Shown here: positions 1 to 64,000 of the stretch, in pieces
How positions within the stretch are numbered: position 1 is the stretch's first letter
How the letters are laid out: every line of letters starts with the position of its first letter
Assembly: GCF_963921235.1 (NCBI RefSeq)
Contig: NC_086105.1
Coordinates: forward strand, 44,888,001-44,952,000
Source: Mobula hypostoma
Taxonomy: Eukaryota
DNA: 64,000 nucleotides
Direction of reading: 5' to 3'
The notes under the pieces: generated by a model
Database searches by the model: none
Seen by the model: only the letters and a program-made list of their open reading frames with translations
Told to the model about the DNA's origin: nothing
Translations under genes and position numbers: made by a program

Positions 1-830
1 ATTGGCTTATTTTTTTTCTAGAGTGTTGTTCCAAAGTTGATTTTGAAAGCAAAATATTTTGCTTCATTTTAGTCGTTTAGCTGAAACATCTCTAATAACA
101 GGCTTCCAACGTTGCTTATGACAAATATTAAGCTAATTGGCAAATTTCTTTTGTCTGCTCTTTGTCTCCTTCCCAAATGCTTTTTCTCCAATTTAATGAA
201 ACCTTCTCCAAATTTACTTAATTCTGGAAAACTATAAGTAATGCACCAAATTTCTGACTACATACTTCTTTTAAACCACTGGGATAAGTATCATATTTCT
301 CATTCTAGTTCCACCCTACTATCAAACGTCTGATTTACAGCTTTTTTTTTAGTACATCACATGCATTCTCTATGGTCAAGATAGGTGCATAATACCTGAA
401 ATTTTTCTGCAATCTCCTTGTTTTTGCAATCGTAATTCACAGACTTGTCTTCAACAAGATCAGCACTAAGTTTAAAAATAACACCATCTATGAATATACT
501 TGCTCTCTAGTAACTTGGTCTTATACTAACCATCCATTCCGCATATCTGGGGTTAAAGATAAAGGAAAATGCCTTGCACTTTGCATCCATGCACTAGCTC
601 CATTATGATAAACAAAAATAAAGTTGTTCATGGAGCTACCTCCTTTATAGTCAATGATTATAAAGCGGAACATTTTGGATATAGCAGGTCCAGCAGCATC
701 TGGGAAGAGAGCTGCTTTTTGTTTCTTTCCTTTTCATGAGTTGAATTATTCATGATTCACAATATAATGTGGCAAAGTTTTAATCTGATTTGTTTCTGGT
801 GTTGCTTAGATTTAGACCGTATTTGTTGAT

Positions 831-1070
831 CACAAGCAAGAGAAAAACTCTAGATGCTGGAACTCCAAGCAACACACACAAAATGCTGGAGGAACTCAAC
901 AGGCCAGGCAGCTTCTATGGAATGGAGTACAGTCAGCCTTTCATGCCGAGACCCTTCATCAGGACTCAATGAAGAAGGGTTGTGATGAAAGGTCTTCGCC
1001 CAAAACATTGACTGTACTGTTTTCCATAGATGCTGCCTGGACTGCTGAGCTCCTCCAGCATTTTGTGTGT
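831..1070. mobile_element. Palindromic short element derived from a Penelope-like 3' end
   Basis: Inverted arms cacacacaaaatgctggaggaactca..gcagc..ctatggaa / ttccatagatgctgcc..tgagctcctccagcattttgtgtgtg; flanked by gtatttgtt at 819-827 and 1071-1079. Confidence 0.75.
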
Positions 1071-2453
1071 GTATTTGTTAATGTTTATTTGTAATAGTTG
1101 TACTGAGGATTAGTAAATCATTTCAAAATAAAAAGGGATGTGTCCTCACTCACTCCTAAAGTCATTGTTTCAAAGTGCAAATAAGCTATTTTTGAAAAAA
1201 AAGGATTAAGTAGAAATTGCTAAGGAATAAATGAGAAGACAAACCAAAAATAGCAAAGGATATGGGGTATTTAATTTATTCGTTATATGCCATTTAAAAT
1301 TAATCTTGTCAGCCCCTCTTTTTGATGTATTTTGTTAGATACAAACATATTAGCAGCTGTATTAGTATTTTTGTACTGTGACAGTTTGAACTGCTTTCTG
1401 ATGCTCTGTGGTGGGCAGCAGGTCACCTTCCATAGGAAGAGGCTTGTCAAATATTTTGGGTTGCTCTGCAGGCAATAAACTCTAATGTTGGAATTTATAC
1501 CTGAACAGTAGCAGATGCTCTCACATTTGTGTTACTGGTTCCACATCTGCATAAAAGAGTTTTAGCTTTTTTAGTCCATTGTAGAGGTTTAACTATGGAA
1601 AATAACATACTAAAGCTGAACATCATTTAATATCCTTTGTGGAATTAGCTGCCTTTTTAACAATTGCTTTAAAAATCTTAGCCAAAATGTGATTTATAAG
1701 ATGCAATAATGGTAATATCTGGAATTAGATATATCTCCAAAGAATCTCACTTCATTAGTCCATGCAATTCAAACAAAAGGTTATTACATTTGCACTTAAT
1801 TTTAGACAGCTTCTAACTTCAAAGATGGATGCCAGGAGTCAAACGTAATAATAGTGCAACACGAGCAATGTGTTCTGGTGTGTTATTAAGGAAATATTTA
1901 TACTGACTGTTGTAAATTTTTAAAAAATCAATGTGTAAGCATGGTATTGTTCAATTAATAGACCAAATAATTTGACTTCTGTTCTCACCTGGTAACCTCA
2001 AAGACAGTATAGATTTAATTTTGTCTTTGACGAGTTTAAAATAGTAAGTCTAAGTGCAAAATACCCGGAGATGCTAGAAGCCTGAAATAAATACAGAAAA
2101 TGCTTAATGGATGAGGCAGTATCTGTAAAAGCAGAGAGTTCAATAATTTTTCCTTGGGTTAAATATCTTTCCCAGGAATGGTGCCACGATCTTACTCTCT
2201 GCAGTACTGTGAATAAATTGCAGTTCGTGCTGATAATTATTTTAGAAGGCAGTCGTATTCGTAGTTTTGTTAGCTGGTTTAAATTCATTTTTCTGCTTAG
2301 CAATTCAATGAAACTAGCTGATGCTAATCTTAAAGAATGTTTCTTCTGCATCGTATTTCTGGTTTATGCTTCCATACTGTAAAAAGCTAGAAACTGCAAA
2401 CTTTTTGCCAGTTTTGGTAATGAAGATTATTTGGTTAAGAAACAGATCAAATG

Positions 2454-2455
<2 letters not shown>

Positions 2456-2498
<43 letters not shown>
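2456..2498. repeat. (TG)n microsatellite, about 21 units
   Basis: Seen directly. Confidence 0.99.
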
Positions 2499-2499
<1 letters not shown>

Positions 2500-4328
2500 A
2501 TCAGTGGCTATTTTAATACATGTCCATTTGTCTTAAGAAGTGCAATTGGTAAGCTTCACATTTCTTGCTGACTTATCTACATCTAGTCTTTAATCATAAA
2601 AAGTTTATGTGCACTATGGAACTTAACTTTGAATGCTGAAATTTATTTATTATTCATTTATAAATTAATCAATGATCCCTGCTAAAACCTTAATCAGAGA
2701 TTGCTAGAGGAATCAGGAGGCTGAATTTTGCTGTGATATTCAATGAATATTTAACTGGAAATGAGTACAGGAGATAAGATGTTTTCCTGGATTGGAATAG
2801 AGAGCAAATTGCATCTGGAAATGCTAGAAGTGCTATGTAAAATAAAAGTCATTGTTATTCTTCCCCAGGCATCTATCCCATGATTTGTCAATGTCAGCCA
2901 GCCTTATTGATAAATTATTAGCAACATCATTTTGCAGGTTCCATTATTAAACTGTGTGTCAAGATTTGGAAAAGTTGTTTAAAAGCTGGTTTATTAATCT
3001 ACTGAACTATCCATTTGAAATACTTATCAGGTTCTTGATTCAGTGGTGAAAATGTACCTGTTAGAAAGTATTTGTATCTCCATTTGAAATTGATCCAGAT
3101 GAAATGGACCAATGGTATAGATGTGATGGGGAAAAGTATCTTTCACTCTTGTGGTATTTGTTCAGGTGGGTGAGGCTGCTACTGCATGGAAACAAAAGCC
3201 TGGTTTTAGTTCTTCAGTGACTTAATGAAGAGCCAAGATATCAGATTATGGAGTGCCAAGTTTAATATCTAGCTCATTGTTTATGGAACTGATTTCCATT
3301 AGTGTGGTAGACAGTAGTGCGTTGCCAAATACAACTATTAGCCCAGGTTTGTGACCGATGTTTAACAAATCTTTTCTATTTGTCCATGTATGAACCTTGG
3401 GTAGATTAGCAATGGCTATGATTGGCCATCACAGTCAACACCATCAAAAGTGCACATTTAATAGGACTGTACCACTTTCTTTTAAAAAAAAATATATTTT
3501 TCACATTTTTAAAATTATTTCCTTCCCAAGTAAGATAAATTCACGAATTACTGAGAGGATATTTGTTTATCAGTCATTCCCCACTGGGTAGAGTTAGCTC
3601 AAATTCTGTTTCTTGTAGAATATTGTTGCCAGAGTGAGTGAGTTACTGATTCAAAATTTGCAATAAAACGATGCCACTTAGTCTTTAAGAATATGGTTCA
3701 ATTTTAGATCAGTGTTTACTTGTCTGTATATAGTTTGAAGTGGGAGCAGTTACAATGTTGATCAAACTGATATTTACTGTATTTTTAATACAATATCTTC
3801 CTCTTGACATTTGTGACTTTTGAATTATTATACACCACCTTCTAATAGTTCTCCAAGCAGATACATCTTTCTTATTTAATTGCTACTTGTCCAATGCTGC
3901 TAGAAAATTGCCTGCAGAGCTTTTTGTTCACACTCCTACATTGTCAACCCCTAGCACTTTTTTTCAATAATCTATCCTTGGCCCTCTCCTATCTCTCAAC
4001 CAAATACTGACCCTTGGTGATATTTATCTGAAAGTACACTTCCACATGTATACTGTCAGCATCTGGTTTTCTATTGCCCCTTTACTGATTTCCAGTTGTA
4101 GCCATTGGATTCTTCACTTCACCCCATCCCCATCTTCAACTGTGCAAACATTTAACATGAAATTGCAATCTGACAAATACTGAAGAAATTTAGTAGAAAT
4201 TTCTGCATCTTGTTCCTATCGCAGACACTGCTTGGAATCCACTGACTCCATTTCACTCAGCTTTATGCTGATGGACCACCCTGAGTTTGTTCTGATGTTA
4301 CGTAAATGCAAGTTAACTTTTTTTTTCC

Positions 4329-5049
4329 TGAAACCCCTTTGTATTGGGCGTCTTTAGAGATGTGGCTCGTTAGCCTCTCACTAACAGCCACTGGACTCAG
4401 CGGTGAGAATATCACCTTTCTCAACCTCCGTACATCTAAGGTCGATATGACTTTGGTCCCACCAAACCCATGAGGTTGGGGTGCCTCACCTACCTGAATC
4501 CCAGTCTGTATGAATACTGCCCCCATGCAATCGCCCTTCAGCAGAGAATAACAAACTGTACATTGTACACAATTATAAAGGAAGTATATTTATGAATGTT
4601 AATTTAACTAAACAGTTATTAAAGAAAAAAAACCAAAAGGGCTCATCATAATTAAACAGTCAAATGTGCACAGGTTGGAGCTCAATCTTCCAAAAGCCAT
4701 TGGGTCTGATGTACACATAGCGCCAACTCCTATTCACTGATCCCTGGAAGAATTCCCCCTCTTGGGTTCCATCAGATATTGCATCCTGCTGGATCGAGCT
4801 TCTTCTCTCTTCATCTCCCACTGAAAAAGACCTTGATCCACCTCAGTGTCCATCACAAAACCTCTCCCTCAACATTTTCTAGAACCTCTCCCAGTTCCAC
4901 CCTCCTGATTGGATGACACAACATTCCTCAGCATCTCACATCTTTAACAGTAACCCAAACACTATCAGCAGAACACACTGCTTCTACAGAAAACCATTAC
5001 ATGAAATACCCTACAATATTAGCAGTAAAATCTTTACCAGGATGTTACA
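4329..5049 (-). mobile_element. Solo LTR of a Gypsy family related to the 39210-46250 element
   Basis: TG...CA ends; 4-bp TSD TTCC (4325-4328 and 5050-5053). Minus strand starts tgtaacatcctggt...tgtagggtatttcat, ends ggggtttca, and shares gagctccaac.tgtgcacat with the LTRs at 39210 and 45533. Confidence 0.85.
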
Positions 5050-5616
5050 TTCCGGAGATTTGTTAAAATTAATGATTAATAGTACTGCTAAAACAACCTA
5101 CCCTTAAATCTAATTAGGAGACAAGATTGAACAAGACATTGAGATTTGCAGCTCATTTCATATGAAGTGTAAAGAGAAGAGGAATATTTACACTGATATT
5201 ATAGTACCAGAGTCTTGAGTTCAATCCTGAGCTTGGTCTTGTCTTTGTGAAATTTCCTCATGGATCTGCAGTTATGATTTATTTTAAAAGTGTATTGAAG
5301 GGTTTTTTTTCACCTTTACCATTTGACAATAATATTATGGTCTTCATGAAATCTGTCTGAATTTTAATTTATAAAATTGGATGGATTCTACAGTAGATTG
5401 GACAGCCAATGCAGCATTCTCTTGCCCAATGGTAAAACCTTTAAATGAGATTTGGAAACATATTTCTCATCATTGTATAAGGAAAACACACACTTTTTTA
5501 TCAGTAGATACATTAGTCATGGATTTAAAATTATTTTGACTTTTGGTGGTTTTAAAAATACAATTACTCTCATGTTGAAAATGCATTTTAACATTTTAGT
5601 GTAATTAATTTCACAG

Positions 5617-5812
5617 GTATGAAGTAGGAAGATTGAGGTCTACAGGCTTGTTAGAAAATTCTTCAGGGAGGATGCATCTGGCGGTGGTAGCTTGTGGCGA
5701 GAGACTGGAAGAAACACTAACTATGCTAAAATCTGCTGTTCTATTTAGTCAAAAACCACTTTATTTCCACATATTTGCAGAGGATGAACTCCATGATAAA
5801 TTCAATAGCTCA
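5617..5812 (+). CDS. GXYLT1: GXYLT1 internal coding exon (first in window; 196 nt)
   Basis: Acceptor tttcacag|G and donor TCA|gtaagt. Translates (R)[65 protein letters not shown]; [15 protein letters not shown] is the start of the GXYLT catalytic domain. Confidence 0.93.
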
Positions 5813-6444
5813 GTAAGTACCTGCTTTGATATTTACACCATTTTTATACAAGTGTATCAAAATCAGTAAGTGAAATGGATTTGTTGAATTTTGCATGGTA
5901 ATTTTAAAAAATCTAATAAATTTAACTTATTTCTTGTTTAGCTAAACATTTTGTGCGCTGGCAGTCCCTATGTATGGGGAAGAGGGTATTTTGCTCCAAG
6001 AAGAAAAAGATAAACTGCGTCATTTGTGCGTGCATCTAGAACTGAGAATATAAAAAAATAAATTGTGTTATTATTTTATGTTTATTTCTTTGCATAAGTT
6101 TTATGAGAGTGATTTTTATTTCCTATCTCAAATTTCTGGGTGGTGATTTGCGATTTTTCGTTACCCAATTAGTCATAATGTAGGGGTTGACTGTATTTAG
6201 ACTTACTTTTGCAATTTCTTTATGCTTGAAGTTGACAGTGGCTCTGGTATCTCTTGTAAGTACTGGAATGAAAAAAAACTTAGATTTTATCTTGTATCCT
6301 ATCAATATGAAAAAGGTCATGAAATTGGCTGGAGAAGTTGTCCCAATGCATTGTGGTCCCAATTGTGTCATTTTCTTTTACCACTTGCTGGCAGAAAATA
6401 ACTTGTAGAAAGTGCTTTTGATAACCTTTCTGTTTTACATGCAG

Positions 6445-6576
6445 CTGGAAAACTGGAAGAAGGAATTTCATCAGAAGTTCAGTCACACCATCTATCCAAT
6501 AACATTTCCAGCTGATACTGCAGCAGTATGGAAGAAACTCTTCAAACCTTGTGCTTCACAGCGACTCTTCTTACCT
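6445..6576 (+). CDS. GXYLT1: GXYLT1 coding exon (132 nt; not in ORF track)
   Basis: catgcag|CTG...CCT|gtaaga; phase 0/0; [44 protein letters not shown]. Confidence 0.96.
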
Positions 6577-6839
6577 GTAAGAAATATTTAAGAGGAATGT
6601 GGGAGTGAGTTAGGGTTAGCTTCAGAGGGATCTGCAGATAGCAGTCTACAGAGAACTTTTGGACCTAAAGAACAGATTGTGGGGAGAGAGAATGTAGGTA
6701 GAGCAGTTCTCCTCTAACTTTGAAATCCAGGTTATTCAGTGTTTGGATCAGCTACAGCCCAAGCATTCAAATCTCCACTTTACTGAGTGGAGATCAAAAG
6801 CAGAGGCAGAGTGCCCATAGGGAGGACTTTCCCTTTTAC

Positions 6840-7100
6840 ACTTTGCTATGCCTCAATCTAGTCCTCCGTAAAACCCCGGAAACAGTGAATCACTTCCCAT
6901 ATCTTGAAAGCTGCAGTTCAAGAAAGGCTGACATCGATGATGAAATCCACTATCACCTTCATTGTGCCAGTACAGCCTTTGTCTGTCTCAGGAATCATGT
7001 ATTTGATGATCAAGGCCCCAAACCCAGCACGGAGTTCATGGCTTATCGGGTTTCAATGATCTCTGGCTTCCTTTGTGATCTGAGACAATGGCTGCTAATG
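6840..7100 (+). mobile_element. RTE (BovB-like) LINE fragment, decayed
   Basis: ETVNHFPYLESCSSRKADIDDEIHYHLHCASTAFVCLRNHVFDD resembles the post-RT region of RTE clade ORFs. Confidence 0.7.
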
Positions 7101-7319
7101 AGAGGTAGAATAAGCAGACTAAAGTTAAAGTTCTTGTTTAGGTCAACATTTCCTGCAATAAGACTATATTCCCATTCCTTCAATTCCAGTGGGCTGGTCA
7201 CCTTATTTCCATGCCCAACACTTGACTCCTGAAACAATCATGTTTCCTTGAATTCCTTCATAGTCAGAGTTTTTAGGTGAATAGTGGGAATTAGATTCCC
7301 ACTAATGGAAAAAATAAAT

Positions 7320-7445
7320 ATGAGATTCTGCAGATGCTGGAAATCCTGTGCACACACACAAATTGCTGGAGGAACTCAGTAAGTCAGGCAGCATCTATGG
7401 AGCGGGGTAAACAGTTGATGTTTCAGATTCAAGAATTATCTCAAA
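7320..7445 (-). mobile_element. Penelope-derived 3' end fragment (single arm)
   Basis: tgcagatgctggaaatc..cacacacaaattgctggaggaactcag..gcagcatctatgga; same family as 831-1070. Confidence 0.7.
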
Positions 7446-7859
7446 ACATTCTTGGAAGATTTGTGAGGTCCTTATTGACATGTGTGTTGTTGGTCTGTGA
7501 CTGCTCAAATGGACAAGGAACATTGAGGATGTAATTGACAACTTTGAATCACTTTGTTAGGATACACAGAAGCTGAATATAAATGACAGAAGTTGTGCGC
7601 TATTTTTGGAATTATTTACCCAACCTGGCAATCAAATGCAACCAGCGTCTGAGTCTTCAAGTTTCTTATTGGTTTTGTTATCCAACTTGAAGCCCACAGC
7701 ACTGGAGTCAATGCAAATGACCCCCCCCCGCCCCCCCCAAGAGACTGTCCTAAAAGAGACGGTAGTCCATTTTGAATATTTGTTTTATTTTGTGATTGAT
7801 CTTAACAGTTCTGTTATTCAAAACGACTTGCCTTTCTATTTAATAAACAAAAAGATTTC

Positions 7860-8150
7860 CTTTTTATAGTGATATTAGGACCAAAGTACCTTGTAGCATT
7901 GTATTTTAGAAATTCAATCTAGTATATAATGCAGGAAACTCATCGATCAGTTTGCTCCTGTTGCTTCCAGAACACAAATCTGATCATCATGAGAAGATTC
8001 TTTTTTTGTTGGGAATAATATTGATTAGGGCTCCAGATAATCTTCTGTCATTAAAATAATACCATGTCATTGTTTTATCCACCTCTGGGCAGCATAATTG
8101 TCACTTTTCCTTTTTGGAAGATGGCACGTAGCAATTCCAACAATATGGCA
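7860..8150 (-). mobile_element. Decayed DeuSINE (SacSINE1-like)
   Basis: Reverse-complement similarity to the copy at 46770-47190. Confidence 0.45.
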
Positions 8151-8183
8151 ATGCCTTATCTGAGTTTCATCCTAGATTTTTGA

Positions 8184-8750
8184 GGTTCAGAATCAGGTTT
8201 ATTATCACTGTCGTGTTGTAAAATTTGTTGTTTTGCGGCAGCAGTACAGTGCAAGACATAAAAATTGCCATAAGTTTCAAAAATAAATAGTGCAAAAGGT
8301 TGAGTAAGGAGATAATGTTCATGGACTGTACAGAAATGTATGGTGGTGGAGCAGAAGCTGTTCCTAAAGCACTGAGTGGGGGCCTTCAGGCTCCTGTACC
8401 TTCTCCCTGATGGGAGTAACATGAAGAGGGCATGTCTCAGATGGCGAGGGTCTTTAATGATAATGCTGCCTTCTTGAGACATGACCTCTTCAAGATGTCC
8501 TCAGTGGCAGAGAGGATTATGCCTGTGTTGTAACTACTTGCATCTTCAATCCTCGCAGCTTCTTCGAATTCCAAGCATTACCAGGCAGAGATGCAGCTCG
8601 TCAGAATGCTCTCCATGCATCTGTAGAAATTTTCAGAAGTCTTTGGTTACATACCAAACCTCCTCAAATTCCTAATCAAATAGAGCTGATAGTCTGCTGC
8701 CTTAATGATTGTATCATTGTGTTGAGCTTCAGAGATGCAAGTTGGAACCT
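8184..8750 (-). mobile_element. Rex1/Babar-type LINE 3' fragment
   Basis: HALFMLLPSGRRYRSLKAPTQCFRNSF C-terminal motif; tail reads ggttcagaatcaggtttatt on +. Confidence 0.8.
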
Positions 8751-9987
8751 CAACTTTCTGTCTTTGAGACAAGTTCACGGCCACATTTCCAACTTGCGAA
8801 CTGTTTGGCTTACAAACAGTTCTTAGGAACAGAACCCTTTCATGATATAGGGACTTGTAAATACTCAAATCTTTGATGTAATTGCATTTGTAACCCTGAA
8901 TGTTCCTAGCCCCTGTAAGTGTTTTTAGTATTTTATGATTACATTGAAATTGTGAGTTGTAGTATTGGCAAACAGAGTCAGAATTTTTTTTTAATGAATT
9001 GCCCATAACACAAGCTGGTTGATGATTGTCATATATACTGAGATGTATTGAAGAGTTTCTGTTTAGCTGGCACACAAAAGCACTTCTACATAACTGTCAC
9101 AAAGGTTATTTCACACCAGTAGTTGTGAAGCTTGGTGCATAGGAACAAGGAGGATGGAGCAGCACCACATAAAAAGTGTTAGTTCTAAATATTTTTGCAT
9201 TATCTTAAATAGGAGGGTTCGTTTAACCTAAGTAGTGGCTAGATGAGTGAAAGGTTGAGTTTGCCCTATAGTCAAGATTTGATTAATTTCTGAGCTAGAC
9301 TAATACGTGGTAGACAATCAGATGTACATTGCTTATGAATGCAAGGGCATTAACATGTAAAAGAAGGTTCAAAGGTTTCAAAGGTACACTTAGTCAGAGA
9401 AATGTAAACAATATACATCCTGAAATTCTTTTTCTTTGCAACCATCCAAAAAAACAGAGGAGTGCCCCAATGAATGAACGACAATTAAATGTTAGAACTC
9501 CCAAAGTTCCTCCCAGTTCCTCCTTCCCTCACATAAGCAGCAACAAAGCAACAATCTCCCCCTCCCCCACCAGCAAAAAAAAGCATCAGCGCCTACCACT
9601 GAGCACTCGAGCGTGCAGCAAAGCATCAATAAAGACACAGACTTGTAGAACCCCAAAGACTACTTGTTCACCTGGTAATTCGACATACCACAGGCTCTCT
9701 TTCTCCCTAATAAGGGGAAAAGAGGTGTCTCTGTTTCTAAACCAATTCTAAACAAAAGAATGTCAAAGTTATTTATGAAAAATTGCTTGGGATATAATTT
9801 ATTTTAAAAATGTAATGTTTTGCTTTTTATTTGTAACACTAGGATCTGGAAATCTGACTCCACAGCGTGGTCTATAGCAATATTTTGAGCATCGTTTTTC
9901 TGTATAGATCCACACTCTGCTGATTCAACAACATCCATCTTACTTGCTTAATGGTTCTTCCTGATGTGTTCTTGTTTTTTTTTAAAG

Positions 9988-10239
9988 TTGATCCTGAAGG
10001 ATGTAGATTCCTTGCTCTATGTAGATACTGATGTCCTTTTTCTGCGTCCTATGGATGACATATGGGCATTTTTTGAAGATTTCAATCAAACTCAGATCGC
10101 TGGAATGGCACCAGAACATGAGGAACCACGAATTGGCTGGTACAACCGTTTTGCCAGGCATCCATATTATGGAAAAACTGGAATCAACTCTGGAGTAATG
10201 ATGATGAATATGACCCGAATTCGAAAAAAATATTTTAAG
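9988..10239 (+). CDS. GXYLT1: GXYLT1 coding exon (252 nt) with DXD motif
   Basis: ttttttaaag|TTG...AAG|gtaagt; [21 protein letters not shown]...[55 protein letters not shown] and YYGKTG favour GXYLT1 over GXYLT2. Confidence 0.97.
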
Positions 10240-10929
10240 GTAAGTGCATCTAGAATCATTGTGTAAAATGATTGCATCTTGTATTTGATCTGTCTTAATG
10301 CTTTAACTGATATGGGAAGCAAATGAATGCAATTTGATATCTTCTGAGTTAATTCTGGTGCAGCTTGAGATCTATTAAACTACTGTTAATCCATCGTCAT
10401 TTATTGCTTAATAATTGTAGTATTGAGTTGGTTATTATGAATGAATTAAAAAAATATATTGTGTAAGGCTTAAATGTAACTGAATGAAAATGACACATAA
10501 AAATCAATTGTCAGAACCTATATGATCTTTGTGAACCTAATTGCCAGCTCCATTATACTAGATGAATTGTTATTTTGAAATATCTTTTTAATATTTTTAC
10601 AATTGTGATTTTTGTGTTGTTGTTGTAGGAAGAGTGCGGAATATATCTGACAGTGGAATTATCATGGCTAAAGCCATTCTTGTTTTTACCCAATATTCAC
10701 ATTCTGCCACTTTCCCCCAGCAATCTCTGAATAGTGCTCAAGATATGTAAACCTGAATTATACTGTCAATGCCTTTGATTATTTTTCCTGATCTTTTCAA
10801 CTCAGGTTGCTGATATCACTAATTATTCAAGAGCACTAATTATTCAAATAGTTGATGATAGCATCAGAGTACGGTCAAATTAGAGAATCGTGCCGCAGAA
10901 GAAATTTTCTCGTTTAATAGGAACATGAG

Positions 10930-13200
10930 TCCGTTACACATAGGAGCAGAATTAGGGCATTTGATTCATTAAGTCTGTTCTGTTATTCAATTGTGGCTGA
11001 TTTATTTTCTTTCTCAACCTCATTCTCCTGCCTTCTCTTCTTAACCATTGAAGTTCTTACTAAACAAGAACATGTAAACCTCTGCTTTAAATATACCCAA
11101 TGACTTGGCCTTCACAGCTTTCTGTGGCCGTGATTTGCACAGGTTCATCACCCTCTGGATAAAGAAATTCCTCCTCATCTCCATTCTACAGGGACGTCCT
11201 TTTCTGAGAGTATGCCCTCTGGTTCAAGAATCCTCCACTATTGGAAACATCCTCTCCATGTACGCTGTATCCAGACAGGATACTTGGTAGGTTTCAATAA
11301 CCTCCCTCATTCTTCTAAACTTTCGTGAGTATAGGCCTAGAACCATCATTCTTGTAAACCTTCCCTGGACCCTGACCAAGGCCAGCACAACCTTCCTTAG
11401 ATACGGGGCTCTAAGCTACTTGCAATAAAGAGGTAGTGTTCATGGTTTAATGTCCATTTAGGAATCGGATGGCAGGGGGGAAGAAACTGATCCTGAATCA
11501 CTGAATGTGTGACTTCAGGCTTCTGTACCTCCTTCCTTATGGTAACAGTGAGAAGAGGGCATGTCCTAGTTGATGGAGGTCCTTAATGTTGGATATTAAG
11601 GCATCACTCCTTGAACATGTCTTGGATACTATAGAGGCTGGTATCCAACTTTCTGTAGTTTCTTTTGATCTTGTGCAGTTGCCCCACCTGCCCATACCAG
11701 ACAGTGATACAGCCTGTCAGATTGCTCCCTACTTTACACCTGTAGAAGTTTTTGAATGTTTTAGGTGACAAACTGAATCTGATCCACTTCTGATCCCTCT
11801 ATGAGGATTGGTTCGCATTTCCTCGTCCTACCCTTTGAAGTTCACAATGCCTCCACAATTTCTTCAGCTACGTCTTTCAGAACCCTGAAGTGTAGTCCAT
11901 CTTGTCCAGATGATTTATCTACTTCCAGATCTTTCATCATTCCAAGCACCTTCTCTTTAGTAATAGTAACAGCGCTCACTTCTGCTACTTGACACTCAGA
12001 TTTCTAGCATACTGCTAATGTCTTCCATAGTGAAGACTGATGCAAAATACTTAAGTTCCTCTGTCATCCTCTTGTCGTCCATTACTTACTACTACAGTGT
12101 CATTTTCCAGCGATCCAATATCTATCCTCGTTCTCTCTTTTTTTATAAATTTGAAAAAGACTTTTGGTATCCTCTTTTATGTTATTGGTTAGGTTTCCTT
12201 CATATTTAATCTCTTCTCTCCTTATGGCTTTTTTAGTTGCCTTCTGTTGGTTTTAGAAGCTTCTCAATCCTTAGACTTCCCAATAATATTTGCTAATTGT
12301 ATGCCCTCTCTATTGCTTTTATGCTGCTTTTGACTCCCTTGAAAGGCACGGTTGCTCCACCCTCAAAAACAGTTACTTACTCCAAGCAGTAAGGTTGATC
12401 AACACCTCCACCCACGAATTAACCCATCCACAACCCCAACCACTACTACTTTATCATTTCTTGTCAGTCACTTTATGTACAGACACACCTGTGCCTAGCA
12501 TCACTTTACCTACACATTAGTCATCTTTTGCATTTATATTTGTTGTTTTTTTTATTATTGTTTATCTTAGTGTTTTTATATGCTGCATCAGATAATTATT
12601 TTGTTCTCCTTTACATTTGTGTACTGAAAATGACAAACAATGTTGAACCTTGAATTTAGTGATATAGCATGGTAACAGGATCTTTTGGACAAGCCCGTGC
12701 AACGCAATTATACCCATGTGATCCATTAACCTATTAACCCAGGCATTGGTCTTTGGAATATGGGAAGAAACTGGAGCACCTGGTGGAGAACTGCAGCAAG
12801 AACGTACAAACTGCTTAAAACAGCAGTGACATTGAACTTGCGTCACTGGTGCTGTAATAGTGTTAGCTAACCCAACACTACTGTGAATTACTCCCGGAAA
12901 CTGCAGCCAATGCTGCTCTATCATCATCCCTGCTAGTGTTTGGCTTCCATTTTAGCTTTGGCCAGCTCCCCTCTCATGCCTATGTAGTTACCTTTACTCA
13001 ACTGTGATACCAATACATCTGATTTTAGCTTCTTCTCAAGCTGCAGGGTGAATAATATCATAGTATGATCATTGCCTCCTAAGGATTTCTTTACCTTAAG
13101 CTCTGTAATCAAACCTGGTTTATTGCACAGCACCAAATCCAGAATTGCCTTTATTCTAGTGGGCTCGACCACAAGCTGTTTTAAAAAAGGCATCTTGTAG
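10930..13200 (-). mobile_element. Fragmented CR1 LINE interrupted by Rex1 pieces (about 11425-11830 and 12345-12655) and a V-SINE (about 12655-12890)
   Basis: CR1 3' end cataggagcagaattagg; endonuclease remnant VVEPTRIKAILDLVLCNKPGLITELKVKKSLGGNDHTMILF (12933-13193); Rex1 motif LKNSYLLQAVRLIN. Confidence 0.75.
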
Positions 13201-15767
13201 GCTTAATAGCAGAAATCTAAAATCTTAGAATGCATTCTCTGGGACTTAATATTAGTAAGTGCTTTGACCAGAAGATGGCGATATTGGGCTGTCATCTTAA
13301 AGTGTTTGCTTTCGAATAACGTGGGAAAAAACTATGTCGCAAACTCCCAGTTTCAGATTGGTTTGTTTCTCAACAAAAATATGTTTAAATGAGATAAAAT
13401 TGCTTTTTATGGGAAAAATGACCTACAGCACTGTAAGAGGCATTTACTGTTAAGTTAGATTTTTACTCTGCACAATGCAAACTTTGGCTTGCTATGCAAA
13501 ATTAGGAGTTCATTTATCACTTTGTAATGAAATCTATATGGAGTATTGGGATTTTTTTTTAAATGGTATTTTTCACATGCTCATGCACTTTATCAAATTA
13601 ATTATATTATACATCAAAAACTAACATAGTTGTCATATTTTTATCTGTATTTTTGTTTGCAAAGTGGATTTGGCATTTAGTTTGGTAATTTTAGGTGCCC
13701 CCTTGAATGGAGTAATCAACAAAACTGGACAGTTAGTTATTCTAAAGAATTGCATGGTGAATTTGTCATGTTTTATATTCCTTTCAATATCAAAGCTTAG
13801 ACTCTATCAATTCCACTTGCTGTTGGAATTGGAGAAATATCTAAACCCAAGGCTTTTGAGTGACATGAACCAGTTTGAAGTGTAGCCATAAAAATAACTA
13901 TTGTCTCTGATACGTTAAATGCAATTATAACCTCACAACTATATAACATCTTTTCTTTTATAGTGATTGCAACATTACAGACTAAGGATAGAAACTTTGT
14001 TTTTAGAAATATATTGAAGTGAGGGTAGACCATATGGTTTGTTTAAGCATGTTCTATCATTCAGTAAGATCATGCCTGATCCTGTGTCTTCTGTATTCTG
14101 CCCAATTTCCATAGTTTTGCTTTTGACGTTATTAATAGATTGTGCTTTTATTAAGTATATTCAGTACTATTGCATTGATGGGTCTCCAAGTATGGGATTC
14201 ATAGCTGTTTAAATGAAGAAATTATTTCTCCTCTCAGGACTATAGTCTAGTCTAGGTCCCATATTTTCTAGACAGTTCTCTCAATCCCCTTTTCAGAAAC
14301 CTAAGTTTTGGTAAAATTGTCTCTCGTATTTGAAGCTGTTATAGAGTTCCATCCTACTCAGTCTCATGTCATTAGGTCAAGCACCTTCTAGTCAGGAATT
14401 AATCAAGTGAATATTTGTTCCACCGTATCAAAAACAGTTGGATTACAGAAACCAAAATTGCATGTTACTCTAGGCTCTAAGTAACCACTTTGTCAATTTC
14501 TTAATATTAATATCAATCTTTAGTTTCTCAAAGCCTTCCTTTGACTGAACAGTGCAGCACTTCAACTGGAAATTATTTTTGTTACTTAGTATGAACTTGG
14601 CTCTGTTTGTGACTGCACTTAATATGACGTCTGTGCAGCTCTTGTTATGAGAAATCAAGAGGGCATTTCTTGCATCTTGTGAAATATAAAAGACACATTT
14701 AAAGTCTATTACAATAATCAGTTTTGGTGTTTAACATTTGTTCCTGTACCATTGTTATGATATGCAGGATAGAGGACTGCATGACATAATAAGAGGAGGC
14801 AGATTTAAATCTATGTGGCACGTGTTCAGATCCTGTCTGCTTGAATGTTTCCTCTGTCTACCAATTTTTAAAAATCCTTTGAATTTTAAGCTATTGAGAT
14901 TTTTTTTTACCTAATTGGTCAGCAACCTAAGATTGCCCAATTAAGCATCAAAAGGCAATTTTATTCACAAATGAATAGCTCGTATGTTTGTGTATGCCGT
15001 AGTAGATGCTTATCAAACTGGTACAAAGAAATGAAAAATTAGAGTGTGTAATTGTTTTATTTACACGGCATCCTAGATTGATGGTGTTCTGTATGAGCAA
15101 TAAAATCACAAAAGAAGTTGAAGGGCACTTTTCCCAAGAAAAGATAGGGTGAGATGTGACATGATTGGGGTCCCTGAGGAAATGAATGCCCGATAATCAC
15201 CACAAGGGAATTAGGGAGATGCTTAGTAATTGAGAGCAGAAACTATGTAAATTGTGATGGTAATTCAAAAAACCAGAATTTGTACAATTGGAATAAATTG
15301 GGCAAACGCACATGCAGAAGGGGGAAAAAAGGATATGGTACAGAACAGTGGAAGGGAGTTTCTCTTTGTAAATTTATCCATGAGTGGAATTGCTTTAGGG
15401 ATTCTTTTCTCTTTGTAGATCTATCCTTGAGTGGAATTGCATGAGTGAAACTGTCCGAAACAAAGAATTTAGCAAATTTATTCTGACAGTTTCAGGTCTG
15501 AAACATGCCCATTTGTGGTCTCCTTTGATGTTCACAAGCTGGTATAAATTGGGTGTAAAATGTGCTGCAAGCATTTGGACCAATGTATGGTGTGTTTGAT
15601 GATGAAAAGCTGCATTTCTTTCCCGTCAACATAATCAACGTTTGATATCAAGTCAGCACAGAATCTCCAGTAGAAATTTTCTTGCTGTGTTATCAAATAG
15701 ATAACTGTTAATTGGTGCTTAGAGCTTGATTATTGAATGGTTTAGCTGCGTGTATAACATGGGCATT

Positions 15768-16530
15768 TTCAAGTTCAAGTTCAAGTTTAATTGTCATTCA
15801 ACCATACATGACTATTCATGAATACAGCCTGTACTCATGAATGTGCCAAGGTGCAAAACACAGTACCAACCGTCATACACAGCACAAGGCACATATAGCA
15901 TGTAGAAGATAGCAAGCACATATAAAATAACAGTAAAATACGGTCACACAGAAAAATATAGTCCCAAGATCCTGAATCCCTTTTGCAGCATTCTGCAGTC
16001 GAACATAATCCACCTTGTCTCCTACCAAACGAACACTGGGGAGGCAGCACCAACCTCAGCAGAAACACCGTGCCACACTACCTTTGACACTCCAGTGGTA
16101 CGCCCAACTCCAGTTCCTCTCCCTGGGCGGCTGCAAACAGGTGACACCATGGTCTGAGTCCTAGTCCTCAATATGACTGCAGCCAAGCAACTCCTCCCAC
16201 CGTTTGCCAATAAACCAATTAATTAGATTTGCAGCATTCCACACTACCAACGTCCAACATGGTCTCACGATCACAAGAAAAGCAACTAAGATGTTCACTT
16301 TCTATTAGACTGTGCACCGACACCTCGTTGTTGCAGGTAGCATCATGGTCTGCAGCAAGTCCAGCTCCTTCCGCTTCTCTGCCATCAAGAAACTCTCAAA
16401 CTGCAGTACCTTAAGTTCTTAATGACCCAGCAGGGCCTTGCAATCAAAAAATACATTTAAAAAATACAATAACACCTTTGGTTGACCCTGTAGAAGCCGC
16501 TGTGTCTGAGCACATTGCCATCTTACCAGA
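15768..16530 (-). mobile_element. Non-LTR retroelement 3' region with (TTCAAG)n tail
   Basis: ttcaagttcaagttcaagtttaattgtcattc tail; family not assigned. Confidence 0.5.
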
Positions 16531-16650
16531 AGTTAAGCAACTACCTCTGAGATAATTTCTTTGAAAGCATATCCATTCCACTTGTCTATTACTTTCAGTT
16601 GTTTATCCAGGGAAACAGATTAGATTAGTTTTCTTTTCTCTTTTCTGTAG

Positions 16651-16774
16651 AATGATATGACAACTGTACGACTCAAATGGGAAGATTTGCTTCTACCTCT
16701 TTTCAAGAAGTACAAACTCAATATTACCTGGGGAGACCAAGATTTACTCAATATTATTTTCTATTATAACCCAG
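16651..16774 (+). CDS. GXYLT1: GXYLT1 coding exon (124 nt; not in ORF track)
   Basis: Polypyrimidine tract then ctgtag|AAT...CCAG|gtaaat; [41 protein letters not shown] (GT8 DQD motif). Confidence 0.97.
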
Positions 16775-17062
16775 GTAAATATAATGTTTCCCTTTCTTGG
16801 TTGCAGCCTTCTTCATTAAAACTTTAAATAACTTGTTGGAAATGCAGTTTAATTTGAGAATTGTCAATGCTATTTTAATTTCAAATGGTATAGCCTGTTG
16901 AATGATTCAACATCTACTGTAAGAGTGTTTCTATTTTTGATGCATAGTGAAAAAATATTTTGGAATATTTTATTTTTTAAAATCTGATTTATTTTAAAAA
17001 TAGTAATGACTACTGTGAAAAATCATTTACAGTGTGTTAATTTAGTGTTTGTCATATTGCAG

Positions 17063-17235
17063 AAAGCCTCTTTATTTTTCCATGTCAATGGAATTATCGT
17101 CCAGACCACTGCATGTATGGCAGCAACTGCAAAGCAGCAGAGGATGAAGGAATCTTTGTTCTTCATGGAAATCGAGGAGTCTACCATGATGAAAAGCAGC
17201 CAGCTTTCAGAGCTGTGTACAGAGCAATAAAAAAT
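17063..17235 (+). CDS. GXYLT1: GXYLT1 coding exon (173 nt)
   Basis: attgcag|AA...AAT|gtaagt; phase 1 matches the previous exon; (E)[57 protein letters not shown]. Confidence 0.97.
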
Positions 17236-20200
17236 GTAAGTATTGTATCCTAGAGATGTAGTCTCAAATAATTAAAGCTCTTTATTCACTCTGTTTGAAA
17301 TTATCCATTAATGTACCGTAAATGTAATATTTTAATGCAATTGCAAAGAAGCATTCTTATGAAAATTATGCATTGCAACTGCCTCTGGGTCTGGTGCTGC
17401 TCTGTGAATACATTTTTCACTTGTACAATGTTATTTACTTGGCTCCAGTTACATATTTTAAGTCTGGGAATTTCAAGCAATGGTTTCCAGTATTGAAATA
17501 TGATGTAGCAGTAGTTATTTTTCTCTAAAAATCAATAGTAATGGTCCTTGTAATTAGTCCAATGCACATGGGGACATTTTTTCTTTTTCATTCTGTAGCA
17601 AAGTTACATCAATTAAAGCCAACACTCTGGCAGGTAATAAGCTCTTGTGTACATAAAAACCCTCCCATTCATGTGTGCTGCAGTTGTGTGTTCCTATTGT
17701 ACTCAATAATGTTGTATAAATAAATACACCATACATTCCTTTCACTAGTTCTTTAACACCATCTATTAGCATTTCAGAACACTAGAATACTAATTAAAAC
17801 TTGTTTAATTTTAAATGGAATGCTGCAAGTACTAGAGTTGGTGTATATTATTGAATATCTACCTATAGCTAGAATGAAGTGGTCTAGTAATATACCCAAG
17901 TTGCTAATGATGAAGCATGATAAATGTGAGAAGGGAACAGAGGCTGCAAAGGGTTTGGGTCTGAGTAGAAAGATTGGTGTTGTAGTATGTGGAAAAGTGT
18001 AAACACCGCCTTTGATGGGATGAAATAGCAATTATTAAATATTTAAATTTGCAGGGTTCTGTGTACATGAATTACAGATGGTTAACATATACAGTAGTAA
18101 GAAATAAGAAGAGAAAATAGTGTATTTGCCTTTATTTCAAAGCAAAAGAACTAAAAGGCTACGTATGTTTGCTGCAATTTTGCAAGGCTTTCTTGAGATG
18201 TAGCTTGAGTACCATATTCACCTTTAGTCTCCTTCCTTGACAAACGAAGATATTCTGGCATTGAAGGTTAAATCCTATGCACATCACAATGTACTTGTTC
18301 TACTTTATTCTGAAAATTGCGAGATGGTTAAGTTCACAGTTGCATGCCATACACATTTTCTGAAGTGGTCGTGATTTCTTAAATGCATAAGCTTGCTTAA
18401 ACATTTTGATATCCATTATCTTTCAGACAGTAAAATAAAAATGACCAAAAATTTAAATTAAATTTTATACCATAAAATGCAAATCAAACAGTTGCCTTTT
18501 CACTGACAGCAATTACCACAATAGAAATTAAGGTGTATCCAATTTAGGAGTTGAGACTGTATTGATTACAGCGGAAGTGTATTGCTATAAAACTTTGATT
18601 GCAGTCTGTGTCCTGTGAGTATCATAAAGCTGTATATATAAAGTGCTTTTATCATGCAATTTCCTTGATGGTCTTATTTTGTATTCTGTGTACGTTAGCA
18701 TTAAGGTCAATCTACTGGAAACATTAAAACATTTTTTTTTTGAAGTGCATAGAAATATGAGAAGAGAGATTGCCCTAATAATCTGGAGTGGATTTATTGG
18801 CTAAGGTGTATGTAACAAATATAACTGATTCTTCTCGCTCATGATTGCTATTTCATTAAGGCAGGAACATTACAGCATGCAAAAGGCAATGAATTCTTCT
18901 GCTGCCAGAATGTAGATTGTGTCCATTTAAGACTATAAGGACTAATTGAGATCATTCAAAGATTAATTGTTATTTAGACTGGCATCATTAGCTCTGGCTT
19001 CATTGGTGGCAAGGTCAATTGAGCGTCTATAGTATTTTTTGTATTGCTACAAAAATTCTCATTAAATTCCATAATGATATGTTAAGTGATCAGAAGTTTT
19101 TCATGTTTTTGGAATTTATGCAAGTGACATACTTCCTTTTGGTCTACTGTTCTAAAGGACATATTAGCCTATATAAAATTAAGCTGTAGACTTTAATTAA
19201 AAACACAATTCATTCATTTTGAAAGTACTAACAGTCTGAAAACTAACATGCAATGTAACTTGAATACCATTGCTTCTTTATGCGTGTCACAGACTGTTAT
19301 ATAATGTCTGTGATATAATCTTCCAGCCACTATACCAAAGGTAGAAATAACAGCTTTATTCCCCTTCGGATAATATAGTTCTGATTGGCAAAGATGCAAA
19401 TCTGTCAAGCAGTATAAAATTTATTTTATAGTGCCATGCATCCAAAAGTGGAAACAAAGATCACATGCCTTTGGTAGCAGAATTTTCCATTGTGTCAGAT
19501 GGGAAGCTGCCACGTTGCTCAGAGGGTAATGTAAACTCCGAAATCACAATAACAGGAAGCGGTTTTCCCTTTGTTCATTCCTGATTTCTGGGCATCACAA
19601 GAAAAGCCAGCATTTATTGCCCATTCTTTATTGCTAATAAACTGAGTGGTTAGTTCAAAGGGCTCAACTAGCTACTTAATCAATCACATCAGTAGGTCTG
19701 AGGCTACACGCAGGCCAAACCAGGCAAATTTCTTCCACTTAAGTACACCAAATGCATTTTTATGGCAATATTATAGTTTTGTGGCTCCCATTACCAATGT
19801 CTAATATGTTTTACTTCCTTATAGTTAACTGAATGTAACTTCCACATCTGCCTTGATCAGGTATGCTTTTGTGTCTCTGTTATTAGTGCGGACATCCCAG
19901 ATTACCAGTCCCGTAAATTGACCGCTACTGTCATCTTAAATTATACAGAAGTGTCAGTTTTAAATTTTGATAACCTGATTTTTTGTTTAAAATATTCTGC
20001 TGTCAACTTCATCAATTCTATGACCTGCTTCAAACCAAATCAGTCAGTAGAAATTCTACTCTTAGTTTGATTCTTTCCTTTTCGTCATCCTCCAAACATT
20101 TGTGAATCGTGATTACACAGGTGCTTAGAGAATTGTTGTGCCTTCACCATCTTGCTGGTAAATTTTTTTTCAGATATTTTCAGTGAATTCTGAACCTGTA

Positions 20201-20277
20201 TTTGTTGTTTTTTTTTTCAAGTTTGTGTATTTTACCATGGTGGACATTTAATGCAAATGCTTACCATTGCTCTTAGT

Positions 20278-21180
20278 CCATAAGACAGCAGAGGTAGGCC
20301 ATTTGGCCTGTCGAGTCTGCTCTGCCATTTGACCTTGGCTTATTTATTTTCCCTCTCAGCTCTATTTTCCTGCTTTCTCCCTGTAACCTTTCACACCCTT
20401 ACTAATCAAGAACCTATCAACCTCCACTTTAAATATACCCAATAAATTCCACAGATTCACCATCCTTTGACAAAATAAATCGTCTTCCTCTCTGTTCTAA
20501 AGGGGTGTTTTTCTGTTCTAGGGTTGTGTCCTATTCTGGACTCCCCTACTAATGGAAACATTTCCACATTCTCACTTATCTGGGCCTTTCAGTGTTCAGC
20601 AGGTTTCTTTAAGATCCTCCCTCATTCTTCTAAACTCCAGTGCTTTCAGACCGAGAACCATCAAATGATCCTCGTACATTAACCTTTCGTTCCCAAGATA
20701 ATTCTCGTAAACCTCCTCTGGTCCCTTTCCAATGCCAGCCCATTCTTTCTTAGATATGGGGCCCAGAACCGCTCACTATGCTCCAAATATGGTCTGGCCT
20801 TAAAGCCTTAGTGTTCCAGCTATGCTTTTATATTCTAGTCCTTTGAAATGAATGCTGATATTGCATTTGCCCTCCTTAGTCCCAACTCAATTTGCAACTT
20901 AATTCTTAAGAAATCCTACATTGACTCCAAATCCCTCTACACCTCTTTGCCTTTATTCCTTCTTCCAAAATGTATCACCCTACATTTCCCTGTACTATAT
21001 TCCATCTGCCATTTCTTTGCCCAGACTCCTAATCTGTTCAAGTCCAGCAGACTTCCTGCTTTCTCAACATTTGCCTGCCCCTCTGTCTAACTTTGTGTAA
21101 TTTGCAAACTTGGCTACAAAACCATCAAATCCATCATCCAGATAATTAGCATATAATGTGAAAAGTAGCGGGCCCCTCTG
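20278..21180 (-). mobile_element. CR1 LINE 3' fragment, decayed
   Basis: gcagaggtaggccatttggcc 3' stem-loop region and an RT C-terminal remnant similar to 34831-35760. Confidence 0.8.
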
Positions 21181-21496
21181 AAGGGCTTATTTCTGTTCTG
21201 TAGTACTCTGACTCTATAACATCTTAGGCTAGCGTTGCCAGTGGTAAGGCTGAGACATTTTGTGGGCAAGGACACAATCCCTTCAGTATAACATGAATCT
21301 GAGAGCAGCACAGACTCTGGGCCATACTGTCTGCTGTCATTAAGGATATTATATGTGATGTTAAATAAATGGAAACAAAATATAGCACTTGTCAGTTAAC
21401 TATTACTATGCTTTGATCATTAAACTCTTAATGGTTACTCTCCAGATCATTTAGGAAAATATGATAATAGCTAAGAGTATTTATTTAAAAGGTCTT

Positions 21497-21810
21497 GGGG
21501 TGGCACAGTAGCTTAGCAATTAGTGCAGCGTTTTACATTCCAGGCTGTAAGATCAGGTTTCAATTCCCACTGCTGTCTTTAAGGAATTTGTACATTCTCC
21601 CTGTGACTGGATGGGTTTCCTTCAGGTGCTGTAATTTTCTCCCACATTCCAAAGAAGTACCGTTAGGGTTAGGTAGTTATGAGAATGCTATATTGGCCCT
21701 GGAAAACGTGGCAACATTTGTGGGCTGCCCAGCTCAATCCTGACTGATTTGATTTAATGCAAACGACTCATTCATTGTATGTTTTGATGTACATGTGACA
21801 AATAAAGGTA
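21497..21810 (+). mobile_element. tRNA-derived V-SINE
   Basis: A-box-like tggcacagtagcttag, B-box ggtttcaattccc, V-domain tttgtacattctccctgtgactggatgggtttcc..ctcccacattccaaaga. Confidence 0.8.
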
Positions 21811-24706
21811 ATCTTTTCTCTTTAAATCTTTATCTAATCAGACATTAGTTTCAGAAGGCAAACACTTTCCACTCCTTTGTAGACTGGTCAATTTCCTTCC
21901 GGCCCAACCTCAAAATCACCGTCCTTCAAAGTGTGAGGTTTATTCAGGAATCACTCAAGTTCATGTGCATGTACTCTCATCCAAGAGTAAAATCTGGAAG
22001 AGGTCAGGATAATTCAATGAATCTCACAGCAAATGATGCTTGTAATAAAATTTTAATTGCATTTAATGTCAGCAAGATATCTGCTCAGGCTGGCCCAGGC
22101 ACCCAAGCACGTCTCTTTGATAGGCACATGTAATGAAAGGATATTGAAGTTAGGAAGGCAGAAAGAGATCAGAAATGTAGGATGAGAAAGAAGTAAATAG
22201 AGAAATGTGTACACATGCCGTTCCCTATTTTCTCTGAGCTTGCAGATACAACTTTAGTGGTGGTGTGGATAGCATTACCAGCTGCATCCTCAACGTGTAT
22301 GTGCTATAAATTTGTTGTCGCAAGCTCCAGCTTTAAACAACTCAAATTGCTATATATTCAGCTGGAAGTTGGTAAGGAGGCTTAAAAGTGAAGCCCAGAA
22401 AAGGATTTGGAAAATAGAAAACAAATGATGAATCCAAAGAGTGACAACTTGCTGGTAATTCATGGCATATAATTTGTTTTCAGTGCATCCAAAGCTGTTT
22501 CAGGCCAACTCTTCAATTCACACGTAAAACCAAATGATACAGGGATTATTCAGCAGGTGAAGCAGTATCTTTCAAGAAGTACAGTTAACATTCACGTTGA
22601 TGACATTCCATTTCAATTGGGACAAATTAGAAGTAAAACCAGCTTTAGGATGGGGAGAAAACAGGAGAACAAAAGGGAAGATCTGTGTTGGACAGATGCA
22701 GCAGAAATGAAATTTTAAAAAGTGGTAGCGGAGCTGGGTGAAGAAGATATTAAAGAATAACAACAGCTAGAGCAGGAAGGAGTATATAAATAAGAGATGA
22801 TAACTAAATTTGTGACATTATCAACAAAAATAAGAAGAGGTAAATAATGGATGCTGGAAATAAAGTAGCAAGGCTAGAACTGCAAATGGTCTGAAATTGC
22901 TTAGTTCAGTATTAAGTCCAGATGCTGTATTGTGCCTCATCAAAAGAAGCAGCTTTATTAGACTTTGTTGGAATTAGTTTCAGAGGCTAAACACTGACAA
23001 AATTTCAAGAGTAAATGCAGCTTGGAGAACAGTGACATACAACTGGAAATTCAAGGTCATATTTGTGGGTGTTCTGCAAAGCAGTAGTCAGATTTGTCAG
23101 GAATGCTCTTGTCAGTAAACCAACCCTTCAGGTTTAGCAGATAACGAAGACTAAAGGCCACCAAAGTTTCTGGCCTTGGTGACGTACATACTGGAGGCTT
23201 TAAAGTTGGGGGAGAAACTGTCCACAAGTAGTTTCTCAACCTGGATACATACAATGTTAGAGAAGCTGGTCAATAGTTCTCTATTTCCTCTGCCACCTTT
23301 CCAGATGCTAGAGAATTATTTAAAATGTGTATCTTCATAACCACTTCCTTCACAGTTTAGGATGGGGATCATCAGGTCTAGGGGTTTTATCGGCTCCTGT
23401 ACCTGGTAAGTCTTTTATTCCCTAATGCTAATTTCTTTGATCTCATTTACCCATTCTCCTGTATTTCCTATTACTTTTTAAAATGTCTCTGAGTCTTTGG
23501 TGAAGATTGATACAAAATATTTGTTTTATTTTTCTGACTCATTTTCCTTTTGTTCTCCAATATAATTATCCTTGTCACAATCCATAAGGAACCTTAACTG
23601 CAGCTAATTATTTACATTTTGATACCTGCAGAAGCTTTACATTCTGTTTTGTATTCTACATTTTCATTCTTTAGCCATTTCTTGGCCCTCTGAATTCTGA
23701 GACTTTTACAGCTGTCAGGTTTACTGTTTTTATTGACAACATTGCAAACCTTTTTCTTTGATCTAGTATTACTTGATGGCCATAGCTAGATCTCTTCCTA
23801 TATTTGGCTAAATGGGTTATATATTATTTGTTAGCAAATGTATTGAAAATTGGTATACTGTCATACCTTTTTTAAAATGTGGATCCCCATTCTACCCTGT
23901 TACTCCCTGAAGGCCACTTTAATTACCAGATCAATTAATCCTTTCATTACACAACACTGGATCTAAAATAGTCTGTTCCCTGTTTGATTTCTCACATACT
24001 TTTAATGTATGCTTTTGCACATGTTATACATTCATTCTCCACAATATTACTGCTAATTAGATTTGACCAATTTATGCAGATTAAAGTCCCCCAATGACTC
24101 TGTATTAACTTCGTTGTATGCTTTACTAATTTTCTGATATTTATATTATGCTTTTCTGGTTGGAGGCCTACATACAACTCTCACCATTGGATCTGCCCAT
24201 TGTTTCTTAGCTCCACTCAAACTGGTGCTGTGCACTAAAAGAAGGTCACATTTTGTGCATCTGCCTTTTTTAAAATTGGACTCTGGCTGCACATTCCTTC
24301 AACAGAATCTTCTTTGTCTCATTTGTGTCCTTCCCTGTTTTTCATAGCTCAATGGTTCAGCTGAATTATAAGTTTGCATGTATTTTCTTAACTCGTTCCT
24401 ACAGTTGGGATTGTACAATGTGGTAGGAAGGGCCTGAGCAAATCATTCAACTCTTAATGAAATGATAAGCAAAAATACTGTTGGACTCGATTATTCCACA
24501 ATACCCAAGTTGGGTAATAAATTTATAAACTGTTTTAGTATTGTCCTTTCACTGGTATCTATAACAGTCATATTTTGAATTCCTGAAAACCTGAGAAAAT
24601 TTGCATGCATTCATCATTTGATACTTAATTGCCTTCCTTTGACTTAAAATTCATTTGCTACTTTAATGTAACACATTAATTGTTTTCTTTCTTGCAATCT
24701 CTACAG

Positions 24707-24868
24707 TACCCTTTTGGCGAAGATCCCATCCATTCACTGTTAAATCCACTTGAAAAAGAACTGCAGAAAACTATGAATACGTATTGTGGAAAAATTAATC
24801 ATGTCTTCACACAAAGACTGCAGAAGAGCATAAGAACTTTACAGGGAAAAATTTCTAGAGGGAGGTGA
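24707..24868 (+). CDS. GXYLT1: GXYLT1 terminal coding exon (162 nt including TGA)
   Basis: ctctacag|TAC; YPFGEDPIHSLLNPLEKELQKTMNTYCGKINHVFTQRLQKSIRTLQGKISRGR*. Confidence 0.95.
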   Translation, partial: YPFGEDPIHSLLNPLEKELQKTMNTYCGKINHVFTQRLQKSIRTLQGKISRGR

Positions 24869-26100
24869 TTTTGTAAAATCACTATTTTGAACTAATTTTT
24901 GCCTTGAACATCAGGAGCTTGACTTTTTCTCGTGGTCTAAATAAGATGTTTTTAAACATGAGGAGGCAAATTGAAATGATATAACTGACACCAATCACTC
25001 TATCAGCATAGGTATTTTCATTGAAACCTGGAAGATAATTTTTGTAAATGCAGCTATTATCTCCAATGAAGCACTGATTTTACCGTTTCTTTTAAAAAAA
25101 AGTTGAAGACAATGTTTACAGAGAAAAGTGTTATTCTGTCATATGAAGGTATGTTAAGACTGACAATCTGTTTAATGTGTTTCTTATGACATTATGGTAA
25201 TTAAGCTGAAGTTGTGTGGTGCAACATTAACCAGGAGTATTGTATGTTCATGACAATCAAGTCTCTAGAATCTGTTGGAATCTTTGCCTCTTGTAATAGT
25301 GTGAGGACATGTTAGCAAATTATTTTTTTTCAATTATTGATGAATAAAACAAGCAACTAAAAGTAGTTTACTTGAGCCATTTACAAAGTTTCCATCAATA
25401 AAGACATTCATGCCAGAAAAGATACCAAATTGGTACCTTTAATGAACAGCTTTTCCAATCATTTTAGAAAATGAATGATTTTGCTTTGTGCACTCTAGTT
25501 TCTTTGAGTTTAAATGCAGAATGTTAATGCGGCAAATTTAAATTTGCACCCTAAAATATGTAGATGCGATGCCCAGTACTTTTATTTAATCATTTCAACA
25601 TGTTATTGGAAATTTTTCTATTGCTGATATTGCAGGAAAACTCATATAACTCCTGTAATTAAAGATAACAAATATTAGCTAGTCTGGACCGAAATCTTTT
25701 TGCTCATCACTTGGCAGTCAAATTATGTTGAGCAGAGTAAAATATTTACTGCCTGCCAGAGTGGTTTATTTTGCAACTTCTGAGAAATGGAATACTATGT
25801 AAACATACCAGACCACTGTATGAAATTGACATAGTTGTAATTTAGAGATAAATTAATGAGAACTGAGTGCCATTATTTCATGAGTTTTTGCTTGCTAATT
25901 GTTCATTATTTTAGTACTTTCAGTTTGGAATCCCTGGTGGAATATAGTAATTACAAGCAAGTATAAAACATTTTATATAAGTTTGGAATTATCTACATCT
26001 ATAGATTTTTTTTAAATGACAGACTTGAAATATTGTTACAGTAATTGTGAAAATGCAATGTATTTTTAATGAAATAAAACATGTTCATGTTCTGTTCATG
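24869..26100 (+). other. GXYLT1: Probable GXYLT1 3' UTR with candidate poly(A) signals
   Basis: Repeat-free AT-rich stretch after the stop. AATAAA at 25343, 25397 and 26073; the last has an upstream TGTA and downstream GT/T-rich sequence. Confidence 0.55.
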
Positions 26101-26818
26101 AAACAATGTACTGTACCATGAACCATAGTGCTCTGTGATCATCCAATTAAGTTGTAAGCACCAGAGCTAGAATATAAGAAATTGGTTTGACGATTTGAGA
26201 TTAATCCTGGAGAAAATGATCATAAATGACCACATGCAAGTTGGGTGTTCAGTTTATAGTCAGCTCATCCAAGCTCTGGTAGGACATCTCGGTCTTAAAT
26301 GTTAGAGCAATGGATAAAAGCAGGTCACGGATAAGAAAAAATGTAACTTTTTGAATGTTGGTTGTTTATATTGTGTTTGTACATCAGTGGTGATTCAGCA
26401 TTATGCTTACTACATCACCGGCAAAAGGAATGGGAATATCTAACGCTGAGAGCTACGGTTTATCTAATACTGATAGATCAGAGATGCAAAGTGCAACTTC
26501 CTCCTGATCCTCAACAGTTTAATCGCAGCAAATAAGAATACTACACTGAGGTTGACAGGTTCATTTTGAGTGCTGCTGTCATAGAACTTTACCATGCTTA
26601 TAAATGTCGCTTTAATTACTGGAAGTAATGATTCCTGGAAGAAATTTGGACAGAGGATTGTATTTTTTGATCGTGGCAAGTTATATTATCAGTAGTAGTA
26701 GTTTCTAACAGAACATGTATAGTATTATCCTGGTTATGATTTCTATTTTTTAAGCATTGTAGTTAATTTTTTGAACCCAGGAGTTCCAGGTGTAATAGCA
26801 TGCAATTCAGTAATATTA

Positions 26819-27668
26819 CAGTGGATTCCAGTGAAATGGGCCATCAGTTAATTGAGCTGCTGCTTATTTGGGACAACTCAAAGAACAAACTACTAATTGA
26901 GAAAATAGTTGGGGTTCCCTTCATTTATTAGGGATGTTATACCACTTAATTGGGGCAGTAGACTGTTATTGAAAAGTTCCTAACTAGCATCAGACGCCTG
27001 CACTTATGTGGCCGTTGGACACTACACCATGCTTAGATTGAACAGTTTTTAAATAGCATCAGTTGTGTACACTTGTGTTCAAAAAGCATTGTTTTTTTTT
27101 TGTCACTGATAGTTGACGAGAAATAAGCAGAAAGACAATTTAGAACTGTAGACTGTTTTGTTCCTGCGGTTTCAAGCATTCAGGCAGGCTTGGAGATGCC
27201 AGAAATGGCCAGCAGTGACAATGAGACTATTTCAGTACTTCAGCAAGTTAGGAACTGCAAAGAATGAAGGTTTCAACAGTCATCTGGAATGTTACAATGA
27301 AAATGAAGATTTGGAGGATGTAATTGCCAAAGGCATTGTATGGTGGCAGTCCATAACCTATACTAAGTGTCTGCACTGATTTTGTTCATTTAGTCAGTCA
27401 AAAGAATGCAACTGCGTGCACTGAATTAATTCCTCCATTGATAACTATTAGAAACTAATACAGAGTTTTATAGTACCGTAGTAGTATTTCTAGTGTTTTA
27501 ATTTGTTTTGCATTTCATTTAAACACACACTTTGTTATTCAGTTAAACAGTTTCTTTTTAATACCTTTATAAGTATTTTCCTGAACTTAAGCTAATTGGG
27601 GTATCTGCTTAATTGGGCCAAAATATACCAGTTCCAACCTGCCCCAAAGTAACGGTAATTGATTACAT
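26819..27668. mobile_element. Tigger/pogo-like non-autonomous DNA transposon, decayed
   Basis: TA|cagtggattccagt left terminus; repeated ttaattgggg / tgcttaattggg subterminal motifs at both ends; right TIR degenerate. Confidence 0.55.
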
Positions 27669-29119
27669 ATCTTCCGGTCAGGATGGTGCCGAGCTGTGGT
27701 GTCCATTGATGTCATGGCTCAGACTTGATTGATTATTAGTTCAAAACTGTGACTGTCCCACAAGCCATAGCTGTGGGACAATGCAGGGTGTTAAGGATCA
27801 GATTAGGGTTTACACATAGGGATAGGGGAGAATGAAGATTTAGGGGCAGGAGCCTTTGTTCATATTCCAGGTTGGAATGTTCTTTGTTCGAAGGTCAACG
27901 ATTTGGAGATTGGATTGGGTCAACATCACTGTAGAGACCATTGAACCCCTGGTTGCTAAATCCTAAACTGGAGGACCATGAGGGCAGGTGGACACCCCCC
28001 TCCCCCCCAACCCAACTCCAACTACTGGGATCGGATGTCCGTGCAATCTGGAAGTCCAGGCCCAAGTCACCTCACAGCAGAAGGTGAATGATCCTAGAGG
28101 TTGGTCTGGCTGAGGCCCGAAGGTTAAACCTATGATTGTTGAGTCCTGCGGTTGATAGCCAGAGCTTGGTGAATGTGGAGGTAGAAAGCCAAAATGGTCA
28201 CAGATCAAAGTCAGCAACTTCAGAGGCAGAGGGATTGGAAGCCTGATTTCTGTGTCTTTAAGAATCCAGGGCCAAGGACTGGAAGCCCAGAGGTGAACCT
28301 TGCTGGCTGTCCCCAGCATATCCCGGGGTGTGTTGGTTGCTAACGCAAACAAAGTACTTCACTGTATGTTTTGATGTACATGTGATAAATTAATCTGAAT
28401 CTGAAAGTTAGTCAAGCTCCGATGTATGGAATCCCATCAAAGGAGATAGTACAAGATAATGCTGCAGAGGAGTCTAATGCATTATAGACAGAACAAGACA
28501 ATGTTACAGCAGTTAACCTGGAATAAAGAAGAGTTTCTATGTTTAATGTCCATAGTTTTGAATACTGGAATAGTGATGCTTAGACTGCAAGTTATAATCT
28601 GTAGTACAGTTAACATTATTATTAAATGAAAACGTACTGCTGAAACATTGTGATGTCCACCTGTTGTGTCTGGGTCTCTGAACCTGTGCTCCCCCTCATC
28701 AGGTTTGCCCAATTTCTCATTGGATGAACTTGTTGAACCCATGGAAAGCCATAAACTTGCATTGTAAAACTTGCTTTTTATTTTGGAAAACTGAACAAAA
28801 ACTCATTTGGAGTATTTTGTGACCCTTGGGGAAAGTCACATTTGAAAAAGTTCAACACATCATCCAAATAATATCTTAAAAAACTTTACTTGGTCAGGAT
28901 AATAGCTTGGATAAATTGAGATTTGAATTTCTTGGCAATTTGTTTAGGGAGGGAATCCAGTTGATGGGTAATTTAAGATAATTAAGGAAATTATTATGGA
29001 AATTATTATTCTCCCTCAGAAAGATCTTCAAAGCATGGAGATGCACAATAAAACTACTGCTCTGCTCTCATGGAAGATCTTTTTATTAATGGCTGACAAA
29101 GGGATGTAGAGAAATCTTT

Positions 29120-30460
29120 AGACTGAAAGGCCTAGCCATATCTCCTTTCTCTGAGTCAGTGGGATAGCCCCATCCTGAACCCCAGGCAAGAGATCCCTGA
29201 ACAACTGCCATATTTCTGTTGTGCATTGCCCTGAGAACATCTGTTTCCAATATACGCTCCTAAGTTGCTGCCTAATAACATCATAATTAGCCCTCCTCAA
29301 TTAAATACTTTCCTATATAATTTGCTCCCATTCTCAGTAGAACAACACAGAACACAAGCAACAACAGTAAAGCAACCCAACTCCTGTTCCTCCCTCACAT
29401 CCAAGCACATATAGTCCTTTAGCCCCAAGATAGGCCTCTAGCTTCCAACAGACTTGAACCTGCAGACACTGGGCTTCTCAGAGGTCACACCTCAGTACCA
29501 TCTTTAATGTCTATTCCCTAAGTTCATCACTCTTAATCTTTCAACATACTTCAACCCTCCAACTGACTATATATGCCCTTTCCACTACCTATCCTTCCTT
29601 GGTCCGTGCACATTGCATCTAACTTTACACCAACTGCTCCATCACTTGACCTAATGCTCTGCATCCCATTCCTCTCCCAGTGTAGTTTAAATCCTCAACA
29701 GCTCTAGCCACCCATCTCTGTTACACAGGTGATACTTTCCCCAAAAGAGATCCCAATGATCCACAAACCTGAAACGCTGTCTGCTGCACCAACACTTAAG
29801 TCATGCATTCTTCTGCTGCATTGGCCTGTTCTTACCCTTGCAGACATGTGGCACACTCAGCAATCTATTCTTAAGGTCTGGCTTTTTAGCTTCCTTCCTT
29901 CCTGACTTTTTATGTTCATCCCCTTTTCTGGCTATGTCATTGGTACCAATGTGCACCATAATTTCTGGCTGCCTACCCTCCTCCTTAAGAATGCTGTGGA
30001 CTTAATCCTGGCAATTGGGAGGCAACATATCATCTAGGAGTCTTGTTCTCATCAAGTCTTCTGTCTGTACCCCGAACTAATGCATTCCTATCACTGCCCG
30101 TCTCCTCTTTTTTCCTCTCTTTCTCCCTCATCTGATCCATAGAACCAGATTCGGTGCCAAAGAATGCAACTTTCCCCGGTAGGCAGTCCTCCCCAACAGC
30201 ATCCAAAGTGGTATACTTGTTATTGAGGGTAACAGCCATGGGGTACCCTGCAATGACTACCTATTCCCTTTCCCTTCCAATTCCCTGCCTTTGTAAGTCC
30301 CATCTATCAATCCTCAGCCTCCTGAATTTTCCAGAGTTCATCCAGCTCCTGTTCCTAACACACTCCACAAGGAGCTTCAGCTGAATGTACTTCTAACAAA
30401 TGTAATCTAGGATACTGGAGGTCTCTCTGACTTCCTACATCCTGCAAGGGGAACATATCA
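29120..30460 (-). mobile_element. Old CR1 LINE 5' part (ORF1 zinc-finger/esterase remnant, ORF1/ORF2 junction, ORF2 scraps)
   Basis: MAVTLNNKYTTLDAVGEDCLPG..GTESGS..LVRGTDRR parallels the ORF1 at 37836-38394; TTTAAAC on the minus strand at 29685-29691. Confidence 0.75.
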
Positions 30461-30669
30461 CCGCTCTTACAGTCACTTCAACTGCACAATCAGAAAGAAA
30501 GAGACTTTACCAGAACCTCACCTTTGCTCTCCTGCTCCACCCCTTCTCAGCAATGCCTCCTTAGCCTCAGGTCCCACTTACACTTGGGCACCAACACAAT
30601 GACCACTCCTTTTGAGTTTACTACCACCTTCTGACCAACACTAAACTAGGCACGACAACCCACTTCAGA

Positions 30670-31110
30670 GTACTGAAATGTTACATTTATCCAATTATGT
30701 TATATGGCTCAAAATGTTGGACAATATCTAGTAATATGAGGAAACGAATTGAAGCAGCAGAGATGTGGTTTTTGAGGAGGATGCAAAGAATATCATGGAC
30801 GAAATGAATATCTAATGAGGATGTCATGAACAGAACAAACACAAAAAGAGAAATAATGTATGAGATCATGAAAAGGCAATGTAACTTCATTGAACATGTG
30901 CTTAGGAAAGAGGAGTTATAATGCACAGTAATTATGGGAAAGATTGAAGGGAAGAAAGCAAGAGGAAGACAAAGACAAATGATGATGGAGATAGCAGCCA
31001 GAGAACTGCAAATAAATACCAATGAATTGATCCACTTGACCCGAAACAGGAGTGTGTGGACCATGGCAGTCAAAGCTCAAACTGGGCATGGCACCTGATG
31101 ATGATGATGA
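30670..31110 (+). mobile_element. RTE-clade LINE 3' end with (TGA)n tail
   Basis: MLYGSKCWTISSNMRKRIEAAEMWFLRRMQRISWT...GKIEGKKARGRQR; ends tgatgatgatgatga. Confidence 0.85.
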
Positions 31111-31656
31111 CCTTAATGGCAGCTCTTTTAAATCCTTTCCACTGTCCTGTAAAGTGAAACTCACCAGCCATGAGACTTGCTCTTTTAAATTCTTCCTGCT
31201 CTCGATCCTGTAATGCATAGCTCATTTACTACTACTTGGTCTGTAACTCACTGTGCTCTGGTGATTTGAGTGTATCTCCAGATACTTATTAAATGTTATG
31301 TGAATATCTGCATCCTCCACCACTTCAGGCAATGCATTCCTGATTGCAATCATCATCTGGGTTTAAAAAAATCTTCCTCAGATTCCCTCCAAATCGCCTA
31401 CTCCTCTCTGAGAGATCTTTTCAGATGTTCACCACTATTTACTATATTTCTACAATACTCTCTCGGGCTTTATCATTCACAGTAAACATCCTGTCTTCAT
31501 TAGAGCTGCCTCTCCCAAATTCATTCCTTTACACTAATCAGAAATAAATTACTAAGTAGATCAATATGATTCTGCAGTCTGATTAACCTCTCTCTCAACA
31601 ACAGCGTGAATTTTTATGTCATCAGCAAACTTAGAAATTATACCTCCTACATTTAT

Positions 31657-32586
31657 CACATCTTTCCCTCCCCCCCTCTCTCTGCATTCCACAGGGATCG
31701 CTCCCTACACAACTCCCTTGTCCATTCGTCCCCCCCATCCCTCCCCACTGATCTCCCTCCTGGCACTTATCCGTGTAAGCGGAACAAGTGTTACACATGC
31801 CCTTACACTTCCTCCCTTACCACCATTCAGGGCCCCAAACAGTCCTTCCAGGTGAGGCATCACTTCACCTGTGAGGCATCACTTCACCTGTGAGTCGACT
31901 GGGGTGATATACTGCGTCCGGTGCTCCTGATGTGGCCTTTTATATATTGGTGAGACCCGACGCAGACTGGGAGACCGCTTTGCTGAACATCTACGCTCTG
32001 TCCGCCAGAGAAAGCAGGATCTCCCAGTGGCCATACATTTTAATTCCACATCCCATTCCCATTCTGACATGTCTATCCACGGCCTCCTCTACTGTAAAGA
32101 TGAAGCCACACTCAGGATGGAGGAACAACACCTTATATTCCGTCTGGGTAGCCTCCAACCTGATGGCATGAACATTGACTTCTCTAACTTCCGCTAGGCC
32201 CCACCTCCCCCTCGTACCCCATCTGTTACTCATTTTTATGCACACATTCTTTCTCTCACTCTCCTTTTTCTCCCTCTGTCCCTCTGAATATACCTCTTGC
32301 CCATCCTCTGGGTCACCCCCCCCCGTCTTTCTTCCCGGACCTCCTGTCCCATGATCCTCTCGTATCCCCTTTTGCCTATCACCTGTCCAGCTCTCAGCTC
32401 TATCCCTCCCCCTCCTGTCTTCTCCTATCATTTTGCATCTCCCCCTCCCCCTCCAGCTTTCAAATCCCTTACTCACTCTTCCTTCAGTTAGTCCTGACGA
32501 AGGGTCTCGGTCTGAAACGTCGACTGCACCTCTTCCTATAGATGCTGCTTGGCCTGCTGCGTTCACCAGCAACTTTGATGTGTGTT
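31657..32586 (+). mobile_element. Penelope-like element (Neptune-like), 5'-truncated: Cys-rich linker, GIY-YIG endonuclease and 3' UTR
   Basis: PCKRNKCYTC..FTCE/STGVIYCVRCS*CGLLYIGETRRRLGDRFAEHLRS..PVAIHFNSTSHS..EQHLIFRLGSLQPDGMN; 14-bp direct repeat cctcctacatttat at 31643-31656 and 32587-32600. Confidence 0.92.
32489..32526 (+). ncRNA. Minimal type I hammerhead ribozyme motif in the Penelope 3' end
   Basis: uaguc-CUGACGA-agggucucggucu-GAAA-cg-UC-gacug: core boxes in order, stem I aguc/gacu, GUC cleavage triplet, stem III reduced to palindromic ACGU. Confidence 0.7.
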
Positions 32587-32612
32587 CCTCCTACATTTAT
32601 ATCTGTTATTAT

Positions 32613-32921
32613 GTGGGCACGTGGCCAAGTAGTTAAGGCATTGGACTGGTTATCTGAAGGTCGTGAGTTTGAGCCCCAGCCAAGGCAACGTGTTGTGAGC
32701 TTGAGCAAGGCACTTAGTCACTCTGCGACGACACTGGTGCCAAGCTGTATGGGTCCTAATGCCCTGCCCTTGGACAACATTGATGTTGTGGAGAGGGAAG
32801 ACTTACAGCATAGGCAATTGCTGGTCTTCCATACAACCTTGCCCAGGCCTACGCCCTGGAGAGTGAAGACTTTCCAGGCGCAGATCCATGGTCTCGCAAG
32901 ACTAACGGATGCCTTTACTTT
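32613..32921 (+). mobile_element. tRNA-derived SINE
   Basis: Head gggcacgtggccaagtagttaaggc (A box)..ggtcgtgagtttgagcccc (B box), then a non-tRNA body cttgagcaaggcactta and tail cctttacttt. Confidence 0.8.
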
Positions 32922-34830
32922 AATGTATATAGCAAATGGCAAAGGTTCTAGCATAAACTTTTGTGATGTGTTTGCTGGAACTGGACTGTGTACAAACTTT
33001 TTTTGATTACAGCTTACACTTTCCCCCATCTTTTAACATACACTAATCTTGAAATTGTGTTCAACTTTAGGTGCTGAGTGGTTGATCCACCTTGGCTTTC
33101 TACTTTAGGTCCCTACAATTACAGTCAGTTTGGTTCAGTCATCTGATGTCAAGAAAAGGTTGACAACAGTGAATTTAGCAAAAGCTTTGGGGTCATCTGT
33201 AGCATTTGAACCCTGATGCACTCCAGCCCAGTTTTTCCAGTACACTTTACAATGTCTCCTTGACATTATGAAAGCTTGTTCGGGTATAGAGAAAATTCAA
33301 TCCAGTCCAATGTAATGGCTGCCCAATCTTTCTACACTCTAACATCAATGAAGTTATGGAAAGTGTTGGTGAGAGCATTTGTATCCAATAAGCTAATATC
33401 CCATAAGTTGATAGGCACAATGGTTAAAAGAATCCAGTGTGTGGAGCCACCTCAACAACGAAAGGTGGTTGTAATTTTTGAAATGCAATAAAACCAGCCG
33501 CACATTAGAGTTCCAGTACCTAGCAAAACTAATCCCATTTACTACGACTTAGTAACCCACTGTGCCCTGGCAACTTGCGTGCATCTCTAGATGCTTATTA
33601 AATGTTGTTATAGTACCTGCCTCATCCACTGCCACAGGTAATGCATTTCTGATTGCAATCATCTTCTGGGTCAAAAAAAATTCAGCCTCAGATCCCCTCC
33701 AAATCTCCTATCTGGACACTGTCCTGGTCCCAATCATTAAGTGCTTCACCAATGATGTTCCATTCATTAAAAATTAAATGTTCCTTTGGTAATTGTTCAG
33801 AAAATGAAGCAATTCCTATTTGCGTGTGGGAGCACATAGGCAATATGAAGGCAAAATTGCTAAACACAAGTAGCATTTGCGTTATACGAATGCCAAGTAA
33901 TGAGTATCTCCATTTAAGAGGATACTAAACCATCTACTCTTAATGTTCAGTGGTATTACCATTAATCCTCCAATGTCAATAACCTCAAGATGAGGGTTAG
34001 ACCGACAACTCAATATGATGGCTACAATTGCAAGTTAGAAGGCCAATACACTGGGCTAAATATGTTAGAATATCCTTTGCTTGTCAGGAAGAGTGTGTTT
34101 CCAACAGCACTCAAACATGCTAAGATCCAGGGCAAAGCTCCCTGCTTGATTAGCACCCTATCAGTCATTCTAAACATACCCTTCTGCCACCATTGCAGCA
34201 TTACATACCATCTGTGCAATTAACTGCAGTCCCCAGCCACCTGTCCAGGCCTCCCTGGAGCATATCCATAACGCTGAAATCTGTCAGCAAAAAAGACAGC
34301 ACTGGTGGGTGTAGTCAATACCAACTGCACATTTCCTTTTTCAGGCACCATCTTCAGTTGGAAATATTTTACGATTCCATGATAAAGACTCAGCAACAGT
34401 GAAGGATCCACCCCTTCAACTTTAGTGGGAACTCTTATCAGTAGTGTATCAGTGGCTCATTACCAACCTCTTGCATTTAGGAACAAGCAATAGATGCTGG
34501 TTTTGCTAATAGGATCTGCATTCTCTGAAACAAATGATAAAGCATTCTAAGGAACCGCACAGAATAATAAAAAAACAGACTTTTAGCACCATGCAGCATT
34601 GAGTATATTAATACAGTTCACTAAAGGCAGCCATGTACAATAAAATGAAATCTTGACCTCACATTCCAACTTATTATGCCTTGCTGCACTTTCTCTGTAA
34701 CTTTATCACTATTCTGCATTCTGTTATTAAACATAGAAACATAGAAACATAGAAAATAGGTGCAGGAGTAGGCCATTCGGCCCTTCGAGCCTGCACCGCC
34801 ATTTATTATGATCATGGCTGATCATCCAAC

Positions 34831-37800
34831 TCAGAACCCAGCCTTCCCTCCATACCCCCTGACCCCTGTAGCCACAAGGGCCATATCTAACTTCCTTTTA
34901 AACATAGCTAATGAACTGGCCTCAACAGTTTCCTGTGGCAGAGAATTCCACAGATTCACCACTCTCTGTGTGAAGAAGTTTTTCCTAACCTCGGTCCTAA
35001 AAGGCTTCCCCTCTATCCTCAAACTGTGACCCCTCGTTCTAGACCTCCCCAACATCGGGAACAATCTTCCCGCATCTAGCCTGTCCAATCCCTTTAGGAT
35101 CTTATACGTTTCAATCAGATCCCCCCTCAATCTTCTAAATTCCAACGAGTACAAGCCCAGTTCATCCAGTCTTTCTTCATATGAAAGACCTGCCATCCCA
35201 GGAATCAATCTGGTGAACCTTCTTTGTACTCCCTCTATGGCAAAGATGTCTTTCCTCAGATTAGGGGACCAAAACTGCACACAATACTCCAGGTGTGGTC
35301 TCACCAAGGCCTTGTACAACTGCAGTAGTACCTCCCTGCTCCTGTACTCGAATCCTCTCGCTATAAATGCCAGCATACTGTTCGCCTTTTTCACCGCCTG
35401 CTGCACCTGCATGCCCACTTTCAATGACTGGTGTATAATGACACCCAGGTCTCGTTGCACCTCCCCTTTTCCTAATCGGCCACCATTCAGATAATAATCT
35501 GTTTTCCTATTTTTGCCACCAAAGTGGATAACTTCACATTTATCCACATTAAATTGCATCTGCCATGAGTTTGCCCACTCACCCAACCTATCCAAGTCAC
35601 CCTGCATCCTCTTAGCATCCTCCTCACTGCTAACACTGCCACCCAGCTTCGTGTCATCCGCAAACTTGGAGATGCTGCATTTAATTCCCTCATCCAAGTC
35701 ATTAATATATATTGTAAACAACTGGGGTCCCAGCACTGAGCCTTGCGGTACCCCACTAGTCACCGCCTGCCATTCTGAAAAGGTCCCGTTTATTCCCACT
35801 CTTTGCTTCCTGTCTGCTAACCAATTCTCCACCCACACCAATACCTTACCCCCAATACCGTGTGCTTTAAGTTTGCACACTAATCTCCTGTGTGGGACCT
35901 TGTCAAAAGCCTTTTGAAAATCCAAATATACCACATCCACTGGTTCTCCCCTATCCACTCTACTAGTTACATCCTCAAAAAATTCTATGAGATTCGTCAG
36001 ACATGATTTTCCTTTCACAAATCCATGCTGACTTTGTCCGATCATTTCACCGCTTTCCAAATGTGCTGTTATCACATCCTTGATAACTGACTCCAGCAGT
36101 TTCCCCACCACCGACGTTAGGCTAACCGGCCTATAATTCCCCGGTTTCTCTCTCCCTCCTTTTTTAAAAAGTGGGGTTACATTAGCCACCCTCCAATCCT
36201 CAGGAACTAGTCCAGAATCTAACGAGTTTTGAAAAATTATCACTAATGCATCCACTATTTCTTGGGCCACTTCCTTAAGCACTCTGGGATGCAGACCATC
36301 TGGCCCTGGGGATTTATCTGCCTTCAATCCCTTCAATTTACCTAACACCACTTCCCTACTAACATGTATTTCGCTCAGTTCCTCCATCTCACTGGACCCT
36401 CTGTCCCTTACTATTTCTGGAAGATTATTTATGTCCTCCTTAGTGAAGACAGAACCAAAGTAATTATTCAATTGGTCTGCCATGTCCTTGCTCCCCATAA
36501 TCAATTCACCTGTTTCTGTTTGCAGGGGACCTACATTTGTCTTTATCAGTCTTTTCCTTTTTACATATCTATAAAAGCTTTTACAGTCCGTTTTTATGTT
36601 CTCTGCCAGTTTTCTCTCATAATCTTTTTTCCCCTTCCTAATTAAGCCCTTTGTCCTCCTCTGCTGAACTCTGAATTTCTCCCAGTCCTCAGGTGAGCCA
36701 CTTTCTCTGGCTAATTTGTATGCTACTTCTTTGGAATTGATACTATCCCTAATTTCTCTTGTCAGCCACGGGTGCACTACCTTCCTTGATTTATTCTTTT
36801 GCCAAACTGGGATGAACAATTGTTGTAGTTCATCCATGCAACCTTTAAATGCCTGCCATTGCATATCCACCGTCAATCCTTGAAGTGTCATTTGCCAGTC
36901 TATCTTAGCTAATTCACGTCTCATACCTTCAAAGTTACCCCTCTTTAAGTTCAGAACCTTTGTTTCTGAATTAACTACGTCACTCTCCATGTTAATGAAG
37001 AATTCCACCATATTATGGTCACTCTTACCCAAGGGGCCTCTCACGACAAGATCGCTAATTAACCCTTCCTCATTGCTCAAAACCCAGTCCAGAATAGCCT
37101 GCTCTCTAGTCGGTTCCTCGGCATGTTGGTTCAAAAAACCATCCCGCATACATTCCAAGAAATCCTCTTCCTCAGCACCTTTACCAATTTGGTTCACCCA
37201 GTCTACATGTAGATTGAAGTCACCCATTATAACTGCTGTTCCTTTATTGCACACATTTCTAATTTCCTGTTTAATACCATCTCCGACCTCACTACTACTG
37301 TTAGGTGGCCTGTACACAACTCCCACCAGCGTCTTCTGCCCCTTAGTGTTACGCAGCTCTACCCATATCAATTCCACATCTTCCCGGCTTATGTCCTTCC
37401 TTTCTATTGCGTTAATCTCTTTTTTAACCAGCAACGCCACCCCACCTCCCCTTCCTTCATGTCTATCCCTCCTGAATATTGAATATCCCTGAACGTTGAG
37501 CTCCCATCCCTGGTCACCCTGGAGCCATGTCTCTGTGATCCCAACTATATCATAATCATTAATAACAATCTGCACTTTCAATTCATCCACCTTATTACGA
37601 ATGCTCCTTGCATTGACACATAAAGCCTTCAGGCGCTCTTTTACAACTCTCTTAGCCCTTTTTAATGCTTGCCCTGGATTTGTCGGCCTGCCACTTTTAC
37701 TTTTCCCCTTTGTACTTTTTGCTTCTACGCTCACTTTACACCCCTCTGTCTCTCTGCGCTGGTTCCCATCCCTCTGTTGTGAACTAACCTCCTCACACCT

Positions 37801-37851
37801 AGCCGCTTTAATTTGATTCCCACCCCCCAACCATTCTAGTTTAAAGTCACC
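34831..37851 (-). CDS. CR1 ORF2: APE endonuclease and reverse transcriptase; open frame with no N-terminal AUG
   Basis: NARS, GITETW, YRPP, GDFN and SDH endonuclease motifs; [36 protein letters not shown] and FADD RT motifs; no stops over more than 999 codons. Confidence 0.95.
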   Translation of the reverse strand, partial: GDFKLEWLGGGNQIKAARCEEVSSQQRDGNQRRETEGCKVSVEAKSTKGKSKSGRPTNPGQALKRAKRVVKERLKALCVNARSIRNKVDELKVQIVINDYDIVGITETWLQGDQGWELNVQGYSIFRRDRHEGRGGGVALLVKKEINAIERKDISREDVELIWVELRNTKGQKTLVGVVYRPPNSSSEVGDGIKQEIRNVCNKGTAVIMGDFNLHVDWVNQIGKGAEEEDFLECMRDGFLNQHAEEPTREQAILDWVLSNEEGLISDLVVRGPLGKSDHNMVEFFINMESDVVNSETKVLNLKRGNFEGMRRELAKIDWQMTLQGLTVDMQWQAFKGCMDELQQLFIPVWQKNKSRKVVHPWLTREIRDSINSKEVAYKLARESGSPEDWEKFRVQQRRTKGLIRKGKKDYERKLAENIKTDCKSFYRYVKRKRLIKTNVGPLQTETGELIMGSKDMADQLNNYFGSVFTKEDINNLPEIVRDRGSSEMEELSEIHVSREVVLGKLKGLKADKSPGPDGLHPRVLKEVAQEIVDALVIIFQNSLDSGLVPEDWRVANVTPLFKKGGREKPGNYRPVSLTSVVGKLLESVIKDVITAHLESGEMIGQSQHGFVKGKSCLTNLIEFFEDVTSRVDRGEPVDVVYLDFQKAFDKVPHRRLVCKLKAHGIGGKVLVWVENWLADRKQRVGINGTFSEWQAVTSGVPQGSVLGPQLFTIYINDLDEGIKCSISKFADDTKLGGSVSSEEDAKRMQGDLDRLGEWANSWQMQFNVDKCEVIHFGGKNRKTDYYLNGGRLGKGEVQRDLGVIIHQSLKVGMQVQQAVKKANSMLAFIARGFEYRSREVLLQLYKALVRPHLEYCVQFWSPNLRKDIFAIEGVQRRFTRLIPGMAGLSYEERLDELGLYSLEFRRLRGDLIETYKILKGLDRLDAGRLFPMLGRSRTRGHSLRIEGKPFRTEVRKNFFTQRVVNLWNSLPQETVEASSLAMFKRKLDMALVATGVRGYGGKAGF

Positions 37852-38394
37852 TCAGTAGCCCCCGCTAATCTCCCTGCCAGGATATTGGTCCCCCTAGGTT
37901 TTAAGTGTAACCCGTCCTTTTTGTACAGGTCACACCTGCGCCAAAAGAGGTCCCAATGATCCAAAAACTTGAATCCCTGCCCCCTGCTCCAATCCCTCAG
38001 CCACGCATTTATCCTCCACCTCATCGCATTACTACTCTCACTGTCGCGTGGCACAGGCAGTAATCCCGAGATTACTACCTTTGCGGTCCTTTTTCTCAAC
38101 TCCCTTCCTAGCTCCCTATATTCTTCTTTCAGGACCTCATCCCTTTTCCTACCTATGTCATTGGTACCTATATGTACCAGGACCTCTGGCTCTTCACCCT
38201 CCCACTTCAGGATATCTTGGACACGATCAGAAATATCCCGGACCCTGGCACCAGGGAGGCAAACTACCATCCGAGTCTCTGGACTGCGTCCACAGAATCG
38301 CCTATCTGACCCCCTTACTATCGAGTCCCCTATCACAACTGCCCTCCTCTTCCTTGCCCTACCCTTCTGAGCTACAGGGCCAGACTCTGTACCC
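37836..38394 (-). CDS. CR1 ORF1 C-terminal SGNH esterase domain (5'-truncated)
   Basis: VIGDSIVRG, CLPGA, HIGTND and DGLHL blocks. The N-terminus of the track ORF (38395-38465) is flanking DNA. Confidence 0.9.
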
Positions 38395-39209
38395 CCTTGT
38401 ACTGCATTGGTGTACTGATGTGATGAAATTATGTGATGGATAGCATGCAAAATAAAGTTTTTCACTGTACATCAGTGCATGTGACAATAATAAATAATTC
38501 ACCAATGTTCTTTTCCCCTGACTGTTGTGTCCAGAACCAGAAGTCGTTCTCAAAATAAGTGGTTGATGATTTGGGACTGGCATGAAAAGAAGTTTCTTAA
38601 GCTGGAGGGTATCAAGCTTTGACATTCTCTACCCATTGGGGACTGTGACAGTGATAGGTTTTTGGATTTCAAGGGAATTGGGAAGTAATGAGTTAGTGCA
38701 GAAAAATGGGCATTTGTGGTTTCTGCTGGCTGGGACCTGTCTGGTTATAAGTAAAGTATTATTCAAGAAGAGCTTGCTTTTCAGGGTTATTGAAATGTTT
38801 AGACAATGATTTTTCTTCTGTCAGCATTTTTGTTGTGGCTTTTATTTTATGGCCAGACTAATGGAGATTGTAGAATAAAGGATATTGTGGTCAGCCCAGC
38901 AATCATAAATGCCAGTCATGCCATAGATGATTCAGATATCCTTGTAATTTCTACATTGGATGATGCTATACTGCAACAGGTATCAGTACCTGGATTAGGA
39001 TTGTTGCCAATAGATCTTGTACTTTTCTCTCTAATGAAACAGAGTGTTGGTTAAGTTAAAGTTGTGTTCCAAGCATTTTGTCAGGTGGACAACTTATTAA
39101 TGTTGATATCTCCAGACTTTTATTACCAATTATGACTTAACAGCAGTTTGCAACTAGGATGCAAGTCAAGATTTTCCCAAGAATAAAGAAAAAAATTCCT
39201 TCTTAGCTG

Positions 39210-39845
39210 TGTAATGCCCTGGTTCACATTTTTTACTGTTATGTTGTAGGTATTTCATTTAGCAGCTCTGTAAGAGCTGTTGTTCTGCTATCAGCCTGTT
39301 TGGGTTATTGTTGAAGACAAGGATAATGAGGAATGTGTGTTGTCCAATTAGGATGGCAGAACTGCGGAGAGGTTTTTTTGGTGAGGGACACCGAGGTTGG
39401 CCTTGGGGTTTTGGTTTGGCAGGATATGAAGACGGAAGACGCAAGGGAGAACTGGTCGTAGGATATGACCCGGTGGGAAACCCATTTGTTTGAGATGGAT
39501 GGCGAGCGAAGTTTGGAAGGGATTGTAAGCTTTCAGGCTGACTGAGGGCCCAGTGCATGAGTGACCGAGAAGTTCAAAATGAGCTCCAACTTGTGCACAT
39601 TAAATAGGCCCTTTTTTGTTTTTCTTTACTAACCCTTAAGTTAAGATTCAGAAATATAATTCCTTTAATTGTGTGCAGAGTACTCTCTGCTATTTTGTGG
39701 CACTAATTTGTAACGGGGTAGCAAATTACACAGCATCCGCACAAACCAGGGTTTGGGGTGGGAGGGCCGTCACAATCCCTCGAGTTTGGCGGGACCGGAA
39801 AGTGTCTTCCCGAGACTTACGCAGACAAGGACACCAGGGAGTTTC
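39210..39845 (+). repeat. 5' LTR
   Basis: tgtaatgccctggttcacat...gggagtttc; direct repeat of 45533-46173. Confidence 0.9.
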
Positions 39846-40649
39846 TTTGTAGGGGTATCGCCTGGGATCGATTTTGTTGGATGCTGTGTGATTGCCCGCA
39901 AGCATTGATCCAGTGGGTTGTGTGTTTAAGCCTGTGATAAATTATTGTCTGGTAAAGTGATTACGATACGTGGTAGTGGATGCTGCAGGGGTTGAGCGGT
40001 GGTGCGAATCCACGGGGTTATCCGTAATGAATCTACTTGTATTGAGTGGGGTAGACATTCGTATCCCCGACAAGTTGGTAGTTTGAACTTTAAGTACCGG
40101 TAAAGCAGAAGAAGCAGTTACGATCATGGAACGGAGGTTTGACAAATTGGTGGGCAAAGAATTTGTTTTAGTGCAGACTAGCACTGACGTAACGGCAGTG
40201 GAACTGCCTGGTACTGTTGGGGCCGTGCTCTGTCCATACTTTCCGGGAGGAGGGGAGTGTAAGCGAGCATGCTGAATGGGAAGCTGAGTTCCCTGTAGCT
40301 GGGGGCGGAGACCTCAGAGACAGGTTGCTCCCGTTTCTGCGGTGCGAGGGGAAAGAGTGGTCCGATGTGGAAGGTCTACTGAGTCCTCCAACGAGGAGTG
40401 AGAATTCTGAGTTGGTATCGGCCCTTACCTCCCTGGCGAATAAATAGCAAAGTGAACAGGCGGAGGGTCCTAGCTATCGAAAGCTGAGAATTTTCTCAGG
40501 AGTGAAGCGGAAGAGGAGTATGAGACTGAAGTAAAAAGATCCAGAGAGCTGAGAACATGCTGGCCTGCCTAAGTGGTGCGGAGTGGTTCAGTGTGCTGGA
40601 CTTGAGGAGTGGGTATTATCAGATCCCAATGAATGAGGCTGACAAAGAG

Positions 40650-42367
40650 TATTAATTGCCCAATAATAGAATCTAAAGTTAGGTAATGCGAAACTTCCAT
40701 CTCTCTTAGCTTTCTGTAGATGTATTTTGCCCAATCTCGGGTTTTTATTTTGCCAAATAAATGAAGAAATTTTAGAGTCAACTTTATCAAAAAAGGATTT
40801 GGGAACAAAAATCGGTAGTGCCTGAAATACATATAAAAATTTTGGAAGAATAAACACCTTAACAGCATTAATATGACCAATCAAAGTTAAATAAAATGGA
40901 GACTATTTAAATAAGAGTTGAGTAATGTGATCGATTAAGGGTAGGAAATTAGTCTTAAATAAATCTTTATGTTTACAGGTAATTTTAATCCCAAGATATG
41001 AAAAATGATTATTAACCAATTTAAACGGAAGATTCTGATAAAGGGAACTTGCTTATTAATCGGAAAAAGTTCACTCTTACCGAGATTTAACTTATAACCT
41101 GAAAAAAGACTAAATTGTGCTAATAAATCTAAAGCAGCAGGGATAGATTTTTGAGGATTAGAAATATTTAAAAGTAAATCATCAGCATAGAGTGATACTT
41201 TATGGGACCTTAAACCCCAAGTTATCCCAATAATATTTGGAGATTCTCGAATGGCAATTGCAAGAGGTTCTAATGCAATATCAAATAATAAAGGACTAAG
41301 AGGACAACCTTGTCTGGTACCTCAAAAAAGAGGGAAAAAAGGTGAGCTTAAAGAGTTAGTACAGACTGAGGCCATAGGAGAATGATATAACAATTTGATC
41401 CAGGATATAAATTTCGGGCTGAAATTGAACATTTCAAGCACATTAAATAAGTCAGGCCATTCGACTCTGTTGAAGGCTTTTTCAGCGTCTAAGGAAATGA
41501 CGCACTCAGGATCATTTTGTGAGGGGGTATAAACAATGTTTAACAGTGTGCGAATGTTATAAAAAGAGTAACGACCTTTAATAAAACCCGTTTGGTCTTC
41601 CGAAATAATATAAGGAAGTGCTTTTTCTAATCTGTTTGCTAATAATTTAGAAAAGATTTTAGAATCAACATTTAATAAGGATATTGGTCTATAAGATGCA
41701 CATTGAGCAGGATCTTTATCCTTCTTTAATATTAAAGAGATCAATGCTCTATAGAAGGATTCAAGAAGTTTACCAACTTTTAATGAGGCCTCCAGAACCC
41801 TGAGTAACCAAGGGATTAATGAACATGCAAAACATTTATAAAATTCCACGGTAAACCCATCAGGACCAGTAGCTTTCCCCGGACTCATAGAGAAAATAAC
41901 ATTCTTAATCTCATCAGTAGTAAAGGAAGTGTCAAGCATAGAAGATATATCATGTGAAATCTTAGGGAAATTTAGGTTGTCTAAAAAGTCATATATATAT
42001 TTATAGTCTCGTGGAAACTCTGATTGATATAAGGAGGAATAAAAATCAAAAAAGGATTGATTAATCTCAGCTTGATCAGATATCAGTTGATCATTTTGAT
42101 TATAAATCTGATTAATTTGAAATTTGGAATAGTTAGTCTTCAACTGGTTAGCCAACAGTTTACCAACTTTGTCACTATATATATAAAATTCACTTCTTGT
42201 TTGCATTAATTGATTTGCAATCGAGGACGAAAGTAATAAATTATGTTCCATTTGAAGTTCAGTTCTTTGTTTATACAACTTCTCAGAGGGAGCTGTAGCG
42301 TATATATTATCAATTTCCTTAATCTTGTCTACAATAACCAGCTCCTCATCCTTCAACCTCTTCCTCA
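40650..42367 (-). mobile_element. L1-clade ORF2 internal fragment nested in the Gypsy RT
   Basis: GKATGPDGF, YRPISLLNVDSKI, DQTGFIKGR, SLDAEKAF, GTRQGCPLSP and LYADD; 14-bp TSD aggctgacaaagag (40636-40649 and 42368-42381). Confidence 0.93.
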
Positions 42368-45300
42368 AGGCTGACAAAGAGAAGGCAGCATTCAAATGTC
42401 CACTGGGATTCTTCCAGTTTGAAAGGATGCCCCGGGAAGCCCCTGCGACTTTACAATGTGCTATGGAGAAAACGGTGGGGGATATGAACTTGCTTGAGGT
42501 ATTAGTATATCTGGATGATCTCATAGTGTTCGGGTCCACCTTGAAGGAACGTGAAGTGAGGCTACTGAAGGTGCTGGGCTGCCTGAAACCTGAAGGGTTA
42601 AAACTTTTCCTGGACAGGTGCCAATTCTGCAAGACGTCTGTCAGCTATGTTGGGCATGTAGTCTCATGGCATGGAGTAGCCACGATCCATCTAAGATAGA
42701 AGTGGTGATGACATGACCAAGGTCCCAGACTGTGAGTGCCCTGCGCTTGTTCCCTGGAGTCTGTGGGTACTATCGGAGGTTTGTAAAGGACTACTCTAAG
42801 GTGAGTCACCCTTTAAATCAGCTTCTGTGTGGTTACCCTCCCTTGGGGAAGGAAGGGAGAATGAAAGGAGAATATGGTAAAGATTATCTTAGCCCTTTGG
42901 AACCTTTTGGAGCGAGATGGGATGTGAAATGTGAAGAGGCCTTTCAGTTACTGAAGGAGCTGCTGATGAAAGTGCCTGTGTTGGCTTTTGCAGACTCCTG
43001 ATTGCCGTATGTACTGTATACAGATGCCAGCAGAGAGGGCTTAGGGGTGTTCCATATCATGATCAGGGCACAGGGTTGTGGCCTGTCATGTTTGTCAGCC
43101 AGAGTCTGCCACCCTCTGAGCGAAACTACCCCATGCACAAATTAGAGTTCCTGGCATTGAAATAGGCTCTGGTGGATAAGCTAACGGACTATCTATATGG
43201 TACCAAGTTCAAGGCAAGGACGGATAACAACCCATTAACTTATATCCTGACATCGGCAAAATTGAATCCCACATGCCATTGGTGGTTGGTGGCGTTGTCT
43301 GCCTATGATTTTAGCCTGAAATACTGGCCAGGGAGTCGGAACGTCGATGCCGATGCGTTGTCCTGACGTGCCAATGGAGGCTGGACAGGGAGGGAGACTG
43401 GCAGAGCGTTCCTGCCCCCGGAGTCAAAGCCATGTGCCAGTTTGCCATTACGGGGAAGGCAGAGGAAAGGCAAGGGCAGAATCGAGCAGTAGATCATTTG
43501 GGAGCTTCTGATGGCGCCATTCCACAAGTTTACTGTAACCTGACCGCTCTGAAGACAAAGCAATTGCCAGAATTGAGCCCTGGGGAAGTGGCAGCCACTC
43601 AGTGAGATGACCCATGTGTTGGTACTGTTTGGTCAGCAGTTGCGAAAGGGGACCTGGCCCAAGCAGACGAGATGAAACAGTCTGCAGTGTCTCTACTACT
43701 GAGAGGATGGCCCAGATTGGAGTTGAGGGACCGGATCCTATACCAGGTCACATCATCTCTGGACCGGCCTCGGTATTCCCAGCTGGGTCTGCCTGAGAAA
43801 TATTGGAGGATTGTGTTGAAGTCACTTCATGATGATTCTGGCCATCTGGGGGTTGACAAGACCTATGGATTGCTCAGAGATCGGTTCTACTGGCCCCGAC
43901 TGAAGCCGCAGGTCGAAGAGTACTGCAAGTGATGCATTCGATGTATACAGAAGAAGACGCTGCCTCCAAGGGCTGATCCATTGTCCCACTTGCAGAGTGC
44001 GGGGCCACTTGACCTGGTGTGTATGGATTTCCTGTCAATAGAGCCAGTTGCCAGCAACATGGTGAATGTTTTGGTCATTACAGATCGCTACACCAGATAT
44101 GTGCAAGCCTTCCCTACCAAGGATCAGAGGGTATTCACTATGGCTAAAGTGTTATGGGAGAAGTATTTCATTTATTATGGGCTCCCCAGACAGATATGTA
44201 GTGATCAGGGACGGGATTTCGAGAGTAGGCTCATACACGAGTTACTGAGCATGCTTGGAGTCGAGAAGTTGAGGACTACACCTTATCACCCGCGGGGTGA
44301 TCCTCAGCCTGAGAAGTTCAATCAGACCTTGCTAGACTTGATTTGAACCTTGGAGATCAGCAAAAAGAACAAGTGGAATCAACATATTGGACATCTGATC
44401 TACTGCTACAGTTTTACTCAGAATGAAGCTACTGGGTAATCGCCATATTATCTGATGTTAGAGGTTGAAGCATGGTTGCCCATTGACCTTTGTTTTGGGA
44501 CTGGTGAGGAAGATCTACCGCAGAAGACTTGTGTCTGATACATGTAGTATATGTGTCTGATATGAGAAGGGAGCTGAAAAAGGCTTATGAATTAGCTGAG
44601 GTCTTGGCTACCAAATAGAATCAAGGTAATAAGAGGAAGTATGATCAGAAGTTTAGGTTCTCCCAATTCATGCCTGGAAACCAGGTCCTCATAAGGAATT
44701 TGGGGCTACCTGCGAAGCATAAGTTTATTGACCGCTGGGCAGCTACGCCCTATGTGGTGGAGAGTCAGATGCCAAACATACCAGTTTTCTGGGTGAAACC
44801 AAAGGATGGGAATGGGCCTGTCAAGATTCTCTAGGAACCACCCTCTACCTCTGGGAGAAGAGGTGCAGGTTGACCCAGAGCCCGACCTGGACCCTGCACC
44901 TAGTAAGAGGACTCTGCAGCGATGTGGGGAGACTGAAGGACCAGCAGCAGGAAGGATTAGACCAGCCCTTGCCCCTGAATGGGATTTGGTCTTGGAGGAT
45001 GAGGAAATGGGGGTGTGGTATGTGCTGCCTTTCGCTAACTTCCCACTAATTGAGGAAGAGATTCCCAACGCTTCTCATGCTGGGGAAGGTGAAATAGTGG
45101 GGAGGGGACTAGCAGTAGACAGGCAGGCTTGCAGCTGGATCATGAAGGGGGGCTGGGCTCTAAAGTACTGGGAATGAAACTGAGCTCAGCCACGTGGCAG
45201 AGGGACCTGAGATGTAGGAACGCACGAGCAATAGACAGGGGAGGCCTCGCCATGTAGATCAGAAGTATCCCAAGGAGTGTCTGAAACTGAAGAAGTAGAT

Positions 45301-45532
45301 GATGGGATAAGGAGGTCTCAAAGTGACAGAAGACCTCCAGATAGGCTGGCCTTTGTAGCATCAGGGAAACAGAGTGTTATGACTGTTCCCCTAGTGAGAT
45401 AAGTCACTAACATTAACAAATGGATTGGAGGTTTAGGCATTGTGAAATTCCTTTGAAAACGGTGTTAGTGATGACGGGTTGACAAATTATTTCGAAGTTA
45501 TGAGGACATGACTATCTGTGATGGGGGGAGAG

Positions 45533-46173
45533 TGTAATGCTCTGGTTCACATCTTCACTGTTATGCTGTAGGTATTTCATTTCACGTTCTGTAAGAGCAG
45601 TCTGTTCTGCTTCCAGCCTGTCTGGGTTATTGTTGAAGGTGAGGGATGATGAGGAATGTGTGCCGTCCAGTTAGGATGCCGGAACTGCAGGGAGGTTTTT
45701 TTGGTAAGGGGCACTGAGGTTGGTCTTGGGGTTTTGGTTCGGCGGGAAATGAAGACAGAAGATGCTGGGGAGAACTGAGACTCGGTGGGAGAGTTTGTTC
45801 GAGATGGATTGCGAGCGATATTCGGAAGGTGGTCTGCGCCTTCGCGCAGACCGAGGGCCCAGCGCGTGAGTGACCGAGAAATTCAAAATGAGCTCCAACT
45901 TGTGCACATCTGACTGTTTAATTAAAATGGGCCCTTTTCTTTCTGTTTTTCTTTACTAACCCTTAAGTTAAGATTCATAAATATAACTCCTGTAATTGTG
46001 TGCAGTGTCCTGTCTGTTACTTCACAGCACTAATTTATAACAGGGTAGCAACTTACACAGCACCCACACAAACCGGGGTTTGGGGTTGGTAGAGCCGACT
46101 CAATCTAACGAGTTTGGCAGGACCGGAGAGTGTTTTCCCGAGACTTACGCAGCCAAGGAAACCGGGGATTTCA
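45533..46173 (+). repeat. 3' LTR (terminal segment repeated again to 46250)
   Basis: tgtaatgctctggttcacat...ggggatttca followed by gctg. Confidence 0.9.
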
Positions 46174-46769
46174 GCTGTATTCTCACGGGTTTGGCGGGAC
46201 CGGAGAGGGTCTTCCCGAGACTTACGCAGCCAAGGAAACTGGGGGTTTCAGCTGTAACTTCAAAGGAGTCTAATGGAGTAAAGCGGCAAAGGCAGTGGAA
46301 TGGATAGTCTCAGTCTCAGGGCAGACAAGCGCATGCAAATTGCAGCGGACGAGGCTGGGGGGCAACAGGGATACAATTAAGATAATTAATTGGCATTTTT
46401 TTACATTTCAGGTATATATGTAATAGAGAGCAATTTTGGCAAAGTTCAAGTTCAGGTTTATTATACCTCAATTATATACATGTATACATCTAGATGAAAC
46501 AAAGTTCCTTTGGGACCAATTTTCAAGACACAGTACATACTGAATATCACAAAGGACACATCACATAAAATCAACACAATAAATATTAACAGATAATAAA
46601 AGTATTCTATAGATGTGCAAACTGACAAGAAGTGCATATACGACATATCGTTAAATAAAATGCTACAGGTACTGTCATAAATAATTTTATTGTGTACTGG
46701 GTGGTAACGTGTTTAGAAGAACAGTTGCAAGCATTCTATGTAGTTGATGTATATTTGGTGTCAGTTGTA

Positions 46770-47190
46770 ATTTAGTAGGTAACTCTGTTGTTTCAGACTC
46801 AGAAGATTGAAGTTCAAGTCCAACACTAGAGATCTGAGCACAAAAAAAAATTCCAATGCTTTGCTATCGAAGAAATGCACCATTGTAAAAGGTGCCATCA
46901 TGCAGATAGGTTGTTAAACTGAAACCTTGCTTGCCTTCAGGGTGATTATAGAAATTCCTATTATGAAGTAGGAGATTTCCGTGTTGTGTTTTGGTCAATG
47001 TATATACCTCACACAACATTGAAGAAGATAAACCAGTTATCTGATTGTTACTTGTGGGAGTTTGCTGTATGCAAAATTCGCTGCCAGGTTTCCCAGAATA
47101 GTTGCATTTAACTGTACAACTTTGGATCCAAAACAAATTTGGTTTCTGTGATTTGTATATGGAAGCCACTATAGAAATGCAGGTCTTTTC
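46770..47190 (+). mobile_element. DeuSINE (SacSINE1-like), decayed
   Basis: B-box gttcaagtcc; Deu-like body ggtgccatc..gttaaactga..; cttgtgggagtttgctgtatgcaaaattcgctgcc; tail ctatagaaatgcaggtcttttc. Confidence 0.7.
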
Positions 47191-47819
47191 TCAATTTACA
47201 ATCACAGTAAATAGATAACAGAAAATGAGTTTTAATACTTATAAACCATGTTATAAATAGGCAAGTCTTTCTATTTATTTTCAGTAATGGTGATTTCACA
47301 TGCACAAACCCTCTATTCTAATCCCAATCTCCTGTTTCTTCCCATAATCTTTTTAATATTGCTCTTCTGAGAAGCACTTAAAATAATTTATGGATGTTCA
47401 TCGAAAAATTTATAGCCGAGAATCTAAATTGTAGCTGTTTTGTGCATTGAGATTTTTTTCCAAACTCCCCTTCATATTTTGTACAATTTACTTTAATGAA
47501 ACCATAATACGATCTTATCAATCACCAGAATCACTCTATTATAGTTTATCTGATTTTTGCCACCCAGTATTTAAAGATTTCAACCATATTCTTAAAGCTT
47601 GGTACCTGTCATAATTTCACTAATTTCACTGTTTTATTGCTTCTTTCTCCTATCTATAATTTTTAAATTTTGATAACATTGAATTTCCATTTTTATTCAA
47701 TTTTAGTATCCTTCCAAAAAACAACTCAATAGTTTGATTGCAACTCAACTAAGATATTGCATCAAGTTGACTACCTGGTCAATTCTATTTTGTGCAAAAC
47801 TGCCTTACTTACTTGAACT

Positions 47820-49557
47820 TAGAACATAGAACATAGAACAGTACAGCACAGTACAGGCCCTTCGGCCCACAATGTTGTGCCGACCCTTAAACCCTGCCTC
47901 CCATATAACCCCCACCTTAAATTCCTCCATATACTTGTCTAGTAGTCTCTCATAGTTTGCTAGTGTATCTGCCTCCACCACTGACTCAGGCAGTGCATTC
48001 CACGCACCAATCACTCTCTGAGTAAAAAAACCTTCCTCTAATATCCCCCTTGAACTTCCCAACCCTTAACTTAAAGCCATGTCCTCTTGTATTGAGCAGT
48101 GGTGCCCTGGGGAAGAGGCGCTTGCTATCCACTCTATCTATTCCTCTTATTATCTTGTACACCTCTATCATGTCTCCTCTCATCCTCCTTCTCTCCAAAG
48201 AGTAAAGCCCTAGCTCCCTTAATCTCTAATCATAATGCACACTCTCTGAACCAGGCAGCATCCTGGTAAATCTCCTCTGTACCCTTTCCAATGTTTCCAC
48301 ATCCTTCCACTAGTGAGGTGACCAGAACTGGACACAGTACTCCAAGTGTGCCCTAACCAGAGTTTTATAGAGATGCATCATTACCCAGCAACTCTTAAAC
48401 TCTATCCCTTGACTTATGAAAGCTAACACTCCATAAGCTTTCTTAACTACCCTATTTACCTGTGAGGCAACTTTCAGGGATCTGTGGACATGTACCCCCA
48501 GATCCCTCTGCTCCTCCACACTTCCAAGTATCCTGCCATTTACATTGTACTCTGCCTTGGAGCTTGTCCTTCCAAAGTGTACCACCTCACACTTCTCCGG
48601 GTTGAACTCCATCTGCCACTTCTCAGCCCACTTCTGCATCCTATCAATGTCTCTCTGCAATCTTCAACAATCCTCTACACTATCCACAACACCACCAACC
48701 TTTGTGTCGTCTGCAAACTTGCCAACACACCCTTCTACCCCCACATCCAGGTCGTTAATAAAAATCACGAAAAGTAGAGGTCGCAGAACTGATCCTTGTG
48801 GGACACCACTAGTCACAACCCTCCAATCCGAATGTACTCCCTCTATCACGACCCTCTGCTTTCTGCAGGCAAGCCAATTCTGAATCCACCTGGCCAAACT
48901 TCCCTGGATCCCATGCCTTCTGACTTTCTGAATAAGCCTACTGTGTGGAACCTTGTCAAATGCCTTACTAAAATCCATATAGATCACATCTACTGCACTA
49001 CCCTCATCTATATGCCTGGTCACCTCCTCAAAGAACTCTATCAGGCTTGTTAGACATGATCTGCCCTTCACAAAGCTATGCTGACTGTCCCTGATCAGAC
49101 CATGATTCTCTAAATGCGAACAGATCCTATCTCTAAGAATCTTTTCCAACAGCTTTCCCACCACAGATGTAAGACTCACTGGTCTATAATTACCCGGATT
49201 TTCCCTACTACCATTTTTGAACAAGGGGACAACATTTGCCTCCCTCCAATCCGCCGGTACCATTCCCGTGGACGATGAGGACATAAAGATCCTAGCCAGA
49301 GGCTCAGCAATCTCTTCCCTCACCTCGTGGAGCAGCCTGGGGAATATTCTGTAAGGCCCCGGAGACTTATCTATCCTAATGTATTTTAACAACTCCAACA
49401 CCTCCTCTCCCTTAATATCAACATGCTCCAGAACATCAACCTCACTCATATTGTCCGCACCATCATCAAGTTCCCTCTCATTGGTGAATACCGAAGAGAA
49501 GTATTCATTGAGGACCTCACTCACTTTCACAGCCTCCAGGCACATCTCCCCATCTTT
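47820..49557 (-). mobile_element. CR1 LINE (different subfamily), 5'-truncated RT with a few stops
   Basis: (AGAACAT)n tail; ORFs 48664-49590, 48310-48660 and 47986-48198 with [18 protein letters not shown] and LEYCVQFWSP. Confidence 0.95.
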
Positions 49558-51716
49558 AAAAACTTCATTTTTAATGATGTGCATCTGCAAATGTCACCTC
49601 CCCTGTATTCCTCCTTCAAGAATCTAATTGTTCCATTGATCTTTATTCATTTTATTCCATAAGTTTACACAGAGAAAAAAGCATAATCTGCTACATAATT
49701 GTCACATAAAGTCACTTGGACTCGTCTTATTAAAATATTCCCTTTGTTCAATTTATCCCTTCCCACCTTTACTGCTACTAGTAACAATTGTCCCCTTTTC
49801 CCAGCTCTGATGAATGTGAACTCTTCCTATATCCACACAGGTTAATGACCTACTGTTGTTTCTAACATTTTCTACTTTATTTCTGATTTCCAGCATCTGC
49901 ATTAAAAAAATATTGTCAGTCTGCGTTTAGTCCCTTATAATTTTGAAAATTGGAATTGCATTTTCTACTTTCTGTCTTTAGATACAACTTTCCTTTTAAT
50001 TTTGGGAAGTTATTGAATTACTAGTACTATTTTCTATAGCTATTTTTGGGATCCTTGGACATAAGGAAGACAGACAATAGGTATCTTGCATTTTGAATAA
50101 CTTCAATGTCATTTATCTTTAAATTGTAACCAGCACTAATCATTTACAATTGCTCAGCAATTGGAATAGTTCATTTCTACATGCATCAAGTTTTAACAAC
50201 ATTTAAGCATTGCTGTTAAGTGTCAGAGAAGAGCCAGGTAATGACACCCTCCATCAAGAGAGGCATTGGTATTGACGCTTTCAGTAACGTTGCAGTGACT
50301 TAGTGCTTCACCGTCAACATTCTGGAGTCACTACTACCTAGAAACTCCACGGAACTAGGCACATAAACACCATGGTTAGATATCCTGCTATCATAGACTA
50401 TAAAACACAAGTCAGGATTGTTGTGAACAACAGTCCATTTGCACGGATGAGTACAGCTCCAATAATTACCAAAAAACAAGTCGACATCATGTAGGCCAAA
50501 GCTTCACTCTTAATTGGTGCCCCATCAATGATCCAAGCATTCACCCTGCCACTGTTGCACAGTTGCTTCTTTGCAGTAAATTGCTTACTGTCTCACAGCA
50601 GCCCCCTCCTCCAAACTCAAGATTACTGCCCCCAACAACGAGAGCTGCAGATGCTAGGAACCTCACAGCCTACAGCTTCTCTCCAAGCCCTGATTTGGAA
50701 ATCCATCGCCGTTTCTTCACTGTCTTTGGGTTAAAATCCTGGAACATTTTACATAATGGCACTTGTAGAAGGGTTGCTGTGATCCAGAAGGCGGCTCACC
50801 ATCAATTCCCTAGGGCAATTAGAATAGCTGATAAATGATGGCCTTGCTGTTGATAACCTGGTCTCAAAATTATGAACAAATGACAGGGTTTTGCAATCTC
50901 AATAATTAACCGCTCAGCGAAAACTGAGGCTAAAAACCAACCAGAACCTTTTCTAATATACCCCTTGGCAATGTGTTGTGTGTGTTGAACTAACAATAAC
51001 TGATCCATTAATTGGGTAGTTTTATACCAGATTCTCCGCAATAGAAGTAAAACCTAGTGCAACATAAGGCAGATAAAACTAAGTTCTGACTACATCTAAG
51101 GACTCTGCAATTATTTTAAAATTGGATAAGAGATATGCTAAACTAATACTCAAAATGTACTTAATGAGACACCAAGGGGTTATTTGAATTGAATCTATGA
51201 ACAGTCTGGGAAGATGATTATCAATTAATATTCTGCCATTTAATGACTTCAAAGTTCATCTAAGACTCTGTTATCTCAACAGGCATTTTGAATTTTAGGA
51301 TCTATTCAATAGAAATAGACTTGTTATGATTGATAATTTTAACTGGAGCCAACTGCATTTGCCTCCTGTGCTTCAGAGCCCTTTTCTGTTCAAAGTTAAA
51401 GGAACTCAGTAGTCAAGTATAAAGTTCCTTTATCACAGCGAGTGCACACAGATACCATCCACTGCTATTTTATGATGATAAGCTGCATATAATAGAATAG
51501 ACCACCAAGAAAGTGTGGCCAAACTGTACTAATTGTGAAGCAATGGTATTTTAAACAATTACTTATATTGTTGCAATTGTAAATATAAGTGATATTATCC
51601 CACTGTCAACCTTGAATCTTTTGCTACCTGTTTTAATTAGTTTACAATAATGCAGAAATACAAAAGCCATCTAATAAATTTGCATTGTATGAAAAATATT
51701 GCCTCACTAGTTTGAG

Positions 51717-52467
51717 ATAAGACCATAGGACATAGGAGCAGAATTAGGCCATTTGGCCAATTGAGTCTGCTCCAAAATTTCATCACGGCTGATCCAATTT
51801 TCCCTCTCAGCCCTAATATCCTCCCTTCTTCCTGTAACACTTCATGCCCTGACTAATCAAGAATCTACCACCCTCAGCCTTAAATATGCCCAATGACTTG
51901 GCCTCCACAGCCACCTGTGGCGACAAATACACAGATTCACCACTCTCTAGCTAAAGAAATTCCTCCTCATCTTCATTCTAAAAGGATGCCCCTATATTCT
52001 GAGGCGGAGTCCTCTGGTCTTAGACTCCCCCACCATAGGAAGTATCCTCTCCACATCCACTCTGTCGAGGCCCTTCAACATTTGATAGGTTTCAATGAGA
52101 TCCCCCTTCATTCTTCTGAAATCCAGTGAATACTGACTCAGAGCCATCAAACACTCGTATTATGGCAAGCCTTTCAATCCTGGAATCATTTTCATGAACC
52201 TCCTTTGAACCCTCTCCAATGTCAGCACATCATTTCCTAAATAAGGGGCCCAAAATTGCTCACAATACACCAAGTGAGGCCTCGCTCGTGCTTTATAAAA
52301 CCTTAACATTACATCCTTGCTTTTATATTCTCGTCTTCTCGAAATGAATGCTAACATCGCACTTGTCTTCCTCACCACTGACGCAACCTGCAAATTAACC
52401 TTTAGGGAACCCTGCACAAGGAGTCCCAAGTCCCTTTGCACCTCAGATTTTTTAATTTTCTCTCCAT
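51717..52467 (-). mobile_element. CR1 LINE 3' fragment
   Basis: QRDLGLLVQGSLK..RPHLVYCEQFWAP; 3' end cataggagcagaattaggcc. Confidence 0.88.
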
Positions 52468-55400
52468 AGTTATATTAGTCTACATCAGAAAATTTAGTTT
52501 TTATGCTGAAAGTACAACAGTGCTGAAGATTAAATATTTTACCACATTTTACATATTATCATCAGCTGTCAGTAAGTTCTTCAGAATAATTGAATGACAG
52601 TAAACCTACTTGAATAATTGATCTCTTTTTACAGTCTGTAATAAACTTGAACTAAATCCTGTTACCTCATACTTCATGTATTGTCTGACAGCTTATGGAT
52701 GTGTGTCAAATGAATTTACAACTACTGGTTAAATTGTGTAATGGAGGTCACTGCTTTACTTTATAATGCACATCCCAGTCTACATTGCTGTTATTTGTTC
52801 AAATGCAGTAAAATATTTTATGATTAGCGTTTATTTCACTCCTGCCTCAGTTTTTCAAGAGATTGCACTGACGTAATTCACGAAAGTACTGAATTGACAC
52901 CTCCATTTTAGCTTGATTTGCATGCTGTCAGTCCATGTGTAAACAGCCATGTTGGAGTGGTGTGCTGGTAGCATTTGATTACCTGCAACAACAATACTTG
53001 GGCTTTATTTTATTCATAAATTTAATGACGATGAGCTGTTTGTGTGATGGAAAAGCTGTAATTTAATAAGTCGTCCCCTCCACGTATTATTAATTAAATT
53101 TCACTTGCTTACTTTGGTTTTCTGAATTGAACAAATGTTCTGGTGTAAAATTTGATTATGTGGTGTTACAGAGAGATGATAGTATTAGGGAGTTGTGTCA
53201 CACTGATACAGCAGCTGTATAATTAACATACCGCGCTCCATTTATAATGTCACTCAGAGATTGGAGCAGGATCTATGTCTGTAGCATCAAGCTCAGAGTT
53301 AATGTAAACTTGACAAATTCATACACTCTGAATCAGTTCTGGCACAAACGAGGCCTACCTCTTGGGGCCAATTTAGAAACTGTACTGTGCAAACTGTCAG
53401 TGGATTCGTTGCTGCATTAGCCATTGAAAAATGTGTGTGACCTAGAGCCAGCTGGAGGAACTGGATTAGAATGAAGAATGGCCTAATGCGGGTCTTGGGC
53501 TTACCCAGGGGACCCTAAACTCTCTCACTACTTACTTTGTTTGGAATGAATGGTAAAACTTCCTATCTTCATTAACCTGACAACAAGCAATACATTAACT
53601 TATTTGGTTTAAAATACATGTGAATTTCAATCCTAATGACAAGTTTTGATTGGCGAAGCAGCACAATGATTTTTATACATGATTTTATTGGAAAACAACT
53701 CTTAATGTTTATGAGTGTGTACTCATTGAGTTCATTAATAATGGTAATACGCTTGGAATGAAAGCTCATTTTGTGTTTGTAAGGTTACTCCCTGTGAAAC
53801 TGTAAATTCAATCCTAGTTTAACGTACAGATATTAACAGAATCAAGAGACAAATTCGCACTAAAGTTATGTAAAATGAGGAAGCTCTTCTGAACTTGGCA
53901 TTGGTCACTTTTGATGACCTAAAGCTAAGAGCTGGGAATTTTACATAATAACATCAAAATTTGTGGGTTGTTAGAAGATGAGAAGAGGTTTTAAATGAAG
54001 CAGATTAAGAGTAATAAAGTGAACAATACTTTAATTGTAGAATTTGGATTAGATTAATTCCTCCTCTCCTATCTAGCCCATCCTTTTCCTCAAATAATTA
54101 GAGTTTTGTTCTTGCTCTGAATGGAGAGATGTATGTTTAAGATTATTTGAATTCTCATGAAATCAATTATGCTCAGGAATGTATTCTAGTGAAATGGACT
54201 AAATACGCCAAAATGATAGCTTTGAGTTAGGCCTGCCGTGGAACAAAATTCAGAGGCAAATTAGAATGTGCTACTGCATAGCATATTTAACTCACAAAAC
54301 TGCAGATCAATTTCTAGATGTTGCACTTTTCAAGCTCGTTCATCATATTGCTCATGAAAGATTGTTAACATAAAGCACTGCAGGACAGTAAAAGAGAAGA
54401 ACGTACTCACTAGTTAGTCACCCCATCTTTCTATCCTTTGGCGTACTTGTCTTGTCTTGGCTCCCATACATTCAAAGTTCAAATGTAGGGTTTGCAAGGT
54501 ATTATTTGTGTTTGAATGAGAATGACATGGCAAAAATTGGTCTCATAAATAGTAACTGAAATGCATGGCTAGCTGATATGTTTTTATGGTGTTATTCGTT
54601 TTTAGAGTATGCCATCTTTGCCAATAGTGAGTGCCATTGGCAAAGGCATATGTTATCCATATCTAATCTTGGACAACTTAATGGAATTGAGCAATCTCAT
54701 AGCCATTTCGAAGATCATGTAAAAATCAAGCAATTTGTCATTTTGTGGGACAAGTTATGTTAGGTTGGGCTGGGTTATGATAACATATTTTTCATTGAGT
54801 ACTGGAGTGCTGTGCATTGCCCAGTACTGCCAAAGCACTTCCAAAGAATCTAATTTCTCAGCAAGTGACTTCAATCTCATACCACTAGGATTAAAATCAG
54901 AAGTTTCTACAAAGTTGTCAATTCATTTATTTATCTTTTGCATTGTATTTGATTTTATTAAATTATTGCCTTTTACTTTTGCCCTTGTGCATTTGAACTT
55001 ATGAAATGATTTGCTCAAGTTAGGAAACATTGCTAGGTCATTGTGATCTAGATAGGACATTAATGCACACTAAGAAACCAAAATATGCCTTTGAGGAGAA
55101 ACTTGATAGATGAAAGAATTAAAATAAAATCTCCCCAAATTTACAGGTTAAAGTCAAAATTCCATATTGCTTTTGTTTTTCAGTTACAAACTCAAAGTTG
55201 TCAAGGTAGTATGACAAGACTACAGATTTATGCTTCAAATAGAAAGTGAAGGAAATTAATTTTCTATTTATTTGGCAATACTGACCTTCTGATATGAAGA
55301 AGGAAATGAATTTGGTTGCGTTCAATGTCAGAGCTCTTGATTAGTATAAGCAGGGCATGATTCCCATGACAGCTGGCTGAAATGAACTCATTTTCACATT

Positions 55401-55624
55401 TCATTTTACATTCAAGCCCCCACATATCTTTGTCTTCATGGGTCATTTACTTACAGTATATATCCTAGTCTTCTAGGCCGATCGTTACCATGCCCAATCA
55501 TTTTTAAGCTTTTGACGTACAGATGGAATTATCAGTGTATTCTGAATACTAGTGCACAAAGAAAAGCCCACCCTATATACCCAAGCTTGTCTAATTCGAA
55601 AAGATCACGCTATTTACAAGTAGT

Positions 55625-56790
55625 GTGCCATGGCAGTGTAGCGGTTAGCATGGCGCTTTTGCAGCTTGGAGTATAATTCTGCCGCTGTCTGTACAGAGTT
55701 TGTACATCCTCTCTGTGAACGCACGGGCTTCCACCTGGTGCTCCAGTTTCCTCTCAGTTCCAGGGATTTACTGATTTGTAGGTTAATTGGTCATTGAAAA
55801 TTGCCCTGTGATTAGGCTAGGGTTAAATAGGAGGCCTCCAAGAGGACCACAAACTTGTCATTGGTGGAGGTTCGCGTGCCCCAATGACCCGGAGAGCTAT
55901 GTTGGCTGGAATCAGGGCTTTATGCTTTGGTTCTTGGTAGGGACGCCCACGGCTAACAGGTCAAAGGGTAGAGGCCAGACTAAGAGTGGTCCACCGATCC
56001 TCCAGGTTCGGGGGTACAGCTCAGGCTAGCAACCCTGACTGGTAAAACAAATTTGTAACAGAAACAGCAATGAAGAATCCTCCTATATTTGTGTGCGACT
56101 GTATGGACAGACAGGGTGTATGGGGAGTCAGGGAGGGGTAGCACCTCTGGTGGGGGAACATGTCGCGTCCTTTTCAAGGCTCTTAGTCCACTTTTGGTTC
56201 CTACCTGGCACCTGTGGCTCCCCATAGCTGTTTGCATGCGACAGCGGCCACACCCCAGGCAATGGCTTAGACAAGTTGGCTAAACCAGGTGAGGGTAGCT
56301 GACGGGTCTCAAACCCTCGGTGAGATAGGGAGTTGTCTATCCCAGCATGTGAAGACAGACTCCGCGGATTGAGCGGATGAGACCAACGGAAGGTCCAACG
56401 GTCAAGAAGGTGGTCTCTGCAAGCGTCGTGGAACGTGTAGAGCAGGACAAGACACAGAAGATGTCCTGGTCATCCACTGCACCTATTCCCATCTCCAGCC
56501 ATCTTGACTCTGTCTTGCCACTGGATCCAGATGGGAATTGAGAAGAGAGAGTGAGAGTGAGGCAACTGTCCCTCACTTAAATCCAAATCATGCACTCTCG
56601 ACACCATCATAATGGTGTCGAGGTCCTCATCAATGTTGATGATGGATGAACACATATGGGCAGACAGGTGGAGGACCTTCATCGGTGCCCGAAGCACCAG
56701 CGACGTAACAGGCAGTAAGTAAGTGAGTTAGTCGGTGGGTTGTTGGGTGGGAAAGGCCTATTTTGCACTAAATCTCTAAATAAAATTAAG
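55625..56790 (+). mobile_element. V-SINE (55625-55830, resuming near 56725) interrupted by RTE-derived non-autonomous sequence ending in (GTAA)n
   Basis: V-SINE head ggcagtgtagcggttagc; Expander/Rex3-like 5' sequence ggagagctatgttgg..ggtaggg..caggtc..ggccagac; RTE-like 3' end tggaggaccttcatcggtgccc..ggcagtaagtaagt. Confidence 0.6.
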
Positions 56791-57619
56791 AAACATAAAC
56801 TGCCAATGGACCTCTTGTTGACATTGCCTGGATTTTCTGGGGTTCACAAGCCATCCCTAAATTTTTTTGCTGATCATTCTCCTAACAAATTTCTCAATAT
56901 ATGCCAGTGATATTAGGCCTGATTCTGACAATTAGCACAAGTACTGTGGAAAAGGGAAGACATCTTAGACAGGTTTCAAAACAAATGATTGAAGCTTGCC
57001 ACCTGATTAGTCAGCCACGGGGATTCTGCTTATCAACATCACACACCTGGTTGTTTTGATTTTTGCAATGCCGTCCTAAAGGCATCAGAGAAATAATCCT
57101 GCTTTTGCTGGACTATTTGTCAACGGACACGTGATAATATCCACAGATACAGTCAGAAATGCAATTGACATATTGACATCGATGAGGGAATACCAGTTGT
57201 AAAAGATATTGGGAATTGTTTTTGATTAATTTAGTGTCCAAAGAATTTCTGCTCTGGCTAGCAGTATTGCTTTCTACAATTGTTCAAGAGTAAATGATTG
57301 AAATCTTGTCACAAAACACGCAATGTAATCAGAACAGCCTGCGACATATTAAATCTTTGCTTCATATTTTACAGCAACATGTTCTAATTTTCTGGATGTA
57401 TTAACCTGCATTACTGAAAGTAAGGCTTTGTAAATTAGCTCAGCAGTAGTCTTTTCCTTGTGATATTGTAAGGTGAGTTGTGCTCAAGCAATTGGTAAGA
57501 GTAATAATTTGCATAAAGGTGTTTTGTAATATTATTTGCTTGGTTAATTGGGCAGTAGCTCGCATGCTTTATGTGCTTTCATTACTAAAGCAATCTTCTT
57601 TGAAAGGGTGAAGCAGGAG

Positions 57620-57980
57620 GTGCTGAGCGGGCTGGGGAGAGGCGGCGGGGAGACTGGTGAGTGTGCTGGGGAGTGGTGCGGGGAGACTGGTGAGTGTGCT
57701 GGGGAGAGGTGGCGGGGAGCCTGGTGAGTGGGCTGGGGAGAGGTGGCGGGGAGCCTGGTGAGTGGGCTGGGGAGAGGTGCGGGGAGACTGGTGAGTGTGC
57801 TGGGGAGTGGTGTGGGGAGACTGGTGAGTGTGCTGGGGAGTGGTGTGGGGAGACTGGTGAGCGGGCTGGGGAGTGGTGTGGGGAGACTGGTGAGCGGGCT
57901 GGAGAGTGGTGTGGGTAGACTGGTGAGCGGGCTGGGGAGTGGTGTGGGGAGAGTGGTGAGTGTGCTGGGGAGAGGCAGTG
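57620..57980. repeat. 33-bp G-rich minisatellite, about 11 copies
   Basis: Unit ggggagactggtgagtgtgctggggagtggtgc. Confidence 0.95.
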
Positions 57981-58629
57981 GGGTGGATGTTTTGTGGGCT
58001 GGTTTATGAGAAGGTATAGACAATTCAATCCATCATACATGCACCATATTCAGTAAAGTCATGGCTGACTTTTTGAGTTTCACACAATAATTTCGTATCC
58101 TTGATTCTCTTGCTTTAAAGCCTATAAACTCTTAAATATACTCAGGACTGAGACTCCTCCACTCTCTTTTTGTTAAAAAAGTACCTAGGTTTACTCCGAC
58201 TGGATGAAGAAATCTCCTCTTATCCTAGTCTTGAATGGCCAGCCCCTGCTTTTTGAATGTGACACGTCAATCAGGGTATACAAGCCCTGTGAGGTATTCG
58301 GAAGTTTCAGTGATATCACCAAGCGTGGGAGTTGAGTGAAGTTAGGTGGGTTAAGGAAGGAAACGGGAGATGAGAGGGAGGTGGTGAATGCCAGGAAGGA
58401 TGGAGTGTGAAGGAGAAGTGCTGAGGTGTGGGGAGGGGTGCTGTTGTGTGAAAGCAGAGAGTCTTGGAGGGAGAGGTTGAGTGAAGAAGTGGGAAATAAA
58501 AGGTAAGGAATTGAAAGGGTACATGAGTGAACAAAACTGGAGGGTGAGCAGCAGCTGTCGTGGTCCACATCGGTACAATAACATGGGTAGGATGGGTGAC
58601 AAGCTCCTGCAAAGTGCATAGACGGGAAC

Positions 58630-60102
58630 TAAGGAGGGGTAGTCAACAAGGCTTTGCACATGGTAAATCGTGCCGAACCAATCTTAAAGATTTTTGAAGA
58701 AGTTACCCAGAAAAGTTAATGAAGGTATGGCAGTGGATGTTGTCTATGTGGACTTTAGCAAGGCCTTTGACAAGGAAGCTAGTCAAGAAGATTCGGTTGC
58801 TTGGCATTCAAGATGAGGTAGTAAATTGGATAAGACATTGGCTTCATGGAAGAAGCCAGAGAGTGGTTCTAGATGCTTCCCTTTCTGACTGGAAGCTTGT
58901 GACAAGTGGTGTGCTGCAGGGATCAGTGCTGGGTCTGTTGCTGTTTGTCATTTATTTCAATGATCTGGATAATAATGTGGTAAACTGGATCAGCTAGTTT
59001 GCGGATGACGTCAAGATTGGGAGTGTAGTGGATAGCGAAGAATACTACCAGAGCTTGCAGTGGGATCTGGACTAGCTGGAAAATGGCAGATGGAATTTAA
59101 ATCAGAGAAGTGTGAGGTGTTGCACTTTGGGAGGACCAAGCAAGGTAGGTCTTACATGGTGAGTGGTAGGGCACTGACGAGTGCGGTCAAACAGATGGAT
59201 CTGGGAACACAAATTTATAATTCCTTGAACGTGGCGTCACAGGAAGATAGGGTCGTGAAGAAAGCTTCCGGTACATTAGCCTTCTTAAGTCAATGTATTG
59301 AGTACAGGAGATGGGATGCTATGTTGAAATTGTATAAGATGTTGGTGAGGCTTAATTTGGAGTATTGTGTGCAATTATGGTCTCCTACCTACGGGAAAGA
59401 TGTAAATAAGACTGACAGAGTACAAAGAAAATTCACAGGGATGTTGTCAGTCCTTGAGGACCTGAGTTATAGGGAAAGGCTGAATAGGTTAGGATTTCAT
59501 TCACTAGAATATAGAAGATTGAGGGAAGATTTGATAGTGGTATACAAAATTATGAGGAGTATGAATAGGGTAAATGAAAGCAACACACATAAAAGTTGCT
59601 GGTGAACGCAGCAGGCCAGGCAGCATCTCTAGGAAGAGGACCCTTCGTCAGGACTCGGCCTGAAACATCAACTGCACCTCTTCCTAGAGATGCTGCCTGG
59701 CCTGCTGCGTTCACCAGCAACTTTGATGTGTGTTGCTTGAATTTCCAGCATCTGCAGAATTCCTGTTGTTAGGGTAAATGCAAGCAGGCTTTTTTCACTG
59801 AGGTTGGGTGAGACTAACAAGAGGCCATGGGCTAAGAGTGAAAGGTGGAATGTTTATGGAGAACATGAGGGGGATCTTCACTCAACAGGTGGTGATAGTG
59901 TTGAATGAGCTGCCAGTGCAAGTGATGGATGCGGGATTGGTTCCAACATTTAATAGATATTTGGTTAGGTACATGGATGAGAGGGGCATGGAGGGGGTTG
60001 GTCCAGGTGCAGGTCCTTGGTACTAGGAAGATTAATGGTTCAACACAGACTAGATGGGCCAAAGGGCCTTTCTTCAGTGCTGTAGTGTTCTATGATTCTA
60101 TG
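58630..60102 (+). mobile_element. CR1 LINE RT fragment, decayed
   Basis: VTSGVLQGSVLG, FADD and LEYCVQLWSP; tail ttctatgattctatga. Confidence 0.92.
59577..59769. mobile_element. Palindromic Penelope-derived insertion inside the CR1
   Basis: Near-perfect inverted arms of about 60 bp; TSD tagggtaaatg (59566-59576 and 59770-59780); arm nearly identical to 32530-32586. Confidence 0.9.
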
Positions 60103-60217
60103 AAGGGGAAATCTGTGGTAGTGAAGTCAAGTCAAGTCGCTTTTATTGTCATTTCAACTATAACTGCTGGTACAGTACACAGTAAAAACAAAACAACGTT
60201 TCTCCAGGACCATGGTG

Positions 60218-60392
60218 CTACATGAAACAACACAGAACTACACTAGACTACCTGAAACAAGACAAAACTACACTAGACTACCTGAAACAAGACAAAACTA
60301 CAGTAGACTACTGGAAACAACACAAACCTACACTAGACTACGTGAAACAACACAAAACTACACTAGACTAAGTGAAACAACACAAAACTACA
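60218..60392. repeat. 30-bp tandem repeat, about 6 copies, within a LINE tail starting near 60125
   Basis: Unit ctacatgaaacaacacaaaactacactaga; (agtca)n tail at 60125. Confidence 0.93.
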
Positions 60393-61573
60393 ACACACTT
60401 CAGACCTACACGGGACTACATAAAGAGCACAAAACAGTGCAATACAGTACAATAATTAATAAACAAGACAATAGGCACAGTAAAGGACAAATTACAATAT
60501 AATAAAAATGTAAATTTAAATATAAACAATGTAAACAATGTTTTAGTAGGAATGGAGAAAGAAATGAGAAAAAATTGCAAAGGGAGTGGAGTGGCGTTCA
60601 GTTGAGTGTATGTGTATCCAAACTAGGCATCACTGAGTAAATCCTGCTCAATGACAATGACGTATTTCAGCGCCTCAATTATTGAGAGGAGGCTAAACTG
60701 CATTTGTCTTGCTTTTTGTGTGCAGGACCTATCTCTGGCAGTTTTGTATATGATTTAGTATTTCATCTGTATCTGAACTGTTTGGCTAGATGTGCACTAG
60801 TCCTGAAGCTCAGGTCTCCAGTACAAAAGCTGTGACATTCCTGGAATCAGAGTGTTTGCTATACCTTCACATCACATAAAGTGAGTTGCCTTGGCTTAAA
60901 GCTGTTCCCAGTGATGGTGAGGATCTCAGGAGAAAGCTGAGATGGGCAATCCATTCAGCATTTCCAGATGAACACAGTCAAGAAGGAAAGTACTGAAGAG
61001 GGTGAGAGGGGACTTTCCCAAGATAGTTTTGAGAGTTTTTTCACTGTCCATCTGTTAATCTCTTTCCATGACGAAGCCTGGATTATTTTGATGGGAGTCT
61101 GATATCAGATATTGGAATTATTAAGTGTAATTAGGGACACAAGGTTGAAGATGTCAGTCTAGGGAGGTTGTTGATATCAGTTATCCTTTCCATGGATTTG
61201 CAAAATTTGTAGAATCACTATTTATAATATCTCTCCAATGAATTAGATATCTATATGTTGCTCAAGTCTGTTTGCCTGGGATCTCAGAGGAACCATTACT
61301 GCAGGACAACTGAAGAATCCATTGTCATTCTCCCTCTCAAAAAATCATTCATCCAGAACTGCCATGGAGCTCCTACCGAGTGTGATTGCAAGATTTTGGT
61401 TCCAGTCACTATGCAGGGGTGTTAACCTCTGTTGCTTCTGAACTTAACCATTAATATTTTGATTTTGCAACTCCTTATCTGGGTTTCGTGGATTATCTAG
61501 AAGCTATTAGAACATGTTGAGGAGGCTCAGCCCAAAAGCAGAGCAGCAGAAACAGTTTTCTGCAGGTCTGACA

Positions 61574-64000
61574 GGGCCCAATGGCCTAGAAAGATCCAAA
61601 TGGGTCCAGTGAAACTCCTCAGTGAGCGATGGATTTAAGATGTAATGGATGGCACCCAAGATCTCTCCTCCAGGCCAGACCCTTCCCAGATGAGTGCCGC
61701 CCTGTTCACCGTGATGTGAACCCATCAACCGGAGAACCGTGTACACTGAACCACCTTCCACTATCCTTGGGCCCAGAAGTGCAGGCTCAGGTAGGTTGAG
61801 TGGACAATGAGCTTGAGGTAGGACTCGAGGGTACGTAGGAGTGATCCTGAGGGACAGTGGCAGCTGGAAACTGCAAGTGACTGGATTGATGCGATGGGTA
61901 ATCTTGAAGAGACAAATGAACTGGAACGAGAGCTTGTGGGTGTTCAGTGCGCAGAGACAGATCTTGGGTAGACACTCAGACACTGTGCATCACCGGCGGT
62001 CCTGGTCAGCAAGTATGGCCCTCTGTGCGCTCTTCCAAGTGTTGTGGCAGCAGCAAACCAAGGCCCTTGCAGGTGGCACCTCACTGTTAGCTCCTCTGAA
62101 GGGAAAAAATAGGGATTGGTAGCCATGAACCACATCAAAGGGTGACATTCCTGTGGCGGAGGAGATGTCTATTGTGGAACAGCTTGGCCCAGAGCAGATA
62201 CTTTTTCCATGTGGAAAGGTTAGAGGTGGCAAAACATCTCAGAAACATCTCCAATTATTGATTGGTTCTTTCTGACTGACCGTTGGTCTGCAGGCAATAG
62301 CCAGAGGACAAACTCACTCAGGTGTGGAGGAAGGAGCAGAAGGCTCGTCGGAAGCAGGAGACAAATTGTGGGCCTTGGTACAACACAGTGTACTGAGGGA
62401 AGCCGTGGAGATGAGCTACGTGTTGGGGAATCAGGTCCGCCATTCTTAGCAGCTGATGACAATTTGCAAGATGGACCACCTTGGAGAACTGGACCACCAC
62501 TGCTATGATCACCATCACCCCAATGGATGGTGAAAAATTCATGGTGATATGTGACCATGGGCGTCGAGAGACCGGCAGGAACCACAGCAGGCAAAAGGCC
62601 TGCTGGTTAGAGGAATTGGACTAGGCACCTTGAGAGCAGACAGCAACGAACTGGCGTACATCTGTGTTCATGGTGGGATACCAGACCGGTAATGCAGAAA
62701 ATCCAGAGTCCATCTTGCACCTGGATGGCTGGAGAAGATTGAGGATTGGGCCCACTGGAGTGCCTCAGTGCACACGGCTACCAGGTACATGCGGCTGTCG
62801 GGTGTGTCGGCAGGAACAGACGTGCTGTAGGGCATGGCGGATCTGGTTCTCAAGGTCCCAGATGATCAGAATGAGGATCTGGGAGAATGGAATGATGGGC
62901 TGAGGGTCAATCTCTGTTTCAGCTGGGTTGAACTGTGGTTACAGGACATCTGCCTTAGTGTTCTTGGAGCTGGGTCGGTAGGAGATGGTAAAATTGAATT
63001 GCTTGAAGAAGAGGGCACAACAAGCCTGAGATGGGTGAGTTGGTGGGTCTGTTGTATGGATATGAGGTTCTGGTGGTCAGTCCAGATCAGAAGGGGCTCG
63101 CTGTTTCCCCATCAACCAATGTCTCCATTCCTCCGAGGCCCATTTGATGTAGCTCCCTATCTCCTACTCCATAACAACGCTGTATGGAGTTGAACTTGTG
63201 CGAGAAGAAGGCACAGGGATGTGTCTTCCCACCTGGTTCTTGCTGGGAGAAGATGGTCCCAGCACCCATGTCAAATGTGCCCACCTTTACCACAAATGGA
63301 GGGGTTCGGATGGTGAGAATGGGAGTGACGGAGAAGCGTCTCAAGCTTCTTGAAAGTGTGGTCTGTGGCGGCAGACCAGGTTGTCTGTAAGGTAGGACGT
63401 TTGGTGTGGGAAGTGAAAAGAGCAGCCATTTGGCTGTGATTTTTGATGAACCAACGGTAAATGTTGGAGAAGCCCAAGAAGCTCTGTAGCTGCTTGAGGG
63501 AGCGTGGTCAGGGCCACTCAACGATGGTGTGCACTCTCTCTGGGTCCATGATTATACCTTGAGGTAAAAGGACGTAACCCAGGAAGGAACTGGCATTTTT
63601 CTAACTTGCAGATATGTCCAAAGTAGTCAATGCAGGGACAAAAACCCCCACCTTTCTTCTTAACAAAGAAGAATCCTGCACTGGCAGGGGACTCGATGGT
63701 TGAATGAAGCCATGCTGTAGCATTTTGGTGATGTAGTCATTCGTGGCTTGGGTCACAGGAGGGGAGAGGGAGAACGGATGATCTCGGGGAGGGATGATGT
63801 CCGGGAGGAGGTTGATCATGTAGTCATGTGGTTTCTGAAACAGCTGGCCTCCTTTTTATTGAAAGTGATGACTAGGTCGCGGTACTCCTGTGGGAATTTG
63901 GAGAGGTAGAGGATTTCTGCCGTCTCCATCGATTTATGTGGTGAGGTTAACTGAGGTTGCTGGCAGGTGGTCTGGCAGATGGCTCCCCAACTCAGCAGTG
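61574..64000 (-). mobile_element. Decayed sushi-like Gypsy (chromovirus) pol: RT, RNase H, integrase, chromodomain; runs off the window
   Basis: INLLPDIIPPR..GFIQPSS; GAGTIFSQ..THPCAFFSHKF..YGVGDREL; SSHPG; SSATGMSPFDVVHGYQ; RINPVTCSFQLPLSLRI; GGSVYTVLRL..ERSWVP chromodomain remnant. Confidence 0.9.

Follow-up and report, generated by a model that had tools for sequence, protein, structure and literature searches.

The junction between ORF1 and ORF2 of esterase-type CR1 LINEs is probably a programmed −1 ribosomal frameshift site that yields an ORF1-ORF2 fusion, a reading to which we give, from sequence comparison, a probability of about 0.7. Since the nucleotides of the slippage signal are unchanged in all of the related copies that we read, CR1 most likely makes its copying enzyme as a frameshift fusion. 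The signal lies in a CR1 copy on the minus strand of a 64,000-nucleotide stretch of the Mobula hypostoma genome (the window), in which the following features were located:

34729..38393, minus strand: 5′-truncated CR1 LINE copy with partial ORF1, complete ORF2, 3′ UTR and tail repeats, from Pfam domains
37836..38393, minus strand: ORF1 remnant with SGNH/GDSL esterase domain and C-terminus ...GATEVTLN-stop, from Pfam and the 4C1B match
37852..37854, minus strand: TGA closing the −1 (ORF2) frame, 6 nt upstream of the heptamer
37839..37845, minus strand: slippery heptamer T_TTA_AAC in the X_XXY_YYZ phase of ORF1, read directly
37836..37838, minus strand: ORF1 stop TAG, directly 3′ of the heptamer
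37819..37828, minus strand: conserved G tract GGGGGG T GGG, separated from the heptamer by 10 nt
37615..37845, minus strand: 77-codon linker (−1 frame) joining the heptamer to the first endonuclease motif, with no AUG and no stop
34831..37851, minus strand: ORF2 open frame with endonuclease and reverse transcriptase, 1006 codons plus stop
about 34729..34756, minus strand: CR1-type 3′ tail of octamer repeats, (ATGTTTCT)x3, without poly(A)
29682..29992, minus strand: older second CR1 ORF1 fragment, from blastn at 75-76% identity and sequence reading

The copy has an ORF2 with endonuclease and reverse transcriptase, an esterase ORF1 and an octamer 3′ end, three characters of CR1-group LINEs with an esterase ORF1. 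Its ORF1 is a GDSL/SGNH esterase (Pfam Lipase_GDSL_2, 1.9e-15) that matches 4C1B, the structure of the ZfL2-1 ORF1 esterase, at 8e-28, and its ORF2 contains Exo_endo_phos (1e-11), Exo_endo_phos_2 (1.7e-9) and RVT_1 (1e-33) domains. Placement in CR1 is by best matches, with no tree, and the relatives of ORF2 include avian CR1 gene models. The ORF1 alignment begins at residue 127 of a 311-aa Mobula hypostoma ORF1 (98% identity), the N-terminal third being missing. The window copy is a 5′-truncated, dead relic that only preserves the signal, which consequently belongs to its parental family. The older ORF1 fragment retains GAT TTA AAC (29691-29685), and its stop has mutated to TAC.

The first-pass annotation of this DNA had placed the heptamer in phase directly before the ORF1 stop and ORF2 in the −1 frame, and both statements hold. 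The minus strand reads ...GAG GTG ACT TTA AAC TAG, and the −1 frame, closed by the TGA at 37854-37852, opens at 37851 to give a 16-nt overlap and runs for 1006 codons to 34831. The start assigned to ORF2 in the list of open reading frames is indeed a TTG (37830), no in-frame ATG comes before codon 208 (37227), which lies within the VIMGDFNLH of the catalytic core, and the ATG at 37834 lies in the third frame and reaches a stop after 8 codons (MVGGWESN). The G-rich tract said to begin 6 nt after the heptamer is likewise present, with six G residues at 37828-37823 and GGG at 37821-37819. From base frequencies alone, we estimate the chance of a canonical in-phase heptamer within the 16-nt overlap of a single copy at less than about 1%. 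The linker has no stops in the −1 frame, compared with 6 and 8 in the other two frames. Between 37806 and 37861, hundreds of contigs drawn from four runs contain no variant that reaches 10%, and in the same data the ORF1 end of another subfamily reads ...GAG AGT TTA AA. Transcriptional slippage at the G run was considered and rejected, as the run lies downstream of the ORF1 stop, where it is unable to fuse the frames, and the contigs showed no indels.

The comparison of junctions that the first-pass annotation had called for was carried out at the DNA level on the window copy and eight relatives (L001-L004, L007, L009, L010 and L011), and heptamer, phase, adjoining stop and the −1 position of ORF2 proved invariant in these nine divergent esterase-type elements. 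The nine junctions are independent, with identities of 38-58% in ORF1 and 41-62% in ORF2 (38% being the lowest ORF1 identity to the window). The related copies come from rays and sharks, together with a coelacanth-like element and frog-like ones; for birds and turtles, the junctions were judged from proteins alone. All nine junctions carry the block xxT TTA AAC TAR followed by a G run, and the nine bases TTTAAACTA form the longest invariant run in the 174-column alignment of these elements. The ORF1 stop, TAG or TAA, is in the same place in 9/9, always 26 residues after the start of DGLHL, and ORF2 is at −1 relative to ORF1 in every element. Absolute conservation of the adjoining stop is also compatible with a termination-coupled mechanism. 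Neither variation in phase nor synonymous variation within the heptamer, named in the earlier annotation as signs against frameshifting, was found in the nine elements.

The terminal Leu codon is TTA in all nine junctions, whereas in the rest of these ORF1s just 12% of Leu codons are TTA, and the terminal Asn codon is AAC in all nine. As a codon control, the DGLHL motif 20 codons upstream has an invariant Leu encoded by five different codons and an invariant Gly encoded by four. The codon before TTA (ACT, TCT, TAT, CAT or GGT) encodes five different amino acids and ends in T in 9/9. Synonymous sites near the heptamer vary freely, and elsewhere in the same alignment they are saturated. Judged by this codon comparison, the heptamer is conserved beyond amino-acid constraint. 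What is read directly at these junctions is a heptamer, its phase, a stop, a −1 ORF2 and a G tract, all conserved at the nucleotide level, together with an open linker.

At the protein level, a C-terminal LN is present in 80 of the 120 closest ORF1 homologues, which among them represent rays, sharks, chimaera, teleosts, bichir, coelacanth, frogs and turtles, and more distant representatives from lizard, turtle and frog likewise end in LN. The residue before LN is one without any NNT codon in a single case among the 80, compared with an expectation of 20% (P = 3e-7). In more than 20 stork CR1 gene models the endonuclease is preceded by SFKLD..., the same block translated in the ORF2 frame. A Hypanus gene model with esterase and endonuclease in one frame (P0004) was rejected as evidence of fusion, as it is already in the ORF2 frame before the heptamer and continues through it, as an indel copy would. 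At the DNA level, another canonical heptamer, T_TTT_TTA, replaces the block in phase in two distant elements. ORF1 ends of the QGN and SKN/AKN types suggest G_GGA_AAC and A_AAA_AAC heptamers in sister lineages. Profile searches with ORF1 gave one useful locus in metagenome contigs (L004), plus bacterial lipases, and bacterial GDSL proteins only in genome contigs; viral contigs had no match for the main ORF1 profile or for the QGN/KN-type profile.

From heptamer to endonuclease (35-77 codons), the −1 frame is free of stops in 8/8 intact elements, with 1-9 stops in each of the other frames, and in two elements it opens only 3 nt before the heptamer. The earlier claim that ORF2 has no usable AUG stands for the window copy. 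No AUG precedes the endonuclease motif in three of eight elements, and the third sign against frameshifting named in the earlier annotation, an in-frame AUG upstream of the endonuclease, is present in five of eight relatives. These AUGs occupy non-conserved positions (linker codons 14-38), and the −1 frame is open upstream of them too. The presence of ORF2-frame AUGs in five of eight relatives counts against the frameshift reading in that it could support independent initiation.

In the mechanism that we favour, ribosomes translating ORF1 would arrive at U_UUA_AAC with the ORF1 stop immediately 3′, while, some 8-10 nt further on, the G-rich tract would be entering the mRNA channel. Some ribosomes would slip back one base, either by tandem slippage of tRNA-Leu and tRNA-Asn or, alternatively, by slippage of the tRNA-Asn in the P site with the stop in the A site, and would proceed in the ORF2 frame to make a minority ORF1-linker-endonuclease-reverse transcriptase fusion, for which the junction peptide predicted from the window copy is ...EVTLN-LEWLGGG... 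Most ribosomes would terminate to give ORF1p alone, which would set a ratio resembling that of Gag to Gag-Pol. Slippage itself, its efficiency and its stimulation by the G tract are what we infer from the conserved signal.

Downstream of the heptamer, a G run of at least six lies 8-10 nt away in eight of the nine elements (5 nt in L009). Across elements the run occupies all three ORF2 codon phases, and its G4Hunter score is 1.1-2.2, which in 8/9 places it in the top 1% of ORF2 windows. No conserved hairpin or pseudoknot was detected 3′ of the heptamer by MFE folding with or without a G-quadruplex option and shuffle z-scores (−0.5 to +1.1 after the heptamer), and a duplex search gave no conserved pairing partner for the G tract; a GGGGCAG/CUGCCCU stem is common only to L002 and L003, which are close relatives. 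Searches of Rfam at E ≤ 1 returned only a chance NEAT1_2 match and no coronavirus-type frameshift element. With no Watson-Crick structure, the usual third part of the eukaryotic −1 frameshift cassette is either absent or unconventional, a point against the frameshift reading. The G tract could form a G-quadruplex or bind a factor.

An alternative that we consider unlikely is that ORF2 is made as a separate protein, by termination-dependent reinitiation or by non-AUG initiation, with the G-rich tract tethering the 40S subunit after the ORF1 stop; in a variant of this scheme the tract, which often reads ...GGGA..., pairs with 18S rRNA in the manner of motif 1 (UGGGA) of the calicivirus TURBS. 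A stop at an invariant position directly after the block and a G tract with a GGGA core conserved just downstream are both in keeping with such coupling. It also has precedent, given that the known LINE cases use coupling and not frameshifting, reinitiation or coupling having been proposed for L1 and shown for Bombyx SART1 (UAAUG). L1 and SART1 resemble CR1 in the low-level production of ORF2 from a bicistronic LINE RNA and in events centred on the ORF1 stop, but their ORF2p is a separate protein whose synthesis depends on neither a slippery site nor a fixed −1 phase, and SART1 requires an overlapping AUG, which the CR1 junction here does not have. One distant element, L013, does have an ORF2-frame ATG overlapping the ORF1 end (ATGTTAG); it is the only one with a restart AUG overlapping, or within a few nucleotides of, the ORF1 stop, as none was found in the U_UUA_AAC junctions, eight of nine of which have neither an AUG nor a shared near-cognate codon by the stop. 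Furthermore, reinitiation has no need of a fixed −1 phase, a slippery heptamer, TTA among the Leu codons or a preceding wobble T, the −1 frame is kept open all the way to the heptamer, and the rRNA-complementary motif of the known TURBS lies upstream of the restart site, not downstream. For the statement in the first-pass annotation that ORF2 of ZfL2-1 is produced by termination-reinitiation, a literature search found no source.

We regard it as quite improbable that TTTAAACTAR with its G run is a nucleic-acid signal unrelated to decoding, such as a site for ORF1p/ORF2p binding or packaging or a DNA-level element, in which case its phase would be incidental and ORF2 would be translated from any available internal AUG or non-AUG codon. 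As this proposal would have it, the sequence of the G run is conserved without a predicted pairing partner, and in L012 the identical 13-nt block is displaced to a position 170 nt downstream of the ORF1 stop, within the 5′ part of ORF2, which suggests that the block may have, or also have, another role. However, the displaced block still keeps the phase of ORF1 and closes a short ORF that starts with AUG, and at the nine junctions the block is always at the ORF1 end, in the sole one of three phases that allows tandem slippage, with ORF2 always at −1. The open linker argues for translation entering the ORF2 frame at the block, and the in-phase exchange for T_TTT_TTA in two distant elements fits decoding but not sequence-specific binding. 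That the heptamer is functionless, present by chance or inherited through phylogenetic inertia, is highly improbable and effectively refuted by the comparison: in-phase X_XXY_YYZ heptamers occur at 1-5 per kb in these elements, so that a single occurrence means little, but none of the nine invariant bases varies where synonymous sites elsewhere are saturated, the probability per lineage, with L and N taken as fixed, is still about 0.014, the wobble-T statistic (P = 3e-7) points the same way, and identity of the heptamer in nine of nine divergent elements excludes chance.

The programmed −1 frameshift that we favour has several counterparts in known systems. The gag-pol site of Rous sarcoma virus is A_AAU_UUA with the gag UAG directly after it, and the likeness extends to a tandem-slippage heptamer in the last two sense codons, a 0-frame stop immediately 3′, a G-rich sequence at once after and, as proposed for CR1, a fusion of structural protein and reverse transcriptase made at a low ratio. 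The viral site differs in having a large stem-loop/pseudoknot that starts at the G-rich sequence, for which CR1 has no complementary strand; Rous sarcoma virus is, moreover, a retrovirus with Gag upstream, whereas CR1 is a non-LTR LINE in which the upstream protein is an esterase. Coronavirus ORF1a/1b has the identical heptamer U_UUA_AAC and a polymerase as its downstream ORF, but no stop adjoins the heptamer there, and a three-stem pseudoknot follows 5-6 nt downstream. Protein-dependent −1 frameshifting with a linear 3′ motif is known from the arterivirus PRRSV, where a C-rich motif is bound by nsp1beta/PCBP, and from cardiovirus 2A; like CR1, these have a conserved stretch without structure some 10 nt to the 3′ side of the shift site, with no pseudoknot, but the PRRSV motif is C-rich and that of CR1 is G-rich, with a G-quadruplex as an alternative to a trans-acting factor.

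Programmed −1 frameshifting is also found in LTR retrotransposons and genes derived from them, namely Drosophila LTR elements, PEG10 (G_GGA_AAC) and PNMA/Ma3 (PMC5009743). CR1 is proposed to share with these the setting by a retroelement of the ratio of its ORF1 product to a fusion containing reverse transcriptase; they differ in being LTR/gag-pol elements with pseudoknots. The same review contains no case of −1 frameshifting between ORF1 and ORF2 of a LINE, mentioning only the gag frameshift of HeT-A, with TART and L1 as open questions, and it discusses termination/reinitiation for ORF2 of human L1 (PMC5009743). A full-text literature search returned no report of −1 frameshifting in CR1 or at any LINE ORF1/ORF2 junction, an earlier mention being possible.

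A broader and more doubtful proposal, offered tentatively, is that esterase-type CR1 may express ORF2 only as a −1-frameshift ORF1-ORF2 fusion, a strategy kept in every vertebrate class sampled, with the G tract 8-10 nt downstream and the stop together as the stimulator in place of a pseudoknot, the tract acting as an RNA G-quadruplex or as a binding site for a factor, and with sister lineages swapping canonical heptamers. Having been retained in every vertebrate class sampled, such a frameshift would presumably be ancient. On this proposal CR1 would be the first LINE clade with Gag-Pol-type decoding and a natural case of frameshifting stimulated by a G tract.

In sharks, reptiles and birds, esterase-type CR1 LINEs rank among the most abundant transposons, and the translation of ORF2 from bicistronic LINE RNA is a long-standing question, the answers to which have so far, in L1 and SART1, involved reinitiation. 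If the frameshift reading is true, a major LINE clade would use the retroviral Gag-Pol solution, in the form of an esterase-endonuclease-reverse transcriptase fusion, with a bearing on cis-preference and RNP assembly. Frameshifting would also explain the frequent lack of a start codon in CR1 ORF2 and the mis-annotation of these loci by gene predictors. The junction would constitute a compact natural cassette of about 30 nt, with a stop codon and a G tract standing in for the usual pseudoknot, and would make frameshifting stimulated by a G-quadruplex or a factor directly testable. Finally, xxT TTA AAC TAR followed by a G run would provide a simple marker of potentially active CR1 copies.

The CR1 sequences of the window that bear on the ORF1/ORF2 junction are as follows:

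~38393 to ~34729, minus strand: CR1-type LINE, from Pfam domains, ORF1 alignment and 3′ tail
29682-29992, minus strand: older CR1 ORF1 fragment, ~75% identical

ORF1 of the longer copy encodes a GDSL/SGNH esterase (Pfam Lipase_GDSL_2, 1.9e-15) that matches the ZfL2-1 ORF1 esterase structure 4C1B (8e-28), ORF2 encodes an apurinic-type endonuclease and a reverse transcriptase (RT; Pfam RVT_1, 1e-33), and the 3′ end carries a tail of (ATGTTTCT)x3. The alignment of its ORF1 to a 311-aa Mobula hypostoma ORF1 (98% identity) begins only at residue 127, so this copy is 5′-truncated and dead, and the junction it keeps is that of its parental family. An inverted repeat (ggtgcagg ... cctgcacc) in the 3′ UTR at 34760-34830 (minus strand), just past the ORF2 stop and before the octamer tail, is at the usual place of the CR1 3′ stem-loop recognised by RT. 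The older fragment retains GAT TTA AAC; its stop has changed to TAC and its downstream G tract is degenerate. More diverged LINE ORF2 fragments, with 65-74% identity to the RT region of the element, lie at 48316-49266, 51880-52357 and 58879-59387.

The first-pass annotation, which had proposed −1 frameshifting at U_UUA_AAC as a possible source of a CR1 ORF1-ORF2 fusion, proved accurate in every statement about the sequence. ORF1 ends GTG ACT TTA AAC TAG, with the stop at 37838-37836 on the minus strand and T_TTA_AAC (37845-37839) in X_XXY_YYZ phase. A TGA at 37854-37852 closes the −1 frame, which is then open from 37851 for 1006 codons; the mechanical start of ORF2 is indeed a TTG (37830), and the first in-frame ATG, at 37227, is codon 208, within VIMGDFNLH. 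The ATG at 37834 belongs to the third frame and meets a stop after eight codons, and the G-rich tract reported 6 nt past the heptamer includes G6 at 37828-37823 and GGG at 37821-37819. The simplest reading, supported by sequence comparison, is that this junction would direct a −1 frameshift at U_UUA_AAC. Ribosomes would slip at the heptamer, with the ORF1 stop directly 3′ and the G tract 8-10 nt downstream, and a minority of the product would be an ORF1-ORF2 fusion, joined by prediction as ...EVTLN-LEWLGGG.... This product would be the same whether slippage is tandem or takes place in the P site while the A site holds the stop.

Related elements were gathered without reference to the heptamer, either by following ORF2 and ORF1 homologues to contigs with DNA (L001, L002, L003, L007/L008, L009, L010 and L011) or by a metagenome scan with an ORF1 profile (L004). 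Six of the eight relatives share 38-58% ORF1 identity with the window, L009 and L010 being outside this comparison (the L009 protein gave 48% in the ORF1 homologue search), and identity over the ORF2 N-terminus is 41-62%. The sequence is xxT TTA AAC TAR in each of the nine independent junctions, followed by a spacer and a run of 6-11 G, and most contain a second G cluster. The longest invariant run in the 174-column junction alignment is TTTAAACTA, with GGGGG as the next block, while the flanks vary freely. Leu is coded at the end of ORF1 by TTA in nine of nine cases (elsewhere in the same ORF1s, just 12% of Leu codons are TTA) and the terminal Asn by AAC, also in all nine; the preceding codon is ACT, TCT, TAT, CAT or GGT, representing five amino acids with T always last. 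The DGLHL motif, 20 codons upstream, serves as an internal control, its invariant Leu and Gly being coded by five and four different codons, and the distance from the first residue of DGLHL to the stop is exactly 26 residues in 9/9. Because neighbouring invariant residues change codons while TTA AAC does not, the constraint on the junction acts on nucleotides; conservation of the heptamer and its −1 phase beyond amino-acid constraint is thus upheld. In the coelacanth-like copy L009 (1424-1450), the 11-G run begins only 5 nt past the heptamer and the ORF2 frame is broken after 13 codons; its protein ends EESLN, as does the Latimeria protein P0158. In copies that are decaying, the length of the G homopolymer is evidently unstable.

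ORF2 is at −1 relative to ORF1 in every element. No stop interrupts the −1 frame between the heptamer and the first endonuclease motif, a stretch of 35-77 codons, in any of the eight intact elements, against 1-9 stops in each of the other two frames; judged by composition, the chance that the linker is open is 0.003-0.07 for each element. In the window and L010 this frame opens only 3 nt before the heptamer. In three of the eight elements the endonuclease is preceded by no AUG, and in the other five the first AUG is at non-conserved positions, with the frame also open upstream of it. Neither linker sequence nor length is conserved among the compared elements. Across the elements the G run occupies each of the three ORF2 codon phases, coding LGG, GGE, RGA, KGG etc., and is therefore a nucleotide-level feature rather than a protein motif.

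Termination-reinitiation at the ORF1 stop would account for the stop being fixed, and may account for the G tract and its GGGA core, but not for the slippery heptamer, the T at the wobble position, the constant −1 phase or the absence of a shared start codon. A case for the block as a nucleic-acid signal outside decoding comes from L012, a distant CR1-like element (GC 35%, weak GDSL ORF1) in which the exact block TTTAAACTAGGGG lies 170 nt past the ORF1 stop (1823-1835). However, this block is still in ORF1 phase, at the end of a 21-codon, AUG-started mini-ORF that finishes 11 codons before the endonuclease motif, and the ORF1 end of L012 itself, GGT TTT TTA TTA GAA GTC TAG (1634-1652), has T_TTT_TTA in phase with ORF2 at −1. 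Another distant element, L013, whose ORF1 has no Pfam match, reads AAT TTT TTA TGT TAG (1854-1890), again with T_TTT_TTA in phase, followed by the stop, GGGGG 11 nt past the heptamer and then GGTGGGTGGAGAGG; an ORF2-frame ATG overlaps its ORF1 end (ATGTTAG). As such heptamers occur a few times per kb in these AT-rich elements, T_TTT_TTA is only suggestive as a shift site in either. Chance or inertia as the origin of the heptamer is excluded by the codon control.

Interpretation of the junction as a candidate −1 frameshift site is thus backed by strong comparative evidence, and its putative stimulator is not classical. The 100 nt after the stop form folds no more stable than shuffles (z −0.5 to +1.1), a search for a conserved pairing partner of the G tract in this C-poor region (C 10-15%) found none, and an Rfam search of the junction gave no match. 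G4Hunter scores of the G tract are 1.1-2.2, in the top 1% of ORF2 windows in 8/9 elements, and ViennaRNA with the quadruplex option placed a G4 there in four. The tract could act as a quadruplex, a bound-factor site or an rRNA contact.

The closest ORF1 homologues come from rays (Mobula, Hypanus, Leucoraja, Pristis, Narcine), sharks, chimaera, teleosts, bichir, coelacanth, frogs and turtles, and 80 of 120 end in ...LN, most others being visibly truncated or fused models. A residue without an NNT codon (K, Q, E, M, W) precedes LN in 1/80, compared with 20% expected (P = 3e-7). Exhaustive profile search of 50%-identity representatives added a large ...RRALN group, whose members, where looked up, are from lizards, turtles and one frog. 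More than 20 stork CR1 gene models contain ...SFKLDSKGEG... ~97 residues ahead of the endonuclease motif, which is the ORF2-frame reading of TTT AAA CTA GAY and the G-rich codons after it; judged from these protein models, avian CR1 therefore probably shares the block. Within Mobula hypostoma, contigs from four runs showed no variants at ≥10% over 37806-37861, and ORF1 of another subfamily in the genome ends ...GAG AGT TTA AA. More distant esterase ORF1s, known as proteins only and from ENA metagenomes, end in ...QGN/...SGN (P0264, P0271, P0273, P0279, P0283, P0294, P0296, P0330, P0337) or ...SKN/AKN (P0290, P0343, P0352); if the codons are CAG GGA AAC and xxA AAA AAC, these ends would carry G_GGA_AAC and A_AAA_AAC, both canonical heptamers.

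Several CR1 proteins are mis-annotated (P0004, P0136, P0231/P0232, P0165, P0009). P0004 (Hypanus), publicly named ‘hydroxyacid oxidase 2 isoform X1’, is a CR1 piece with a single-exon in-frame esterase-endonuclease fusion, and the ORF1 esterase lies within ‘40S ribosomal protein S24 isoform X2’ (Pristis) and ‘transmembrane protein 204’ isoforms (Mobula birostris). Vertebrate contamination of bacterial assemblies is the apparent source of a ‘Pseudomonas aeruginosa SGNH/GDSL hydrolase’ and of a reverse transcriptase assigned to ‘Carnobacterium maltaromaticum’.

The gag-pol site of Rous sarcoma virus, where the heptamer occupies the last two codons and is followed at once by the stop and then by G-rich sequence, is the known layout most like the CR1 junction, which has these parts in the same order, and the heptamer itself is that of coronaviruses. 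Both viral sites use pseudoknots, whereas in CR1 the G tract and stop codon would take that place. A comprehensive recoding review (PMC5009743) covers LTR elements, PEG10/PNMA, the HeT-A gag frameshift and open questions for TART and L1, and a LINE ORF1-ORF2 −1 frameshift is absent from its cases; neither a 2026 survey of the CR1 group (PMC13343379) nor the esterase structure paper (PMC3905857) mentions overlap or frameshifting. Full-text literature search found no report of such a CR1 frameshift, with key older CR1 papers (Kapitonov & Jurka 2003, Haas 1997, Kajikawa 1997) outside the search. If true, the CR1 junction would represent programmed −1 ribosomal frameshifting in a LINE clade, with a G tract and stop codon replacing the pseudoknot.
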